Of a stretch of 64,000 nt of DNA, positions 1-64,000 are shown piece by piece; position 1 is the stretch's first letter, and every line of letters begins with the position of its first letter. The position numbers were made by a program, and so were the translations under genes. The stretch spans positions 4,715 through 68,714 of the forward strand of contig CAYZGO010000015.1 of NCBI GenBank assembly GCA_964478075.1, given 5' to 3'. Origin of the DNA: an uncultured Anaerolineales bacterium. Its GTDB lineage: Bacteria > Chloroflexota > Anaerolineae > UBA2200. The notes beneath the pieces were generated by a model. It did not search any database and was not told the origin of the DNA. It saw only the letters and a list, made by a program, of their open reading frames with translations.

Positions 1-171
1 GATGGCATCGTGTCCCCCACTATCAACCTGGAGCATCCTGACCCTGATTGCGACCTGGACTATGTGCCCAACAAGGCCCGTCACGTTCGCGTGGACACTG
101 CGATAGCCAATGCTTTCGGCTTCGGCGGACAGAATGCCACAGTGGTAGTCCGACGCGTGGATGGTGCGTAA
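1..171 (+). CDS. fabF: 3-oxoacyl-ACP synthase II, C-terminal end (runs in from left edge)
   Basis: Manual translation [56 protein letters not shown]; [16 protein letters not shown] and NxFGFGGxN are typical KAS II C-terminal motifs. Confidence 0.9.
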
Positions 172-405
172 CACGTAAGGATTCTCACGCCTCACAGGCC
201 AGGCATGAAATCACCGCGTGGCCTCTTTCTACTGTCTGGCTTGGAAGGATGGTAACCGGCACTTGGTGTGCCCCGCTCAACCTCACAGATTGCTGCACTT
301 GTCATAGCGAACGTTTTGTGTTACACTTTATGAGGCGTTCGATCAATGGCAGCCCGACAAGCAATGACACCAGTTCGAACCGAGACAACGACCCGAGAGG
401 CGTGG

Positions 406-1062
406 ATGAGGAAAGCACTAATCTGTAGCTTGGCTGTGTGTACGATCCTGAGTTGGGCCTGGACAGCGCTGGCGGCCGAGCCTTCTTTGCAGGCAACGGT
501 GGCGATGATTACTTCGCCTGGCGACAACGCAGTAGTGAGGGGCACTGTTCCAATAGTAGGCACAGCCGTTGATCCCAATTTCTGGAAGTATGAGGTGCAT
601 CTCGCGCCAGAACCCAACCCTCTGGACACATGGGCGCACGTTGGTGTAGTACGTGAGACACAGGTGACTGACGGGCTTCTTGAGACATGGGAGACCACGG
701 CCATCCCAGATGGCATGTACAGTCTGCGGTTACGAGTTGTCAATCGCACGGGCAACTACCGTGAGATCTTTGTGCGAGGCATATTGGTCGCGAATGCCGC
801 GCCCACCGAGACACCAACTCCCGCGGATACACCACTGCCTACCGCGACGATAACGCCCGCTGCGACGCCCACGTTCATTATCCCGATATCACCGCTTGCT
901 CAGCCCACAGCCACCCCTACCCTGGCCCGCCCTGCCCGGTCGGCATTACCAGACATGCTGGACCTCAACGGCTGGCGCCAGTCGCTCTGCCTGGGCACAC
1001 AGTTGATGGTCGCCACCCTCGTTGCGATTGCCTTGATCTTTGCGCTGAGGCGCCTGTTCTAG
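406..1062 (+). CDS. Exported hypothetical protein: signal peptide, Ig-like beta domain, Pro/Thr linker, C-terminal hydrophobic anchor
   Basis: ORF 346..1062; likely start ATG 406 (MRKALICSLAVCTILSWAWTALA); ITSP..N.VVRG.V.I.GTA, W.T..IPDG.Y.LRL.V pattern. Confidence 0.7.
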   Translation: MRKALICSLAVCTILSWAWTALAAEPSLQATVAMITSPGDNAVVRGTVPIVGTAVDPNFWKYEVHLAPEPNPLDTWAHVGVVRETQVTDGLLETWETTAIPDGMYSLRLRVVNRTGNYREIFVRGILVANAAPTETPTPADTPLPTATITPAATPTFIIPISPLAQPTATPTLARPARSALPDMLDLNGWRQSLCLGTQLMVATLVAIALIFALRRLF

Positions 1063-1239
1063 GCCATCGCAAGTCAAAGTGAGAGTTCTTTCTGCAGGGG
1101 CTAGTCAGATTGGCGAGCCCCTAGTGGTATTGGTCAGAAGGCACTGCTTGGCGGCTAAGCTGGACGCCCTGTTTGGATGATGATTCTGACAAAGGAGTTT
1201 GGCAGTCTGCGCAGGAAGCAGCAGTGTCGGGAGGGGAGA

Positions 1240-1815
1240 GTGAGGCTGATCGTCGGCCTGGGCAATCCGGGCCCGCGTCGTGTCAGGAACCGCCATAACG
1301 CTGGCTATCAATGTGTGCAACGTGCAGCACGACGACACGGCTTGCCCCCCGGTAGGATCATGTTCAGAGCATACCTGACTTCCGGTCAAATCGCTGGCAC
1401 AAGAGTAGTGCTAGCCAGACCTCTGACGTTCATGAATCTGAGTGGACAGGCCGTGCGCCCCCTGTTGCGTTGGTACCACGTTGCGCTATCTGACCTCCTT
1501 ATTATCTATGATGACCTGGATCTGCCCCTGGGTAAGATTCGTCTACGAGAGAAGGGGGGATCTGGGGGACACAAGGGTATGCGCTCCATCACTGAAGCCT
1601 TGAACACGGAGGCTTTTCCACGACTGCGCATTGGCATCGGCCGCCCGGCACATGGTGAGCCCCAGGATTACGTCTTGAGCGATTTTGCGCCTGACGAGCT
1701 CATCGTTATGGAGGACACGTACGAACGGGCCATGGCTGCTATTGAGTCATTCGTCGCCGAAGGGATTGCTGCTACCATGAACAAGTTCAACCTGCTGAGC
1801 AGGAACCTGGACTGA
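1240..1815 (+). CDS. pth: Peptidyl-tRNA hydrolase
   Basis: LIVGLGNPG, RHNAG, PLTFMNLSG, DDLDLP, GGSGGHKG motifs; GTG 1240 after GAGGGGAG. Confidence 0.95.
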   Translation: MRLIVGLGNPGPRRVRNRHNAGYQCVQRAARRHGLPPGRIMFRAYLTSGQIAGTRVVLARPLTFMNLSGQAVRPLLRWYHVALSDLLIIYDDLDLPLGKIRLREKGGSGGHKGMRSITEALNTEAFPRLRIGIGRPAHGEPQDYVLSDFAPDELIVMEDTYERAMAAIESFVAEGIAATMNKFNLLSRNLD

Positions 1816-1825
1816 GTTAGGTCTG

Positions 1826-4800
1826 TTGGTGAAGAAGGACTTTGCCTTGAACCTAAGCGGATTGCTTACAGCCATCAGCAAAGCCTCCAGTTACGGCCAT
1901 ATACTGAGAATGCTGCAGGCCTCAGGTAGAGGCAGCTCAGCCTTCACCGTGACCTGGGGACTATTAGAGGCTGCCCGGCCTCCTGTGCTGGCAGCCCTGC
2001 GGCGCGACTGGGAGGGCCCAATACTCGTGCTAGCAGCTCAACCGGAACGAGCTCGCTACCTGCACGAACAGGTTAGCCTATGGTCCGCCATGCCGTGCCC
2101 TCGCCTGACAGATGGCAAGACTCCGCATCGCCTGGGCGGGGCGAATCCCGCGACCCCGTGGTACTTTCCGGCTCCAGACGCCCTCTTCTACGACCGCACA
2201 CCATGGGATGGCGAAACAATCCGACGCCGCGTGACTGTTCTCTCCGCTCTGGTTAGCAATGGTTACGACGGACAGCCACCAACCATCTTCACCTCTGTGT
2301 GGGCGCTGATGACACTGACGGTGCCACCGCAAGTGCTGCGCCCGGGTGTCCGGGTCTTGAGAGTTGGGCAAACCATCAGATTGAGTAAATTGCTCGATGA
2401 CCTGGTAGCATACGCCTATGAACCAGTCACTGTAGTTGAGGAGCCGGGTACACTCAGCCGACGTGGTGGCATCATTGACGTCTACGCGCCCAATGCCTCT
2501 CAGCCAGTGCGCATCGAATTGTTTGCGGATGAAATCGAGAGCATGCGCGCCTTCGATCCGATCACCCAGCGTTCCTCGCAAAAGCTGCAGGCGATAACGC
2601 TTTACCCAGCAAGCGAAGCTCTTCCTCGCTACAGCCAGGCGGCCTGGGCATACCTGCCTGACGTGGACAGTGGGCAGGACACCTTGACCGCACCTCGCTT
2701 GCAGCGTGATCGAGAGCGTCTAGCCAGAGCAGAGTACTTCAGGGGGATGGAGTTTTACCTTCCGTGCCTCTATCCACAGCTAGTCACACTGCTGGATTAT
2801 TTGCCTGCAAAGGTGTTGCTGGTGGTAGATGACCTCCTGGCAGTTGAGGCGGCAGCCGAAACATTGGAGTCACAGGCCGCTGACTTGAAGGCCGAAGTAC
2901 TGGAAGAGAGACAACTACTCCCTAGCTTTCCAGCACCATATAGGCCCTGGAGTGAACTGCGGCCATCCCTTGGCTCAATACCTGGAGTTAGCCTGGGTTA
3001 CAAGGTGCAAAGCGAGACCGGCGCTGTGCAGTATGAAGCAGATACGGCCTTTCACATCGCTCCTGGCTATGGCGGCCGCATTCGAAAGCTCATAGAGGAC
3101 TGTCTCCGCCTAAAGTCGAAAGGACAGCGCACTGTAATCGTGTCCAGGCGGGCAGAGCGGCTGTCAAACTTGTTCGAAGAGTCGGGTGAGCAGGCCGTGC
3201 CGATACATGACTTGCCTGACATGCCGCCAGCAGGAAGCCTGACTCTGGTGCAGGGCTCACTGGCCGAAGGCTGGGTATTGAGAGAAAGCACGCCAAGCGG
3301 AGCGCGCCTAACGGCTCCTACCTTGCCTTTCCTCACCTTGCTTACAGATGCGGAGGTTTTCGGCTGGGCCAGACCCAAACGTCGTTCCTTCACGCGCAGG
3401 AAAGCCGCTTCTCCAGAGTCCTTCTTCGCCGAACCACACGAGGGTGACTACGTAGTACATATTGAGCACGGCATCGGCATCTACCGCGGCCTGGTGCGCA
3501 AAGCCATTGGCAAGACGCGGCGTGAATACCTTGAACTCGAGTATGCGGAAGGTGATCGCCTGTACGTGCCGGTCAGCCAGATGGATCGCATCACCCGTTA
3601 CGTCGGCAGCAGCGATCGGACGCCCGCCGTGCATCGTCTGGGTTCCGCTGACTGGGCCCGCGTGCGTTCTCGGGCCAAGAAGGCCGTGCAGGATATAGCC
3701 AGGGAACTCCTCGAACTGTACGCTGCGCGCGAAGTCGTGGAAGGGCATGCCTTCTTGCCCGATGTTGCCTGGCAGGAAGAACTGGAAGCTTCGTTCCCCT
3801 ACGAGGACACGGAAGATCAACTCCGCGCTCTGCTTGAAGTGAAAGCTGACATGGAACGCCCCAGGCCCATGGACCGCCTCATCTGCGGTGATGTGGGGTA
3901 CGGGAAAACGGAGGTCGCAGTGCGCGCTGCCTTCAAGGCAGTCATGGATGGCAAACAGGTCGCCATGCTAGTGCCCACCACTGTCCTGGCGCAGCAGCAC
4001 GTGCTGACCTTCAAACAACGTCTCGCTGCCTTCCCTGTAGAGATTGCCATGCTGTCCCGGTTCTGCTCGCCACGTGAACAGAGACTCACGCTGCAACGCC
4101 TGCGAGAGGGGCAGGTGGATATCGTCATTGGCACGCACCGGCTTATCCAGAAGGATGTAGCTTTCAAAGATCCAGGGCTGCTGATCATTGATGAGGAGCA
4201 GCGCTTTGGGGTTCGCCACAAAGAATGGCTCAAGCAGATACGCCAGCATATTGACGTGCTGACAATGACCGCCACTCCTATCCCGCGCACTTTGCACATG
4301 TCCCTGAGCGGGGTGCGAGACATGAGCACGATAGACACACCACCCGAGGAACGTTTGCCAATTCGCACCCAGGTGGCCGAGTATAATGAGGTGCTAATTC
4401 GGCGTGCAATACTGCGCGAACTGAACAGAGGCGGTCAGGTTTACTTTGTGCACAACCGCGTGCGAGGCATCCGGCAGATTGCGGAACGCCTGCAGAAGAC
4501 AGTGCCGAAGGCGAGCATCGTCATCGGACATGGACGGATGCCTGAGGAGAAGCTCTCCACAGTAATGCTAGATTTTGCCGCCGGCAAATACGACGTGCTG
4601 GTCTGCACCTCAATCATTGAAAGCGGACTGGATATCCCTAACGTGAACACCATTATCGTCAACCGCGCTGACAGATTTGGCCTTGCGCAGCTTTACCAGT
4701 TGCGGGGACGGGTAGGACGCAGTGCAGTGCAGGCGTACGCCTACTTGCTATACGACAAACGGCAAAGGTTGTCGGACGTCGCGCGGCGGCGTTTGGAAGC

Positions 4801-5464
4801 TATTCTTGAGGCCAGCGAACTGGGCGCTGGTTTTCGCATTGCCATGCAGGATCTGGAGATCCGTGGCGCGGGCGAGATCCTTGGCGCACGGCAGCATGGC
4901 CACATTGCGGCCATCGGCTTCGAGCTCTATTGTCGCCTGTTGGCCCAGGCAGTAAGGGAAGTAAAGGAGGCTAGGCCCAAGGCAGAAGCCGTGACACCCG
5001 AAGTTGAAGTGTCGCCCGTCATCGAACTACCGTTACAGGCCTACCTACCGGATGACTATGTGCCTGACGAGACTCTGCGGCTCAAACTTTATCAGCGCCT
5101 GGCTGGCCTTGGCAGCGAAGAGGAACTGGAGGATTTGAGGCAGGAACTTGAGGACCGTTTTGGCGTTCTTCCCCCTCCGACAGAGGAGCTCTTATACGTC
5201 CTGCGTATTCGCCTGCTGTCCACCGGTGGAGGCGTGCAAGCCATTGGGCGCGAAGATAACAACTTGGTTCTGAAACTAGGCGCCCGTGCTCTGGAAAGGG
5301 CGCGGGAAGTCGCGGCTCACTTTGGCCGACGGGCCTGGGTAGGACGGGGGCAGATGTGGCTTGCCCTGACCGAGGAGCAGGGCGACTGGCGGACAATGCT
5401 GGTGGCACTTTTAGTCAGGCTTGGCTGCGAAGGCACCAGCAATAGTGAAAGGGCTGAGCAGTGA
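1826..5464 (+). CDS. mfd: Transcription-repair coupling factor
   Basis: 1212 aa; RGGIIDV, GDYVVHIEHGIG, CGDVGYGKTEV, DEEQRFG, QLRGRVGR, TRCF C-terminal domain. Confidence 0.97.
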   Translation: MVKKDFALNLSGLLTAISKASSYGHILRMLQASGRGSSAFTVTWGLLEAARPPVLAALRRDWEGPILVLAAQPERARYLHEQVSLWSAMPCPRLTDGKTPHRLGGANPATPWYFPAPDALFYDRTPWDGETIRRRVTVLSALVSNGYDGQPPTIFTSVWALMTLTVPPQVLRPGVRVLRVGQTIRLSKLLDDLVAYAYEPVTVVEEPGTLSRRGGIIDVYAPNASQPVRIELFADEIESMRAFDPITQRSSQKLQAITLYPASEALPRYSQAAWAYLPDVDSGQDTLTAPRLQRDRERLARAEYFRGMEFYLPCLYPQLVTLLDYLPAKVLLVVDDLLAVEAAAETLESQAADLKAEVLEERQLLPSFPAPYRPWSELRPSLGSIPGVSLGYKVQSETGAVQYEADTAFHIAPGYGGRIRKLIEDCLRLKSKGQRTVIVSRRAERLSNLFEESGEQAVPIHDLPDMPPAGSLTLVQGSLAEGWVLRESTPSGARLTAPTLPFLTLLTDAEVFGWARPKRRSFTRRKAASPESFFAEPHEGDYVVHIEHGIGIYRGLVRKAIGKTRREYLELEYAEGDRLYVPVSQMDRITRYVGSSDRTPAVHRLGSADWARVRSRAKKAVQDIARELLELYAAREVVEGHAFLPDVAWQEELEASFPYEDTEDQLRALLEVKADMERPRPMDRLICGDVGYGKTEVAVRAAFKAVMDGKQVAMLVPTTVLAQQHVLTFKQRLAAFPVEIAMLSRFCSPREQRLTLQRLREGQVDIVIGTHRLIQKDVAFKDPGLLIIDEEQRFGVRHKEWLKQIRQHIDVLTMTATPIPRTLHMSLSGVRDMSTIDTPPEERLPIRTQVAEYNEVLIRRAILRELNRGGQVYFVHNRVRGIRQIAERLQKTVPKASIVIGHGRMPEEKLSTVMLDFAAGKYDVLVCTSIIESGLDIPNVNTIIVNRADRFGLAQLYQLRGRVGRSAVQAYAYLLYDKRQRLSDVARRRLEAILEASELGAGFRIAMQDLEIRGAGEILGARQHGHIAAIGFELYCRLLAQAVREVKEARPKAEAVTPEVEVSPVIELPLQAYLPDDYVPDETLRLKLYQRLAGLGSEEELEDLRQELEDRFGVLPPPTEELLYVLRIRLLSTGGGVQAIGREDNNLVLKLGARALERAREVAAHFGRRAWVGRGQMWLALTEEQGDWRTMLVALLVRLGCEGTSNSERAEQ

Positions 5465-6009
5465 CGAATGCTGTTTTGACCGGTAAAGTGCACGTTGGCA
5501 AAACCACGGTGTGTCGTGCGGTCGCAGATTTGGCCCGACAGCGTGGCTATTGTGTGCGGGGCATTTTGACGCCGCCCATCCTCGATGAAAGGAGTGAGCG
5601 CCTTGGTGTCGAAGTGCTGGACCTGGACAGCGGGGAACGAAGGGATTTGGCGCGGGTAGACCAGGATTTGGGCGGGCCCCGCGTTGGTCCTTACAGCTTT
5701 GACGCCACTGCTCTACGGTGGGGCCAGGACGTTATCTCGCGCGCTATCGCCGCAGGGTGTGACCTCTTGATCGTGGATGAGATTGGCCGCCTGGAACTTG
5801 AGCAACACAAAGGATTCAATCACGTGTTGCATCTCCTGGCGACGAGTGTCGTGCCACGCAGTTTGCTCGTGGTCCGCGCTTCACTGCTGCGTAGATTCCG
5901 CCGCCGCTTGCCAGAGCTAGAGTTTGTTATCTTCAAACTCACTGAAGACAACCGCGATACCCTGCCCAGGGAGATCGCACAACGATTGTTCTTGACGCAG
6001 TGCCAATAA
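5461..6009 (+). CDS. P-loop NTPase (NTPase_1/THEP1-like)
   Basis: GKVHVGKTT Walker A, LLIVDEIGRLE Walker B; overlaps mfd stop. Confidence 0.8.
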   Translation: MTNAVLTGKVHVGKTTVCRAVADLARQRGYCVRGILTPPILDERSERLGVEVLDLDSGERRDLARVDQDLGGPRVGPYSFDATALRWGQDVISRAIAAGCDLLIVDEIGRLELEQHKGFNHVLHLLATSVVPRSLLVVRASLLRRFRRRLPELEFVIFKLTEDNRDTLPREIAQRLFLTQCQ

Positions 6010-6094
6010 GGCGAAACCTGCGTTGCCAGAGCATAGTTCCTCCACTATAATACTTTGGCAGCCAAATGCCTTTCAAATGAACTCAGGAGGGAGC

Positions 6095-7105
6095 ATGAAG
6101 ATTCTCGTGGACGCAATGGGCAGCGACTGCCATCCACAACCTGAAGTGGAAGGGGCGGTACAGGCCGCACGCGAGTATGGCGTCGAGATTGTATTGGTGG
6201 GCAACAAGGACGTGGTAGAACCAGAGTTGGCCAAACACGACCTGTCCGGGCTGGCAGTGTCCCTGGTTCATGCCAGCCAGATTATCGAGATGAAAGAGCA
6301 TCCCGCCGCTGCGGTGAAAAGCAAGAAGGACGCCTCGATGGTCGTGGGCATGAAGATGCTCAAACAGGGGCAGGTAGATGCATTTGTCTCCGCTGGCAAT
6401 TCGGGTGGCGTCTTGGCGTCTGGGCTCTTTTACCTTGGGCGCATCAAGGGTGTCAAGCGGCCGGCACTGTCCAGTGTATTCCCCACGCGCAAAGGCTTCT
6501 GCTTCCTGCTGGATCTGGGTGCTAACACGGATTGCAAGCCGGAGTATCTGCTGCAGTTCGCGATAATGGGCAGCGTGTACGCGGAGCGTGTGCTGGGCAT
6601 CACTAACCCCCGTGTCGCCATTGTCTCCAACGGCGAAGAAGAAGGCAAGGGCAATATGCTCGTGCAAGAGACGTACCCGCTGCTCAAGGCGAGCGGCCTC
6701 AACTTTGTGGGTAATGCGGAGGGTAAGGATGTCCCCGCCGGACTGGCCGATGTCATTGTCACTGACGGTTTCACTGGCAACGTCATCGTCAAGCTCTCGG
6801 AAGGCGTGGCTAGCTTCTTGCTGGGCATCTTGAAGGAGGAGATCAAGAGCAGACCCCTTGCGGCGCTGGGAGCGATTATGGCCAAGCCGGCGTTTGAACA
6901 GGTACGAAAGCGTCTCGACTATCGCGAGTATGGCGGCGGGCCGCTATTAGGTGTCGATGGCGTGGTCATCGTAGCCCATGGCCGGTCCGATTCGTTGGCT
7001 ATCAAGAATGCCATACGTGTGGCCAAGCAGGCTGTAGAGGGGGGCACTCTGAACGCCATCAGGGATGACATAGCCCGAAGCCTGACCAGGTCCGCCAAGG
7101 AGTGA
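6095..7105 (+). CDS. plsX: Phosphate acyltransferase PlsX
   Basis: MKILVDAMGSD, SAGNSGG, LDLGAN, NGEEEGKG, DGFTGN, HGRS; ATG 6095 after AGGAGG. Confidence 0.95.
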   Translation: MKILVDAMGSDCHPQPEVEGAVQAAREYGVEIVLVGNKDVVEPELAKHDLSGLAVSLVHASQIIEMKEHPAAAVKSKKDASMVVGMKMLKQGQVDAFVSAGNSGGVLASGLFYLGRIKGVKRPALSSVFPTRKGFCFLLDLGANTDCKPEYLLQFAIMGSVYAERVLGITNPRVAIVSNGEEEGKGNMLVQETYPLLKASGLNFVGNAEGKDVPAGLADVIVTDGFTGNVIVKLSEGVASFLLGILKEEIKSRPLAALGAIMAKPAFEQVRKRLDYREYGGGPLLGVDGVVIVAHGRSDSLAIKNAIRVAKQAVEGGTLNAIRDDIARSLTRSAKE

Positions 7106-7112
7106 ATGTTAT

Positions 7113-7802
7113 ATGCGCCTTGTGATTAATGACAAGCTAGCAGAAAGACGGAGCCGCGCGGCACAGCGTGCCCTGACCATCGGGATCATGCTACTGCTCA
7201 GCGCACTTGGAGCTTCCTTCTATCCGCGCTATGTGCTGCTCGCATATCCGCTCATGTTGCTTGCTACGATTCTGCTTACCTGGGCTACCCGCACTGGAGA
7301 CAAATGGTCGGGAGATTCACGCTCTGACAAAGTACTGGCAAAAGTGTTGAAGGGCCTGGATCACAGGCATCGGCTCTACAGCTATTTGCTGCCCGCGGAG
7401 CACGTACTCCTCTCCCCAGCAGGCATCTTTGTGCTGAAAGTAAAACGACAGGATGGCGAGATCTCCTGCCACAGTGGAAAGTGGCGTCGCCGATTCAGCC
7501 TGGGGCGCTTATTACGTATGCTGTCGGAGGAGCAGCTAGGCAATCCCACCAAGCAGGCGCGGCTTGAAACGGGAAAGCTGCGTCGCTTTGTCGCGAGTCA
7601 CCTGCCCGACGTTGACGTGCCGATTCAGCCCGTGATTGTGTTCATCAACCCCAGGGCCGAACTCGATGTCGTAGAGCCAACAATGCCCGCCATGCTTCTA
7701 AGTGCCTTGAAAGCTTACCTGCGCAATGCTATGGCAGACAGAAAAATGCCCCAGGAGAGGCTCAAGGCATTGATAGACTTGTTCAGTGAACAGGCAGTTT
7801 GA
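7113..7802 (+). CDS. Membrane-anchored NERD (nuclease-related domain)-like protein
   Basis: Two N-terminal TM segments, then HVLLSPAGIFVLKVK..G, GNP..QA and IQPVIVF NERD-like pattern. Confidence 0.6.
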   Translation: MRLVINDKLAERRSRAAQRALTIGIMLLLSALGASFYPRYVLLAYPLMLLATILLTWATRTGDKWSGDSRSDKVLAKVLKGLDHRHRLYSYLLPAEHVLLSPAGIFVLKVKRQDGEISCHSGKWRRRFSLGRLLRMLSEEQLGNPTKQARLETGKLRRFVASHLPDVDVPIQPVIVFINPRAELDVVEPTMPAMLLSALKAYLRNAMADRKMPQERLKALIDLFSEQAV

Positions 7803-7865
7803 AGTAGGACCATATTCGCCCTATGCGCCCTGGGGAAGGCTCTGCCTGGACGATGGATAACCCTT

Positions 7866-10295
7866 TTGGGGCCGGTTCCGAGTCGTGCGACCCCGATTTC
7901 GCTGGAGGAAGTGCCTTTGTTGGTCATCACTATTGTCTGGCTCGTGGCAACGCTTACACTTTGGCAGTTGCGTCGCCGTGGCCATCTGAGCAATGATTAC
8001 CACAATGACATGCTGGCGCTGGGAGCTTTGGCATTGGCGACGGCGGGTTTCTTTTGGCGTCTCCTCTTCTCGTCAAGGGTTTGGATGCCAGTGGGTGGAG
8101 GTGACCTGGTATCATTCCTGTATCCCGTCTACAGCTTTGCTGCGCGCAGCCTCAAGGCTGGCGACGTTCCTCTGTGGAACCCCTACTTGTATGGCGGCGC
8201 GCCGTTCGCAGCCGACAACCAATCGGGGCTCTTTTACCCTGTTAACCTAGCTTTCTTTCTTCTGTGGCCGCGCCTGGACTATCGAGCCATGGAATTGCTG
8301 GCCGTGGCTCATGTCTACTTGGCCGGGGCCTGTGCCTATCTCGGCCTGCGCTTTATCCAACGGCAACCGTTGAAACGCTGGGCAGCGTTGGCTGGTGCAG
8401 CCGCCTTCATGTTCTCTGACCTGTTTGTAACTCACTTTGGCAATCTGAACATGATAGCATGCGCAGCCTGGCTGCCCGTGATCTTCTGCTTGTTCCGGCG
8501 AGCCCTGTGTGACAGGCGCCCTGCGCTGGCGGCTGGGTCGGGAGTCTTCCTGGGATTTGCTGCACTGGCGGGCCATGTTCAGCCCCTCCTGTACATTGTC
8601 CTCGCTCTGGGGCTGTATTTCTTGTACTACGCTTATGGACGCAGGCGATGTGGTTGGCGCGTTCTTCTCAGCACAGTATCTCTGCTCGCATTGACATTGG
8701 TTGTCGCTCTGGGAGTGGCAGCACTGGCACTGATTCCTGCTTATGAGATGTCAAGCCTGTCCCTCCGTGCAGATTTGACGTATCAAGACGCCAGCCAGTA
8801 TTCCCTGCCTCCGGCAGCGCTGATAGGACTCTTGGTGCCAGGCATCTTTGGCCGTGGCCCACGGGGCTACTGGGGCCCCTGGCCGCGCGTAGAAGTGGGC
8901 TACGTGGGCATCTTGCCCTTGCTGCTGGCGAGCCTGGCTTTGCTGTTGCGTCGCGACAATCTGACCCGCTTCCTGACCTTGCTCGCTGTGTTGGCCGCAT
9001 TCCTGGCCTTGGGCGATTTCACTATTCTGCACGGCTGGGTGTATCGTTTTGTGCCTGGCTTTGACCTGATCCGGGCACCGGCACGATTCATCTATCTCCT
9101 AGATTTCGCCCTGGCGGGGCTGGCGGCGCTCGGCTTGGATGTACTGCTGTGTCCCATACCCCACTTCAATCGCCGCGTCTGGCGCCAAGTGCTGCGATTC
9201 TCTCCTTTTGCCGTACTTGGCATAGCCCTGATGACGCTGCCAGTTGCCTATGCGACATTGCTGAACAACCAGGACAAAGCGCCGGAGATTCTCGCTCGCT
9301 TGCTGACAGGCACTGGCGGGATTGTGTTCGCTCTTATGCTCTTGGGCTGTGGGCTGGCAATGCTGTATCTGCGCAGTGGACACCGGGTTAGTCGCGCTAC
9401 CTTGGGGCTCATTGCCTTCTCGCTGATCGTGTTCGACCTTGCCAGCCTGGGAGCTCACACTGAGTTGGAGTTGAACGAGCCTACAACTGGGTTTGAGCAC
9501 TACGAGGCGATTGCTTTCTTGAAGAGCGACGCAGAGTACTATCGGATTGACACGCGCACCGAGGTCTGGGACGTCTGGCAGCCTGATCTGAGCTTGATAC
9601 ACGGCATCTTCGACGTATGGGGCATCCACAATCCACTGGTTCTGGCTGACTATCATCGCTATTGGGAGGGTCTGGGCAGTCGCTCCACCCCTCTTTACGA
9701 TTTCCTCAACGCCAAGTACATTGTGGGACACAAGGACGTCGTCCTGGACTGGGACAAGTTCGAACTGGCTTTCGATGCCGACCCCAGCGTGAGCATCTAC
9801 AGGAACACGAGGGTTTTGCCACGCGCTTTTATTGTCCACAAATCGTGGTCAGTACTGGATCAGAAGCAGGCGTTCACCGCCATTCACCACGCAGATTTTG
9901 ATCCGGCTACTACAGTTGTGGTCGAAAGTGGACGCACACTCAGCGCGGACGCGCCTGGCCGCTCAGAAGTACGCATCGTATCGTACTCAAACGATGAGAT
10001 CGAACTGGAAGCATCCACCTCTATACCTGGATATCTCGTTATGAGCGAAGTGTATTATCCGGGATGGAGGGTAGAGGTAGACGGACAATCTGGGGACTTG
10101 AAGCGTGCCAATTATGCCTTTCGCGCCGTGTTCCTGCCGCCAGGCGTTCACAAGGTACGCTTCTACTTCCAGCCGACAACCTGGAAAGCTGGATTGTTCT
10201 GCAGCCTGGTCACCTGGGTTGTGCTGGCCGTTGTAGTGCTGAGGACACTTGCGGCCCGTTGGCGATTGCGCATACGTCACGTATTGCAGAGATAA
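7866..10295 (+). CDS. YfhO-family polytopic membrane protein (putative GT-C glycosyltransferase)
   Basis: PLWNPYLYGGAPFAA, FYP, YVG..P, R.PARF and C-terminal LVMSEVYYPGWRVEVDG..ANYAFRAV.LP.G.H motifs. Confidence 0.8.
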   Translation: MGPVPSRATPISLEEVPLLVITIVWLVATLTLWQLRRRGHLSNDYHNDMLALGALALATAGFFWRLLFSSRVWMPVGGGDLVSFLYPVYSFAARSLKAGDVPLWNPYLYGGAPFAADNQSGLFYPVNLAFFLLWPRLDYRAMELLAVAHVYLAGACAYLGLRFIQRQPLKRWAALAGAAAFMFSDLFVTHFGNLNMIACAAWLPVIFCLFRRALCDRRPALAAGSGVFLGFAALAGHVQPLLYIVLALGLYFLYYAYGRRRCGWRVLLSTVSLLALTLVVALGVAALALIPAYEMSSLSLRADLTYQDASQYSLPPAALIGLLVPGIFGRGPRGYWGPWPRVEVGYVGILPLLLASLALLLRRDNLTRFLTLLAVLAAFLALGDFTILHGWVYRFVPGFDLIRAPARFIYLLDFALAGLAALGLDVLLCPIPHFNRRVWRQVLRFSPFAVLGIALMTLPVAYATLLNNQDKAPEILARLLTGTGGIVFALMLLGCGLAMLYLRSGHRVSRATLGLIAFSLIVFDLASLGAHTELELNEPTTGFEHYEAIAFLKSDAEYYRIDTRTEVWDVWQPDLSLIHGIFDVWGIHNPLVLADYHRYWEGLGSRSTPLYDFLNAKYIVGHKDVVLDWDKFELAFDADPSVSIYRNTRVLPRAFIVHKSWSVLDQKQAFTAIHHADFDPATTVVVESGRTLSADAPGRSEVRIVSYSNDEIELEASTSIPGYLVMSEVYYPGWRVEVDGQSGDLKRANYAFRAVFLPPGVHKVRFYFQPTTWKAGLFCSLVTWVVLAVVVLRTLAARWRLRIRHVLQR

Positions 10296-10349
10296 GTCGA
10301 AGGACCATGGACAATAGTTGACCAAGAAACGTGGTCGAAAGGAGGTGCG

Positions 10350-10718
10350 ATGTTAGAGACCTTGTTTTCCTCTCGGGTCAGAGTAAAGCTGCTGGAACTA
10401 TTCCTGACCTCTCCGGGCGAGAAATATCACAGCCGCGAATTGGCACGCCTCACTGGTGAACGTCAGAATGCCATCTGGCGCGAACTCAACAAACTTGAGG
10501 AGGTCGGCCTGCTGCACAGCAAAACTCGTGGCAACCGCAAAGAGTACGCAGTCTCCAAGGAGTCCCCCCTCTACCCCGAACTGCGACGGTTGATGCTTAG
10601 GGCCAAGGGAGGCAAAGAAAAACGACCAAAGGCAACACCCGACGTCCACGAGCGGTATACGATGCCCAATTGTGTGATCGCCTGCCAGCCTGACTACGTT
10701 GTTGGAGAGAACGACTGA
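10350..10718 (+). CDS. Winged helix-turn-helix protein (ArsR-like)
   Basis: LFSSRVRVKLLELF...SRELARL......IWREL.KLEEVGLL; AGGAGG RBS. Confidence 0.7.
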   Translation: MLETLFSSRVRVKLLELFLTSPGEKYHSRELARLTGERQNAIWRELNKLEEVGLLHSKTRGNRKEYAVSKESPLYPELRRLMLRAKGGKEKRPKATPDVHERYTMPNCVIACQPDYVVGEND

Positions 10719-10762
10719 CGCAGGCCTGGGGGTTACCCATATCTTGGACGGTGGGAGCACCT

Positions 10763-10840
10763 GTACACGAATAACACGAACGAAACCGAATTCCACGAAT
10801 GCTTTTGTGGGTTTTGTGCGGATTCGTGCACTTCGTGTAC
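10763..10840. repeat. Imperfect palindrome built from CACGAA/TTCGTG units (REP-like)
   Basis: GTACACGAAtaaCACGAA ... TTCGTGcacTTCGTGTAC. Confidence 0.55.
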
Positions 10841-10980
10841 CGTCATGCACTTTGGGGCAAACCTCAGATGCGGGCTGCGTGTTGTTTGCCCGACTGATCC
10901 GTGTTACAATATGATGAGGATGTGTTACTGGTAGATACGCCTCTTCAAGCTTAGCGTATAAGAGATAGAAAGGAGGGCGT

Positions 10981-12276
10981 GTGATGAACCTGCAGGATTT
11001 CCCGCGTCCGGCCGATGTCAGTCGTCGAGGGATCCACTGGTCTGCTTCTGTCTTTCACCCCAGCGGCTCTTCTCTGGATTGGTGGATCAATGAGTTGCTG
11101 GCCATGAGCATCAAATGGGTCAAGCTGCTTGACGATGGTGGGGGCTCCTCAAAGCACGTCTGTCAGGCATTGTTGGCCAACGGTATCATCCCCGTAGTGC
11201 GCATGTACCGCAATCAGCCTAACCCTGGGCACCTCAGCGACGATGAGAGGTCAGCCATTTCTGAACTCGTGGCGCTGGGTGTGAGATACTTTGAGAGTAA
11301 CAACGAACCCAACCTACCCGTCGAGTGGAAGGAAGGCTCGTGGCAGAGTGGCGGTAGCCCTGAACTGGTAATGGAGCATTGGTTGCAAGACGCCAAAGCG
11401 GTTATTCAACTGGGTGGGTATCTGGCCTTTCCAGCCCTGGCCCAGTGCGCCCACCACGGGGAGAGCGGAAGCATCCTCTGGTACATCAATGCTTTCAAAT
11501 GGCTGGACGAGAATGCTCATGACGATGCTTTGGACGTGTTCAGCAACGGTGCCTGGATTGCGGTCCACAACGCAACCCTAAATCACTGCTACAAGGATAC
11601 CGATGCACTATGGCACTTTGAGTACCCTTACGACCCGATCTGCCAGGAAGATCAGCCAGGCAAGACGATCATGGATGATGACAACTCTCTGATCGGTCAC
11701 CGCGTGCCAGCCAAGCTGCTTCAGGATCACTTTGGCCTGCAAGTCCCCATTATCTCCACAGAGGGCGGAGTGTTTGCTCCCAGCGGTGGTTGGGAGCAGT
11801 GGGATCCGCGCTATCCCGGTTACGACTACGATGGACACGCTGAGCGAACCGTGGCCATGTTCGAGTGGCTGCGAACCAATGCCGCGGAGCACTTTTTTGC
11901 CATGTGCCCCTGGCTCATTGCCAATGAAAGAATGGGGCACCTCGATCCCGCCTGGACTGAGGGCGCGTGGTATCGCATGGACTATGAACTGCCGGTGGTG
12001 GCCGCAGTCAAGGCTATGGGCCCGGAGCCTACACCCCCTCCCACCCTACCTCTGGATCAGACGCTTCGCAACGCCGCCTGGAACAGGCGTGGTCTAGCTT
12101 ACAACCCAGAAGCTGCGTTTCCCAAGTACGCGCGCGAGCACGAGCTGGGATCACCTCTGACACCCGAATTCGATGCCAATTGGGAAGGCAAGGCCTACCG
12201 CGTTCAGGGCTTCACTGGTGCCATTATCTACGCAGAAATCGGGGGCTGGGATAATATCCAGAGCCTGAGCTGGTAG
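10981..12276 (+). CDS. Putative clan GH-A-like glycoside hydrolase with small C-terminal domain
   Basis: YFESNNEPN (acid/base-like), IISTEGG (nucleophile-like); PT linker then LRNAAW...YNPEAAFPKYAREHELGSPLTPEF domain. Confidence 0.55.
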   Translation: MMNLQDFPRPADVSRRGIHWSASVFHPSGSSLDWWINELLAMSIKWVKLLDDGGGSSKHVCQALLANGIIPVVRMYRNQPNPGHLSDDERSAISELVALGVRYFESNNEPNLPVEWKEGSWQSGGSPELVMEHWLQDAKAVIQLGGYLAFPALAQCAHHGESGSILWYINAFKWLDENAHDDALDVFSNGAWIAVHNATLNHCYKDTDALWHFEYPYDPICQEDQPGKTIMDDDNSLIGHRVPAKLLQDHFGLQVPIISTEGGVFAPSGGWEQWDPRYPGYDYDGHAERTVAMFEWLRTNAAEHFFAMCPWLIANERMGHLDPAWTEGAWYRMDYELPVVAAVKAMGPEPTPPPTLPLDQTLRNAAWNRRGLAYNPEAAFPKYAREHELGSPLTPEFDANWEGKAYRVQGFTGAIIYAEIGGWDNIQSLSW

Positions 12277-12295
12277 TCTGGATGCATAGAACCCA

Positions 12296-12323
12296 AGAGA
12301 CACGGTGTGTGCCGTGTCTCTTC
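12296..12323. terminator. Hairpin between convergent genes
   Basis: AAGAGACACGG tgtgtg CCGTGTCTCTT. Confidence 0.6.
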
Positions 12324-12350
12324 TTGACACGAGGGTCGCAGCAAAGAGGC

Positions 12351-13847
12351 TCAGCGATTTGTGCAGCAAGCAGTATTCCCCCGGGCCCATGACTTCAGGG
12401 CCCGCAGCACAGGGTCTGGCACTCTGTCGCCAGTCGCGCGCCGCAGAAATGCGCAGATCTGCTTGACGGTGACACCGCTTTCGAGACAAGCCCGTACTGA
12501 ATCGGCGTTGATCACATAGCGTGCAAGGCCGTCCTGCTCGTCCCTCCAGTGCGCAAATCGCTCCAACAAGAAGCGATCATACCAGCTACCTTCACGCGGC
12601 ACACTGACCTGCAGGTTGGGCTGCACGACAATGGGACGCAAAGGGCCTTCACTGACCTCCCGCAGTCCCAAGGTAGCTGCCCCTTGGTTAGTCAACATAA
12701 AGCAACAGGCGCGTTCCTGTCCCTTTGGATAACCAACCGCTACCACCCCGAGCCAGAGCAACGGATACTCCAGGAGGTAGCGAATCAATGCACCCTCGAC
12801 TTTTTCCCAGTTGCTGTAACCCATCAGGTAATGGCCAGTCCGGGCATCGCGAATGTACCAGGAATCATAGTCACCATCTGGCCGCATGAAATCCGCATCA
12901 ACCTCGTGAACAGACTCCACGAATGAAGGGATGGTCAGCCAGGCATCTACAGGGCACTTGAGCAGGTGGTTGACAACACCTGTTCGTGCCAGGATTTGAT
13001 CGTTGTGCCAGCCGGTGGCCTCACAGCGCACGTCAGGCATCATGCACAGCTCGTTCCAATTCGAGTCTTCTAGCCACGTGCGATAGAAGGTGCGGCGTCT
13101 GGCCAGAGCCCCATCTTTGAGCCAACTGGCCGCCTCGCTGGTGGGGTTCCACAGCCCTTCTTCTCTGCGTATCAGGCACGCTCTTTCACAGACGTGGTGG
13201 AGAAATGACAAGCACTGAAGATCCTGTGGATCTGCCAATCTGGGGCGCAAACGGGGGAGCTCGTGCGCTGCCAGTACACCCTTTCTAGCACGCACAGCAT
13301 TGTTCCGCAAATAACTGAGGATGACGAAGGCATCGTGGGCGAGGGCATCGTGGTCGTCGCGCATAATTGGAGGGCGAGTGGCGGGCTCAATTCTGAAGAC
13401 GGGCAAAGGCGCGCTCATTTTGGGGAGAGCATCCAGGATCTCCGGCGGGATGAAGAACACTTCGCCATGATGGGTTTCATCCATGCCATATCCACGGTGA
13501 AGCAATCCCAGGAACCAGAGCCGCTCCATCGCAGAAGCAGGCTCCCGCCACGCATGTTCCCACTCAAGGCGGCCTGGCCCCAGACGGCGGATGCGGCCAT
13601 ACTTGCGAACCATGACGTGGGCCTTTGCCTGGCCTGTGGCCGAAGCGAAAGCCAGCGCTTCCCGCTCGACGTCGCTCAGGCGCTTCAGGACAAGCGCTAT
13701 GGCCTCAGCGTCAGTCATCTCCACGACGAGGCGACCCACAATCTCGGGAACCTGTTCGTCCGTCAGGGGAATGCTCCAGCTTTCGGCAATGGCCTCCAGC
13801 ATGATTCGAGGATATTCAGCTAGACAATCTCTCAAGGATCTTGTCAT
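12351..13847 (-). CDS. XPB/Ssl2-like helicase-associated domain protein (no helicase motifs seen)
   Basis: C-terminal IVVQPNLQV.VP...L.RFA......Y.I...SV..CLESG...QI..FL pattern (Helicase_C_3-like). Confidence 0.65.
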   Translation of the reverse strand: MTRSLRDCLAEYPRIMLEAIAESWSIPLTDEQVPEIVGRLVVEMTDAEAIALVLKRLSDVEREALAFASATGQAKAHVMVRKYGRIRRLGPGRLEWEHAWREPASAMERLWFLGLLHRGYGMDETHHGEVFFIPPEILDALPKMSAPLPVFRIEPATRPPIMRDDHDALAHDAFVILSYLRNNAVRARKGVLAAHELPRLRPRLADPQDLQCLSFLHHVCERACLIRREEGLWNPTSEAASWLKDGALARRRTFYRTWLEDSNWNELCMMPDVRCEATGWHNDQILARTGVVNHLLKCPVDAWLTIPSFVESVHEVDADFMRPDGDYDSWYIRDARTGHYLMGYSNWEKVEGALIRYLLEYPLLWLGVVAVGYPKGQERACCFMLTNQGAATLGLREVSEGPLRPIVVQPNLQVSVPREGSWYDRFLLERFAHWRDEQDGLARYVINADSVRACLESGVTVKQICAFLRRATGDRVPDPVLRALKSWARGNTACCTNR

Positions 13848-13957
13848 GGCTGAATTATATACGCGTGCGGCACTTGCAGCAAGGTACGCTGTTTGGAAGA
13901 TGGCTGAGATGCGCTATAATCCTTGGAGCGCTGGTCACAGTTATCTTGGAGACACAC

Positions 13958-15361
13958 ATGGATAGTTTTGGCGCTGTTCGGCTTGTACTCCTATACAGCC
14001 TGCTCCTGAACCTACTGGTGACCACAGCGAAGCTTGCGGTGGGCTATACTACTGGCTCTCTGAGCATCATCGCTGATGGTTTTGACTCCCTCTTTGATTC
14101 GGTTACCAACGTCATCGGCTTGATCGCCATCTATCTCTCGCGCCAGCCGCCCGACGAAGACCACCCTTACGGACACCGGCGCTATGAGGTCTTGATGACG
14201 CTTGCTGTCTCGGCGCTCCTCTTCTTCTCCTGCTACCAGATTCTGCGAAGCGCTTACCAGCGCCTGCTTAACCCCACCGTGCCAAAGGTCACCATCTGGA
14301 GTTTCGCTTCGCTGTTCTTGAGCATTGCCATACAGCTATATACATCAGGTTATGAAAAGCGTTGGGGCAAACAACTAAAAAGTGAGTTCCTGCTCGCTGA
14401 TGCCTCGCATACGCGCGCCGACATCTTTGTTACGCTGGGGGTCATTGGTGGACTTGTTGTGGTCCACATGGGGTACCCAATCGTTGACACTATCCTAGCC
14501 GTCGTCATCGCGTTTCTCATCGCCAGAATCGGCATTGACATTATCCGCAGCAGTGCACCTATTCTAATCGATGCTGCTGTACTTGATGTCGCCAGGGTGG
14601 CAGCCATTGCTCGGGAGGTGCCCGGCGTCGAGAGCTGTCACCGTATTCGCAGCCGCGGTCAGGAGGACGATATCCACCTTGATTTGCACATCCGTGTTGC
14701 GCCAGACATGCCTACGGCACAAGCGCATCTGATTGCGCACCAGGTTCAGCACAGACTGCAGCAGATGATTGAGGGAGTCCGGGATGTCGTCGTGCACATC
14801 GAGCCACAACCTGGCACTGCCCATTCGCCACACGGTGATCTGTTCTCCAGTTTAAGAAAGGTGGCCCAGGGCGTGGGTGTCACCATCCACCATCTCAATG
14901 CCCATGAGATCAACGGCCAGTACTTCGTTGATTTGCATCTTGAGGTGTCAGATGGACTGACGTTGGGGGAAGCTCACACCCAAGCCAGCGTGTTGGAGGA
15001 TAGGATCAGGGCAGAGATACCCCAGGTCGGCGAGATCAACACGCACATTGAGCCAGGCCCCGTCACGTATACAAAGTGTGATGTACTGCCGGAGGATTCC
15101 CAGATAGCACAAAGGGTACGTGAATTAGCTCACAGTGTGCCAGAAGTACTTGACTGTCACGACGTCAAAGTGCACCAGGTAGGTGACGAACTCTTTGTGA
15201 CCATGCATTGCGCGCTGGACGAGCACCTGCCAATCGCTCAGGCCCATGACATAGCAACGCTGATTGAAGACCGCCTGAGACGAGAATATCCGGGCATCGC
15301 GCGAGTGTCTGTACACGTGGAACCCGCCACAGCAGACATGCCTTCCGCCCAGGCCGAGTGA
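13958..15361 (+). CDS. Cation diffusion facilitator with three C-terminal dimerisation domains
   Basis: ADGFDSLFD, PPDEDHPYGHRRYE, ADASHTRAD; three repeats of V(D/T)xH...HIEP/HVEP; likely ATG 13958. Confidence 0.9.
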   Translation: MDSFGAVRLVLLYSLLLNLLVTTAKLAVGYTTGSLSIIADGFDSLFDSVTNVIGLIAIYLSRQPPDEDHPYGHRRYEVLMTLAVSALLFFSCYQILRSAYQRLLNPTVPKVTIWSFASLFLSIAIQLYTSGYEKRWGKQLKSEFLLADASHTRADIFVTLGVIGGLVVVHMGYPIVDTILAVVIAFLIARIGIDIIRSSAPILIDAAVLDVARVAAIAREVPGVESCHRIRSRGQEDDIHLDLHIRVAPDMPTAQAHLIAHQVQHRLQQMIEGVRDVVVHIEPQPGTAHSPHGDLFSSLRKVAQGVGVTIHHLNAHEINGQYFVDLHLEVSDGLTLGEAHTQASVLEDRIRAEIPQVGEINTHIEPGPVTYTKCDVLPEDSQIAQRVRELAHSVPEVLDCHDVKVHQVGDELFVTMHCALDEHLPIAQAHDIATLIEDRLRREYPGIARVSVHVEPATADMPSAQAE

Positions 15362-16002
15362 GAGCATTTATGAGTCAATGGTTGGACAAACATCGAGCAA
15401 TCCTTGCTGCGATTGCATTACTGGGCCTGGTATCCGCCACCATTCTGGGCGTTGTGCTTTTCACCGTCAGAAAATCAACTCCAGCGCCCATCGTCATCAG
15501 CCAGATTACGCCCCTTCCCACGCAAACCAGGGCACCAACAGCCACGCCCGAGCCCATCCATGTGTACGTCTCTGGAGCCGTAGCGCACCCTGGCGTCTGC
15601 GTTCTGTCCTGGGACAGTCGTGTGGAGCAGGCTATCGCTGCAGCCGGAGGCGGTACAGAAGATGCGGATCTGGTGCGGGTGAATCTGGCTCAGCGTGTGC
15701 ATGACGAACAGCAAATCTACGTCCCCTGTAAGAGCGAGCTGGTCACACCCATCCTGCCTACGCCAGCGCCGCAGAGGACAAGCAATGGGGCGCCATCCCC
15801 ACCTGGACAGAAGATAAACATCAACACTGCCAGCGCGAGCGAACTGGAGGCATTACCAGGGATTGGGCCCGTCCTGGCCCAACGCATCGTCGAACATCGG
15901 GATGCCAATGGCCCTTTCAAGACAACTGCGGATGTCAAGAAGGTGAATGGCATTGGGGACAGCATCTTTGAGCGAATTAAGGACCTGATAGCCGTCGAAT
16001 GA
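15358..16002 (+). CDS. comEA: ComEA-family DNA-binding protein (SLBB + helix-hairpin-helix)
   Basis: VYVSGAV..PGV, VNLA..V.D.QQIYVP, ININTAS..ELEALPGIGP..A.RI. Confidence 0.9.
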   Translation: MRAFMSQWLDKHRAILAAIALLGLVSATILGVVLFTVRKSTPAPIVISQITPLPTQTRAPTATPEPIHVYVSGAVAHPGVCVLSWDSRVEQAIAAAGGGTEDADLVRVNLAQRVHDEQQIYVPCKSELVTPILPTPAPQRTSNGAPSPPGQKININTASASELEALPGIGPVLAQRIVEHRDANGPFKTTADVKKVNGIGDSIFERIKDLIAVE

Positions 16003-16027
16003 ATTGAATCAATAGCCCTAAGACGCC

Positions 16028-16066
16028 AAGTCCCAAGCCAGTGTGTTGCTGGCTTGGGACTTTTTT
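16028..16066 (+). terminator. Intrinsic terminator after comEA
   Basis: AAGTCCCAAGCCAG-loop-CTGGCTTGGGACTT followed by T run. Confidence 0.8.
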
Positions 16067-16123
16067 GCTCAGCAGCGCGCTTCGTCAGAGACCATGCACT
16101 CCGCTGCAGAGTGCTGTGACTGC

Positions 16124-17914
16124 CTACATCTTCTCAGCCACAGCCTTTTGCGCCACAGCAATAAACTCGTCCAGCGACTTAGGGCCAAGGTCCTCCTCGC
16201 TGCGCAGGCGCACCGACACCGTGCCGGCCTTGCTCTCTCTGTCGCCTACGATCAACATGTAGGGAACCTTCTGCAACTGGGCTTTGCGCACCTTGGCCTG
16301 CATCCGCTCATCGCTGTCGTCCATTTCGGCGCGCAGGCCAGCCTCGCACAGGCGCTTGAGCACGGAGGCCGCATACTCGTTATGCCGGTGAGCGATAGGA
16401 ATGATCTGCACCTGCACAGGCGACAGCCATACGGGGAAGGCGCCAGCATAGTGCTCAATGAGTCCACCGACAAAGCGCTCCATGCTGCCTAGCACTGTAC
16501 GATGCACCATCACCGGGCGGTGTTCCTTGCCATCCTTGCCCACGAAAGTCATGTCGAAACGCTCCGGGAAGTTGAAATCCACCTGGATGGTGGGACCTTG
16601 CCAGCCACGCCCTAAGGCATCGCGCATGTGGATGTCAATGGCCGGTCCGTAGAACTTGGCTTCACCAGGCTTCACTTTGTACTCGACCTGGCGGATCTTC
16701 AGCGCCTCGTGCAGCGCACCCTCGGCGGTATCCCACCCGCTGTCGTCGCCGATGTACTTGTCTTTGTCGGCGGCACTGCGGATCGAGAGCTCCACATCGA
16801 ATTCCTTGTAGCCGAATGTGCGCAACATAAAGAACGACAGGTCCAGCACGCCAACGATCTCGTCCGTGAGCTGATTGGGACGGCAGAAGATGTGGGCATC
16901 GTCCTGGGTAAAGCCGCGCACGCGCAGCATACCGTGAAGCACGCCGCTCCGTTCGTAGCGGTAGACCGTACCCAGTTCACCCCATCGCAGCGGTAAGTCA
17001 CGATAGGAGCGAGTTCTCGTCTTGTACATCATCACGGCAAAGGGGCAGTTCATCGGCCTGAGCAGATACTCGACGCCATCAATGTCTATGGGCGAGTACA
17101 TGCTTTCGCGGTAAAAGTCCCAATGACCGCTGATCTTCCACAGGTCTAGCCGACCGATGTGGGGACTGTAGACAATGTCGTAACCCCGCTTGCGGTGCTC
17201 CTTACGCCAAAAGTCTTCGATGATCTCGCGGATAAGCGCGCCCTTGGGGTGCCAACAGATGAGTCCCGCGCCAACGAGTTCGTGTGTACTGAACAGGTCT
17301 AGCTCCCGGCCCAGCTTGCGATGGTCGCGCCGCTCTATCTCCACCAACTTGAGCAGGTACTCATCGAGTTGCTCCGCTGTGGGCCAAGCCGTCCCATAGA
17401 TTCGTTGCAGCATCGGCCGCCGCTCATCACCGCGCCAGTAGGCGCCAGCCAGTTTGAGCAGCTTTAGACCATGCGGGTTGATCTCCTTGGTACTGGCCAC
17501 GTGTGGCCCCCGGCAGAGATCAATGAATGGCCCGTCTTTGTAGATGCCCAGCCTGGGCGGTCCCTCGGCGGCCTCACCGTGTTCGTCTCCGCCACCAGCC
17601 ACAATGTCCTCAATCAGCTCCAGCTTGTAGGGTTGGTCAGCGAGAAGCTGCCGCGCTTCTTCCTCGGACACCTCCCGGTACTCAAAGGGATGCCCTTCAG
17701 CTATGATCTCTTTCATGCGAGCCTCGATCTCCTGCATGTCTTCGGGCGTCAATGGGTGCGGCAGATCAAAGTCGTAGTAGAAACCGTCCTCAATCGCTGG
17801 GCCGATGGCGAGCTTTGCCCCTGGGAACTTTTCCAGTACTGCCTGCGCCATGACATGAGACGCGGAATGGCGCAGTTTGTGCAGATAATCCTCTTCGTGT
17901 TTCTCAGACATCAC
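16124..17914 (-). CDS. thrS: Threonyl-tRNA synthetase (short form, no N-terminal TGS domain evident)
   Basis: LRHSASH, DLCRGPH, RDHRKLG, PMNCP, YRYERSG, FYGP, HRTVLGSMERF. Confidence 0.97.
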   Translation of the reverse strand: MMSEKHEEDYLHKLRHSASHVMAQAVLEKFPGAKLAIGPAIEDGFYYDFDLPHPLTPEDMQEIEARMKEIIAEGHPFEYREVSEEEARQLLADQPYKLELIEDIVAGGGDEHGEAAEGPPRLGIYKDGPFIDLCRGPHVASTKEINPHGLKLLKLAGAYWRGDERRPMLQRIYGTAWPTAEQLDEYLLKLVEIERRDHRKLGRELDLFSTHELVGAGLICWHPKGALIREIIEDFWRKEHRKRGYDIVYSPHIGRLDLWKISGHWDFYRESMYSPIDIDGVEYLLRPMNCPFAVMMYKTRTRSYRDLPLRWGELGTVYRYERSGVLHGMLRVRGFTQDDAHIFCRPNQLTDEIVGVLDLSFFMLRTFGYKEFDVELSIRSAADKDKYIGDDSGWDTAEGALHEALKIRQVEYKVKPGEAKFYGPAIDIHMRDALGRGWQGPTIQVDFNFPERFDMTFVGKDGKEHRPVMVHRTVLGSMERFVGGLIEHYAGAFPVWLSPVQVQIIPIAHRHNEYAASVLKRLCEAGLRAEMDDSDERMQAKVRKAQLQKVPYMLIVGDRESKAGTVSVRLRSEEDLGPKSLDEFIAVAQKAVAEKM

Positions 17915-18002
17915 TTTTCTCCTTCCAGTCGGTTAAAAGGCAGGTCACTACAAATGCCAGTCGTGCACTGTCCGTCTTAGTCTCAGTACCGTCATCTGTC
18001 AT
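17904..18002 (-). CDS. Candidate 32-aa Thr-rich upstream ORF overlapping the thrS start
   Basis: AAAGGAGG RBS then ATG; MTDDGTETKTDSARLAFVVTCLLTDWKEKSDV*, 6 Thr codons; below ORF-track cutoff. Confidence 0.4.
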   Translation of the reverse strand: MTDDGTETKTDSARLAFVVTCLLTDWKEKSDV

Positions 18003-18030
18003 ATGCCTGCCTCCTTTCGCTGCCCAAACA

Positions 18031-18292
18031 CAAAACCCTCTCTGCCCTTGGGGCGAGAGGGTTGCTCACGCGGTTCCACCCAACTTGTCAACTGAGCCAG
18101 AATATGCTCTCGTTGCAACTCGTTGTGGCCGATAACGGGTGCCTCCGGGACTCCATACTCTGCCTAGCAACCTGCAGGCATTTCCGGAGCCGGCTCCCAG
18201 GTGGTTTTCGCCGGACTCGCGTTGAGAGGGCTTGCAGTCTGTGACCCTCTCTCCCTGCAACAACTCCCCCGGCTACTCGTCCTGATCAAAGC
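18031..18292 (-). promoter_or_regulatory. T-box riboswitch, Thr specifier (ACC)
   Basis: Minus strand: AGGACGAGTAG stem I start, GGGAGAG AG-box, GAAA-ACC-A specifier (18203-18205), CCCGTTATC, T-box AAGTTGGGTGGAACCGCG, terminator CCCTCTCG..GAGAGGG-TTTTG; upstream of thrS. Confidence 0.93.
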
Positions 18293-18338
18293 CCATGTGC
18301 AAAGCCCATGTGCACAGCCTATGTGCAAAGCCTATGAC
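18288..18338. repeat. Four tandem copies of a 13-bp unit
   Basis: AAAGCCCATGTGC AAAGCCCATGTGC ACAGCCTATGTGC AAAGCCTATGAC. Confidence 0.85.
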
Positions 18339-18396
18339 GCAAGCGACGTTAGAGAGAAGGCCCACGGACGAACTGTGAGCCTCGTTGCCTGACACT

Positions 18397-18425
18397 AGTA
18401 TACAGCAAAACCGCGATTCTGGCAA
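18397..18425 (-). promoter_or_regulatory. sigma70-type promoter for the T-box/thrS leader
   Basis: TTGCCA-17 bp-TATACT on minus strand. Confidence 0.7.
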
Positions 18426-18579
18426 ATCGGCTCTGCTGCTGGGCATAGTTCAGTGCTGGGGCAAGCAGAGCCTCCCGGAGGTTGCCGACAGCGCTTCCCA
18501 AGCGTCCCGGCAGGGCATTCAGCATGTCATCAGATCCTCCGGAAGGTTGCTGCGCCGTCTCGCACCTGGGCCTACGTGT

Positions 18580-18608
18580 TTGACATTTCAAGGGATGCAG
18601 TATATAGT
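18580..18608 (+). promoter_or_regulatory. sigma70-type promoter for rodZ-like/rimO
   Basis: TTGACA-17 bp-TATAGT. Confidence 0.75.
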
Positions 18609-18649
18609 CTGCTCGACCGACTGGCAGGTATACTGGAGGTATCGTCTCG

Positions 18650-19450
18650 ATGGGAGAGTTAGGAGAGCTTCTGCGCAAGACTCGCGAAGCTAAGGGTCTG
18701 TCTTTGGCGCAGGTTGAGGAAGCAACCAAGATCCGCAGTGTCTATCTGCAGGCGCTGGAGGAGGAAGACGATGACTGCCTGCCGCCTCCAGTGTACGTCA
18801 AAGGCTTCCTGAGAAACTATGCCCGTTACCTTGATCTGGATCCGCAGCAGGTGCTTTCCCTTTACCAAGAGTCTGAAGCCACGACCCCAGCGACACCTGC
18901 CCAAGTGATGCTGGACGAACCCCTGGAGCCACTGACTCTGAGACGATGGTGGCCAGCCTGGGTTGTGTTACTAGTCATTGCCGTGGTGGTTGCAGTCTGG
19001 TGGGGTTACCAGCGCTACTATGGTACGGTGCCAGTCGCACAGGCCACAGCGACTCCAACACCCACTTGCGTTCCACCGTCCCCAACGCGTGAGCCACCAC
19101 CGGCCACGCCGTCGCCTACACTGACGGCCAGTCCTACGCCGACTCCCACAACTGCTATTGCCCTGGAAGTGAGCATCGAGCTCGTTGGCCAACAAGCATG
19201 GTTGCTCGTGCACGTGGATGGCGAAATGGTCTTCACTGGGACACTCGAGCCTGGTGCCACCAGAACCTGGCGGGCAGACGAACGGATTGTATTGCACTGT
19301 GGCAACGCCGGGGCCGTGCGCGTGACGGTCAACGGCCAGACACTGGGCCTGATGGGCGAGCCCGGCCAAGTCATCGAAAAGGAATGGACCGCGCCAGGCG
19401 TGCCTACCCGAACGCCTGAGCCCACACCAAGTCCAACAATAACCCCTTGA
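18650..19450 (+). CDS. RodZ-like protein (HTH, TM, Pro/Thr linker, DUF4115-like domain)
   Basis: LGELLRKTREAKGLSL..VE..TKIR..YL.ALEE...YVKGFLRNYARYL; GNAGAVRVTVNG. Confidence 0.85.
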   Translation: MGELGELLRKTREAKGLSLAQVEEATKIRSVYLQALEEEDDDCLPPPVYVKGFLRNYARYLDLDPQQVLSLYQESEATTPATPAQVMLDEPLEPLTLRRWWPAWVVLLVIAVVVAVWWGYQRYYGTVPVAQATATPTPTCVPPSPTREPPPATPSPTLTASPTPTPTTAIALEVSIELVGQQAWLLVHVDGEMVFTGTLEPGATRTWRADERIVLHCGNAGAVRVTVNGQTLGLMGEPGQVIEKEWTAPGVPTRTPEPTPSPTITP

Positions 19451-19505
19451 TTTCATATCAGTGCACCACGCATGAGAACCGGCCAGGGCTGTCAAGCCTG
19501 GCCGG

Positions 19506-20861
19506 TTGTGGTTAGGAGACATAAGCTTGAGGAGACGTTTCTACCTGCTCTCCCTCGGATGCCCCAAGAACACGGTTGACGCAGAAGCCATGGGCGGATT
19601 GCTGGAGGAGGCAGGGCTGCGCAAGACAGAGCGACCTGACCGCGCAGATGTGTTGATTGTGAACACCTGCGGCTTCATTGACCAGGCACGAGAGGAATCG
19701 TACGCTGTACTGCGCGAATTGGCACAGGCTAAGCAGAACGGCCAGATCCTGTTGGCCGCTGGATGCCTCTCACAACGCTACGGAGAAGAGGTGAGACGCG
19801 CTGTGCCGGGTGTTGATGGCATCCTCGGCACGCGAGAGTGGGCCAACGTTGGCCGGTGCGTAGAGCGGCTGCTGGGTGGAGAGCTCGGCGCTGGCGTGCG
19901 ACCGAAGGATGAGGTATCTGTGGTCACGCCCATGCGGCGTCAGGCTCAGGGCCCCAGCGCCTACCTGAAGATTGCCGATGGCTGCGATGCACCCTGTGCC
20001 TTTTGCGCTATACCACTGATCAAGGGGCCACAGCGCAGCAAGGCACGTTCCGCTATCTTGGAGGAGGCTTGCCAACTCGTCGTTCAGGGAGTCCAGGAGG
20101 TAATTCTCATCGCCCAGGACACGACAGCCTATGGCCGTGATCTGGGGGAGAGCGACGCTTTGCTCAGTTTGATCGAGGACATCCTGAAAGCCGTGCCACA
20201 GCTCCAGTGGCTGCGTCTGATGTATACCTATCCGCAGCACATTACTCCATGTCTGATCGAAACTATGGCGCTGCATCCCCAGGTCTGTCACTACCTCGAT
20301 TTGCCACTGCAACACGCCCACCCTGCCACACTACGGCGTATGCGGCGCTCACCTGACGTGGAAGGCGTGCGAAAGTTGATAGCGAATCTGCGCCAGGCCA
20401 TGCCCGACGTCGCCTTGCGCACTGCCTTTATCGTTGGCTACCCTGGCGAGACAGAGGAGGAATTTGCTGCGTTGCTGGACTTTGTGGCCGAGATCACCTT
20501 TGACAAGGTGGGTATTTTTGTTTACTCACTGGAAGAAGGCACGCCAGCGGCAAGCCTGCCCGATCCCGTACCTCGCGAAGTGGCTGAGGAACGCTACGCG
20601 CGTGCTATGGAACTACAACGGGACGTCTCCCTGTCACGCAACCAGATACAGCTAGGACGTACGCTGGATGTGCTTATTGAGGGGGCCGGGCAGGGAATCA
20701 GCGTGGGACGCTGCTATCGGGACGCCCCGGAGATTGACGGCTACGTGCTCATGCGCGGAGAATGGCCTGTGGGGCAGATGGTGAAGGCGGAAATCGAGCG
20801 CGCCATGGATTACGACCTAGAGGGGCGAGTTCTGTCAGCTTCCCAGAAACCCGTTTTCTGA
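19506..20861 (+). CDS. rimO: Ribosomal protein S12 methylthiotransferase
   Basis: SLGCPKNTVD, NTCGFI, GC...C.FC.IP radical SAM motif, TRAM domain with DAPEIDG. Confidence 0.93.
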   Translation: MWLGDISLRRRFYLLSLGCPKNTVDAEAMGGLLEEAGLRKTERPDRADVLIVNTCGFIDQAREESYAVLRELAQAKQNGQILLAAGCLSQRYGEEVRRAVPGVDGILGTREWANVGRCVERLLGGELGAGVRPKDEVSVVTPMRRQAQGPSAYLKIADGCDAPCAFCAIPLIKGPQRSKARSAILEEACQLVVQGVQEVILIAQDTTAYGRDLGESDALLSLIEDILKAVPQLQWLRLMYTYPQHITPCLIETMALHPQVCHYLDLPLQHAHPATLRRMRRSPDVEGVRKLIANLRQAMPDVALRTAFIVGYPGETEEEFAALLDFVAEITFDKVGIFVYSLEEGTPAASLPDPVPREVAEERYARAMELQRDVSLSRNQIQLGRTLDVLIEGAGQGISVGRCYRDAPEIDGYVLMRGEWPVGQMVKAEIERAMDYDLEGRVLSASQKPVF

Positions 20862-20929
20862 CTTCTGTAAACCCCAATCCGGCAACGTCACAGAGACTTG
20901 CCAGGCTGACCACCAAGAAAACGGTTTCT
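20844..20929. repeat. ~86-bp element with inverted ends CAGAAACCCGTTTTCT...AGAAAACGG(G)TTTCT, copy 1
   Basis: Same ends and length as 35854-35940; contains the rimO stop codon. Confidence 0.65.
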
Positions 20930-20930
20930 T

Positions 20931-21581
20931 TCATGGAGTTTGCATCTTCCTCGAACGCCAGAAGGCATCCGAGAGCAGAGTGCTTCGCAGCAGCCTTTCC
21001 ATGAGCGGGTCAGCAACGTTGAGGGCACGACGGTCGTGCAGGTACAGGGCCAAGGAACGAGCAAAGTAGGCATGTGGATCGGTGCACGCCGCTTCGTCAA
21101 AGCCATAGCCCAGTGGGAACAACTCGACCACGCGCGCTCCAACCTCACGCAAAGCGGGATTGACACCTCCTCCGTCAGAAAGCCAAAGTCCACCCTCAGC
21201 TCCAGCGCTGCCCAACAAGTGATCCAGCAAGTATCCCGCTGGCACAAGGGCCTCCAGGGAATCTAGCGCTAAATCGGACACTGCTATGTGGGCCACGTTG
21301 CGCAGCACCAGGCGCTTTAGCAAGTGCTCCCCAGCGTCATAGCGCGAGGGCAAATGGGTGATGACCACGTGGCCGCCGGGCTGCTTGAGCCAAAAGCGCA
21401 CCAGTCCCTCAGGCAATGGCTGCAGGCGGGTCAGCAATTCCTCGAGCGGGGCCCAAATGTGCGTGAAGCGCTGCTGTGCTGCCTGTGACGACAACTCCAA
21501 CGCGCGCGGGGCCACGTGTATCCTATCAACCTTTAGTCGTTCAAAAATCTGCTTCTTCATTGCGTCTCCAGCATGGCGCAA
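20931..21581 (-). CDS. Hypothetical protein resembling ATLF/PPEP-type zinc peptidase fold, zinc ligands absent
   Basis: G.LLDHLLG, LS, Y...T.P.AYFA...A.YL..R..L...P pattern. Confidence 0.5.
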   Translation of the reverse strand: MRHAGDAMKKQIFERLKVDRIHVAPRALELSSQAAQQRFTHIWAPLEELLTRLQPLPEGLVRFWLKQPGGHVVITHLPSRYDAGEHLLKRLVLRNVAHIAVSDLALDSLEALVPAGYLLDHLLGSAGAEGGLWLSDGGGVNPALREVGARVVELFPLGYGFDEAACTDPHAYFARSLALYLHDRRALNVADPLMERLLRSTLLSDAFWRSRKMQTP

Positions 21582-21634
21582 TTATACCAGCAGCCGACTT
21601 GCAGCGCCAACCCGCGCGGCGCTTGGACCGTGCG

Positions 21635-21685
21635 GTAGAGACGTAGCATGTGTAATATCACCGCAGGGTGAGGCTACGTCTCTAC
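21635..21685. repeat. REP-like palindrome GTAGAGACGTAGCAT/GCTACGTCTCTAC with 23-bp central insert
   Basis: Reverse complement of 28515-28565 (insert 18/23 identical). Confidence 0.85.
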
Positions 21686-21751
21686 CGAAGCTTGGTGCTG
21701 CTGTCATTGTGTGCTAAACTACTGCTGACGAGCCCAGAAACAGGGGGCCTG

Positions 21752-22636
21752 ATGCTCACCATCATCATTACCGCCTACCGGGAAGAGAAGACTATTGGCC
21801 GGGCAATTGAAGCCTTCCTTGCGCAGGATTTGGCCCCAGACTACGAGTTGGTGGTAGTCTGCCCGGACGATGAGACGGCAGCTGTCGTGGTAAAGTATGC
21901 CGCAACCAACAGCCGGATCAGATGTCTGCGCGACGAGGCGGAAGGCAAGCCAGCAGCATTGAATCTGGCGTTGAGCGCGGCAAAAGGCGAGCTGGTCGTC
22001 CTGAGCGACGGCGACGTTTACATTGGGCCCGGCGCCGTTGACGTGCTCCTGGGAGCCTTCGACGACCAGCGAGTTGGCATGGTCAGCGGCCGCCCCGTGT
22101 CACTCAATCCAAGCGACACAATGCTGGGCTATTGGTCTCACCTGTTGCTGGACGCTGGTGCACACCGCCAGAGGTCGCTGCGGGCCAGGCGTGGGGAGTT
22201 CCTGGAATGCTCTGGATACCTGTACGCCTTCCGCCGCTCACTGGTGGGCCCCGTAGCGGAGGATTCGCTCGCTGAGGATGGGCTTATCTCGCACATGGTC
22301 TGGGAGCAGGGCTTTCGTACAGCCTATGCTCCTCAAGCCCTGGTCTACGTCAAATATCCAACCTCCTACCAGGACTGGATGAAGCAGAAGATACGTTCCC
22401 TGGGTGGCTATGCCCAGCAATACCTGAAGGGTTCGCCAGGGATGAGGTCTTTCCGCAGAGAAGCCATTCACGGCGCGTGGAGTGCCATCAGATATGCCCA
22501 AAACCTCAGAGAACTCTGGTGGACGCTGCTGCTGTTTGCCGCCAGAGTACATGTTTGGCTACGGGTCTGGTGGGATGTAAAATGGCGCAGGAAATCGTTT
22601 GCCGATATGTGGCAGCGGGTCAATAGCACCAAATAA
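21752..22636 (+). CDS. Family 2 glycosyltransferase
   Basis: IIITAYREE, GKPAALN, LSDGD, AED; likely ATG 21752. Confidence 0.85.
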   Translation: MLTIIITAYREEKTIGRAIEAFLAQDLAPDYELVVVCPDDETAAVVVKYAATNSRIRCLRDEAEGKPAALNLALSAAKGELVVLSDGDVYIGPGAVDVLLGAFDDQRVGMVSGRPVSLNPSDTMLGYWSHLLLDAGAHRQRSLRARRGEFLECSGYLYAFRRSLVGPVAEDSLAEDGLISHMVWEQGFRTAYAPQALVYVKYPTSYQDWMKQKIRSLGGYAQQYLKGSPGMRSFRREAIHGAWSAIRYAQNLRELWWTLLLFAARVHVWLRVWWDVKWRRKSFADMWQRVNSTK

Positions 22637-22650
22637 CACCCTGAGGTACT

Positions 22651-23397
22651 ATGAAAGCGATACGCTGGATATTTGTCGTGGCGGTCAAGCTGCTGGCCAA
22701 GATTCTGCTCAAGGTGGAGGTAGTAGGTCTGGAGCACATACCAGCAAGGGGACCAGTTATTCTTGCCACTAACCACGTCAACTTTATTGATGCTCCTCTC
22801 GTGTACACGCTGATGCCTCGCGAAATGACCGGTTTAGCCAAAGCCGAAACGTGGCACACGCCTATCCTCAACCTCGCAGCCACATCGTGGGGCGCTATCC
22901 CGATACGACGTGGTGAACTCGATCTCGATGCTATCCGCCGCGCGTTGCAGGTACTCCGTGACGGCAGGATTCTGGGCATCACGCCAGAAGGTACACGCAG
23001 CAGCCATGGTCGCTTGCAGAAAGGTCGCCCCGGCATTGTGCTCCTGGCTTCACGTGTACCTGATGCACTGATTCTGCCCACGGCCATTTATGGGGGGGAA
23101 CACTTTTGGGGCAACCTGCGCCGACTGCGTCGCACAAAAGTGAACGTGGTATTCGGGCAAGGGTTTCACCTGGAGCCGGGAGTTGGCCGAGTCACGCACG
23201 AGATGCGGCAAAAGATGACCGACGAGATCATGATGCAGATAGCTGCTCTGCTCCCTGCTGAGAACCGAGGCCTCTACAGCAACCTCACAGCGGCCAGTGA
23301 GGACCACCTGCGCTTTCCTTCGGGGGTAACCAGCAACCTCCAGCGAGCACTGGAGCAATCCGCAACCTGGCCAACGAGCGGAGGAGAGAGCGGATGA
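22651..23397 (+). CDS. plsC: 1-acyl-sn-glycerol-3-phosphate acyltransferase
   Basis: NHVNFID, AKAE, PIRRG, PEGTRS motifs. Confidence 0.85.
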   Translation: MKAIRWIFVVAVKLLAKILLKVEVVGLEHIPARGPVILATNHVNFIDAPLVYTLMPREMTGLAKAETWHTPILNLAATSWGAIPIRRGELDLDAIRRALQVLRDGRILGITPEGTRSSHGRLQKGRPGIVLLASRVPDALILPTAIYGGEHFWGNLRRLRRTKVNVVFGQGFHLEPGVGRVTHEMRQKMTDEIMMQIAALLPAENRGLYSNLTAASEDHLRFPSGVTSNLQRALEQSATWPTSGGESG

Positions 23398-23942
23398 GGG
23401 TGATTGCGGGTGAGGCAAAAGGGCGCCGCCTCTTCTCTGTGCCAGGACTGACGACGCGCCCCATCACCGACCGGGTCAAGGAAGCATTGTTCGACATCCT
23501 GGGAGAGCGCGTGATAGAATCACGCTTTCTGGACTTGTTTGCGGGGACTGGCGGGGTCGGCATCGAGGCCCTCAGCCGTGGGGCGTGCGAAGTCACTTTC
23601 GTCGAGTTGGATACACGTGCGCTGGCCACTCTTCGCCGCAATCTGGAAGTCACAGGACTCGACGACCGGGCTCACGTAATACGCCGTGATGTGTTCAAGT
23701 TCATTGCCCGCTACAAAGGTCAGGCCTTTGACATCGTGTACGTGGCCCCACCCCAGTACAAAGGGCTTTGGGGACGTACCTTGCGTGCCCTGGACAGTTC
23801 GACACTGGTACAGTTCGGTGGCCTGATCGTGGCTCAGATGCATCCCAAAGAGTACGAAACTCTCGATCTGGCTGAACTGGTCCTCTCGGACAAGCGCAAA
23901 TATGGCAGTACACTCCTCTGCTTTTACGAGGTTCATACCTAG
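23394..23942 (+). CDS. rsmD: 16S rRNA m2G966 methyltransferase
   Basis: MRVIAGEAKGRRL, RPITDRVKEALF, LDLFAGTGGVGIEALSRG, VAPPQY. Confidence 0.92.
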   Translation: MRVIAGEAKGRRLFSVPGLTTRPITDRVKEALFDILGERVIESRFLDLFAGTGGVGIEALSRGACEVTFVELDTRALATLRRNLEVTGLDDRAHVIRRDVFKFIARYKGQAFDIVYVAPPQYKGLWGRTLRALDSSTLVQFGGLIVAQMHPKEYETLDLAELVLSDKRKYGSTLLCFYEVHT

Positions 23943-24493
23943 CGGAGCATACCGTGCATTCTGGCTAGCACCTCGCAGTGATAGAGGACAGCTAGCACTA
24001 TGGAGAACGCCTGGCGCACACGGCGCATCGGTAAGCGGGCGCCAGCCCATTTGCAATACTCCTCTGCTTCACCACGACTGATCCATATCACAGGGTGATT
24101 AGCCCGTGCAGGATCCTCGTAAGGGACCGTATAAAGCGGCTCCGAGCATCCGCCATCGGCGACGCAATGGGCGTATTGCACATTTGTGACCTCAGTCCGA
24201 TCTATCCAGAATGCGTCCAAGTGGATACGTTGCTCAGGTATACTCGTCATGCTGCCTGGCCCGTATAGGAACTCCCCGGCGGGGACGTAGACTATCACCG
24301 CGCCATCAGCAGGACGGATCCAGGTATCGCCCAGGGATGCATTAGCAGGAGGAACCTGAGGTGTGGGTTCCCTGGTTAGCTCTTCGGTCGGCGTGGGCAT
24401 CACCATTGGGCCCGCGCACGACGCGACCAAGCCGGCCACCAGGATTGATATCGCCATAGCACTTGCAACACGCAATGCTCTTATCCGTCTCAT
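23939..24493 (-). pseudogene. C-terminally truncated formylglycine-generating-enzyme (SUMF1/FGE-sulfatase) family lipoprotein
   Basis: Lipobox LVASC, VPAGEF..G, FWIDRTEVTN.QY, HPV..IS..EA..YC.WAGARLP; then no TEAEWE motif or C-terminal half. Confidence 0.7.
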
Positions 24494-24559
24494 CCTTTGA
24501 CCACAGTACGATGCGTGTGATAATGTGGGAAACCGTGGGATACCTGTGGGATAAGCCTG

Positions 24560-24749
24560 CTATTTGAAGATGTAGTACGTTGCTCGCTTGTCACTAATTT
24601 TCAGCAGGATGTCGCGCCAGACCAGGCCTGCCAGGTCACGGCGTGTGGTTTCTGTGCTCGCCTCTGGGCACAGGTTCTGATACTCATGGTTGGTGATGCG
24701 TTCGTGGCCCCCGTTGCAAAAAGGTCCGTACCTCGTCCGTCAAGACCAT
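24560..24749 (-). pseudogene. Fragment of a C-terminal winged-HTH domain
   Basis: Manual translation 24700->24560: RITNHEYQNLCPEASTETTRRDLAGLVWRDILLKISDKRATYYIFK*; no in-frame start, one frameshift from MVLTDEVRTFLQRG. Confidence 0.6.
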
Positions 24750-24776
24750 CTCCGCATTGGACCCAGCAGGCAGATG

Positions 24777-25862
24777 TCAAGATTGGGAATAATCCATTTT
24801 CCATTTGTTCTCGACACGGATTAGAGTCCAGCGCACCTCGGTAAGGGGGCTCTTCTTGTCGGCTGAATGGAACACGACTTTGACAGTGACTATTGCTGAC
24901 TGGGAATCGTCCTGAGTTGGGTAGTAGGCCAGTTCTTTGACCACTGCAAACTTGACTTCACCAAGAGGGAACGGCGAACCGTACTTTAGCTTGCCTTCCA
25001 TGAACTCGGTAGCCGCTTGGGCGCTCAGGTATTCCAGGATGGTCGGTTTAGCGTCAGCTTTTCCGAAAGTCTTGTAGAAAGCGAGCACGATCTTTTCCGG
25101 ATATGGAGTATCCAGGATAACAGAAGGGATGCCTTCCGGGAAGTCAATTTTGGATGTAAAGGGTGACACCAGTGTAGTGGTGCCTGTGATGAAGTAGCCG
25201 TCGCCCTCAGGTTTGTAGTAGCGCCTCGTGACTAATTGGCTGCGCTCGTGACCGGCGCGGCTGGTGACCCTGACTTCGAGCGTTTCTGAATCGAAGTCGA
25301 CACCGCCATCGCTGCGGAAGAGCCCGATACAGCGGTATAGCGGTGGCTCATCCGTAGGTTGGTTAGCAGGGTCAGGATTCAGATGGAAGAAGGCTGCCTC
25401 AATAGTAGTAGTGAAAACCAGTTCTTTGCGTACTTTGCTGTCCGGCTCGGACACGATGTCAACGAGTGATACCTCCGGGACACTTTGGGCCAAGTAGTTC
25501 TCATCCGGTATGCGCAGTCTGTACGGATAGACAACGGGTAACAGTGGTGGAGAACGACGCACGACATCATAGATCAAAGCAGCTACAGGCCCATGTTCGC
25601 CAACTTGATCGAAACGATAGAACACCAACCACTCCAACTCACCGTCACTGTCAGTGTCTTCTCGTTGTACATCTGCAACGTCCATACCAAGCAGCACATT
25701 ATCGGTGAGACTGATGGTCTTCTTTGGCAACTCTTCTGACGGGCTCGCAGCACATGAGGTCAGCAAAGCGACAAACAGAATGACGAGCATGGCGGAACAC
25801 GCCAACTTTGGCACAGTGAACTGCTGCACGCCTGTTCTACAATGGCTGGATCTCTTGACCAT
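24777..25862 (-). CDS. Putative lipoprotein of unknown function
   Basis: Lipobox LLTSC; DTDSDGELEWLV motif; C-terminal W.L......WK.D NTF2-like pattern; start overlaps lon end region. Confidence 0.65.
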   Translation of the reverse strand: MVKRSSHCRTGVQQFTVPKLACSAMLVILFVALLTSCAASPSEELPKKTISLTDNVLLGMDVADVQREDTDSDGELEWLVFYRFDQVGEHGPVAALIYDVVRRSPPLLPVVYPYRLRIPDENYLAQSVPEVSLVDIVSEPDSKVRKELVFTTTIEAAFFHLNPDPANQPTDEPPLYRCIGLFRSDGGVDFDSETLEVRVTSRAGHERSQLVTRRYYKPEGDGYFITGTTTLVSPFTSKIDFPEGIPSVILDTPYPEKIVLAFYKTFGKADAKPTILEYLSAQAATEFMEGKLKYGSPFPLGEVKFAVVKELAYYPTQDDSQSAIVTVKVVFHSADKKSPLTEVRWTLIRVENKWKMDYSQS

Positions 25863-25866
25863 ATCT

Positions 25867-28284
25867 TCACACACTCCGTTTGTTCTTGACCGAAGCAGCA
25901 CGCTTCCGGGTCTTCTTCCGCTGTGGGGAGAAAAGAGCTACAGGCAGAACCTCGTCCATGCGTTCCACGAATACAAAGTTGAGGCCTCGCTGCACCTTGC
26001 GCGGCACATCAACCAGATCCTTCTTATTTCTCTTGGGCAGAAGCAGCGTCTTCAAACCGGCACGATACGCTGCCATCACCTTCTCGCGCACGCCACCGAT
26101 TGGCAGCACACGACCGCGCAGGGTGATCTCGCCAGTCAGGGCAACCTCACGGTGGACGGGCCGATGCGTCAAAGCCGAAATCAACGCTGTTGCAATAGTG
26201 ATCCCGGCGGACGGGCCATCCTTGGCAACGGCTCCTTCCGGCACGTGGATGTGAATGTCAACCTTGTCAAAGTCAACGCTTACGATACCGAGCTCTCTTG
26301 TGTGCGCTCGCGCATAGCTCAACGCTGCCTGAGCCGATTCTTGCATTACGTCACCGAGTCGACCGGTGAGCAGCAGGTTGGCCTTACCAGGCATCACCGT
26401 CACTTCGACCGCCATGGTGTCGCCGCCAGTTTCTGTCCAGGCCAGACCGGTAGCTACTCCTACTTCATCTGCTTCCTCAGCCCTGCCGTGCAAGAACTCT
26501 GGCGGCCCAAGGTATCTGGACAGAGTTTGCGGCATGATATAGCGCGGTGGGGGTTTACCCTCAGCCACCAACCTCGCCACTTTGCGGCAGATGTTGGCGA
26601 TACTGCGCTCCAAATTACGCACCCCGGCCTCAAGCGTGTATTCACGAATCATGTGCCGCAGAGTCCGGCGTGGGAAGTACAGCCGTGTTAGCCCGTGCTG
26701 CTCAAGCTGGCGTGGCACGAGAAATCGTCTGGCGATCTCCATCTTCTCTTCTTCGATGTAGCCAGGGAATTCAATCACCTCCATGCGGTCGCACAGAGCA
26801 GGCGGAACAGGATCGAGGATGTTAGCCGTAGTGATAAAGATCACTTTGGACAGGTCGTATGGCACTTCCAGATAGTGATCTGAGAAAGAGTTGTTCTGCT
26901 CAGGATCCAAGGCTTCCAGCAGAGCGGCAGAAGGGTCACCACGGAAATCAATTCCTACTTTGTCTATCTCATCCAGCATGAAGACGGGATTGACTGTACC
27001 CGCACGGCGCACGGTTTGAATGATACGGCCAGGCAAGGCACCAACATAAGTGCGACGGTGCCCACGAATCTCCGCCTCATCGCGGATTCCCCCCAGGCTC
27101 ACCCGCGCGAAATTGCGGCCCAGCGCTTCAGCAATGGACTTGCCCAGGGATGTCTTGCCAGTACCCGGAGGTCCTACAAAGCAAAGGATTGTGCTGCGCA
27201 TTTTGTCAGGCGCAAGTTTGCGTACGGCCATGTACTCAAGGATGCGCTCCTTGGCCTTTGTCAGTGCATAGTGATTCTTATCGAGAATCTCGCTGGCGTG
27301 GGCGATGTCCAGGTTGTCCTCTGTGCATTGCGCCCATGGTAGATCGAGCAGCCAGTCAATATATGTGCGGATGACACTGACTTCTGGAGCTGCGAGGGGC
27401 ATACGCGCCAGGCGGCTCAGTTCCTTCTCTGCCTTCTGGCGAACCTCCTTGGGCATTTGGGCTTCGGCGATCCTCTCCTGCAATTCTGTGATTTCGCCGG
27501 CCAGGGAATCGCTCTCGCCCAGCTCACTCTGGATGACGCGCATCTGCTCACGCAGAAAGTACTCGCGCTGACCTTTGTCTACTTCTTGTTGCACCTGCGA
27601 GTGGATGCGGGTTTCCAGTTCCAGCACATCCAGTTCTTTGGCCAGGAGCACGCTGACCTTTTTCAACCTGGCGACGGGATTCGGGGTTTCCACCAGCTCT
27701 TGCCGGCGGGCTACGTCCAGGTTGAGGTTGGAAGCCACCAAATCAGCAAGCCAACTGGGGTCGTTAACGTTCATAGCCATGACAAAGGCATCGTCGGGTA
27801 TGCCTCGACTCAGGTGCACGACTTTCTCAAACAAGGTCAACACGGCGCGCATGAGCGCCTCAGCGGAGATAGAAGGCTCAACGCCCTCCACAATGGGAAG
27901 CACGTGCGCTAGGAGGTATGGCTCGGTCTTGATAAGCCCCAAAAGGCGCAAGCGCCTGCGACCCTGCAAGAAGACGCTCGTCGTTTGATCTGGCATACGC
28001 CAGACACGTCCGATAACCGCTTCTGTTCCAAACCCATAGAGGTCATCCATGCCTGGAACCTGAACCTCAGCGTCCTTCTGGGTGAAAACAGCAATTCGCT
28101 GCTCGCCGGCCAGTGCGGCTTCTACAGCTTTTACAGACTGAGCACGGCCAATGAAGAGGGGAGCGACTACGTGTGGTAACAGTACCGTGTCTCGCACGGG
28201 CAACAGAGGAAGCTCCCTCGCCTCGCTGCTCTGATCTGGCGAGAACTTGGCCGGAAACGAGTCAAACTCCCAATCATCTGTCAT
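25867..28284 (-). CDS. lon: ATP-dependent protease La
   Basis: GPPGTGKTS, GHRRTYVGALPG, PKDGPSAG-like VAKDGPSAG, GGVREK; likely start ATG 28284. Confidence 0.97.
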   Translation of the reverse strand: MTDDWEFDSFPAKFSPDQSSEARELPLLPVRDTVLLPHVVAPLFIGRAQSVKAVEAALAGEQRIAVFTQKDAEVQVPGMDDLYGFGTEAVIGRVWRMPDQTTSVFLQGRRRLRLLGLIKTEPYLLAHVLPIVEGVEPSISAEALMRAVLTLFEKVVHLSRGIPDDAFVMAMNVNDPSWLADLVASNLNLDVARRQELVETPNPVARLKKVSVLLAKELDVLELETRIHSQVQQEVDKGQREYFLREQMRVIQSELGESDSLAGEITELQERIAEAQMPKEVRQKAEKELSRLARMPLAAPEVSVIRTYIDWLLDLPWAQCTEDNLDIAHASEILDKNHYALTKAKERILEYMAVRKLAPDKMRSTILCFVGPPGTGKTSLGKSIAEALGRNFARVSLGGIRDEAEIRGHRRTYVGALPGRIIQTVRRAGTVNPVFMLDEIDKVGIDFRGDPSAALLEALDPEQNNSFSDHYLEVPYDLSKVIFITTANILDPVPPALCDRMEVIEFPGYIEEEKMEIARRFLVPRQLEQHGLTRLYFPRRTLRHMIREYTLEAGVRNLERSIANICRKVARLVAEGKPPPRYIMPQTLSRYLGPPEFLHGRAEEADEVGVATGLAWTETGGDTMAVEVTVMPGKANLLLTGRLGDVMQESAQAALSYARAHTRELGIVSVDFDKVDIHIHVPEGAVAKDGPSAGITIATALISALTHRPVHREVALTGEITLRGRVLPIGGVREKVMAAYRAGLKTLLLPKRNKKDLVDVPRKVQRGLNFVFVERMDEVLPVALFSPQRKKTRKRAASVKNKRSV

Positions 28285-28477
28285 AATGAGTAACCAGTCT
28301 CCATAAAGGTTGCTTCTACTATACCACATTTTGCACGAAATGCATAGAGGCGCTGTCCCAACTTGATACACCCAACCAGGAATGGCACTTGCTTTCACCA
28401 GGGCTGTGCAGTAAAATTGGGCAGGATAGTTGGCAGATGTGCGCTGTTCGCAGAGAAGGCGGTCTCTTGAGAACCTT

Positions 28478-28565
28478 GGGCGTATCCAAAGGTCCAGGCG
28501 TCCGTGCGGCAGTTGTAGAGACGTAGCCTCAGCCTGCGGTGAGATTAGCTATGCTACGTCTCTAC
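28478..28565. repeat. REP/MITE-like element: GGG..ATCC..CCAGGCGTCCGTGCGGCAGT arm plus palindrome with insert
   Basis: Arm matches reverse complement of 44521-44559; palindrome 28515-28565 matches 21635-21685. Confidence 0.75.
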
Positions 28566-28729
28566 TGGAAGGTGTAGGTGGACTGCGCACTGAGACCGGA
28601 CAGTGACCTCTGCACGTCGGCGGTCTGGCGCTTGTGCTGCCTGACATCGTGCGTCAGTTCATCAATGGGGGAGAATCGCTGCTGCGATTCATGTGTGTCA
28701 TATCTATGCAGGAAGAGGAGCATTAGACA

Positions 28730-29254
28730 ATGGGCGTCTACGAATTCGAGGGGCGTAAGCCAAAACTGGGACAGGGAACCTACGTACATCGTTCTGCTGA
28801 TGTTATCGGTGCTGTAACCATAGGCGACAACTGTTGGATTGGGCCAGGAGCCCGCCTTCGTGGCGACTATGGCGTCATCGTCATAGGAGACGCCACAAGC
28901 ATTGAAGACAATTGTGTCATACACGCCCGTCCCGATGGGATGACGCGCATTGGGAAGCACGTGACCATTGGGCACGGGAGCGTGATTCACAACGCGACTA
29001 TCGACGATTACGCTGTGATAGGCATGGGTTCCGTTGTCAGCGATTGGGCTACGGTCGGAGAATGGGCCGTGGTTGGCGAGGGAGCCGTAGTCAGACAGCG
29101 GCAGCAGATTCCCGCTGGCAGCATTGCCGTTGGTGTGCCGGCCAAGCTATTGACCAAGGAGGTCAGCGAGGGCTATAAAGCAGAATGGTCGGATTTCAAG
29201 AATATCTATACAGACCTGGCGCGGAGGTATCCAAAGGGTCTGAAGGAGACTTAG
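28730..29254 (+). CDS. Gamma-class carbonic anhydrase family protein
   Basis: LRGD, IEDNCVIH, TIGHG..IH left-handed beta-helix motifs. Confidence 0.9.
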   Translation: MGVYEFEGRKPKLGQGTYVHRSADVIGAVTIGDNCWIGPGARLRGDYGVIVIGDATSIEDNCVIHARPDGMTRIGKHVTIGHGSVIHNATIDDYAVIGMGSVVSDWATVGEWAVVGEGAVVRQRQQIPAGSIAVGVPAKLLTKEVSEGYKAEWSDFKNIYTDLARRYPKGLKET

Positions 29255-29257
29255 GTT

Positions 29258-30283
29258 ATGCACGAAGCAAAAGTCTATGAGAAACTGGATGAGGGCAAGG
29301 TGAGATGCCACTTGTGTGCGCATCGCTGTACGATCGCCGATGGCAAGCGAGGGATCTGCCAGGTACGAGAGAACAGGGGAGGTGTGCTTTACACTCTTAT
29401 CTATGGCCTCTCCATTTCCCAGGCTATTGACCCGGTGGAGAAAAAGCCCCTCTTTCACTTTTTTCCAGGATCCACGGCGTTCTCCTTTGCGACAGTGGGC
29501 TGCAACTTTCGCTGTTCGTTTTGCCAGAACTGGCAGATCTCTCAGATGGTTCACGATGAAGGCCGCATCGTGGGGCACGAAACCTCGCCAGGCCATCTTG
29601 CTTCCGCTGCACGCCACTACGGCTGCAAGAGTATTGCCTACACGTACACAGAGCCCACGATTTTCTTCGAGTACGCCTACGACACGGCTGTAATAGCGGA
29701 TAAGTGGAATATCAAGAGCATCTATGTGACCAATGGCTATATGACAGAGGAGATGCTGGACGCATTTGGGCCGTATTTGCATGCTGCAAATGTAGACTTG
29801 AAAGCTTTCAACAATGAGTTTTACCGCAAGACCTGTGGTGCGCGGCTGCAGCCAGTCCTTGACGCCATCAAGGCTATGAAAAAGAGAGGCATCTGGGTGG
29901 AGATTACCACACTGGTGGTGCCTGGTCTGAACGATTCGGAGGAAGAGCTCTGCGATTTGGCCGAATTCATTGCACAAGAGGTTGGCGTGGACACGCCCTG
30001 GCACGTCAGCCGCTTTCATCCAGACTACAAGATGCGAGATGCGCACGCTACGCCGCTCTCTACACTACACCGCGCTCGAGACATTGGCCTCCAAGCAGGA
30101 CTGCGCTACATCTACGAGGGCAATGTGCCTGGCGCCGAGGGAGAGAACACCTACTGCTACAATTGCCACAACCTGTTAGTTCGGCGCTATGGCTTTGGCG
30201 TCCTGGAGAACCTCATTCTCGCAGAATCGAAATGCCCGTACTGTGAGGCCATCATCGACGGAGTAGGTATGGCTGGCAAGTAG
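29258..30283 (+). CDS. amrS: AmmeMemoRadiSam system radical SAM enzyme
   Basis: C.LC.H.C...G..G.C.VR, DPVEKKPLFHF.PG, GCNFRC.FCQNWQISQ, YTYTEPTIF, PWHVSRFHP. Confidence 0.9.
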   Translation: MHEAKVYEKLDEGKVRCHLCAHRCTIADGKRGICQVRENRGGVLYTLIYGLSISQAIDPVEKKPLFHFFPGSTAFSFATVGCNFRCSFCQNWQISQMVHDEGRIVGHETSPGHLASAARHYGCKSIAYTYTEPTIFFEYAYDTAVIADKWNIKSIYVTNGYMTEEMLDAFGPYLHAANVDLKAFNNEFYRKTCGARLQPVLDAIKAMKKRGIWVEITTLVVPGLNDSEEELCDLAEFIAQEVGVDTPWHVSRFHPDYKMRDAHATPLSTLHRARDIGLQAGLRYIYEGNVPGAEGENTYCYNCHNLLVRRYGFGVLENLILAESKCPYCEAIIDGVGMAGK

Positions 30284-30438
30284 GGCGCAGCCCACAGGGC
30301 ACGTGGGCGTGCTATCATGTCATCCTGAGCAGGCACTTCGCTATGCTGACACTCACACGGACAAGGGGCTAAGAGATGGACCGGCGTGCCGTACAATCAC
30401 GATGCTCGTCGTCTGGCGCCTTTACTAGCGACGCGGAT

Positions 30439-31317
30439 ATGAGTCCTCGCTATCTATATCCGCTTAGACTCGTGCCGTCCATTGCAGTGTCCGTTCTCCT
30501 GGGAAGAAAGCGTGCCTTCAGCGTGGATGCGGTGGAATTGATCAGTGCTCTCGTGTCCGAACCCCGGGTGGAGAATGCACACCTGATTCCACGGGAGGAG
30601 CCTTTCATAGTTGCTACCAACCATTACTACAGGGCAGGCTACCAGGTGTGGTGGGGAATCGCCCTCATCGCGGCGGCCATTGCCCAGGCCCGACATTCTT
30701 CCAGCGAGATCGTCTGGCTCATGACCAACCGCTGGACCAGCCGCTTGCTCACACCACTGACGTATTTGCTCTTCACCAGGCTCGCTCGTACTTACGGTTT
30801 TGTATCCACGCCCCCGATGCCCCCTCAGCCTCATTATACGAAGGAAGCAGCACGTGCCGTGCGCCAGGTACTGTCTTTGCTTGATTCTTCCACTAAGGAA
30901 GACAAACCTATTATAGGCATCGCTCCAGAAGGTCGTGACAGCCCCGACGGCAGCCTGATCGAACCGTCCCCTGGCACAGGGCGATTTCTGATCCACATGG
31001 CCAGGCGCGGGCTTTGTGTACTGCCAGTAGGAGTAGCGGAGATTAGGGGGGTACTAACTGCCAGCTTTGGGCCGCCCTTTGTTCTTGGGGCCTGGCCCGA
31101 GTCGAACAAGAAAGAACAAGATCGCCGGGCCAGCGCGCAGGTAATGGCTGCCATAGGTGCGCAATTGCCAGCAGCGTTGTGGGGTGCTTTCAGAACGCAA
31201 ATTGAGCGCGTAGCGGTACTCGAGTCTTCAGGAGCAAAGCCTCAACCGAACGACAATTCTACTGTAGCCCTGTCGCTCAGTGAGAAGCCCAGTCGCCAGA
31301 TGCCGGGAGAAACCTGA
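30439..31317 (+). CDS. Divergent PlsC-like acyltransferase
   Basis: PFIVATNHY and IGIAPEGRD motifs; likely ATG 30439. Confidence 0.6.
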   Translation: MSPRYLYPLRLVPSIAVSVLLGRKRAFSVDAVELISALVSEPRVENAHLIPREEPFIVATNHYYRAGYQVWWGIALIAAAIAQARHSSSEIVWLMTNRWTSRLLTPLTYLLFTRLARTYGFVSTPPMPPQPHYTKEAARAVRQVLSLLDSSTKEDKPIIGIAPEGRDSPDGSLIEPSPGTGRFLIHMARRGLCVLPVGVAEIRGVLTASFGPPFVLGAWPESNKKEQDRRASAQVMAAIGAQLPAALWGAFRTQIERVAVLESSGAKPQPNDNSTVALSLSEKPSRQMPGET

Positions 31318-33554
31318 CGTGGCCTCTGAGACCGGCCATTGACCAGGGCCTTAACCACGTGATACTCTGGTCCCTGCGGGACGGTGAACAGTAACTGGCC
31401 AAACTGCTTCCCTGGCTTCTCCATCTCCACCAGGAGACTGCCTGTTGACAAACGCACATCCTTGACTTCCACGGCTCCCTGAACCACGTGGAAAGTCGAA
31501 CTCAACAACTGTGGCCGGTCAGACACAGGTTTCACCAATAGCAGCACAGTCTCGTGCGGGCGATGGGGGTTGATAACTATTTCGTCGCGCAGCACACCCA
31601 GGTAGCGGCGTCTCCAGTAGTTGTAGACGTGGTAGGCTCCCGATGGCAGACCAAGGCGGGACAGCCTCAATCGGGTAACGCACGAATGTGCGTCCCAATT
31701 CAGCAGAGCAACTATCATCCACGACCCCCAGGAAGTCTCCACTGGAAGCACTAACAGCCGAGGGCGTTCGTGCTCAAAGAGGTCAAGTGGGATGGCAGTG
31801 TGGCTATAAGGCGGCAATACCCGCCGCAAGTACTCCAGCCTCCCGCGCCGCATAGACGGCAGGTTATCACTGTCTATGACCAGACCGCCTGTGAGCCCCA
31901 CGATAGTGGTCAACGTGCGCATTTCGTTCAAGACCAGATTGGAGTCATCGCCCCGCCGTCTCAGCACCAGGCAGTCCGGATCATTCAGCCAAAGCTTGCG
32001 GTGGGTGAAACTGCGGGTAATAGAGTTTAGAATAGCGTTCGCAGCTGAGGGCGCTGACAAATCCTGCCAAAAGGGAGGCCAATCCACGTGCACATCGGGC
32101 CCGATGCGCAGGGCGTCAACGATGCCTACGGATGGCCCTAACGGGGCACCGCAGCCCAGCAGGAACCTGTTGCCAATCGCAGTACGGATGATTTCCAGCC
32201 CCCGCCGCACAGCCTGTGCTCTGGTCATCCGTGGGTCGCTGCGCACTCCAGACAATGCAGCAGCAAACACAAAGTCCGTCTTGAAGAACTCGAAGCCCCA
32301 ATCCTCACCAAACGTGCGGAGTATATCCTGCAGCCAGGCCTGCACTGCGGGTAACGACAGGTCTAGTGCGTAGATATCTGTTCCCCAGTGTTGCCAGGCC
32401 AGGACAGCCTCGCCTTTGTCATCGCGCAGCACCCAATCCGGATGGTCAGCATAGAGCTTTGAGGAAGAACTCGCAGCAAAAGGAGCGATCCAGATTCCTG
32501 GGCGATAGCCTGCTGCAGCGATTTGATGGGCTACGGGTTTCATGCCCTGAGGGTACTTGGTGCTATCAACATCCAACCAGTCGCCGATGTTAGTCTCGTA
32601 ACCATCATCGATCAAGACAACGTCAAGGGGGAGTTGTTCCTCCTCGAGCCGTGCCAGATTTGCCAGGACATCGTCGGCGATCTCCTCGCCGAAGAAACAG
32701 TACCAGGTGCACCAGCCAGTGGGTGTTTGTGTGGCCACCCGTGCGCGCATCGTCTCGCCTAGACGAGTAGCGTACAAGTCCATTAAGGCAATTGGGTTGT
32801 CACCGGCTGTGAACAGAAGCGTCTCAGAAGACAGCCTTTCAGCAGGAGGCAGAGGAAAACCGTCCGCATAAGAAACTGCGCGGAGGTTTTGGAAGGTATC
32901 GCGCACTTCGAGGCGTATCTCCGCAAGCTGGTCCGCCGCCGAAATGAATCCCAGGAGCAGTGCAGGCGAAGCAGGACGTACAGCACTATCGTTCTCAGCA
33001 GAGACAATCACTGAAAACCACTCGCTGCTCAGGAGCTTTCGAGTCTGGGGCAGAGCATGAGGCTGGTGCTTGGTGCGATAGTCCTCAGTGTTAGGATTCA
33101 CCCATACGCCATCGGCTATGCGCCGGGCAAATGCCGGTGTCCACGACTGCCAGCCGTTCTGGTAGAAACGCCAGTTCTCTGGCGGCGATGTAAAGCACAA
33201 CGAGCCGCCGTGCTGGGCAGCAACATCAAGCACGCACAATTCGTCGATGTGCACGGCGCGAGGTCCTATGTTCTTGACCTCGAGGCAAAGATGCATCTCC
33301 TCACCAAGGGATAACTGCCATGTCAGCTCAACCTCATCGTCAGCAACGCTCAGACTGACGCTGTCACGAGCCAAGCCGTAAGATACTTGGTGGCCAGCCA
33401 GCTCAAGCCTTTTCCTTTGCCCGCTTACGCCTGTGTATACGACTCCCGCTGTAGCCCGGTCCAGCAGTACCTTTGCGTGGCGCACGAAACTGACCAGCCC
33501 AACGGCGGGCTGCAAGACGAGTTGATCACGAACGTAAACTTTCTGTCCGGACAT
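31242..33554 (-). CDS. Glycoside hydrolase family 36 (alpha-galactosidase-like)
   Basis: GWCTWY, IDDGY, GIWIAPF, FKTDF nucleophile, RIGPD acid/base, W.NDPDC. Confidence 0.88.
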   Translation of the reverse strand: MSGQKVYVRDQLVLQPAVGLVSFVRHAKVLLDRATAGVVYTGVSGQRKRLELAGHQVSYGLARDSVSLSVADDEVELTWQLSLGEEMHLCLEVKNIGPRAVHIDELCVLDVAAQHGGSLCFTSPPENWRFYQNGWQSWTPAFARRIADGVWVNPNTEDYRTKHQPHALPQTRKLLSSEWFSVIVSAENDSAVRPASPALLLGFISAADQLAEIRLEVRDTFQNLRAVSYADGFPLPPAERLSSETLLFTAGDNPIALMDLYATRLGETMRARVATQTPTGWCTWYCFFGEEIADDVLANLARLEEEQLPLDVVLIDDGYETNIGDWLDVDSTKYPQGMKPVAHQIAAAGYRPGIWIAPFAASSSSKLYADHPDWVLRDDKGEAVLAWQHWGTDIYALDLSLPAVQAWLQDILRTFGEDWGFEFFKTDFVFAAALSGVRSDPRMTRAQAVRRGLEIIRTAIGNRFLLGCGAPLGPSVGIVDALRIGPDVHVDWPPFWQDLSAPSAANAILNSITRSFTHRKLWLNDPDCLVLRRRGDDSNLVLNEMRTLTTIVGLTGGLVIDSDNLPSMRRGRLEYLRRVLPPYSHTAIPLDLFEHERPRLLVLPVETSWGSWMIVALLNWDAHSCVTRLRLSRLGLPSGAYHVYNYWRRRYLGVLRDEIVINPHRPHETVLLLVKPVSDRPQLLSSTFHVVQGAVEVKDVRLSTGSLLVEMEKPGKQFGQLLFTVPQGPEYHVVKALVNGRSQRPRQVSPGIWRLGFSLSDRATVELSFG

Positions 33555-33690
33555 CCTTGACCCCCACCCCAGCGCAGTTGTGGGCACGAAGAAGGGCCAG
33601 GTGACTGGCCCCTCTCGAACAGCATCCGTGCTCTGTTATCCGCCATAGTTATGACTGGTGCGCTGCCAACACAGCACAGGCGAGCAACGA

Positions 33691-34677
33691 CTATTTCACT
33701 CTGTGACATGCAACCCAGTGTTCTTTGCCCACATTCCTGAACTCAGGTTCTATGACATCACACTCCCCCGCAACCATGACACCGCAACGAGTGTGGAAGT
33801 GACACCCTTTGGGTGGATTGGCCGGGCTGGGCACATCTCCCGTGAGAATAATGCGTCTGCGCTTCGCTTCCACAACGGGGTCAGGAATAGGTACGGCTGA
33901 GAGGAGAGCCTGTGTGTAGGGATGAAGCGGGTTCTCGTACAATTCCTCACGCGTGGTCAACTCCACAATCTTGCCCAGATACATGACAGCCACACGGTCA
34001 CTGATGTGCTTAACCACAGAGAGGTCATGCGCGATAAAGAGGTAGGTCAGGCCAAACTTGTCCTGCAGCTCTTCCAGCAGGTTGACAACCTGAGCCTGGA
34101 TGGACACATCGAGGGCTGAGACGGGCTCGTCGCACACAATAAAGTCAGGCTGCACTGCCAGGGCCCTTGCCACACCAATGCGCTGACGCTGCCCGCCGGA
34201 GAATTCGTGGGGATAGCGGTTAACGAAGTAGCGGTTTAGGCCGACAACTTCCAGCAAATCCATAACACGGTCTCTCAAATCCTTGCCCTTCAGGATGTTG
34301 TGCACCTCAAGGGGCTCGCCGACAATGTGGCCCACGGTCATGCGTGGGTTCAAGGAGGCGTACGGGTCCTGAAAGATCATCTGCATCTTGCGACGCATAC
34401 GGCGCAGTGGTTCGCCCTTGAGCTTGCAGAGATTTTGACCTTCAAAGTACACGTCACCAGCGGTAGGACGGTAGAGTTGCAGAATCGAGCGGCCGGTTGT
34501 GGTCTTACCGCAGCCGCTCTCTCCCACAAGGCCCAGGGTCTCACCACGCCGAATGAAGAAGTTCAGGCCATCAACTGCCTTGATGTCTCCGATGTGGCGC
34601 TGGAATACAATTCCCTGAGCAATAGGAAACCACATCTTGAGGTTTTTGACTTCGAGTAGAATCTCATTCTCAGGCAT
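33691..34677 (-). CDS. oppF: Oligopeptide ABC transporter ATPase
   Basis: [36 protein letters not shown]. Confidence 0.92.
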
Positions 34678-34678
34678 T

Positions 34679-35662
34679 TTATCTCTTTCCTCCAGTCACA
34701 TCTACCCAGCAAGCAGCAGTATGCCGCCGAGCGACGGTTTCCAACTTCGGGTTCTCTACAAGGCAGCGTTCGATGGCATAATCACAGCGAGGTGCGAATG
34801 GACATCCCGGCGGCATGTCAATCAGATCCGGCGGTAGGCCCTCGATGGGCGTCAGTTTCTCTCTGCGCTCGGCATCCAGCCGTGGTAACGAGCGGAGAAG
34901 CCCAAGTGTGTATGGATGCCGTGGGTCAGCATAGAGCTCCTTGACGTCCGCCGACTCAACGATGTAGCCAGCATACATCACGTTGACCCGCTCAGCCAAG
35001 CCAGCGATGACACCCATGTCGTGGGTGATCCAGATCACCGCCGTACCCATCTCTTCCTTTAGTCGCGTCACCAAGTCTATGATCTGTGCCTGAATGGTCA
35101 CATCCAGGGCGGTTGTTGGCTCGTCAGCGATCAGCAACTGTGGGTTGCAGGACATCGCCATGGCAATCATGACCCTCTGACGCATGCCGCCAGAGAATTG
35201 GTGAGGATAGTCATCAATGCGATCCGCAGCCTCTGGAATGCCCAGTAAGTCCAGGAGTTCGATGCTACGCTTGCGTGCCTGCTTCTTATCCATGTCTAGG
35301 TGGAGTTCCAATGCCTCACTGACTTGCCGGTTAATAGTGAGGACAGGGTTTAGAGAAGTCATAGGATCTTGAAAGATCATGGCAATCTTGTTGCCGCGCA
35401 CAGACCGAATCTCTTCCTGATCCATAGTCAGCAGGTCACGCCCCTGGAACCAGGCTTCTCCAGCTACGATTCGTCCCGGGGGTACAGGGATCAGGCGCAT
35501 CACGGACAAAACGCTCACCGACTTTCCACAACCGCTCTCGCCCACAACGCCCAAGGTTTCGCCCTCGTTCAAATCATAAGAGATGCCACCCACGGCAGTG
35601 ACCACACCATCCTGTGTGAAGAACTGCGTTTTCAGTCCCTTCACCTCCAGCAACTTGGCCAT
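34679..35662 (-). CDS. oppD: Oligopeptide ABC transporter ATPase
   Basis: [35 protein letters not shown]. Confidence 0.92.
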
Positions 35663-35780
35663 AAGACGTTTCCTCCCTTCAAATCAGTGATGTGGCTGCT
35701 ACTACTCTGAGAACAGCCAGCCTGCTATGCAATGTGACTTGACTCCCTGCCTGCCCTGTCTTGCCTGTCCCGGCTGTGCC

Positions 35781-35835
35781 GACACCTTGTCCTGGCGACA
35801 AGACAGGGCAGACGGGGTCGCCAGGACAAGGTGTC
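35781..35835. repeat. Perfect 19-bp inverted repeat
   Basis: GACACCTTGTCCTGGCGAC-17 nt-GTCGCCAGGACAAGGTGTC. Confidence 0.85.
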
Positions 35836-35853
35836 GCCTTAGGCGCGACAGGT

Positions 35854-35940
35854 CAGAAACCCGTTTTCTGACGCCCAGGCTAAATCTGCCGGCAGTGCGG
35901 AGCCAGTTTGCTGTTCAGATTGGAGAGAAAACGGGTTTCT
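35854..35940. repeat. ~87-bp element with inverted ends, copy 2
   Basis: CAGAAACCCGTTTTCTGAC...AGAAAACGGGTTTCT; matches ends of 20844-20929. Confidence 0.65.
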
Positions 35941-35951
35941 CTCAATGGTTG

Positions 35952-37577
35952 CTACTGTTCAATATGAACGTTGCTCAGCCATGGGTAAATGGATGCAGCG
36001 TGAACTGCACCCTTGACGTATGGTTTGGTAAGCACATAGTCCACATCGTGCCACAATAGTACCCAGGGGGCATCGGCAACGATAATCTCCTCTGCCTGCT
36101 CGTACAACTGCATACGGCGCGCTGTATCCGTTTCGACCCGCGCCTCCTCCAACAACTCATCCACTTGAGGATTAGCATACCGCACGTGGTTTAGCCCACT
36201 CTGGCTGTGAAAGAGAATATCCAAGAAATCCTCGGGATCAGGATAATCGGCAATCCACCCCATTGAGAAGAACTGGGGCCGTCCCGCCAGAACATCCGCT
36301 GATTGCACTACGGCGATTTCGACGCAGAGGTTCTCACGGTACATGGCCACAATAGCCTCAATAGTGGGAGGAAGCTGACCACCACTCCCTCCGATAGTCA
36401 GCGTTATGGCAGGCAAACGACTCACATCACCGTATTCGGATTCCGAGATCAGGCGCTGTGCGCGCTGTGGATCATACTTCACCAAGGGCTCTTCTCTGTC
36501 GTAGCCTGCCATGCCCGGTGGCACGACGCCTTGCGCAGGCAGTTTCATGCCTTTCCATACTACGTCGGCTATTTTCTGTCTATCGATGGCCAGGGCAAAG
36601 GCCTGTCGAACCTTCACGTCATCAAAGGGCGGCTGTGTCACATCAAAGCCCAGGTACTGTATGTCCCATTGAGACGTCATGGACAATTCAGCGTGCAGCG
36701 GGTTGGCCGGATCTCGCACTCGCTCAATATCCGCCGCACCCACTATGACAATGTCGAGCTCCCCGTTCTCGTACATACTCATCGGTGAGCCACCGGAGAG
36801 AAAGAAGATCACCTGCTCCAGCGCAGGCGCATCACGATAATAGTGCTCGTTGCGCTGCAGCACGATCCGCTGCTGGCTCCGCTCTCCTAGTTTGAACGGC
36901 CCTGTGCCGTTTGGCTGATCGAGCCAGTCGTGCTGCTCGACGTTTTCCTGATCCACAACGAATGCGGTGGAATAGGTCAGCTTGGCCAGAAAGTACGCCT
37001 TGGGCGCATCAATGGTGATACGCAGTGTGTGCTCGTCCAGCACCTGGACACCACTGATCTCATCCGCCTGCCCACTGAGCATTTCCTTCGCACCGACAAT
37101 GTCTCCCAGGTAAACGCCAGCCACCTTAGAACCCGTGCGCGGATCGCAGGCCCGTTCCAGCGAGTACTTGAAATCGGTTGCCGTGACGGGGCGTCCGTTG
37201 TGAAAACGAGCGCCTTCGCGCAGGAAGAAAGTGTACGCCTTGCCATCCGGGCTGACTTCCCAACGCTCTGCCAAATCCCGCACAACCTCGAGCTCCTCAT
37301 TGAGCGTCACAAGCCCGCTAAAGATCTCAACCACGTACTCTGCAGAGACCGAATCCTCAACTAGCGCAGGGTCTAGTGTGCGGGGTTCTGCGCTGAACAG
37401 GCGCAGGGTGCCGCTATCTCCAGGGCGCACACTGGTCCGCGAAGGTCCCAAGCCAGAGCCAGGTCGCCACAGAAACCATCCCGCAGCCGCACAGGTAAGG
37501 CACAAGACTGCCAAAAGGCAAACCAGGAGAAGCGCAATCACAAGAACAGGCCATCGAATTCCGGACATCCCTAACAC
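35952..37577 (-). CDS. Family 5 ABC substrate-binding protein (N-terminal TM anchor)
   Basis: TLDPAL, FSGLV, DLAERW..S.DG..Y.F.LR, GTGPFKL, W.ADYPDP. Confidence 0.9.
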   Translation of the reverse strand: MLGMSGIRWPVLVIALLLVCLLAVLCLTCAAAGWFLWRPGSGLGPSRTSVRPGDSGTLRLFSAEPRTLDPALVEDSVSAEYVVEIFSGLVTLNEELEVVRDLAERWEVSPDGKAYTFFLREGARFHNGRPVTATDFKYSLERACDPRTGSKVAGVYLGDIVGAKEMLSGQADEISGVQVLDEHTLRITIDAPKAYFLAKLTYSTAFVVDQENVEQHDWLDQPNGTGPFKLGERSQQRIVLQRNEHYYRDAPALEQVIFFLSGGSPMSMYENGELDIVIVGAADIERVRDPANPLHAELSMTSQWDIQYLGFDVTQPPFDDVKVRQAFALAIDRQKIADVVWKGMKLPAQGVVPPGMAGYDREEPLVKYDPQRAQRLISESEYGDVSRLPAITLTIGGSGGQLPPTIEAIVAMYRENLCVEIAVVQSADVLAGRPQFFSMGWIADYPDPEDFLDILFHSQSGLNHVRYANPQVDELLEEARVETDTARRMQLYEQAEEIIVADAPWVLLWHDVDYVLTKPYVKGAVHAASIYPWLSNVHIEQ

Positions 37578-37607
37578 TCAAGAGAACAAAATAGTTGGGC
37601 AGACGGC

Positions 37608-37760
37608 GGGTGCACCCAAAATCCTGGACAACAGTAACGTAGTATAGGCCCTCGTGGCCGTCGTTTCTGTGCACCGACTGTAGAGACGTAGCATGCTACG
37701 TCTCTACAACCCCCGTTCGTCCCGCGCACAACAGGGCCGCCCGAATTTTGGGATACCCCC
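37608..37760. mobile_element. Candidate MITE with imperfect terminal IRs enclosing a perfect 28-bp REP palindrome
   Basis: GGGTGCACCCAAAATCCTGG vs reverse complement GGGGTATCCCAAAATTCGGG (14/20); GTAGAGACGTAGCATGCTACGTCTCTAC at 37680-37707. Confidence 0.5.
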
Positions 37761-37764
37761 ACCG

Positions 37765-38820
37765 CTAGCTCGTGCCTTTCATCTTGGGATCGAGCGCATC
37801 GCGCAGGCCATCCCCCAGAAAGTTGAAAGCGAACATGGTCAGCGAAAGGGCTATCGCTGGGAACAGCACCATGTGCGGGTATGAACGAATGGCCTGCGCT
37901 CCTTCAGAGATCATGGTGCCCCAGCTCGGGGTTGGAGGGTCCACACCCAAACCGATGAAGCTGAGAAAGACCTCTGTGTTGATGTAACCCGGGATGGCCA
38001 GCGTTTGCGCCACGATGCATGGCCCCATGATGTTAGGCACGATATGGCGGATAATGATGCGCATATCTCCCGCGCCAATCATGTGCGCAGCTTCGACGAA
38101 TTCCTTCTCCTTCAGGGACAGAATCTGACCCCGTGTCAGCCGGGCCATACCCATCCAGGCGGTGATGCCAATCCCCATGAAGATAAAGAGCATCCCCCCG
38201 CCCCGGAGGCCCAACAACTTGTCCACGAAGTCGTTCACCCGGTTGAAGGTGTAGGCCATGGTCCCAGGACTCACGTCAGCAAAGGTGGATTTGAAGAAAG
38301 CCATCATGAGGATGATAAGCAGCATGGTAGGGAAGGCGTACATGATGTCTACGATGCGCATCATGATGTTGTCTACGCGGCCGCCGTAATAGCCCGAGAT
38401 GCAGCCATAGACCAGGCCAATAGCGAGCGCGGTGAAGGCGCCCATAAAACCCACTGGCAGGGACACGCGCGTGCCGTAAATAAGGCGGCTCAAGACGTCT
38501 CGCCCCAGGTAGTCCGAACCAAACAGGAATTTGTCACCCGTCTTGGCATAGGCCTTGATGTTGCCTGGCAATAACCCAATCAGCCAGTTGGGTACAGTGT
38601 AGGCCTCGTTCGAGTCGCCCTCTGCATAATGGTATGGCGCGACTTGGGGCGCTAGAATGGCTGCCATGACCAACAGCAGCACAAGCGCCCCGCCCAAAAG
38701 CGAGGCCCGGTTGCGGATCAGCCGCCGCCACGCGTCCAGCCAAAGGTTCGCCGGTTTCCCCATACGCTCGCTCAAGCGTAGTGCCGCTTGCTCTCGTGCC
38801 GTTAGCTCTTGTGTTGTCAT
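37765..38820 (-). CDS. oppC: Oligopeptide ABC permease
   Basis: FGSDYLGRD..SR..YG, EFVEAA..IGA...RII.RHI.PN. Confidence 0.92.
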   Translation of the reverse strand: MTTQELTAREQAALRLSERMGKPANLWLDAWRRLIRNRASLLGGALVLLLVMAAILAPQVAPYHYAEGDSNEAYTVPNWLIGLLPGNIKAYAKTGDKFLFGSDYLGRDVLSRLIYGTRVSLPVGFMGAFTALAIGLVYGCISGYYGGRVDNIMMRIVDIMYAFPTMLLIILMMAFFKSTFADVSPGTMAYTFNRVNDFVDKLLGLRGGGMLFIFMGIGITAWMGMARLTRGQILSLKEKEFVEAAHMIGAGDMRIIIRHIVPNIMGPCIVAQTLAIPGYINTEVFLSFIGLGVDPPTPSWGTMISEGAQAIRSYPHMVLFPAIALSLTMFAFNFLGDGLRDALDPKMKGTS

Positions 38821-38829
38821 ACTTTCTCC

Positions 38830-39756
38830 CTACGTGTATCGGATTCGTGGATCCAGGAATGCGTACGTAATATCGACCATCAGGTTGGAAAGCACCAGGA
38901 ACAGCGCGTACATGAGAATGGCACCCATCACCACTGGATAGTCCCGGTTCGTGATGCTGGTGATAAAGTACTTGCCCAGCCCCGGTATGGCAAAGATCTG
39001 CTCTACTATAAATGTCCCGGTCACCAGCGCAGCGAACATCGGTCCCAGTATCGTCGCCACAGGAATGAAAGCGTTCTTCAACGCATGGCGTATCATCACC
39101 GTACGCTCGCTCAAGCCCTTTGCGCGTGCTGTCCGGATATAGTCCTCACGGATCACCTGCAGCATGCTTGCTCGCGTCAGCCGCGCGATGATCGCTGACG
39201 ATCCCGTGCCCAAGGCAAAGGCTGGCATGATCATCTTCGCTGGCGTGCCCCAACCGGCCACCGGGAACCAGCCCAGCGTCAAGGCAAAGATGACGATCAA
39301 CAGTGGGCCCAAGACGATGTTGGGCACTGCGATCCCAAAGGTAGCCACGCCCATGCTCAAGTAGTCCCAGAACGTGTTCTGTTTCAGCGCGGCAAGCACA
39401 CCCAGGGGTACACCAATGCCTATTGCAATCAGCAGTGCGAGTATGCCTAACTGGGCCGAGACGGGCAGGTGGTCGGCAAAGATGTCGTTCACCCTGCGGC
39501 TGCGCGAAGAGTAGATGGGCCCAAAGTCAAAGCGCGTGACGATGCCCCCGATATAGTCCACGTACTGCTTCCAGACCGGTTGATCCAGTCCGTAGTGCTT
39601 GTTCAGGTTGGCGATGATCTCCTTCGGCAATGGCTTCTCCCTGTCAAACGGTCCACCAGGCACGGCGTGGGCTAGTGCAAAGGTAATCACCGATATGAAG
39701 AACAGGACCGGGACCAGCCACAACAACCTGCGCACAATATAGCGTAGCATTGTCAC
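38830..39756 (-). CDS. oppB: Oligopeptide ABC permease
   Basis: PGGPF, YGLD.P, EDYIRTARAKGL, NRDYPVV. Confidence 0.92.
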   Translation of the reverse strand: MTMLRYIVRRLLWLVPVLFFISVITFALAHAVPGGPFDREKPLPKEIIANLNKHYGLDQPVWKQYVDYIGGIVTRFDFGPIYSSRSRRVNDIFADHLPVSAQLGILALLIAIGIGVPLGVLAALKQNTFWDYLSMGVATFGIAVPNIVLGPLLIVIFALTLGWFPVAGWGTPAKMIMPAFALGTGSSAIIARLTRASMLQVIREDYIRTARAKGLSERTVMIRHALKNAFIPVATILGPMFAALVTGTFIVEQIFAIPGLGKYFITSITNRDYPVVMGAILMYALFLVLSNLMVDITYAFLDPRIRYT

Positions 39757-39792
39757 CTCCTACTGGCAAATGTTCGGAGTCTGCATTCACAT

Positions 39793-39821
39793 ATTCTATA
39801 GGCAAAACTCTCATACGTCAA
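39793..39821 (-). promoter_or_regulatory. sigma70-type promoter upstream of oppB
   Basis: TTGACG-17 bp-TAGAAT on minus strand. Confidence 0.65.
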
Positions 39822-39914
39822 ATCTAGCACATTGTTACCTTGATTCCGGCAACCTGTCATTCTGAGCTGCGCCATGGTGCGTTCGCACCGCGCATTGTGA
39901 AAGAAACGCTGGTC

Positions 39915-40054
39915 TGTCATTGCGAGGAGCGCAGCGACGAGGCAATCTCCCTCTCACCAACGGGTGGAGATTGCTTCGCCCCTGCGGGGCTCGCCCTGGG
40001 TCTTTCGCCCCTCTGGGGCATGCTACGCGAGGCCCAGGGCCAAAGGCAATGACA
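39915..40054. repeat. REP-like element TGTCATTGCGAGGAGC..GCAATCT..AGATTGCTTCG..CTCGC[insert]AATGACA
   Basis: Terminal TGTCATTG/CAATGACA inverted ends and internal GCAATCT/AGATTGC stem; ~53-bp interruption at 39995-40047. Confidence 0.7.
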
Positions 40055-40338
40055 ACGTGGGCGGTTTCTGAGCACCCTCGCTGTCTATCACTTTGCGGTG
40101 TGGCCCTGGAGTAGCACGACCACGTTGCCTATGAGCCCATGGCTCGCCACCATACGTGAGAATGAGGAAGCGATTGTGCGAATGCGCACTGCCGTGGAGT
40201 TGAGCGGCACTTGCCCCGCTCCCCTTCGCTTCGGGATCCACATGGCCACCGAATGGAATTCGCCGGCTGAACCCTTCGGGCTAGAGCCCTCAAGGGCGGA
40301 GCCTGAAAAGACCCCTCAGGGTCTTGGTCTAGCGCCTG

Positions 40339-40426
40339 CCTGCACCTGTGCCTGCCCTGTCTCACCTTTGTCTTTACGCCAAAGGCGTAAACGGGGACGA
40401 CAGGACTGAGGCGCCACAGGTGCAGG
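40339..40426. repeat. Nested inverted-repeat structure
   Basis: CCTGCACCTGTG/CACAGGTGCAGG outer, CCTGTC/GACAGG middle, TTTACGCC-AAA-GGCGTAAA inner. Confidence 0.7.
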
Positions 40427-40638
40427 CACAGGTGAGGGCGCTTCCCAACTTCAGCCAGGGATTTCAATCCTTGGCTCACTGAGGTGCCGCTCACTCTGTT
40501 GGGAGACTGCTAAACCACCCCTTCCACTCTGCGGTCTTGCCCCGTGTCTAACGGAACTGACAGGCGGCTAGACATCACATAAGAGAAGCCACGTAGCCCA
40601 CGAGGAGCTACGTGGCTCTTCAACTCGTTGGCACTACT

Positions 40639-42288
40639 CTACTGAGCGTGGATCTTCCACTTCTCAATATGTTGGCCGCCAACGAGCTGGTCGGTGCGCT
40701 CCAGGTACGGCTTGTCGCACCTTACGCTGGTGTAGTAGTAGATGGGGATGATCACCGCTTCATCCGCGCACAGGATCTTCTCAGCCTTGAAGTACAGCTC
40801 CCTGCGCTTCTCTGGATCGCTTTCCAGGGCCGCCTGGTCGCACAGGCTGGAGAACTCGTCCGCACCAGGGCCAGACCATTTGGGCTCGTTTAGGCTCTTC
40901 GTCAGGTGGAAGTTCTCCGTCACCCAGTTGTTCTGATCCGGGTAATCTGCGCACCAGCCCAGACGATAGACCTGCGGGGAGTCTTCAGCGAGTGTCTTGA
41001 GGTAGACCCCCCATTCCTGGTTGGCCAGCTTGGCCTCAATACCGAGGTTCTCCTTCCAGGACATCTGGATGAACTGCGCGATCTTGGCGTGCCCTTCGCT
41101 GGTGTTGTACATCAAGGTGATCTCCGGTAGGCCTGCGCCACCCGGATACCCGGCCTCGGCCAGTAACTCCTTTCCCTTGTCTGGATTGAACACGATGCCC
41201 GGGAAGTCGGGATTATCAGCCACCTGGCCGAAGATGCCCTTGCAGGCAAAGCTCCAGGCCGGCAGTTGGCCACCCTTCAGCACGGTGTCAATCAGCTGCT
41301 GGCGGTCAACGCCATAGGAAAGCGCCTTGCGCACCAAGACGTTGTCAGTCCCGGGCTTGGTGGTGTTGAAGCCGTAGTAGTAGGTGCACAGTGCGGGCGC
41401 GATGGTCAGCTCCTTGCTCAACACCGGGTCCGCCTTGACGCGGTCCATGTCGTCCAGTGGCACGGCGGCTACGTCAAGCTCGCCGTTCTCATACATGGCG
41501 AACGCCGTTGAGGTTTCTACAACCATGACGCAGTCGATCGTCTCAATGGTGACGGACTTGGCATCCCACCAGTGGGGGTTCTTGACCATGACCATCCTGC
41601 TTTCGTGCTCCCACGTGTCCAGGCAGTAAGGGCCATTGGTCCAGATATTCCCAGGCTCGGTCCACTTGTCACCGAACTGCTCGATGGGTTCTCTGGGCTG
41701 CGGGCGGTTGACCCACATGCTGGCGATGGCCGGGAAGTAGCCGGCGGGCGACTCCAGCGTGAACTCGACTGTGTAGTCATCTACCGCCTTCACGCCAATG
41801 GAATCTATGTCCGTGCTCTCACCGGTATTGACCGCCATCGCGTTCTTGATGCCGTAGCAAACGTAGGCATAGTCTGAGGCCGTCTCAGGGTTGAGGGTGC
41901 GCTTGACACCGTACTCGATGTCGTGCGCGGTCACGGGACGCTTCTTCTCGGCCTCGCCCGTCGCCGGGTCGTAGTGCACCCAGTAGCCGTCCTCGCGCAT
42001 CTTGAACGTCCATGTCAGGCCGTCAGCAGATACGCTCCACTTCGTGGCCAGCTCTGGAATGACTGCTGCCTCTGTGGTATCCTCAAAGTCCGTCAACCCC
42101 AGGAACAACTGCTCATCACAGAACACCGAGGTGGTGTCCGTGGCCAGCGCTGGGTCCAACGTCGGTGGCTCAGTACCCAGGTTCCAGTGGAGCGTCGTCT
42201 CCAGCTTCTCAGCCGGCTTGCAGGAGGTGACAATCATGGCCAAAGCCAGGAGCAGTGTCACCGCCACAGCGAATCTTTTACCAAACAT
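40639..42288 (-). CDS. oppA: Oligopeptide-binding lipoprotein
   Basis: Lipobox VTSC, EPPTLDP, NGPY, R.GW.ADYPD, IPIYYY. Confidence 0.92.
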   Translation of the reverse strand: MFGKRFAVAVTLLLALAMIVTSCKPAEKLETTLHWNLGTEPPTLDPALATDTTSVFCDEQLFLGLTDFEDTTEAAVIPELATKWSVSADGLTWTFKMREDGYWVHYDPATGEAEKKRPVTAHDIEYGVKRTLNPETASDYAYVCYGIKNAMAVNTGESTDIDSIGVKAVDDYTVEFTLESPAGYFPAIASMWVNRPQPREPIEQFGDKWTEPGNIWTNGPYCLDTWEHESRMVMVKNPHWWDAKSVTIETIDCVMVVETSTAFAMYENGELDVAAVPLDDMDRVKADPVLSKELTIAPALCTYYYGFNTTKPGTDNVLVRKALSYGVDRQQLIDTVLKGGQLPAWSFACKGIFGQVADNPDFPGIVFNPDKGKELLAEAGYPGGAGLPEITLMYNTSEGHAKIAQFIQMSWKENLGIEAKLANQEWGVYLKTLAEDSPQVYRLGWCADYPDQNNWVTENFHLTKSLNEPKWSGPGADEFSSLCDQAALESDPEKRRELYFKAEKILCADEAVIIPIYYYTSVRCDKPYLERTDQLVGGQHIEKWKIHAQ

Positions 42289-42436
42289 CTCTTAGTCTCC
42301 TCCTCATAATATGCTGGTCCGTAAACCGCTAACAGATACTGCGCAGTTGCTCTATCCGATATGCCTCACCTCCCTTCAATCCAGGTCTTGATCAAGCGCT
42401 GCGTAATAGTCTCCGCAAGACGAGAACAGCTCTCGT

Positions 42437-42886
42437 CTATTCGACAGTCTCTAGTTCAGGAATGAAACCCCTCCTGCGGAGAGAAGGCTCTCTTCCCATC
42501 CGAAAAAGGATGTACCCTCGCAAAACATCTTGCGGCTGTTCCTCACGAGTAGGTATGCGTCGAACTGCGGGCGTGGAATGCGTCGGCCTGTGTGATACAG
42601 TTACACCACGATTCACCTCAAGGCCAAAAGCCAAGAGCAGAACACTGATCACCACGGCTTGCACAAGAGGAGCCAGAGGACGCAAAGAACGCCTTGCCCA
42701 ACGCCGCAAATTCGTTGGCGCGTTCATCTCGCGCACACGAGATAGAATCCTGGGCCATACATCTGCCGGAGGCTCTGCCGCCGAGACAGAATCCTCCAGG
42801 CTCCAACGTATCAGTCGGCCCAGGTCGTTCTCCGAAGAGAGGCCATTTATCTTATCCAGTGCATCCTTAGAACGTGCCATAGACAA
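42437..42886 (-). CDS. Probable single-TM anti-sigma factor
   Basis: Overlaps sigma gene end; EPPADVWPRI...V helix then one hydrophobic segment. Confidence 0.55.
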   Translation of the reverse strand: MSMARSKDALDKINGLSSENDLGRLIRWSLEDSVSAAEPPADVWPRILSRVREMNAPTNLRRWARRSLRPLAPLVQAVVISVLLLAFGLEVNRGVTVSHRPTHSTPAVRRIPTREEQPQDVLRGYILFRMGREPSLRRRGFIPELETVE

Positions 42887-43442
42887 CTTGGCCTGACAAT
42901 CTCTTGTCTTCGCTCAGGCTCTTGTGCAGAGCCTTACACGCATAGTGCAGCCGCGACTTGACAGTGCCAACTGGACAATCGAGAATGTACGCAATCTCTG
43001 ACAGGCTAAACCCCTGCAAATAGAAAAGCACAATCACAACCCGCTGCTTGAAACTGAGCGAGGCCACTGCTTCCCGAACAACCTGGCCAAGCTCGTTCCC
43101 CTCAGCCGTGCGTTCAGGACAAGCAGCGGGCCCAGCAATCAGACGGTCAATCAGCGTTTCGAGAGCCAGCGGCCACTGCCGGTTACGGTTCGCCCAATTA
43201 TAACTCAGGTTGACAACGATACGATACAGCCAGGGAGAGAGGGAAGCTGAGGCGTCTACCTTTCCCACAACAGCGTATGCCCGCACAAAGCAATCTTGCA
43301 GGATCTCGTCAGCCGCACCACGATCGCCTGTGATAGCTAGAGCGGCCTGGTAAAGCTGACGTTTGTATTTGTGATACAGAGCCTCAAACGCGTCAAGGTC
43401 GCCGCAGCGGATGCGCGAGATGAGTTCCGCGTCCTCGCTCAT
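42867..43442 (-). CDS. ECF RNA polymerase sigma factor
   Basis: GDLDAFEALY, ADEILQDCF, WLYRIVVN, EIA.IL.CPVGTVKSRL. Confidence 0.92.
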   Translation of the reverse strand: MSEDAELISRIRCGDLDAFEALYHKYKRQLYQAALAITGDRGAADEILQDCFVRAYAVVGKVDASASLSPWLYRIVVNLSYNWANRNRQWPLALETLIDRLIAGPAACPERTAEGNELGQVVREAVASLSFKQRVVIVLFYLQGFSLSEIAYILDCPVGTVKSRLHYACKALHKSLSEDKRLSGQVVYGTF

Positions 43443-43478
43443 AGGCCCCTGCCCTCAGCTTGAGCGCCCTCACCAACT

Positions 43479-43508
43479 TATACACAAGGAAAGCGCCCAA
43501 AAGGTTCA
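43479..43508 (-). promoter_or_regulatory. Candidate ECF-type promoter upstream of the sigma gene
   Basis: TGAACC-17 bp-GTGTATA on minus strand; AAC-containing -35 is typical of ECF promoters. Confidence 0.45.
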
Positions 43509-43542
43509 ATTCGTAGGCGGGATTGGCTCCCGATTCGATCGA

Positions 43543-44310
43543 CTAGGATGGTATAATCAGCACCTGGCCAACAGAAATCCAATGAGGATCCGACAAGTTG
43601 TTGGCCACGATAATGTCCCAGACACTCTTGCCAAAACGTGCCGCAATGCTGTACAGAGTGTCTCCAGGCTGCACCACGTAAGAATCCCCACCAGGCAAGG
43701 ACGAACTGCTGCCTTGGGGGATAACCAGCCTCTGTCCGACGTGAATGTACCATGGATTGACAATGCCGTTGGCTTGACTGATAGCATCAACGGTCGTGTT
43801 GTATTTCCTGGCAATGGAGTAAAGGGTATCCCCGGGCTGAACAATGTACTCGCGCGATGGAGCAAGAGTCGGGGGGGACGTACCGGGTACTTTGAGCACC
43901 TGCCCTACGTTGATGTCGTTGGCATCAGGCAAGCCATTGAGGGCCACGAGAGCTTCGACTGTGGTGTTGAAACGCCGGGCAATGGAATACAACGTATCAT
44001 GCCACTGCACAGTGTACTCGAATTGGCCGGGTATGGGCGTCAACGTGGGGGCAGGAGCGGTCGGCGTCCCTGCAATCCCGGTCGGAGAAGCTTGGGCCAC
44101 ACTGATAATGGTCGGGCCGGCGGTCAATGGAAGCGCCGTGGGAGGGGCCTGAACGGTCAATACCTGCGTGGGAGTAATGGTGCGCGTAGAAGTCACAGCA
44201 ACAGTCGGTGTGACGGCTTCTGGTTTGGCGCGTGTGCAGCCAGCTAGTCCCACGCTCACCAAGCTAACGAGCAGGACACTCGCGCAACAAGTTAGCACTA
44301 TCTTCCTCAT
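43543..44310 (-). CDS. LysM peptidoglycan-binding lipoprotein (three LysM domains)
   Basis: Lipobox LAGC, Pro/Thr linker, three Y.VQ.(G/H)DTLYSIA.(R/K)(F/Y) repeats; likely ATG 44310. Confidence 0.9.
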   Translation of the reverse strand: MRKIVLTCCASVLLVSLVSVGLAGCTRAKPEAVTPTVAVTSTRTITPTQVLTVQAPPTALPLTAGPTIISVAQASPTGIAGTPTAPAPTLTPIPGQFEYTVQWHDTLYSIARRFNTTVEALVALNGLPDANDINVGQVLKVPGTSPPTLAPSREYIVQPGDTLYSIARKYNTTVDAISQANGIVNPWYIHVGQRLVIPQGSSSSLPGGDSYVVQPGDTLYSIAARFGKSVWDIIVANNLSDPHWISVGQVLIIPS

Positions 44311-44465
44311 CGTGCGCGCTCTCCTCCTTCCTTCAGGAACGCTCAGACAGCGAACTCCCAATCAGTTGCCTGAGGGGGCGCTGACGTGAACGAGAGACTG
44401 ACCGTAGCAAAACATGCACAAATATCATACCATAACACTGTGGGGTTGTCAAATGTATTTCAACT

Positions 44466-44559
44466 GGCCGTCGTATACGAAAACTGCGACAACTGTAGAG
44501 ACGTAGCATGCTACGTCTTTGCCACTGCTGCACGAACGCCTGGAAACTGGGATGCACCC
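44466..44559. repeat. REP/MITE-like element related to 37608-37760 and 28478-28565
   Basis: TGGCCGTCGT and ACTGTAGAGACGTAGCATGCTACGTCT shared with 37.7 kb copy; right arm shared with 28.5 kb copy. Confidence 0.75.
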
Positions 44560-45075
44560 TCAACTGGCAAGCAACTGTACAACCTGATCCAAGAGACGCT
44601 CTCTATTGGCAAAGGTGACCGACACGACGACCACTCCAGCCATGCTCTTTAGAGCGTCAGCCCAGGGATGCGCCCGCCACATTACCGTGCCCAGCACGGC
44701 CTTGGGGCTTTGCACAGCGTGCAGCACCGCTGCGCGAAACGCAGCAGACAACAGTTCCATCTTACCTATCTCATCAATGACCACGTAATCTGCCTCTGCC
44801 ACAGCCTGGTAGAGCGCAGATACAGCTACTATATCCACGTTTTCCACGTATACACTGTATTTGCCCACGCGCGGAAGACCGGGCACACTCACGTACGCCA
44901 GAGTGGCCCGCTGTCCATCCAAGGTCACAATCTCAAAGCCAAGCCGACGCTTTCCCTCTCGAATCTCTTGCGTGTAAAAGCCCCCACAGCGTCCGGGCAG
45001 TGCAGCAACCAACTTTTTGATCAGAGTGGTCTTGCCTACGCCCGGCCGCCCGCTCAGCAGGACAGTGCGGCCCAT
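44560..45075 (-). CDS. Nucleoside-triphosphatase (THEP1/NTPase_1)
   Basis: GRPGVGKTT, GGFYT.EIR..G.R.GF, VIDEIGKMEL; ATG 45075. Confidence 0.88.
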   Translation of the reverse strand: MGRTVLLSGRPGVGKTTLIKKLVAALPGRCGGFYTQEIREGKRRLGFEIVTLDGQRATLAYVSVPGLPRVGKYSVYVENVDIVAVSALYQAVAEADYVVIDEIGKMELLSAAFRAAVLHAVQSPKAVLGTVMWRAHPWADALKSMAGVVVVSVTFANRERLLDQVVQLLAS

Positions 45076-45336
45076 GGGAATCCTCCTATGTGCGGCATAG
45101 TATAGCTGTAACCTTGGATTGGCACAACTCGCTGTGAGGCCACAAGAGCGCAAGCTTGACAGTGCTTCGGATGCCGAGGAGGAACGGGCATTCGAGATGC
45201 TGGCTACGTGGTTGGCCGCTGACCTGGGGATCACAGCATAAAGAGGCCAGGATTGCCTCAGTAGCCATCCTGGCCTCTCTTACTGCTTTGCGCACAAACT
45301 GCGAACTCTCTGAGCAATACCCTGTGAATCCCGTCG

Positions 45337-45915
45337 TCAGTGTACCAGACCTGCCTCACCAGGCGGCCAATAGCGAACCCAGGCGTGCCCGATAATGTCG
45401 GACAAAGCCACCTCACCAAAGCTGCGTGAATCGTTGCTGGAGCCGCGATTGTCACCAAGGACGAACACATAGTCTGGCGATACCACGCGAGGCGGCATAT
45501 TGCCGGATGTTAGTTGCTCTAGATAGGATTCCTCCAGAGCCTGGCCATTGATGTAGACGCGGCCATCTCTGATTTCAATGGTCTCGCCTGGCAGGGCAAC
45601 AACGCGCTTGATGAGCGGCGGGTCTGACTGCCGTCGGTTCGGCAGTTTGAGCACCACGATGTCCCCCCGCCGCGGTAGATGGAAGCGATACGAAACCTTT
45701 TCAATAATGAGCCGCTGGTCGTCATACAGGTTAGGCTGCATACTCTGGCCTTCCACCCGAGTGGCCTGCGCCAGGAATGCATTGACAACCAGCACAATGA
45801 GTAAGGCAGGCAGGATAGTCTCCAAGACATCCCGTATCCAGCCTGTGATCCTGCGCCATATCGAAACAGAAGGTGCTATCTGCGGTGTTGGCTCAATAGG
45901 AAGCTTTTCAGTCAT
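45337..45915 (-). CDS. lepB: Signal peptidase I
   Basis: VEGQSMQP (Ser), LIKRV (Lys), GDNR..S.DSR.FG. Confidence 0.93.
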   Translation of the reverse strand: MTEKLPIEPTPQIAPSVSIWRRITGWIRDVLETILPALLIVLVVNAFLAQATRVEGQSMQPNLYDDQRLIIEKVSYRFHLPRRGDIVVLKLPNRRQSDPPLIKRVVALPGETIEIRDGRVYINGQALEESYLEQLTSGNMPPRVVSPDYVFVLGDNRGSSNDSRSFGEVALSDIIGHAWVRYWPPGEAGLVH

Positions 45916-45941
45916 CTGCCTGGTATCCTCTAGAGCTATCG

Positions 45942-48137
45942 TTACTCGCGTCGGCGTGCGGAGCTTCCACCGCCACCGGGTCGTCGGGGCCCAGATGACG
46001 AACTGCGTCTGTCGCTTCTCGTTTTTCTGTCGCGCGCACGCGCCTCCTCTGCCGTCCAGCCCGCCAGTACAGCCTGCCGCGAAAGCCGAATCTTCCCTTC
46101 GCGGTCAATGTCTATGATCATCACCATGATCTCATCGCCGACTTTGACAACGTCTTCGACCCTCCCGACGCGATAGTCAGCTAGTTGGGAGATGTGCACC
46201 AGCCCATCTGTCCCTGGCAGGATCTCTACAAAAGCCCCAAAGTTCGTCGTGCGGACCACTTTGCCCGTGTAAATCTTCCCGATTTCGGGCTCCTCCGTCA
46301 ATCGCTGAATGATTCTCACAGCCTTGTCACTACTCGCCCCGTTGATGGAAGCAATGTAGACCGTGCCGTCATCTTCTACGTCAATCTTGGCTCCCGTTTC
46401 CTCGATAATGCTGCGGATCATCTTACCGCCAGGGCCGATGACCTTGCCGATCTTCTCAGGGTCAATCTTGATCAAGGTGATACGCGGAGCGTATGGCGAC
46501 AACTCTGGACGTGCCTCCTTGATGACGGACAACATCTTGTCCAGCACGAACAAGCGTGCCTCCCTCGCCTGAGCCATGGCCAATCTCATGATCTCGGCAT
46601 TGATACCCTTGGTCTTGACGTCCATTTGCAGAGCAGTAACACCCTTGGCCGTGCCCGCCACCTTAAAGTCCATGTCGCCGAGGGCATCCTCCATGCCCTG
46701 TATATCAGTCAGCACGGCGTAGCGATTTCCATCCTTGACCAGGCCCATAGCAATACCAGCTACTGGTGCATTGATTGGCACACCAGCGTCCATCAAAGCC
46801 AAGGTACTAGCGCAGACACTGGCCATCGAAGTCGAGCCATTAGAGGAGAGCACCTCAGATACCAGCCGGATGGTGTATGGAAAGCCTTCTTCACTGGGGA
46901 TCATGGGCAAGAGGGCTCTCTCAGCCAGCGCACCGTGTCCGATCTCTCGCCGGCCCGGTCCGCGCATCCTTCCTGCTTCCCCCGTGCTATAGGGGGGAAA
47001 GCTATAGTGATGCATATACCGCTTTTTCTCTTCGGTGCCAAGGCCGTCAAGTATCTGCTCGTCACTCACTGTGCCGAGTGTGGCAATAGTCAGGACTTGG
47101 GTTTCTCCACGTGTGAAGAGGCCTGAACCATGCGCACGCGGCAGGAGCCCCACCTCGCCACTGAGATGGCGAATGGTCTTAAAGTCGCGGCCATCTGGGC
47201 GGTAGCCTTTGTCGAGTATCGCACTGCGCACCACGCTCTTGAGACACTGATCAAAGGCGGCCAGGATTTCTGGCTCGGAGTACGTCTCACGCAGGCTGGT
47301 GAGCAATGGTGCACGAAGCTCGTCAAGCGCTTTGTTGCGTTCCTCCTTGCTCTGTGCCTGCTCCAAGGCTGCAGTCAGGCGCTCGACAAGTTGCTCTCGC
47401 ACGACGTGTGCAAGTTTCTCGCTCACCTGAAACAGAGGAAATTCCCTCTTAGGCTTGCCAACAGTTTGGTGCATTTCTTCTTGCATGCGGATGACATCTT
47501 GGAACGCCTTGTGTCCTTCCTGGAGCGCTCGCAGGAGGATCTCTTCGCTTACCTCACTCGCGCCCGCTTCGACCATCACAATGGCATCTGCCGTCCCGGC
47601 CAGCCGTAGGTCCAGAAGGCTGTTCTGCATCTCGGAGGCTGTTGGATTGAGCAACAGCTTCCCATCCGCATAGCCGACTCGTATGGCTCCTACTGGGCCA
47701 GCAAAGGGGATGTCAGAGATTGTCAGGGCGGCCGAAGCACCAATAATGGCCATGATGTCCAGATAGTGTTCCTGATCCGCAGATAGGGCTGTCGCAACGA
47801 TGTGCACATCGTGGCGAAGACCTTTAGGGAGGAGTGGACGCAAAGATCTATCCGTTAGCCGGCAAAGCAGGATTGCTGCCTCGGACGGGCGGCCTTCCCG
47901 TTTGAAGAAGCCCCCTGGGATTTTGCCAGCAGCATACAACCGCTCTTCGTAGTCAATAGTCAAAGGGAGGAAGTTTATGCCCTCACGAGGAGTTCGCGAA
48001 CTAGTAGCTGTAACCAGGATTATGGTATCGCCGCAACGAACAGTCACGGCCCCTCCAGCCTGCCCGGCCAGCTTGCCCGTCTCCACGACCACGGTTGAAC
48101 TGCCCAAAGTGGCACTACAACTTGGTACCGTATTCAT
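45942..48137 (-). CDS. pnp: Polyribonucleotide nucleotidyltransferase
   Basis: [46 protein letters not shown] and S1 domains. Confidence 0.97.
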
Positions 48138-48368
48138 TTTTTACCTACTTTTCTCATAGTGTTTCGAGATCGGGACGGGCAGTCAGGGACTGGGGACTGA
48201 GCCGCATGTCTCTCATGCGGAGCACTCCCCAATTCCTGGACCACCCATTCGTGATCTCCTGTCTGCATCGGCAACGTAGGTCACCGAGGGCCATGTGCAA
48301 ATGAGTAGATGAACACTCCGATCTACTCGTCCATCTATCTTAGGCCCCTCGGGTCCGTTGCGCATACG

Positions 48369-48638
48369 CTACTTCCGCAAATCCAGCCGCGCTACGATTT
48401 GCTTGTATCGTTTCGTGTCTGTGCGGCTCAGATAGGCCAGATGCCGGCGACGCTGTCCTACCAGCTTCAGTAAGCCGCGTCGTGAAGCTTCGTCGTGTTT
48501 ATGGAGTTTGAGATGCTCAGTGAGGTCAGTAATGCGCTTGGTCAAGAGCGCTATCTGCACCTCCGGCGAACCCGTGTCCTTGGGATGGACGTGGTATTCC
48601 CTGATGACGGCTTCCTTTTCACCCTTTTCCAGGGCCAT
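48369..48638 (-). CDS. rpsO: 30S ribosomal protein S15
   Basis: [36 protein letters not shown]; ATG 48638. Confidence 0.97.
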
Positions 48639-48764
48639 GCCGCACCCCCTTTCTCCTTGGGACGTCAAACACAATTCACAATTATAGCGCACTTTGGAGC
48701 AGAATGCAAATCAAATGCATATCGCGGCAAACGTGTTGAAAAGCCCCAGGCGTTCTTACGGAGC

Positions 48765-48878
48765 TACAGAGTACTGCGTCAAGCGCTAAACTTGAGCACT
48801 TGTTCCCATATCGTTCATCCCGCTCGACGGGACAGCAATTCGACCAAAGGGGTTTAGCCATTGATGCACAAAGCAGTA
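48765..48878 (+). mobile_element. Dispersed MITE-like element, copy A
   Basis: TACAGAGTACTGCGTCAAGCGCTAAACT...GGTTTAGC...GCACAAAGCAGTA; colinear with 49458-49549 and 63468-63582 (both reversed). Confidence 0.7.
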
Positions 48879-48929
48879 AACCGGGCACGCTTGGTACACG
48901 CGCCATCACTGTAAGGAAGGTGCATCGAG

Positions 48930-49022
48930 ATGAGCCGCGAGAGACTTACTCTGATGCCTCGGCTGTGGAGACGCAATGAAGATCATATTCCCGTCTATTT
49001 CCAAAGTGATCGCACCTGCTGA
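48930..49022 (+). CDS. Possible 30-aa small protein
   Basis: AAGGAAGG RBS, MSRERLTLMPRLWRRNEDHIPVYFQSDRTC*, followed by terminator. Confidence 0.3.
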   Translation: MSRERLTLMPRLWRRNEDHIPVYFQSDRTC

Positions 49023-49028
49023 TGGAAT

Positions 49029-49060
49029 GCAAAAGGACCACCGTATGGCGGTCCTTTTGC
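49029..49060. terminator. Bidirectional intrinsic terminator
   Basis: GCAAAAGGACC-accgtatggc-GGTCCTTTTGC. Confidence 0.8.
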
Positions 49061-49095
49061 GTATTCGGTGCCTACTCTTCGGAGCCGGCTTTGTC

Positions 49096-49245
49096 CTATT
49101 CGTCTTCTTCGGGTTCTTCGGGCAAGTCTTCGTATTCTACCTTTAGCCAAGAGCGCACAGCGCCACAATCAGGGCATTCGCTTGGTGGTTGGCTGCCTTC
49201 GTAGATATAGCCACACTCCGTGCACTCCCACTCGATGATGGGCAT
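49096..49245 (-). CDS. 49-aa rubredoxin-like protein with acidic tail
   Basis: GGAGG RBS; MPIIEWECTECGYIYEGSQPPSECPDCGAVRSWLKVEYEDLPEEPEEDE* with WxCxxCGYIY and CPxCG knuckles. Confidence 0.85.
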   Translation of the reverse strand: MPIIEWECTECGYIYEGSQPPSECPDCGAVRSWLKVEYEDLPEEPEEDE

Positions 49246-49457
49246 TCGGTCTCACCTCCCTTCCTACTGTATTTCTATGGTTTATTCGTAGAGACATCAT
49301 CCAACAAGCTGCAACGCCGTGCGGCTAATGCAAGATGTCAGCCTCCTTTTCAACTGCTGATAGTATCACAGTTTTGGTGAACCTATTGGCAAAATAGGTG
49401 TAATCGAGGAGCAACTTTGGTAAGGTTCTGGTGGACATCAAGACGAGTGAAGTGTAC

Positions 49458-49549
49458 TACTGCTTCGTGCGTAAATTGCTAAACCTCACTGGTGAGATTG
49501 CCGTATAAAAACGGATGTTTGAGTTCAGAGCTTGACGCAGTACCCTGTA
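49458..49549 (-). mobile_element. Dispersed MITE-like element, copy B (92 bp, no nested insert)
   Basis: TACTGCTTCGTGC...GCTAAACCTCACTGGT...GCTTGACGCAGTACCCTGTA. Confidence 0.7.
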
Positions 49550-49644
49550 GTTTGCATTTTCGCCTTTTGTGGCTATCATTTCCCTTGTCAGCAGCCATTG
49601 AGTCCGTGGTGGATCTTTGGAAAGCAAGCCGAGGGGGCATCCCT

Positions 49645-50334
49645 ATGCGAATTCTTATCGTGAACCCCGAGTCTGTTTGGACTCAGCGAATTCGGGCCAG
49701 ATTAGAGCCGACTGGTGCCAGAGTCTGGACGGCTGGCGATTGGAACGGCGCAGTCAAGGCACTGGAAGAGGCTTGGCCTGACATCCTGATCATTGAATCC
49801 CGTCTCTTGCAGAAGGAGGCGGCGACGATATTGCCTGCTCTGAGAGAAGGTGAACGGCTGCCGGTCATTGTACCAACTACGCTTGGGCGCTATCCTGTGG
49901 ATTCCAATGACGTTTCACCGCGCGGCGAGGAAGCGCTGCGCCGCATCGAATTGCTGATCACACGGCTACAGGGCGCTTTCCAGCCCGCTGGCCAACTCAT
50001 CCGGGTGGGTAAACTCACTATTGATGCGGCGCGCAAGGAGGTGATTTTCGCTGCCAGGCGCATACGATTACCTCCTATCCAGTTCCGCTTGGTCCAATAC
50101 CTGGCCCTCAATGCGGAACGCGTGGTGGATCAGCGTGAATTGCTAAGAGAAGTTTGGGGCTATGCGGGCTTGGACAGTGAAGGACGCGATTTGATCAAAA
50201 CCCACGTGCGTCTTGTCCGCCGTAAATTGGGCTGGAGCGATGAAAGCAGCAGCTACCTAAAGTCCGTACGCGGATTTGGGTACATGCTCAGCGTCCCAGC
50301 GCAGGATCAGGTGAGGAAGACCAAGAGACAGTAG
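49645..50334 (+). CDS. Atypical OmpR-type response regulator (degenerate receiver + winged-helix)
   Basis: C-terminal L.L.P.QF.L..YL..N...V.....LL.EVWGY.......K.H.R..R.K...SVRG.GY; receiver has VNPE and DILIIE; ATG 49645. Confidence 0.8.
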   Translation: MRILIVNPESVWTQRIRARLEPTGARVWTAGDWNGAVKALEEAWPDILIIESRLLQKEAATILPALREGERLPVIVPTTLGRYPVDSNDVSPRGEEALRRIELLITRLQGAFQPAGQLIRVGKLTIDAARKEVIFAARRIRLPPIQFRLVQYLALNAERVVDQRELLREVWGYAGLDSEGRDLIKTHVRLVRRKLGWSDESSSYLKSVRGFGYMLSVPAQDQVRKTKRQ

Positions 50335-50647
50335 TCAGGCGTTGTCTATGTGCCAAGCAGGCCAGGGGAAGAGTTACAAAGTGGAGTATGGCATGCGCGA
50401 AGCCGCTTGTGGCGATTCATTGAAGCCCATGTGATGTCATAGCTTTCAACTACACGCTAGCTCGAGACTGAAGAGGCAGTGTGAATCGGGTTTGGGGTCC
50501 CACAGTATCCCCAATACTGATCAATACTGAGGTCAACCCGGACGTTGGAGACGACTGAACAGCAAGGGTATATGATCTGTGCGCAACTTGTCCAACAGCG
50601 CCGGCGGACGCCCGTTATACACAAACTGTCAGGGGGTCTCTGCGGGG

Positions 50648-51208
50648 TCATTCTGTAGCACTGGCGCTTTGGTCCCGCACGGACATCCCACTCAGAAACT
50701 TGTAGAAGCCCTCCAGGTCTTCCACCCAATGCAGATCCGTTTCTACTTCGACCTCTGGTGGGATGCCACTGACTAATGATTTGATCACCACTACAGGTGT
50801 ATTGCCCACCCATTTGGTCCACGCAACCTCGGCGATGGTGCCACAACTCAGGCCAATGCACAGCAATACGTCGGAAAGCTGGCAGATGCGCTCGTGCTGC
50901 TCCGTCCAGCTCAGATCTTCCACCGTCTCATGGCACAAGTGGCGGTAGTCCTCACAGCGAGTCGTGGCGGCCTGTGCGGAAGTTCCACCATGCGGGATGA
51001 TGCCAATCAGCCTGTGGCCGCCTGCAGCATAATAAGACTGGGCGGCCAACAGCGCCACGCCTCGATCGGGTACCAGCACCACAGTGTACCCGCGCTGGGC
51101 CAGTCCCTCTCCCGCTGCCCTAGCTGTACGTTCACAAGCAGCAGGATCAAGTCCGACAGACCTGGAAGTGATATTGATGTCAGTAGGACCAATGATGCCT
51201 ATACGCAT
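50648..51208 (-). CDS. SLOG/LOG-superfamily-like nucleotide-binding protein
   Basis: RIGIIG, G..LA.RG..V, IGIIP, SDVLL.IG.S.GT.AE; ATG 51208. Confidence 0.6.
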   Translation of the reverse strand: MRIGIIGPTDINITSRSVGLDPAACERTARAAGEGLAQRGYTVVLVPDRGVALLAAQSYYAAGGHRLIGIIPHGGTSAQAATTRCEDYRHLCHETVEDLSWTEQHERICQLSDVLLCIGLSCGTIAEVAWTKWVGNTPVVVIKSLVSGIPPEVEVETDLHWVEDLEGFYKFLSGMSVRDQSASATE

Positions 51209-51496
51209 GCTTTGCGCTCCATGTTCCGGGTGGTGCAATCACACACCACAAGGTCAACTCGCTAGATTATCGGCCCGCTGGGGTCAAACCCTTGGCTACT
51301 AGGCCATGAATAGCTCGGTGTTGCTCAACGCGGACGATAGTCCGCGTTCTGGCGGCGGATTGTCATCCGCCGGGAGCGTAGGCCCCACGCTGCAAGTGCA
51401 GAAGAACCTGACAGGCATCTTGCACCAGAACCAGATTAACGCCACCTTGGTCCGTTTGGCAAAGCTCAGGCGCACCACAAAGCACACGGACACGCA

Positions 51497-54070
51497 CTAG
51501 TGAGCTGGGTATTCAAAGAAGGTGCTGTCGGCGAACAGAGCATAGATGATGTCACGAGCACCTGACATAATCAATTGCCCGTGTTCAAAGACCTGCCATT
51601 CGTTGGTATGGCCACGCTCGTCATCAGTAGCCCAACCCAGTCCTTCTTTGACGCCTTCCTCTTTGCACCATACGAGGCCAAACCCACGCTTGGGCTGCAG
51701 CAGGCTGCCAGGGGGAGAGGTCTCACAACTATACTCTGGCATGCCCTCGTGCCAGCGATCAGAAAAGCTACGCCACACACCATCGTTGTAGAAGACAAAG
51801 ACGGTACGGTCAGCCTCGCGCCAAAGCATGTGGCCGCGTTCGAAGGCCTGTTCTGCCATAAGGCTGCCTTGCATCTCTTCCGCTGGGCAACCCAGGCCAA
51901 AGCGCAGGCTCGTGTCGCCAGCCCAGTATGGCTCGAAGGGGCGGCCAGGAACTAAATCACATGAGGGCTCTACCATAACAGCCACAGTGGGGCTGGGTTC
52001 AGGATGCGGTGTCAGCGTAGGCCAGGGCGTCGGCGTGTAGGTAGGCGTGGGGGTTGGCGGCGGCGGCAATGTCATGTCACGGAACACGTGCACTGTGCCT
52101 CGCTGTGCATCGGAGAGGTAAACGTACCCACGCTGGGCGTCCACAGTCAGCTCGTACCCGTCAGCAACTCCAGGTTCACCCTGCAGCCCCAATCTGGCCA
52201 CCGTGCCCAATCCACGGCTATCAAGTACCAACAACTCAGTACCGGGCTCGACAGCCGGATCCGGTGCGTAGGTGAGGCAAATAAAGATGTGATGCGTCTT
52301 TGGGTTGTAGGCCAGGGCTGCTGGATACTTGGGCAAAGCCAAGGCAGCGGTCCGTTCGAGGCTGCTGGCATCGTTGACGATTAGCTTGTAATACCCCATG
52401 CGCACCGCCGAGGAGAAGATGCGCTGGCCCTGTGGATCAACCACCAGACCGGTCATGCTCAGACCACCTACCTGACCTTTGAGGAGTTCACCGCTCCTCA
52501 GATCCACGACATACACAATGAAGCCACCGTTGGAACCCGGCGTGCCGTTCGAAGCCACCATGTAGGCGCGTCCAGCTCTGGGATCAACCTGAATGTGAAC
52601 AGGCTTGACTGCAAAACCGTAGATGGTTAGCAACTCAGTGCGTCGCAGCAAGCGCTGGCTATCCGCATCGAGTACTGCGTCGCTGACATACAACTGACCA
52701 GTTTCGGGCGCTATGGCCAGGCCCTGTGGCAACCGTCCAACCTCTATTGTCCTGATGATGCTATTATCGCGCGTAGAGACGAGCGTCAGGTCGCCACCGA
52801 CATAGTTCAATACAAACAGCGTATCTCCATCGGGACTCAGGGCTACCTCCATAGGGTGTAGACCCACGGCTATCTCATCAACGAGTCGCTCGCCCTCTAG
52901 GACGAACACACTATTCGTGCTGGCACAAGCAACGTACAAGCGTCCTGTGTCAGGATGTACAGCCATGCCACGTGGTATTATGCTCAGCGGCACAACCTGC
53001 AGCAAACGGTTGCTCTCGCTGTCAATGACCGCCACGTTGTCGCTGTTCGAATTGGCAACATATACCTCGCCATCTTTCCCCAAAGCCACGCCAAGAGGAC
53101 GCAAGCCCAAGGGGACTGTCGCTACGAGCCGCAGAGTGTTCCCATCAATGACCGACACGTCGCTGGTCCAGGAATTGGCCACGTAGATGCGCCCGTTGCG
53201 CGGGTCAATAGCCATGCCACGTGGGTCGCCGCCAATGGGCGTGCGCCCCAGTTGCTCCCGTCCCAGGGCATCATAGGCGACCAGGTATTGGTGGAGGCCA
53301 TAAGTGTCGTCACTCGTGTCATATTCGTTGATAAAGAAACGCTCGGATGTGGGATCAGTCCCAAGCGTCACGTAGGCATCATGTTCAAGCGCAGCGATGA
53401 CGGTCAAATCCCTCAAGTCCACGATTTGCACACTGTTGTAGACACTGGCATACAGCAGATTGGTCACCGGATTCGCTGCCAAGGCCAGTATGCCAATGGA
53501 GGCCTCAAGAGGCACGGTGGCAATACGTTCACCTGAAACGCCGTCCAGTACAGCGAGAGCATTCTCGCCACGCCCACCTACATAGAGACGACCATCCAGG
53601 ACTACCAGACAGGCCGGGTTCTTGGGCGCAGGCACCGTTTTGACGACATGATAGCCAGAGATGATAGAGACAGAATCCTCTCCCTCGTTGGCCACGTACA
53701 GCAGACCAGTCTCAGGGTCTGTTGCCAGGGCAACTGGCGCATCACCCACGGCGATCACTTCGACCACCTCATTGTCTTCAATCACTGAGACGTTGTCAGT
53801 GCTGCGATTGGCCACGTACACGCGGCCATCAAGCACAGCGATAGCCTGTGGATTGTGGCCCACACCTGGCAAAGTACGCAGCGTGATCTCGCCTACAGAC
53901 TGCGGCTTGCTGGGCAAAGTCGGCGAGGGCGGAATTGTTGCCGCAGGCGATGGAGTTGCCACTCTTGCGAGTGGCGTAGGCGTAGGTGTCAAAGGCGCCG
54001 GAGCGCAGGCCCCCGCAGACAACGCCAGAGCTAACGCTAGTAGTATGCACGCAAATGCTCGAACTCTCAT
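51497..54070 (-). CDS. YVTN-type beta-propeller lipoprotein with Pro/Thr linker and extra C-terminal domain
   Basis: Lipobox SAGAC, repeated (L/V)YVAN...D.VSVID...VG..P units, C-terminal LGCP...EQ.FERG.M.W domain. Confidence 0.8.
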   Translation of the reverse strand: MRVRAFACILLALALALSAGACAPAPLTPTPTPLARVATPSPAATIPPSPTLPSKPQSVGEITLRTLPGVGHNPQAIAVLDGRVYVANRSTDNVSVIEDNEVVEVIAVGDAPVALATDPETGLLYVANEGEDSVSIISGYHVVKTVPAPKNPACLVVLDGRLYVGGRGENALAVLDGVSGERIATVPLEASIGILALAANPVTNLLYASVYNSVQIVDLRDLTVIAALEHDAYVTLGTDPTSERFFINEYDTSDDTYGLHQYLVAYDALGREQLGRTPIGGDPRGMAIDPRNGRIYVANSWTSDVSVIDGNTLRLVATVPLGLRPLGVALGKDGEVYVANSNSDNVAVIDSESNRLLQVVPLSIIPRGMAVHPDTGRLYVACASTNSVFVLEGERLVDEIAVGLHPMEVALSPDGDTLFVLNYVGGDLTLVSTRDNSIIRTIEVGRLPQGLAIAPETGQLYVSDAVLDADSQRLLRRTELLTIYGFAVKPVHIQVDPRAGRAYMVASNGTPGSNGGFIVYVVDLRSGELLKGQVGGLSMTGLVVDPQGQRIFSSAVRMGYYKLIVNDASSLERTAALALPKYPAALAYNPKTHHIFICLTYAPDPAVEPGTELLVLDSRGLGTVARLGLQGEPGVADGYELTVDAQRGYVYLSDAQRGTVHVFRDMTLPPPPTPTPTYTPTPWPTLTPHPEPSPTVAVMVEPSCDLVPGRPFEPYWAGDTSLRFGLGCPAEEMQGSLMAEQAFERGHMLWREADRTVFVFYNDGVWRSFSDRWHEGMPEYSCETSPPGSLLQPKRGFGLVWCKEEGVKEGLGWATDDERGHTNEWQVFEHGQLIMSGARDIIYALFADSTFFEYPAH

Positions 54071-54084
54071 TTCTTGCTTTCTTT

Positions 54085-55035
54085 CTACGGACGTAACAGT
54101 ACTTTCAAAGTGCCCTTGGCTCGCGCATGCTCGAAAGCAGGCAGGCCTTCGTCCAATGGATAAGTGGCCGCGATGAGCGATTCCACATCCACCAGCTTCA
54201 TGGCTAACAGGCGCAACGCCGGGGCAAACGGGCCACAGCGTGAACCTATCAGGTTCACCTCGTCCACGACAATGGACGTCAAATTCACTTCGCTCTGACC
54301 TTTAAACGTACTTTTCAGCACCAAAGTTCCCCTCGGCTTCACCATGGCTCGGGCCGAGACAAAGCCAGCCGGCTGGCCAGTGCAATCCACAACCACGTCA
54401 GCTTTGATGTCCATGTCTGCGGCAGCGAGATGGGTCGGGATGCCCTGACGCTCAAGGATAGACAGCTTGGCCGCGTGCCGGCCCACGGCAACGAGATCAC
54501 ACCCGGTCAGGCGCATCACCTGGGCCACCAGCAAGCCCAGCTTGCCGTCACCCAGCACAACGACACGCTGTGTGGGCCGAACGTGGACCTGTTCGAGTAT
54601 CTCCAGAGCTGCCGCCAGCGGCTCGGTGAATACAGCCTGCTCATCAGACATGCTGTCCGGCACGAGGTGCAAATTGCGTGTGGGCAGCACGCAGTAGTCG
54701 GCCATTGCCCCGTCACGCCCCCAGATTCCCAGGGTGGTACGCTGGGGACAGTGTGTGGGATTACCAGCTAGGCAGGTGGGACACGTACCACAGTAGCAGT
54801 TGATTTCCCCCACCACTCGCCGACCGACCATGGCAGGATCCTCACAGCGCTCCACCACACCCACGAACTCGTGTCCCAGGACACCGTGGAAACCCATGTA
54901 CCCGCGAGTGATCTCCAGGTCCGTGTTGCAGATGCCAACCAGCGTCATACGCAACAGGGCCTCTCCCGGGGGAGGGGAAGGCTGTGCATAGTCGTTCACC
55001 AACCTCAACTGGCCGTCGTAAAGCAGAGCACGCAT
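54085..55035 (-). CDS. Zinc-dependent medium-chain alcohol dehydrogenase
   Basis: GICNTD, GHE, CYCGTCPTC...C, GDGKLG; ATG 55035. Confidence 0.9.
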   Translation of the reverse strand: MRALLYDGQLRLVNDYAQPSPPPGEALLRMTLVGICNTDLEITRGYMGFHGVLGHEFVGVVERCEDPAMVGRRVVGEINCYCGTCPTCLAGNPTHCPQRTTLGIWGRDGAMADYCVLPTRNLHLVPDSMSDEQAVFTEPLAAALEILEQVHVRPTQRVVVLGDGKLGLLVAQVMRLTGCDLVAVGRHAAKLSILERQGIPTHLAAADMDIKADVVVDCTGQPAGFVSARAMVKPRGTLVLKSTFKGQSEVNLTSIVVDEVNLIGSRCGPFAPALRLLAMKLVDVESLIAATYPLDEGLPAFEHARAKGTLKVLLRP

Positions 55036-55082
55036 ACCGTCATTCCTCAATTGCTATTGCACCCGATTATAACACGAACAAA

Positions 55083-55119
55083 AGTAAAGAAAAAGCCCGG
55101 CTCGCCGAGAACCGGGCTC
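55083..55119 (-). terminator. Intrinsic terminator after secF
   Basis: Minus strand AGCCCGG-loop-CCGGGCT followed by TTTTTCTTTACTT. Confidence 0.75.
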
Positions 55120-55133
55120 GTGTGCTCGGACAC

Positions 55134-56075
55134 TCACGCGCTCGCGCGCGAGCGGCCAAACAGGCGACGGAAAAAGCCGCCAATCTCCCCCTTCTCCCAG
55201 ACTACGAGAAGTGGTACGGCCGTGAAAATAGACGAATACGTACCGCTGATCAGTCCAATCAACAACGTGGCGATGAATTGTCGGATGGTTGCTCCCCCGA
55301 AGAAGAGAACAGCTACCAGGATAAAGATGGCGTTCAACTGTGTGGCCAGTGAACGGTGTAATGTCTCCAGCAGACTGCGGTTGACGACCAGTTCGTAGGG
55401 CTCACCACGGCGCCTGGGGATATTCTCGCGGATGCGGTCGAACACCACTATGGTGTCCTGCACCGAATAGCCAGTCACGGTGAGCATAGCAGTAAGGAAC
55501 AGGGCATCTGCCTCCCAACCCAACAGCAGGCCCAGAATAGAGAAGGCCCCCATGGTGACCAGCACATCGTGTAGTGTCGCTGCGCTGGCGCAGACACCAT
55601 AGCGCAGAGCGTTTGGCACCTTCCGCCACGCGAACATGATGAAAGCCATAATCACGAGAGCTGCAGCTACGATAGCAATTGTTGCGCTGCGCGTGACTTC
55701 TCGCCCTACGGTCGGTCCCACCTGCTCGAACCGCAACTCTGTCAGCGGGCCAAACCTGGCACTCAACTCGGTCTGAAGAATGGCCTTCTCGCCCTCTCCC
55801 AGCTCTTTGGAGCGGATCAACACTGTTTTCTCATCCAAGGTCGTCTGCACGGTGGTATCGCCGTAGCCATGCTCGACGAAAACCTGACGGACCTCGGTAG
55901 GCAGGACAGCCTGCTCGAAAGTCAACTCCATTAGAGCACCGCCGGTGAAGTCAATGCTCAGGCGCAGAGGAGTGCCAAGGCGCACAGTAGAAATGATCAT
56001 GGCAATGAGGCCCGATATGATGATCAGGGCCGATATCAGAAAGTACCAATATCGTTTTCCAACAATATCTGTCAT
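55134..56075 (-). CDS. secF: Protein translocase subunit SecF
   Basis: SIDFTGG, VGPTVG, GYSVQDTIVVFDRIRE, G.ISGTYSSIF; ATG 56075. Confidence 0.95.
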   Translation of the reverse strand: MTDIVGKRYWYFLISALIIISGLIAMIISTVRLGTPLRLSIDFTGGALMELTFEQAVLPTEVRQVFVEHGYGDTTVQTTLDEKTVLIRSKELGEGEKAILQTELSARFGPLTELRFEQVGPTVGREVTRSATIAIVAAALVIMAFIMFAWRKVPNALRYGVCASAATLHDVLVTMGAFSILGLLLGWEADALFLTAMLTVTGYSVQDTIVVFDRIRENIPRRRGEPYELVVNRSLLETLHRSLATQLNAIFILVAVLFFGGATIRQFIATLLIGLISGTYSSIFTAVPLLVVWEKGEIGGFFRRLFGRSRASA

Positions 56076-56118
56076 AAGTCCTCCCGGGGGCAGGAACAAC
56101 AGCCCTAGCCCGTCGATG

Positions 56119-57612
56119 CTAGAGACCAATCAGCCACTTGCGGTCGCGCAGGCTCTCGCCACCAATGGTGTATAGCAGGCGGATAATTGTGCGTGTGACA
56201 GTGATGGCAGTGAACATGCTGACCAACACGCCCAGAAACAGTGTAACCGCAAATCCCTTCACCATGCTCGCGCCAAAATTAGAGCCAAACCAGTACAGGA
56301 TTGCACACATAATCAGCGTTGAAAGGTTCGAATCGCGGATAGAAGTCCACGCGCGGGCGAAGCCGGCCTGAATTGCTGAACTGAAGCGTTTCCCCTGACG
56401 CAACTCCTCTTTCATACGCTCAAAAATCAGGATATTCGCATCCACAGCAGTGCCCACTGAAAACAGAAAGCCCGCCACACCAGCCAAAGTCAATGTCACT
56501 GGAATCAACTTGAACAAGGCGAAAGTGACCAGGGCATAGATCAGCAGCGCGATGTCAGCTACGACGCCGTGCAGACGATAGTAAACCAGCATGAACAGCA
56601 GAACAATGATCACACCAATGATGCCCGCCCGGGTGCTCTTGGCTACTGAGTCCTGCCCCAGAGTCGGGCCCACAGTGCGATTTTGGATGACCTTCAAGGG
56701 AACGGGCAACGCGCCGTAGCGCAGTTGAATCACGATGCTGCGTGCCGCGGCCAGTTTAAAGTCGCCAGTGATGCGGCCCGTGCTCTCCGTAATAGCAGTC
56801 TCGATGCGCGGGCAAGAGATGATCACGCCATCCATAACAATGGCCAAGTAGCGCCCGACACTGGCCGTGGTGTGCGCTGCAAAGATCTGGCCGCCGTCTT
56901 CCGTAAGCTTGAAATTGATCTCCGGCCGGCCGTATTCATCCTGCCCGACCTGCGCCGTCTCCAGGTGCTGTCCAGTGATGACCGTGTGGTAGATGCGCTT
57001 TCGGGGGGTTGGCGTTGGCGTAGGTTCCAGCTCAGCAGTCGTCGTCGGGGAAACGACGCCTGCAGGAGTCGTGGCAGGCGTGAGTGTAGGCGTTAGCGTC
57101 GCCGTAGCCCAAGGGGTGTCGGTTGCCGTGGGCACGGGGGTAGGAGTCTCAATGCCGAATTCACCGCTCTCCTGAAAGCTGCTGTTGACCTCTGTGCCAG
57201 GGGGAAGAAAAGTGTTGCCAGCATCTATGAATTCCAACAGGCCTGTCTGGCGAAAGGTGGCAATGGCCTGATCAGGGTCTTGGACGCCAGGTAACTCTAC
57301 AACAATCCGGTCAGAGCCTGCCAACTGCACAAGCGGTTCTGCCACACCCAGGCCATTGACACGATTCTCCACGATGGCCTTCGCGGCACTCATAGTATCA
57401 GCATCCAACACTTGCCCTTGAGGCAAATCCGCCTCAAGCACCACCTGCATGCCACCCTGCAGATCGAGGCCACGACGCACCTCGATGTCTCGATCAATAT
57501 TGATCGGCCCAAAGTGAATGTGCAGGCCAGGGTTAGTAGGCAACACTACCCAGATAGCTATGCCCGTCAGAAGAACGATGAGCATCAGCAAAGTCATATC
57601 GCGTTGCTGCAT
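56119..57612 (-). CDS. secD: Protein translocase subunit SecD
   Basis: GLDLQGG, RVNGLGV.EP, LRYGALP, VGPTLG, AVDANILIFER; ATG 57612. Confidence 0.95.
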   Translation of the reverse strand: MQQRDMTLLMLIVLLTGIAIWVVLPTNPGLHIHFGPINIDRDIEVRRGLDLQGGMQVVLEADLPQGQVLDADTMSAAKAIVENRVNGLGVAEPLVQLAGSDRIVVELPGVQDPDQAIATFRQTGLLEFIDAGNTFLPPGTEVNSSFQESGEFGIETPTPVPTATDTPWATATLTPTLTPATTPAGVVSPTTTAELEPTPTPTPRKRIYHTVITGQHLETAQVGQDEYGRPEINFKLTEDGGQIFAAHTTASVGRYLAIVMDGVIISCPRIETAITESTGRITGDFKLAAARSIVIQLRYGALPVPLKVIQNRTVGPTLGQDSVAKSTRAGIIGVIIVLLFMLVYYRLHGVVADIALLIYALVTFALFKLIPVTLTLAGVAGFLFSVGTAVDANILIFERMKEELRQGKRFSSAIQAGFARAWTSIRDSNLSTLIMCAILYWFGSNFGASMVKGFAVTLFLGVLVSMFTAITVTRTIIRLLYTIGGESLRDRKWLIGL

Positions 57613-57706
57613 GAACTGTTTCCTCCAAGGCCTTGGTAAGGCAAATAACAGCCACACCCGGCATGGGTGTGGCCGGCGCGCACTTGGTTCGCTTATATTG
57701 CTGGAT

Positions 57707-57759
57707 TACAGAGTACTGCACAAGGATGCAAACTGACAAGCTCCGGTTCCAACGCAGTA
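57707..57759 (+). repeat. Short relative of the MITE-like family
   Basis: TACAGAGTACTGC...ACGCAGTA, same ends, different interior. Confidence 0.45.
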
Positions 57760-57769
57760 TATGCCATCC

Positions 57770-58141
57770 TCACGCATCTGTCAAATTACGCGCTTTTTGG
57801 GGCTTATAATGCGCCAGGAACTTGGTGACCTGCTTCAGCACCTGGGACTTGGTGAGGTCATCAGTCATGACATAGAGGTCGCAGTGAGCCCGCGCATGAG
57901 CCAGGCGTCGCCGCTGTTCCTCCACACATCCTACCACGTAGTGACGGCATCCGCGGCGATATACTACCTCTTCGCTAGCATCCAGATAGATGAGCACGTC
58001 AGGGCGAGACATCACCTGCCACATGTAGGGAACCCCGGAATGCTCCTGAACACACTCACGCACTTGGTGGCCCAGACGGCGCAGCCCTTGCGCTAGCGTT
58101 GTCTTGCCAGTGCCACATATCCCTACCAGGACTACACGCAT
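57770..58141 (-). CDS. Small P-loop kinase-like protein
   Basis: VVLVGICGTGKTT Walker A; PDVLIYLDAS nucleoside-monophosphate-kinase-like strand. Confidence 0.65.
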   Translation of the reverse strand: MRVVLVGICGTGKTTLAQGLRRLGHQVRECVQEHSGVPYMWQVMSRPDVLIYLDASEEVVYRRGCRHYVVGCVEEQRRRLAHARAHCDLYVMTDDLTKSQVLKQVTKFLAHYKPQKARNLTDA

Positions 58142-58159
58142 GGCTGCACAAGTCTTTCC

Positions 58160-58900
58160 CTAGAGAGGCGGCAATGGAAAACGAACGGTCAACCGCCGCG
58201 CATGGTCAATTTGCTTGCGGGGCACAAGAGCCAGTACGAGTACACTCATGTCATCTTGTGGTCGGCCCTTGTCCAGTTCTACAGCACGAGCCAGGATGGC
58301 ATCAGCCAACGCGGCAGCATCATCATCGCCACGGGCAATGAATGCGGCGGCCATACCCGCCACGTCGAATGACGCGCCGAAACGACGTCCGGCATCAAGC
58401 ACTCCATCGGTGAAGACAATGATCCACGTATCGGACGCAACTGACAGCTCGGTAATGACTGGCTTTGTCCGGGTATAGACGCCGATGGCCTGGCTTGGTT
58501 CATCAAGCCTGTGCAGACCATCCTTGTCAACGACCAGCACAGGACAATGACTGTTGCGCGAGATGACGATAGTACGCGTCACTAGGTCGAGCGAAACGAT
58601 GCTTAGCTCAGCTGACACTTGGCCTCGACGATGCGCGCGCAAGTAGTCGTGCGCGGCTCGGGCAGCCGCACCATCGCGCACGCCCTCCGCCAGCAGAGAG
58701 ATAGCCTTGCGTGACACTAGGTTACTGATGAGCTTGGCGGCGCGCCCGCTGCGCTGGCCATCAACCAGAACCAGAGAAAGCCCACCTTGCGGTCGCTCAA
58801 CTATCTCCAGAGTATCGCCGCTCTCGCTGGTAGCGTACTTACCGACCTTGGCTACACTGACCTGCAATTCGAGCTCGACATCATCATCTTGCTCTTGCAT
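58160..58900 (-). CDS. PP2C/SpoIIE-like Ser/Thr phosphatase
   Basis: ESGD, VDG, FTDG and DDMS metal-binding motifs. Confidence 0.8.
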   Translation of the reverse strand: MQEQDDDVELELQVSVAKVGKYATSESGDTLEIVERPQGGLSLVLVDGQRSGRAAKLISNLVSRKAISLLAEGVRDGAAARAAHDYLRAHRRGQVSAELSIVSLDLVTRTIVISRNSHCPVLVVDKDGLHRLDEPSQAIGVYTRTKPVITELSVASDTWIIVFTDGVLDAGRRFGASFDVAGMAAAFIARGDDDAAALADAILARAVELDKGRPQDDMSVLVLALVPRKQIDHARRLTVRFPLPPL

Positions 58901-59024
58901 GGCTTTATTATACCGCTACTCGCTTTTTGCTCAAAGGAGCCTGGAATCTGGGAAACTAGGGTCCTGGACACCGGACATTGACAATGAGACAGGACGACCT
59001 ATAATGACGGTGGAGGAAGTCTGC

Positions 59025-59552
59025 ATGGAGATCACTATCAGCGCTTGTTGGACTACCTGGGGTTGGGTAGGGACTGCGGTCTCTCGCGAGGGACTGCTTG
59101 GCACCAGCCTGCCTGCGGTTTCGCGAGAACGAGCGCTGGCCCCCTTGCTACACGAACGGCCTGACGCTCAGGACGGCATGAACCCCCGCCTTGCAGCCCT
59201 GCACGAGAAGCTGTGTCGCTATTTTCGTGGCGAAATTGTGGATTTCCACGATCAATTACTGGATACACGCGAGGCTACCGACTTCCAGGCTCGCGTGTGG
59301 AAAGCTGTACGCGCCATTCCTTATGGACAGGTGTGCTCCTACAGTTGGATAGCGAATCGGGCCGGCTCACGACGGGGTGCACGTGCTGTTGGACGAGCTC
59401 TGGCCATCAATCCTTTTCCCATTGTCGTGCCGTGCCATCGTGTAGTGGGACAGGACGGCCAACTGATCGGCTTCGCTGCTGGTCTTGCCATGAAGCGTCG
59501 TCTGTTGGAATTGGAGGCAGTCCAGGTGACTTCACCTGCGGCTATAGTGTAA
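59025..59552 (+). CDS. ogt: Methylated-DNA-protein-cysteine methyltransferase
   Basis: FQ..VW.A...IPYG...SY, ARAVG.A...NP...VVPCHRV; ATG 59025 after GGAGG. Confidence 0.92.
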   Translation: MEITISACWTTWGWVGTAVSREGLLGTSLPAVSRERALAPLLHERPDAQDGMNPRLAALHEKLCRYFRGEIVDFHDQLLDTREATDFQARVWKAVRAIPYGQVCSYSWIANRAGSRRGARAVGRALAINPFPIVVPCHRVVGQDGQLIGFAAGLAMKRRLLELEAVQVTSPAAIV

Positions 59553-59560
59553 GGTATGCT

Positions 59561-59699
59561 GGCCGGGGTGTAGTTCACAGTGGGCGCACAAAGCCCTCCG
59601 AGGTTGTGATGCCACTCTTGTCGGTAAGAAAAGCCAGCGATTCGCAAAGCTGGAGCTCTTGCTGACTGGGTCTGTCGCAAGACTGAACTGCACCAGGCC
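59561..59699. ncRNA. Candidate structured non-coding RNA (6S-like or undescribed)
   Basis: End-to-end stem GGCC..GGTGTAGTTCA/TGAACTGCACC.GGCC plus three internal stems; intergenic. Confidence 0.5.
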
Positions 59700-59711
59700 G
59701 AGCAGGTCACC

Positions 59712-59740
59712 TTGACGACTGCAGCGTAACGTGGTAAGAT
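59712..59740 (+). promoter_or_regulatory. sigma70-type promoter for the glycosyltransferase cluster
   Basis: TTGACG-17 bp-TAAGAT. Confidence 0.7.
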
Positions 59741-59762
59741 GGCTACGCAGCGGGCATCGTCG

Positions 59763-59794
59763 CCCCCATTTCTTGGTATCGAAGTGGGGGTTTT
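59763..59794 (+). terminator. Terminator-like hairpin in the GT-cluster leader
   Basis: CCCCCATTTC-ttggtatc-GAAGTGGGGG-TTTT. Confidence 0.5.
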
Positions 59795-59885
59795 CCACGG
59801 AATACTGCGTTGATCCACGCCTGAGGATCCTTCTCACGAGAGAATCGCAGTGAGAAGCAGCAAAGCAAGAAAGAGAGCACGATCC

Positions 59886-60992
59886 ATGCGCGTCGGCATA
59901 GATGCCCGACTCGTCTACTACAGACAAGCCGGCATCAGTCAATACACGGTTCGCCTGCTGGAGGAATTTGCCTCCATTGGCAAGAATGACGAGTTCATTG
60001 TCTTTCAGAGCCGCAAAGACAAGTCCACGCTGGTAGACCGACCGAACTTTCGCAAACGCTCCTTGTGGACGCCTCCTCACCATCGCCTAGAACAACTGCT
60101 GCTACCACTAGAAATCGCCACAGTGGATCTGGATGTGTTGCACAGTCCGGATTTCATTCCTCCATTCCGACGTACTTGTAAGTCAGTAATCACCATCCAT
60201 GACCTCAATTTTCTGCTGTACCCGCACTTTTTGACACCGGAAAGTGCCAGTTACTATGGCCAGATTGACCAGGCAGTGCGAAAGTGCGACCACATCATCG
60301 CAGTTTCGGAGAGCACGAAGCGAGACATAATCCGTCTGACAGGCGCACCAGAAAACAAGATAACAGTTGTCTACGAAGCAGCGCATCCCCTCTACCGGCC
60401 GCTGCAAGATGAGTCCCGGCTCCAACAGGCCAAAGAACGACTTGGCATTCCCAATGACTTTATCCTCTTCGTGAGTACTATTGAACCACGCAAGAACGTA
60501 CCCACTCTGCTGATGGCCTATAGGCAATTGCTGCACGACTACCGCACTGAAGCTAGCTTGATACTGGCCGGAGAGAAGGGATGGCTTTTCGATGAAGTGT
60601 TCGCGCTGGTCGGGAAGCTCGGCCTTCAGGAACGCGTCCGCTTCCTGGGTAGCGTCTCACCGGAAGATCTGCTGGGGCTATACAATGCGGCCCGTCTGCT
60701 CGTTCACCCAGCCTTCTACGAGGGCTTTGGCCTCCCGCCGTTGGAAGCGATGGCCTGTGGCACACCTGTGGTTGTGTCCAACACATCGTCGCTGCCAGAA
60801 GTAGTTGGGGATGCTGCGCTGCTGGTGGAGCCTACGGATGTAGATGGCATGACAGTGGCCATGTGGCGTTTGCTGTCAGACGAAGCCCTCCGCCAAGAGA
60901 TGATTGACAAAGGTCTCAAGCGGGCTCGCCTGTTCTCCTGGAGGAAAGCAGCATTGGAGACCTTGGACATCTATCATCGCCTGGCACAGTAG
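59886..60992 (+). CDS. Family 4 glycosyltransferase
   Basis: MRVGIDAR, TIHDL, EPRKN, EGFGLPPLEAMACG; ATG 59886. Confidence 0.92.
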   Translation: MRVGIDARLVYYRQAGISQYTVRLLEEFASIGKNDEFIVFQSRKDKSTLVDRPNFRKRSLWTPPHHRLEQLLLPLEIATVDLDVLHSPDFIPPFRRTCKSVITIHDLNFLLYPHFLTPESASYYGQIDQAVRKCDHIIAVSESTKRDIIRLTGAPENKITVVYEAAHPLYRPLQDESRLQQAKERLGIPNDFILFVSTIEPRKNVPTLLMAYRQLLHDYRTEASLILAGEKGWLFDEVFALVGKLGLQERVRFLGSVSPEDLLGLYNAARLLVHPAFYEGFGLPPLEAMACGTPVVVSNTSSLPEVVGDAALLVEPTDVDGMTVAMWRLLSDEALRQEMIDKGLKRARLFSWRKAALETLDIYHRLAQ

Positions 60993-60997
60993 CGAGC

Positions 60998-62218
60998 ATG
61001 AACAAGCGAATCCTCTTTCTGACGCCACAATTGCCTTACCCACCACAGCAGGGCACTTCGATTCGCAACTACAATCTTATCGTGCAAGTGGCTAGACGGC
61101 ATGAGGTTCACCTGCTCTCATTCACTGATTCAGGGGGCCCAACAATGGACCCCGGGCCTCTCCAAGACCTGTGCGCGAGTCTGAATACAGTGCCGGCACC
61201 TAGTCGCACCAACTGGCGTCGCCTGCTGACCGTCCTGACTTCTCCCTTGCCTGACATCGCTCATCGCCTGTCAGCAGTTGCCTTTCAACAGAAGCTGGCA
61301 GAGTTGCTGAGTGCAGCGAGCCTGGATGTGCTGCAGATAGAGGGTCTGGAAATGGCACAATACGGCCTGTGGGCCAGGCGATTTGCAGGGAAGCAGGCAC
61401 CATTTCTCGTGTACGACGCTCACAATGCCGAATACCTGCTGCAGCAGCGCATTTTCGAGACGGACTCTCGTCGTCCTCGCCGCTGGCCAGGGGCGATTTA
61501 TTCGCTCATCCAGTGGCAAAAACTGCGTCGCTACGAATCAATGGTTTGTCGCCGGGCCGACCGGGTGATGGCCTGCTCCTCTGCAGACGCACAAGCACTG
61601 GTCCGGCTCGTTCCCGGTCTGAAGGCAATCCTCGTACGCAACGGCGTAGACACGCAGCATTACCGGCCAGACGCAGTATCTCCAGCCCTACTGGGTACTC
61701 AGGCGCTGGTTTTCACAGGCAAGATGGACTTCCGCCCCAACGTAGATGCTGTCCTGTGGTTTTGCTCAGAGGTGCTGCCCATAATCAGGCGGGCGTCCCC
61801 AGAAGCACACTTTTACATCGTGGGCAAGAACCCCCATCCGCGCCTCGAGCCGCTGACTCGCAGGCCGGGCGTAACGATAACCGGCTTTGTGGAAGACCCA
61901 CGTCCCTACACTGCGGTGGCGGCGGTCTACGTCGTGCCGCTCCTCACTGGTGGTGGAACGCGCCTCAAAGTCCTGGAAGCCATGGCTATGGGCAAGGCCA
62001 TTGTCTGTACCACTCTGGGCTGTGAAGGCATCCACGCTACGCCAGAACGCGACATCGTGCTGGCTGACGCCGCCGATGACTTTGCCACGTGCGTGCTCGC
62101 TTTGCTGGAGAATAGAGCGCGGCGCAAGGAGTTGGGCCATGCGGCGCGAACCTTTGTTGAGCAGCACTTTGACTGGCAGACCGTCACCGCCCCGCTGGAG
62201 CAAGCCTATGAGCCCTAG
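60998..62218 (+). CDS. Family 4 glycosyltransferase
   Basis: NGVD, FTGKMDFRPN.DA, GGGTRLKVLEAMAMG. Confidence 0.9.
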   Translation: MNKRILFLTPQLPYPPQQGTSIRNYNLIVQVARRHEVHLLSFTDSGGPTMDPGPLQDLCASLNTVPAPSRTNWRRLLTVLTSPLPDIAHRLSAVAFQQKLAELLSAASLDVLQIEGLEMAQYGLWARRFAGKQAPFLVYDAHNAEYLLQQRIFETDSRRPRRWPGAIYSLIQWQKLRRYESMVCRRADRVMACSSADAQALVRLVPGLKAILVRNGVDTQHYRPDAVSPALLGTQALVFTGKMDFRPNVDAVLWFCSEVLPIIRRASPEAHFYIVGKNPHPRLEPLTRRPGVTITGFVEDPRPYTAVAAVYVVPLLTGGGTRLKVLEAMAMGKAIVCTTLGCEGIHATPERDIVLADAADDFATCVLALLENRARRKELGHAARTFVEQHFDWQTVTAPLEQAYEP

Positions 62219-63380
62219 CCGTCAGCGCTTGCGCCTGGCGCTGTTGCGTGCGTTTGCCGCGCTGAGTTCGCCTCTGCGTCGAGGCAGACTACATGTCTTG
62301 CCTGCTGCACCACGAATCCTTGTGATCCGCCCCGACCATATCGGCGACTTGCTCTTCGCGACGCCTGCGCTACGCGTACTGCGCAAGGCGTTCCCCAGCG
62401 CCCACCTGGCCTGTATGGTCGGCCCGTGGGGCAGGGCCGTGCTAGAGAACAATCCTCATCTTAGCGAGATCATCGTCTGTGAGTTTCCGGCCTTCAGCCG
62501 CAGGCTGAAGGCGTCGCTGCTTGCCCCGTATCGCAAACTGCACGAATGGGCTGCGCAGCTAGAGTCACGGCGCTTTGACATGGCCATAGTGCTGCGCTTC
62601 GACCACTGGTGGGGAGCGCTGTTGACATATTCGGCGGGCATTCCCCGACGCCTGGGCTACGCAATCCCCGAATGCCAACCCTTCTTGACGAGAGTTGTCC
62701 CTTATATCAGCTTGCAGCATGAGGTACAGCAAGACGTGACGCTCATCGAGCAGGCCGTACAAGAGAGTGGACGCCAGGTGCCTGAGGCTCCATTGACGCT
62801 TGAGTTTGAAATCCCTGCAAGAGATCAGGAGTACATCGCCAGTTACCTGGCTGAGCATGGAGTGACAGCAGATCAGGGTTTGGTTGCCATTCATCCAGGC
62901 GCGGGTGCGCCTGTCAAGCAGTGGGGGCCGGAGGCTTTCGCTGCAGTCGCAGATGCCATCGCACGGCGTTGGAGGTTCAAGGTGGTCATCACCGGCGCCC
63001 GCGACGAACTCGACCTAGCCTGGTCAATCTACGCACGAATGCGCTTCGATCCCATCGTCGCTGCTGGCGAGACGTCACTAGGCCAGCTTGCCGCTCTTTT
63101 CCAGCGCTGTCGCCTTGTCATTGGCCCAGACTGCGGGCCGCTGCACCTCGCTGTGGCCGCCGGCACGCCGACGGTGCACCTTTATGGGCCGGTGGATCCA
63201 CGCAAGTTCGGCCCGTGGGGTAAGCCAGAGAAGCACCTGGTCGTGAGTTCTCATCGCGAATGCGTCCCTTGCAACCGGCTTGACTACTCCGCCCAGGAGC
63301 TACCGAGCCACCCCTGTGTGCGTGAGATACCAGTTCAGGCCGTGCTCGAGGCTGCTCAGAAACTACTGAATAGAGTTTGA
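62208..63380 (+). CDS. Family 9 glycosyltransferase (heptosyltransferase-like)
   Basis: ILVIRPDHIGDLL, IHPGAG...K.W, D.GP.HLA.A.G.PTV.LYGP; ATG 62208 overlaps upstream stop. Confidence 0.88.
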   Translation: MSPSRQRLRLALLRAFAALSSPLRRGRLHVLPAAPRILVIRPDHIGDLLFATPALRVLRKAFPSAHLACMVGPWGRAVLENNPHLSEIIVCEFPAFSRRLKASLLAPYRKLHEWAAQLESRRFDMAIVLRFDHWWGALLTYSAGIPRRLGYAIPECQPFLTRVVPYISLQHEVQQDVTLIEQAVQESGRQVPEAPLTLEFEIPARDQEYIASYLAEHGVTADQGLVAIHPGAGAPVKQWGPEAFAAVADAIARRWRFKVVITGARDELDLAWSIYARMRFDPIVAAGETSLGQLAALFQRCRLVIGPDCGPLHLAVAAGTPTVHLYGPVDPRKFGPWGKPEKHLVVSSHRECVPCNRLDYSAQELPSHPCVREIPVQAVLEAAQKLLNRV

Positions 63381-63418
63381 CAGGCCCGCCTCAATACTAC
63401 AGCCACAGTTGGCCGAGA

Positions 63419-63446
63419 TGTCATTCTGAGCGACCGAAGGGAATCT
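63419..63446. repeat. REP-like motif TGTCATTCTGAGCGA..GAAGGGAATCT
   Basis: Shares TGTCATTCTGAGC with 39855-39867. Confidence 0.55.
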
Positions 63447-63467
63447 CATCGTAGCATAGCCTTACCC

Positions 63468-63582
63468 TACTGCTTCGTGCATGAACCGCTCGTCCCGCCC
63501 TGACGGGATTGCTAAACCTCACTGGTCGGATTACCGTACAAAAACCGGTGCCTGAGTTTAGCGCTTGACGCAGTACCCTGTA
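63468..63582 (-). mobile_element. Dispersed MITE-like element, copy C
   Basis: TACTGCTTCGTGC[insert]ATTGCTAAACCTCACTGGT...GCGCTTGACGCAGTACCCTGTA. Confidence 0.7.
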
Positions 63583-63593
63583 AGAGGGTGAAC

Positions 63594-64000
63594 ATGCGAT
63601 TCGTCTGGAGCCTGGCAACTATCCTTCTGCTTGCTGCGCTGTCCGGAATGGCGCTCGGTGCGAGCACCGAGTTTTGCCTGGTGACTATCCCCTATGAAGG
63701 GCTGGAACAGCTTCGGCAACTGGCGTCCTGGGGACTGCAGATCATCAACTATCAGGGGAACGTCCTCGCTGCGCTGAGCTGTGACGGACAGATCGAGAGA
63801 TTGCGCCAGGCCGGTTTTCAGGTCACAGTCCTGGACTGGGCAGCGGACACCCGGCTATACTATGTGACCTATCCCTCCCCAGCGGATGACTTCGCACCGC
63901 TGTCCGCAGTAGAGGCCGCATACCCATACGCGCGGGATGTCCATATCGTCAGAGCCACGTCCGCCCAGGCGGAAGCTCTGGCCATGCGGGGCGTGGAAAT
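63594..64000 (+). CDS. Secreted protein, N-terminal part (runs off right edge)
   Basis: Open frame from ATG 63594: MRFVWSLATILLLAALSGMALGA signal peptide; GAGGGTG RBS. Confidence 0.7.
   Translation, partial: MRFVWSLATILLLAALSGMALGASTEFCLVTIPYEGLEQLRQLASWGLQIINYQGNVLAALSCDGQIERLRQAGFQVTVLDWAADTRLYYVTYPSPADDFAPLSAVEAAYPYARDVHIVRATSAQAEALAMRGVE

Follow-up and report, generated by a model that had tools for sequence, protein, structure and literature searches.

Teaching usually presents the T-box and the leader-peptide attenuator as alternative answers to one problem. In leaders of the second kind, such as thrL of thrABC and pheM of pheST in E. coli, a translated ORF rich in cognate codons lets the progress of the ribosome report the supply of charged tRNA, and pheST demonstrates that a synthetase gene can be controlled by a leader peptide. 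Tandem arrangements are known on thrS/thrZ, these being repeated T-boxes and not a T-box joined to an open-reading frame (ORF), and in the E. coli thrS operator ThrRS binds anticodon-arm mimics beside its own ribosome-binding site. The Salmonella mgtA leader holds a riboswitch together with a short codon-rich ORF, mgtL. To our knowledge, a T-box and a leader peptide in series have been worked out only for the anti-TRAP operon of B. subtilis, and we know of no earlier case on a synthetase gene or outside the Bacillota. The Salmonella mgtCBR leader likewise couples an RNA sensor to a short ORF rich in proline or other codons, mgtP (PMC3641672). Published accounts of the anti-TRAP operon describe rtpA as preceded by a Trp T-box and by a leader peptide, RtpLP, with three Trp codons, the full translation of which blocks RtpA translation (PMC2311275; Chen & Yanofsky Science 2003, Mol Cell 2004 in PMC10327191).

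The leader described here lies in the window, by which we mean the whole 64,000-nt stretch of Anaerolineae DNA that was analysed; the genome it belongs to is found in salt-marsh samples. Between a Thr T-box terminator and thrS, on the minus strand, it holds a short ORF (the uORF), which the sequence-only reading had put forward as a possible second threonine sensor, with the implication that a T-box followed by a leader peptide was a novelty; such a tandem has been described before, for B. subtilis rtpA/rtpLP (Chen & Yanofsky 2003 in PMC10327191; PMC2311275). The order of elements is the same at both loci, a T-box with its terminator, a short ORF that has its own ribosome-binding site and is rich in cognate codons, then the regulated gene. 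The rtpLP ORF ends at the rtpA ribosome-binding region, the uORF ends alike in the window and in one relative (L096), and there the proposed occlusion of the thrS start would follow the logic shown for rtpLP-rtpA. The loci differ in the amino acid (Trp in rtpLP, Thr here), in the regulated gene (the regulator of a biosynthetic operon for rtpA, an aminoacyl-tRNA synthetase itself here), in the phylum (Bacillota against Chloroflexota) and in the codons, which are three in a row in rtpLP and spaced in the window uORF (positions 2, 6, 8 and 10). Unlike in rtpLP, residues other than Thr (D-D-[G/E]) are also conserved in the uORF, and in most relatives the uORF ends 44–132 nt before thrS, so that direct occlusion is not general. 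The two ORFs share no sequence homology.

The thrL and pheM leaders overlap alternative terminator/antiterminator hairpins with a U-tract, whereas the only canonical terminator in the present leader is that of the T-box, upstream of the uORF. The Thr density of the uORF is below that of thrL (8/21), and its Thr codons are spaced where those of thrL, like the cognate codons of hisL, are consecutive. The mgtA and mgtCBR leaders resemble this one in that a single mRNA leader carries both an RNA sensor and a short ORF whose translation signals, as that of the uORF may, how much charged tRNA or amino acid is available, but their two sensors read different signals, whereas here both would read tRNA-Thr, and their ORFs sit within structures that switch transcription elongation, whilst the uORF comes after the terminator. 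E. coli thrS is alike in having post-transcriptional thrS control in the 5' leader beside the ribosome-binding site; its operator, however, is an RNA mimic that binds a protein and includes no ORF, where here there is a conserved coding frame and no consistent anticodon-loop mimicry.

The T-box leader of thrS

The gene and the upstream part of its leader comprise the following elements.

16124..17911, minus strand: thrS, threonine--tRNA ligase, 595 aa (Pfam tRNA_SAD, tRNA-synt_2b, HGTP_anticodon; relatives' names)
17911..17909, minus strand: thrS start codon, ATG
17926..17919, minus strand: thrS ribosome-binding site GGAAGGAG, read from the sequence
18397..18425, minus strand: promoter-like site of the thrS leader, TTGCCA, 17 nt, TATACT (consensus scan)
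18298..18046, minus strand: Thr T-box leader with stem I, specifier loop and T-box sequence (RF00230)
18205..18203, minus strand: specifier codon ACC (Thr), within GAAA-ACC-A at 18209..18202 (sequence and cmscan alignment)
18083..18069, minus strand: T-box sequence TTGGGTGGAACCGCG, part of a predicted antiterminator competing with the terminator
18061..18026, minus strand: T-box terminator hairpin CCCTCTC...GAGAGGG with U-tract TTTTGTGTTT (fold)

The T-box is an orthodox transcriptional element with an ACC specifier and a competing antiterminator and terminator, as in other members of RF00230 (e.g. B. subtilis thrS/thrZ). It matched RF00230 over the full model (1–219) at 88.3 bits (E = 1e-19), against a gathering score of 93, and the orthologous leaders of nine relatives scored 93.4–105.7 bits. 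The ACC specifier is kept in every relative's leader, in agreement with the amino acid of the downstream thrS, the terminator is conserved in all relatives, and a GATTTGCCA...TGTATACT block is found upstream of the relatives' T-boxes also. A simple terminator scan did not call the T-box terminator, probably because of a bulge in its stem. The ATG start of thrS is common to all relatives (a GTG at 17914 is merely the first in-frame thrS start in the ORF listing), and the AAGGAG of the thrS ribosome-binding site is invariant in their alignment. In ordinary T-box leaders, and in five lineages related to the window, the terminator leads directly to the ribosome-binding site of the gene, whereas here an ORF intervenes.

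A Thr-rich ORF between terminator and gene

18017..18010, minus strand: uORF ribosome-binding site AAAGGAGG (feature 18006..18017), GGAGG to ATG 7 nt
18002..17904, minus strand: uORF, 32 codons, MTDDGTETKTDSARLAFVVTCLLTDWKEKSDV (ATG 18002..18000, TGA 17906..17904)
18002..17979, minus strand: conserved uORF core, codons 1–8
17999, 17987, 17981, 17975, 17945 and 17933, minus strand: starts of the uORF Thr codons

The mini-ORF, its strong ribosome-binding site, its six Thr codons and its run into thrS, all reported by the sequence-only reading, are present on the minus strand of the window. The Thr codons are ACA (codon 2), ACT (6), ACT (8), ACG (10), ACC (20) and ACC (24). The TGA lies 8 nt into thrS, giving an overlap of 8 nt between the two ORFs (ATGTCTGA), and the uORF stops 5 nt beyond the thrS ATG. 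When the 127-nt spacer was shuffled 20,000 times with its dinucleotides preserved, 0.2% of the shuffles contained an ORF of 25 codons or more that had a ribosome-binding site and six or more Thr codons, by criteria set after the ORF was known; as the test was chosen post hoc, conservation among relatives is the stronger argument.

Gene callers left the uORF unannotated in all contigs examined, and the exact peptide was not found among the gene calls searched. Two ways in which the uORF might belong to the ThrRS protein were rejected: a programmed +1 frameshift joining the two, since the overlap occurs in two lineages only and there is no slippery context, and a former N-terminus or N-terminal extension of thrS, since the uORF is in another frame and has no similarity to MSEKHEED.

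Conservation of the uORF among relatives

We compared 15 distinct thrS leaders from relatives, the leader look-ups covering 12 of about 120 close ThrRS relatives listed; L096 is the complete genome CP070818.1, and a metagenome scan with the ThrRS N-terminus gave one distant locus. A homologous uORF is present at the same location, and complete, in eight of the 15 leaders (L082, which shares the window's lineage, L083, L090/91, L092, L093/94, L095, L096 and L003), whose ThrRS proteins are 65–99% identical to that of the window, and also in L001, where the 5' part is lost at the contig end. The conserved part is the start: GGAGG, a spacer, the start codon and then M-T-D-D-[G/E]-T-x-T, with a GGAGG-to-start spacing of 6–8 nt in seven of the eight complete lineages and 11 nt in L083. 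T2, T6 and T8 are conserved (Ser replaces Thr6 in L090) and further Thr residues occur at varying positions, whilst Asp3, Asp4 and Gly/Glu5 are conserved as strongly as the Thr residues. The motif was found nowhere else in the 64-kb window, and across 102 loci it occurred in these thrS leaders only, apart from two chance matches within the coding sequence of thrS.

Neither the length of the uORF nor its reading frame is conserved. In most lineages it ends after 9–16 codons, with the stop 44–132 nt upstream of thrS in L083, L090, L092, L095, L093/L001 and L003, and the uORF reaches into thrS only in the window/L082 lineage and L096. The C-terminal two thirds of the window peptide are likewise not conserved as peptide, since in relatives the same nucleotides either do not code or are read in another frame. 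The alignment of leaders that the sequence-only reading had proposed bears out the ribosome-binding site, the start codon and the Thr-rich N-terminus (eight lineages plus L001), but not the length or the frame. Five related lineages have no uORF (L084-88, L089, L097-100, L002 and L004), the terminator there standing directly before the thrS ribosome-binding site, and L101/102 have no more than a doubtful remnant, the ribosome-binding site of which is weak. The L084 leader looks as though everything between the two ribosome-binding sites had been cleanly deleted.

Substitutions within the conserved core follow a protein-coding pattern. Across codons 2–8, the minimum substitutions by codon position were 5/4/15 (binomial P = 0.003), and codon 2 is ACA, ACT, ACC or ACG depending on the lineage, i.e. 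all four Thr codons. All four differences between the window and L083 in the first seven codons are at third positions, as are four of the five between L093 and L001. Thr makes up 29 of 106 residues (27%) in the first codons of the uORFs (up to 16 each), compared with 5.3% in the long ORFs of the window, and in the poorly aligned codons 9–16 it still accounts for 9 of 50 residues (P about 0.001). Within the uORFs, AC dinucleotides cluster in frame 0. Because it is conserved in relatives with this substitution pattern, the uORF is probably a ribosome-based sensor like that of anti-TRAP. The full claim, that it is a genuine translated leader peptide gene of an Anaerolineae clade which places a second, ribosome-based control on thrS after the T-box, we put at even chances.

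The conservation of Asp3, Asp4 and Gly/Glu5 despite synonymous third-position changes suggests that selection acts on the peptide, or at least on codon positions one and two, and not on the Thr codons only; it speaks for a uORF that is translated and selected yet is not a sensor of Thr-tRNA. Such a uORF could work in three ways: (a) the acidic nascent peptide M-T-D-D-[G/E]-T may act by arrest, drop-off or destabilisation, perhaps answering another signal; (b) a ribosome that binds or translates close to the 5' end of transcripts reading through the terminator may have a general role such as protection from 5' decay, as the 'STAB-SD' elements of Bacillus have, e.g. GAAAGGAGG of cryIIIA; or (c) a ribosome may be kept close behind RNA polymerase, or handed to thrS by coupling. 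The Thr codons are indeed spaced out and not consecutive, at most two being adjacent (L093, L096), the ribosome-mask folds described below show no consistent switch dependent on a Thr stall, and the overlap of stop and thrS start in the window and L096 is a classic termination-reinitiation layout. The recurrence of Thr at non-homologous, variable positions (the 9 of 50 residues above), matching the amino acid of both the T-box and the gene, speaks against a uORF blind to Thr-tRNA, and general stabilisation or coupling leaves unexplained why the module is restricted to thrS leaders here and why some relatives do without it. We consider a translated uORF without a sensing role rather unlikely.

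RNA structure of the leader

17948..17935, minus strand: pyrimidine block GTGA-CCTGCCTTTT, conserved in relatives as nucleotides
18015..18006 with partner 17944..17935, minus strand: predicted long-range helix, 5' arm AGGAGGCAGG (minimum-energy fold, RNAalifold consensus)

The pyrimidine block lies just upstream of the thrS ribosome-binding site. Its sequence complements that of the uORF ribosome-binding site together with ATGAC and, in part, that of the thrS ribosome-binding site; the block is kept whether coding (window, L096) or non-coding (L083, L090, L092, L001). A long-range helix between the uORF ribosome-binding site and this block is plausible from the predicted folds, with 84.5% of cells paired compared with 42–60% when the arms were slid; covariation amounted to one covarying pair in six sequences, no better than in shuffles. 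Partition-function folding of eight orthologues, with ribosome-sized masks placed at each Thr codon, at the stop codon or over the whole 5' part, gave no consistent change in the accessibility of the thrS ribosome-binding site; for the window, masking the uORF's own ribosome-binding site even reversed the change. Classical attenuation through a terminator after the uORF was rejected: no terminator-like site was called there, the U-tract is missing in L093, L001 and L095, and the central hairpin of the relatives is absent from the window and L096.

An element acting as RNA only, with the ORF incidental, might be a structured spacer, a second riboswitch-like element or a protein-binding operator, e.g. 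for ThrRS autoregulation. It would fit the 3' half of the segment, where the pyrimidine block, spacer and thrS ribosome-binding site are conserved whatever the frame, as well as the folding of the segment, which is better than that of shuffles (z = −3.9 over 171 nt, terminator included), and the UGU, GGU or CGU (tRNA-Thr anticodons) in several hairpin loops. Third-position periodicity, the occurrence of every ACN codon at codon 2 and a similar ribosome-binding-site spacing would, however, be unexpected in non-coding RNA. Beyond the T-box there was no Rfam match even at E = 10, except a chance-level hit to Atu_C9 (15 bits), covariation is weak, the central hairpin is missing in two of the lineages as noted, the loop registers do not set G35-U36 as in an anticodon loop and the L092 loop has no NGU. 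An RNA-only element is in our view improbable. The particular case of an E. coli-type ThrRS operator, i.e. an anticodon-arm mimic, was rejected, the UGU/GGU/CGU loops being out of register and none occurring in L092.

A chance ORF or functionless relic, which the sequence-only reading had allowed for and which could have arisen e.g. by duplication or insertion between two ribosome-binding sites, would suit the absence of the module from five related lineages, the deletion-like L084 leader, the doubtful remnant in L101/102 and the freely varying length and C-terminus, but is very improbable because the uORF is conserved across lineages with a coding substitution pattern, its start, ribosome-binding site and N-terminal peptide staying intact down to 65% ThrRS identity whilst the surrounding leader diverges and takes insertions over the same range, and because the features of the window ORF appear in so few of the spacer shuffles.

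A possible two-layer control of thrS

If the uORF is a leader peptide gene that senses threonine, control of thrS could proceed as follows. From the anatomy of the leader, the uORF is present only in transcripts that read through the T-box terminator. A ribosome would load on the strong uORF site and decode Thr at codons 2, 6 and 8, and often also within codons 9–14; as all four ACN codons are used, it would draw on more tRNA-Thr isoacceptors than does the ACC specifier of the T-box. The Thr codons would act in this way as a threonine/tRNA-Thr sensor, the speed with which they are cleared determining the outcome where thrS translation initiates. Ribosomes finishing the uORF of the window or of L096 would cover the thrS start, whilst a stall on the early Thr codons, which lie upstream by more than 70 nt, would leave it free. 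In most relatives the uORF ends earlier, usually in the 5' arm of the hairpin, so that the signal would have to travel via the conserved pyrimidine block, for which there are three possible partners: the uORF ribosome-binding site, the hairpin arm and, weakly, the thrS ribosome-binding site.

No single occlusion mechanism would serve for all lineages, since the stop overlaps thrS in two and lies upstream of it in six. The suggestion of the sequence-only reading that the uORF couples to or gates thrS through the overlap thus fails as a conserved mechanism, the overlap being confined to window/L082 and L096; of its broader proposal of tandem control, the conserved, coding-type, Thr-rich leader stands and the overlap-based gating falls away. 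As to the sign of the effect, we favour repression by completed uORF translation, with positive coupling as the alternative, solely because the two sensors would in that case respond to one signal in the same direction.

More specifically, and as a tentative proposal held at somewhat less than even confidence, thrS in a family-level Anaerolineae clade may be governed by two serial sensors of one signal: the T-box would read uncharged tRNA-Thr(GGU) and act on transcription, and the M-T-D-D-[G/E]-T-x-T peptide would read charged tRNA-Thr isoacceptors and act on translation, via a shared anti-Shine-Dalgarno block. Conservation of D-D-[G/E], superfluous for a pure codon sensor, argues against the uORF being that alone, and the acidic residues hint at an added nascent-peptide component. 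The existence of five related lineages without the module shows that it is dispensable, a point against the leader-peptide reading.

If the proposal is true, this would be the first such tandem on a synthetase gene and the first outside the Bacillota, an independent invention of the rtpLP design. A second independent case would make serial RNA-based and ribosome-based sensing of one tRNA a recurring design and not a curiosity, in this instance serving a core housekeeping gene and conserved in many uncultured lineages of a distant phylum. It would also raise the question of what a ribosome sensor gains over a T-box (access to several isoacceptors, charged as opposed to uncharged tRNA, or a later decision point), and of why the module is repeatedly lost. 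For annotation, leaders labelled plainly as 'T-box' may conceal further translated sensors. A look for RNA runs containing the region found none; DNA contigs from four runs differed within it at two sites only, one variant being D26N in the non-conserved tail of the uORF and the other a synonymous change in thrS.

Organisation of the thrS leader

The thrS gene in the window is preceded by a threonine T-box leader, and between the terminator of this leader and thrS lies a short, threonine-rich open-reading frame (hereafter uORF). The sequence-only reading had described the uORF, its ribosome-binding site and Thr codons, the T-box terminator and the overlap with thrS, and each of these elements was correct.

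Features of the thrS leader (all on the minus strand)
18425..18397, promoter-like site (TTGCCA, 17 nt, TATACT) upstream of the T-box, a block kept in relatives
18342..18287, 13-nt tandem repeat CACATGGGCTTTG, ~4 copies, between the promoter-like site and T-box stem I
18298..18046, T-box leader (RF00230, full model, 88.3 bits, E = 1e-19)
18205..18203, specifier ACC (Thr)
18083..18069, T-box sequence
18061..18026, terminator hairpin with TTTTGTGTTT
18017..18010, uORF ribosome-binding site AAAGGAGG, then 7 nt to the ATG
18002 (ATG), uORF of 32 codons, MTDDGTETKTDSARLAFVVTCLLTDWKEKSDV, with Thr at codons 2, 6, 8, 10, 20 and 24
17926..17919, thrS ribosome-binding site GGAAGGAG
17911, thrS ATG, the start common to all relatives
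17906..17904, uORF stop TGA

The T-box is an unremarkable RF00230 member. It scores 4.7 bits under the gathering score of 93, so that a default Rfam scan of the window was empty and a contig annotated in this way would show no T-box whatsoever; orthologous T-boxes score 93–106 bits and nine of the relatives' T-boxes pass. A ribosome-binding site followed by an ORF of at least 25 codons with at least 6 Thr arose in 0.2% of dinucleotide-preserving shuffles of the spacer, a criterion set post hoc.

The uORF in related lineages

The ThrRS relatives place the window in the Anaerolineae (Chloroflexota), and its DNA was found in salt-marsh metagenomes. We collected thrS leaders from 15 further distinct lineages, using one genome scan and eleven contigs with ThrRS homologues 74–99% identical; nine lineages carried a uORF and six lacked it. 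Comparison of related leaders, the check proposed in the sequence-only reading, recovered a homologous short ORF in the same place, directly 3′ of the T-box terminator. GGAGG precedes its start by 6–8 nt in seven lineages and by 11 nt in L083.

uORF peptides in relatives (locus, ThrRS identity, peptide)
L082, 99%, identical to the window's with D26N
L083, 88%, MTDDGTDGQ*
L090/91, 84%, MTDDESGTSTETVRM*
L092, 82%, MTDDETGTASETWTR*
L093/94, 82%, MADDETSTTECCAGR*
L095, 82%, MTNDGTGTQADR*
L001, 81%, ..EDETSTTEYCAGR* (5′ end cut)
L096 (complete genome CP070818.1), 80%, MTDDETGTTFVSTCLLTDCKEKTNV*
L003, 65%, (M)TQDGTGATGWALGYR* (TTG start)

Within the window the motif is found at this one site, and among the 102 collected loci it is confined to these leaders, except for two chance matches within thrS coding sequence. 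The uORF is absent from five related lineages (L084-88, 85%; L089, 83%; L097-100, 77%; L002, 68%; L004, 65%), whilst L101/102 (74%) hold only a doubtful remnant. In the ThrRS tree the bearers, apart from the distant L003, group as one clade, which suggests an old element that was lost repeatedly. Sizeable insertions surround the uORF in L090, L093/L001 and L003, its start and N-terminus remaining intact: ~50 nt separate the terminator from the uORF ribosome-binding site in L090, a structured segment lies 3′ of the uORF in L093/L001 with the stop 132 nt before thrS, and in L003 the stop is 110 nt before thrS and a duplicated ATCGGTAGGGGCTAC... block forms a long hairpin.

L084 has the appearance of a deletion spanning from the uORF ribosome-binding site to the start of thrS; in it the uORF-type context AGCGAAAGGAG stands immediately 5′ of the gene's ATG, as though the module had been removed in its entirety between both ribosome-binding sites. 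L089 has no uORF yet retains a CCCACC...GATTGC block, aligning with a conserved pyrimidine block upstream of the thrS ribosome-binding site (17948..17935 in the window). L084 and L089 look like two separate loss events. In L101/L102, ATGACTGACGGTAGT (M-T-D-G-S...) lies 30–50 nt upstream of thrS behind a weak ribosome-binding site and, in a frame other than that of thrS, extends across the ribosome-binding site and start of that gene. It may represent a uORF copy that is decaying or has been compacted.

Coding signature and threonine content

Across codons 2–8 the eight distinct sequences require at least 5, 4 and 15 substitutions at the first, second and third codon positions, a third-position excess (binomial P = 0.003). 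Codon 2 is ACA, ACT, ACC or ACG, and both GAT and GAC occur at codons 3 and 4. The first seven codons of the window and L083 differ at four sites, all of them third positions; L093 and L001 show five differences, four of this kind. The ribosome-binding site stands at a similar distance from the start codon in all. This looks like the pattern of a translated, selected ORF, which would not be expected of non-coding RNA. Past about codon 9 the peptides, of 9–32 codons, cannot be aligned. The C-terminal part of the window uORF, FVVTCLLTDWKEKSDV, resembles that of L096 only because the pyrimidine block, spacer, thrS ribosome-binding site and start beneath it are conserved as nucleotides; in L083, L090, L092 and L001 these nucleotides either do not code or fall in a different frame. 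The uORF is likely to be a real, translated and selected leader ORF.

Of the 106 residues encoded by the first ≤16 uORF codons, 29 (27%) are threonine, against 5.3% in the long ORFs of the window, in counts that are phylogenetically non-independent across lineages. Within codons 9–16, which cannot be aligned, threonine accounts for 9 of 50 residues (P about 0.001) and its positions differ by lineage; AC dinucleotides are concentrated in frame 0. This recurrence at non-homologous positions argues for selection on Thr content. Asp3, Asp4 and Gly/Glu5 are conserved as strongly, a feature that a pure codon sensor leaves unexplained.

RNA structure and known systems

A classical attenuator of the thrL/pheM type was rejected, as no second terminator was found downstream of the uORF in the leaders. 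Minimum-energy folding pairs the uORF ribosome-binding site (AGGAGGCAGG) with CCUGCCUUUU in L090 and L096 as well as in the window, where the helix has 10 bp, and an RNAalifold consensus of six leaders gave the same helix, lengthened by AUGAC:GUCA. For this predicted helix of the site with the pyrimidine block, 84.5% of cells are paired, against 42–60% with the partner slid; it has one covarying pair only, and shuffles reached the observed values. In L083, L090, L092 and L095 the pyrimidine block doubles as the 3′ arm of a local hairpin, with the uORF stop codon in, or just past, the 5′ arm; that 5′ arm is missing from the window and L096, where the uORF continues into thrS. Weak pairing of the block with the thrS ribosome-binding site is also predicted. 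Folding under ribosome-sized masks produced no consistent shift in accessibility of the thrS ribosome-binding site among orthologues.

The system most similar in working, without common sequence, is rtpLP-rtpA of B. subtilis. There a Trp T-box precedes a leader peptide that contains three Trp codons, and translation of this leader to its end blocks that of RtpA (PMC2311275; Chen & Yanofsky 2003 and 2004, as cited in PMC10327191). The logic proposed for the window is the same, a finished leader blocking the gene; however, the cognate codons of the uORF do not form a run, and its stop is not next to the ribosome-binding site in most lineages. No description of a leader ORF following a thrS T-box, or of one in Chloroflexi, turned up in full-text literature searches.

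Proposed mechanism

Only transcripts past the Thr T-box terminator carry the uORF, with its strong ribosome-binding site, directly upstream of thrS. It may be a ribosome-based reporter of charged tRNA-Thr whose output would act on thrS translation initiation. In the window, ribosomes translating to its end would sit on the thrS ribosome-binding site and ATG, whilst a ribosome stalled at codons 2–10 would leave that site free; in short-uORF relatives the pyrimidine block would have to relay the effect. The overlap ATGTCTGA could alternatively mean positive coupling from uORF to thrS. To the tandem sensing of threonine by T-box and uORF, as the sequence-only reading proposed, we give roughly even chances. 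The uORFs use all four ACN codons and the T-box specifier is always ACC, so one might speculate that the two sensors sample different isoacceptors.

Neighbouring genes and other thrS loci

Strain-level variation in the region was uninformative; L082 (99% identical) has fewer copies of the 13-nt repeat, whose number thus differs between near-identical strains at the leader 5′ end. Divergent from thrS, a plus-strand promoter-like site (TTGACA, 17 nt, TATAGT; 18580..18608) faces a RodZ-like gene (18650..19450, plus; HTH_25 and RodZ_C with a Pro/Thr-rich linker), followed by a radical-SAM methylthiotransferase gene of MiaB/RimO type (19506..20861, plus), a gene order with thrS retained in most relatives. 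In several Chloroflexota, thrS has a tRNA gene close upstream (L096, 1060..1135; L003, 58..131; L011, 1194..1269); it precedes the T-box in L096 and L003 and is tRNA-Val (GAC) in L096 and L011. A different, larger insert occupies the uORF position in L007 (Chloroflexi MAG JACOUE010000005.1), where an ORF of ~85 codons lies between T-box terminator and thrS. Its product is a small hydrophobic protein (MRNTRHETGDTARQLTGPGT..., with Thr at 5 of the first 20 positions), and the stop codon of this ORF overlaps the start of thrS (TGATG).
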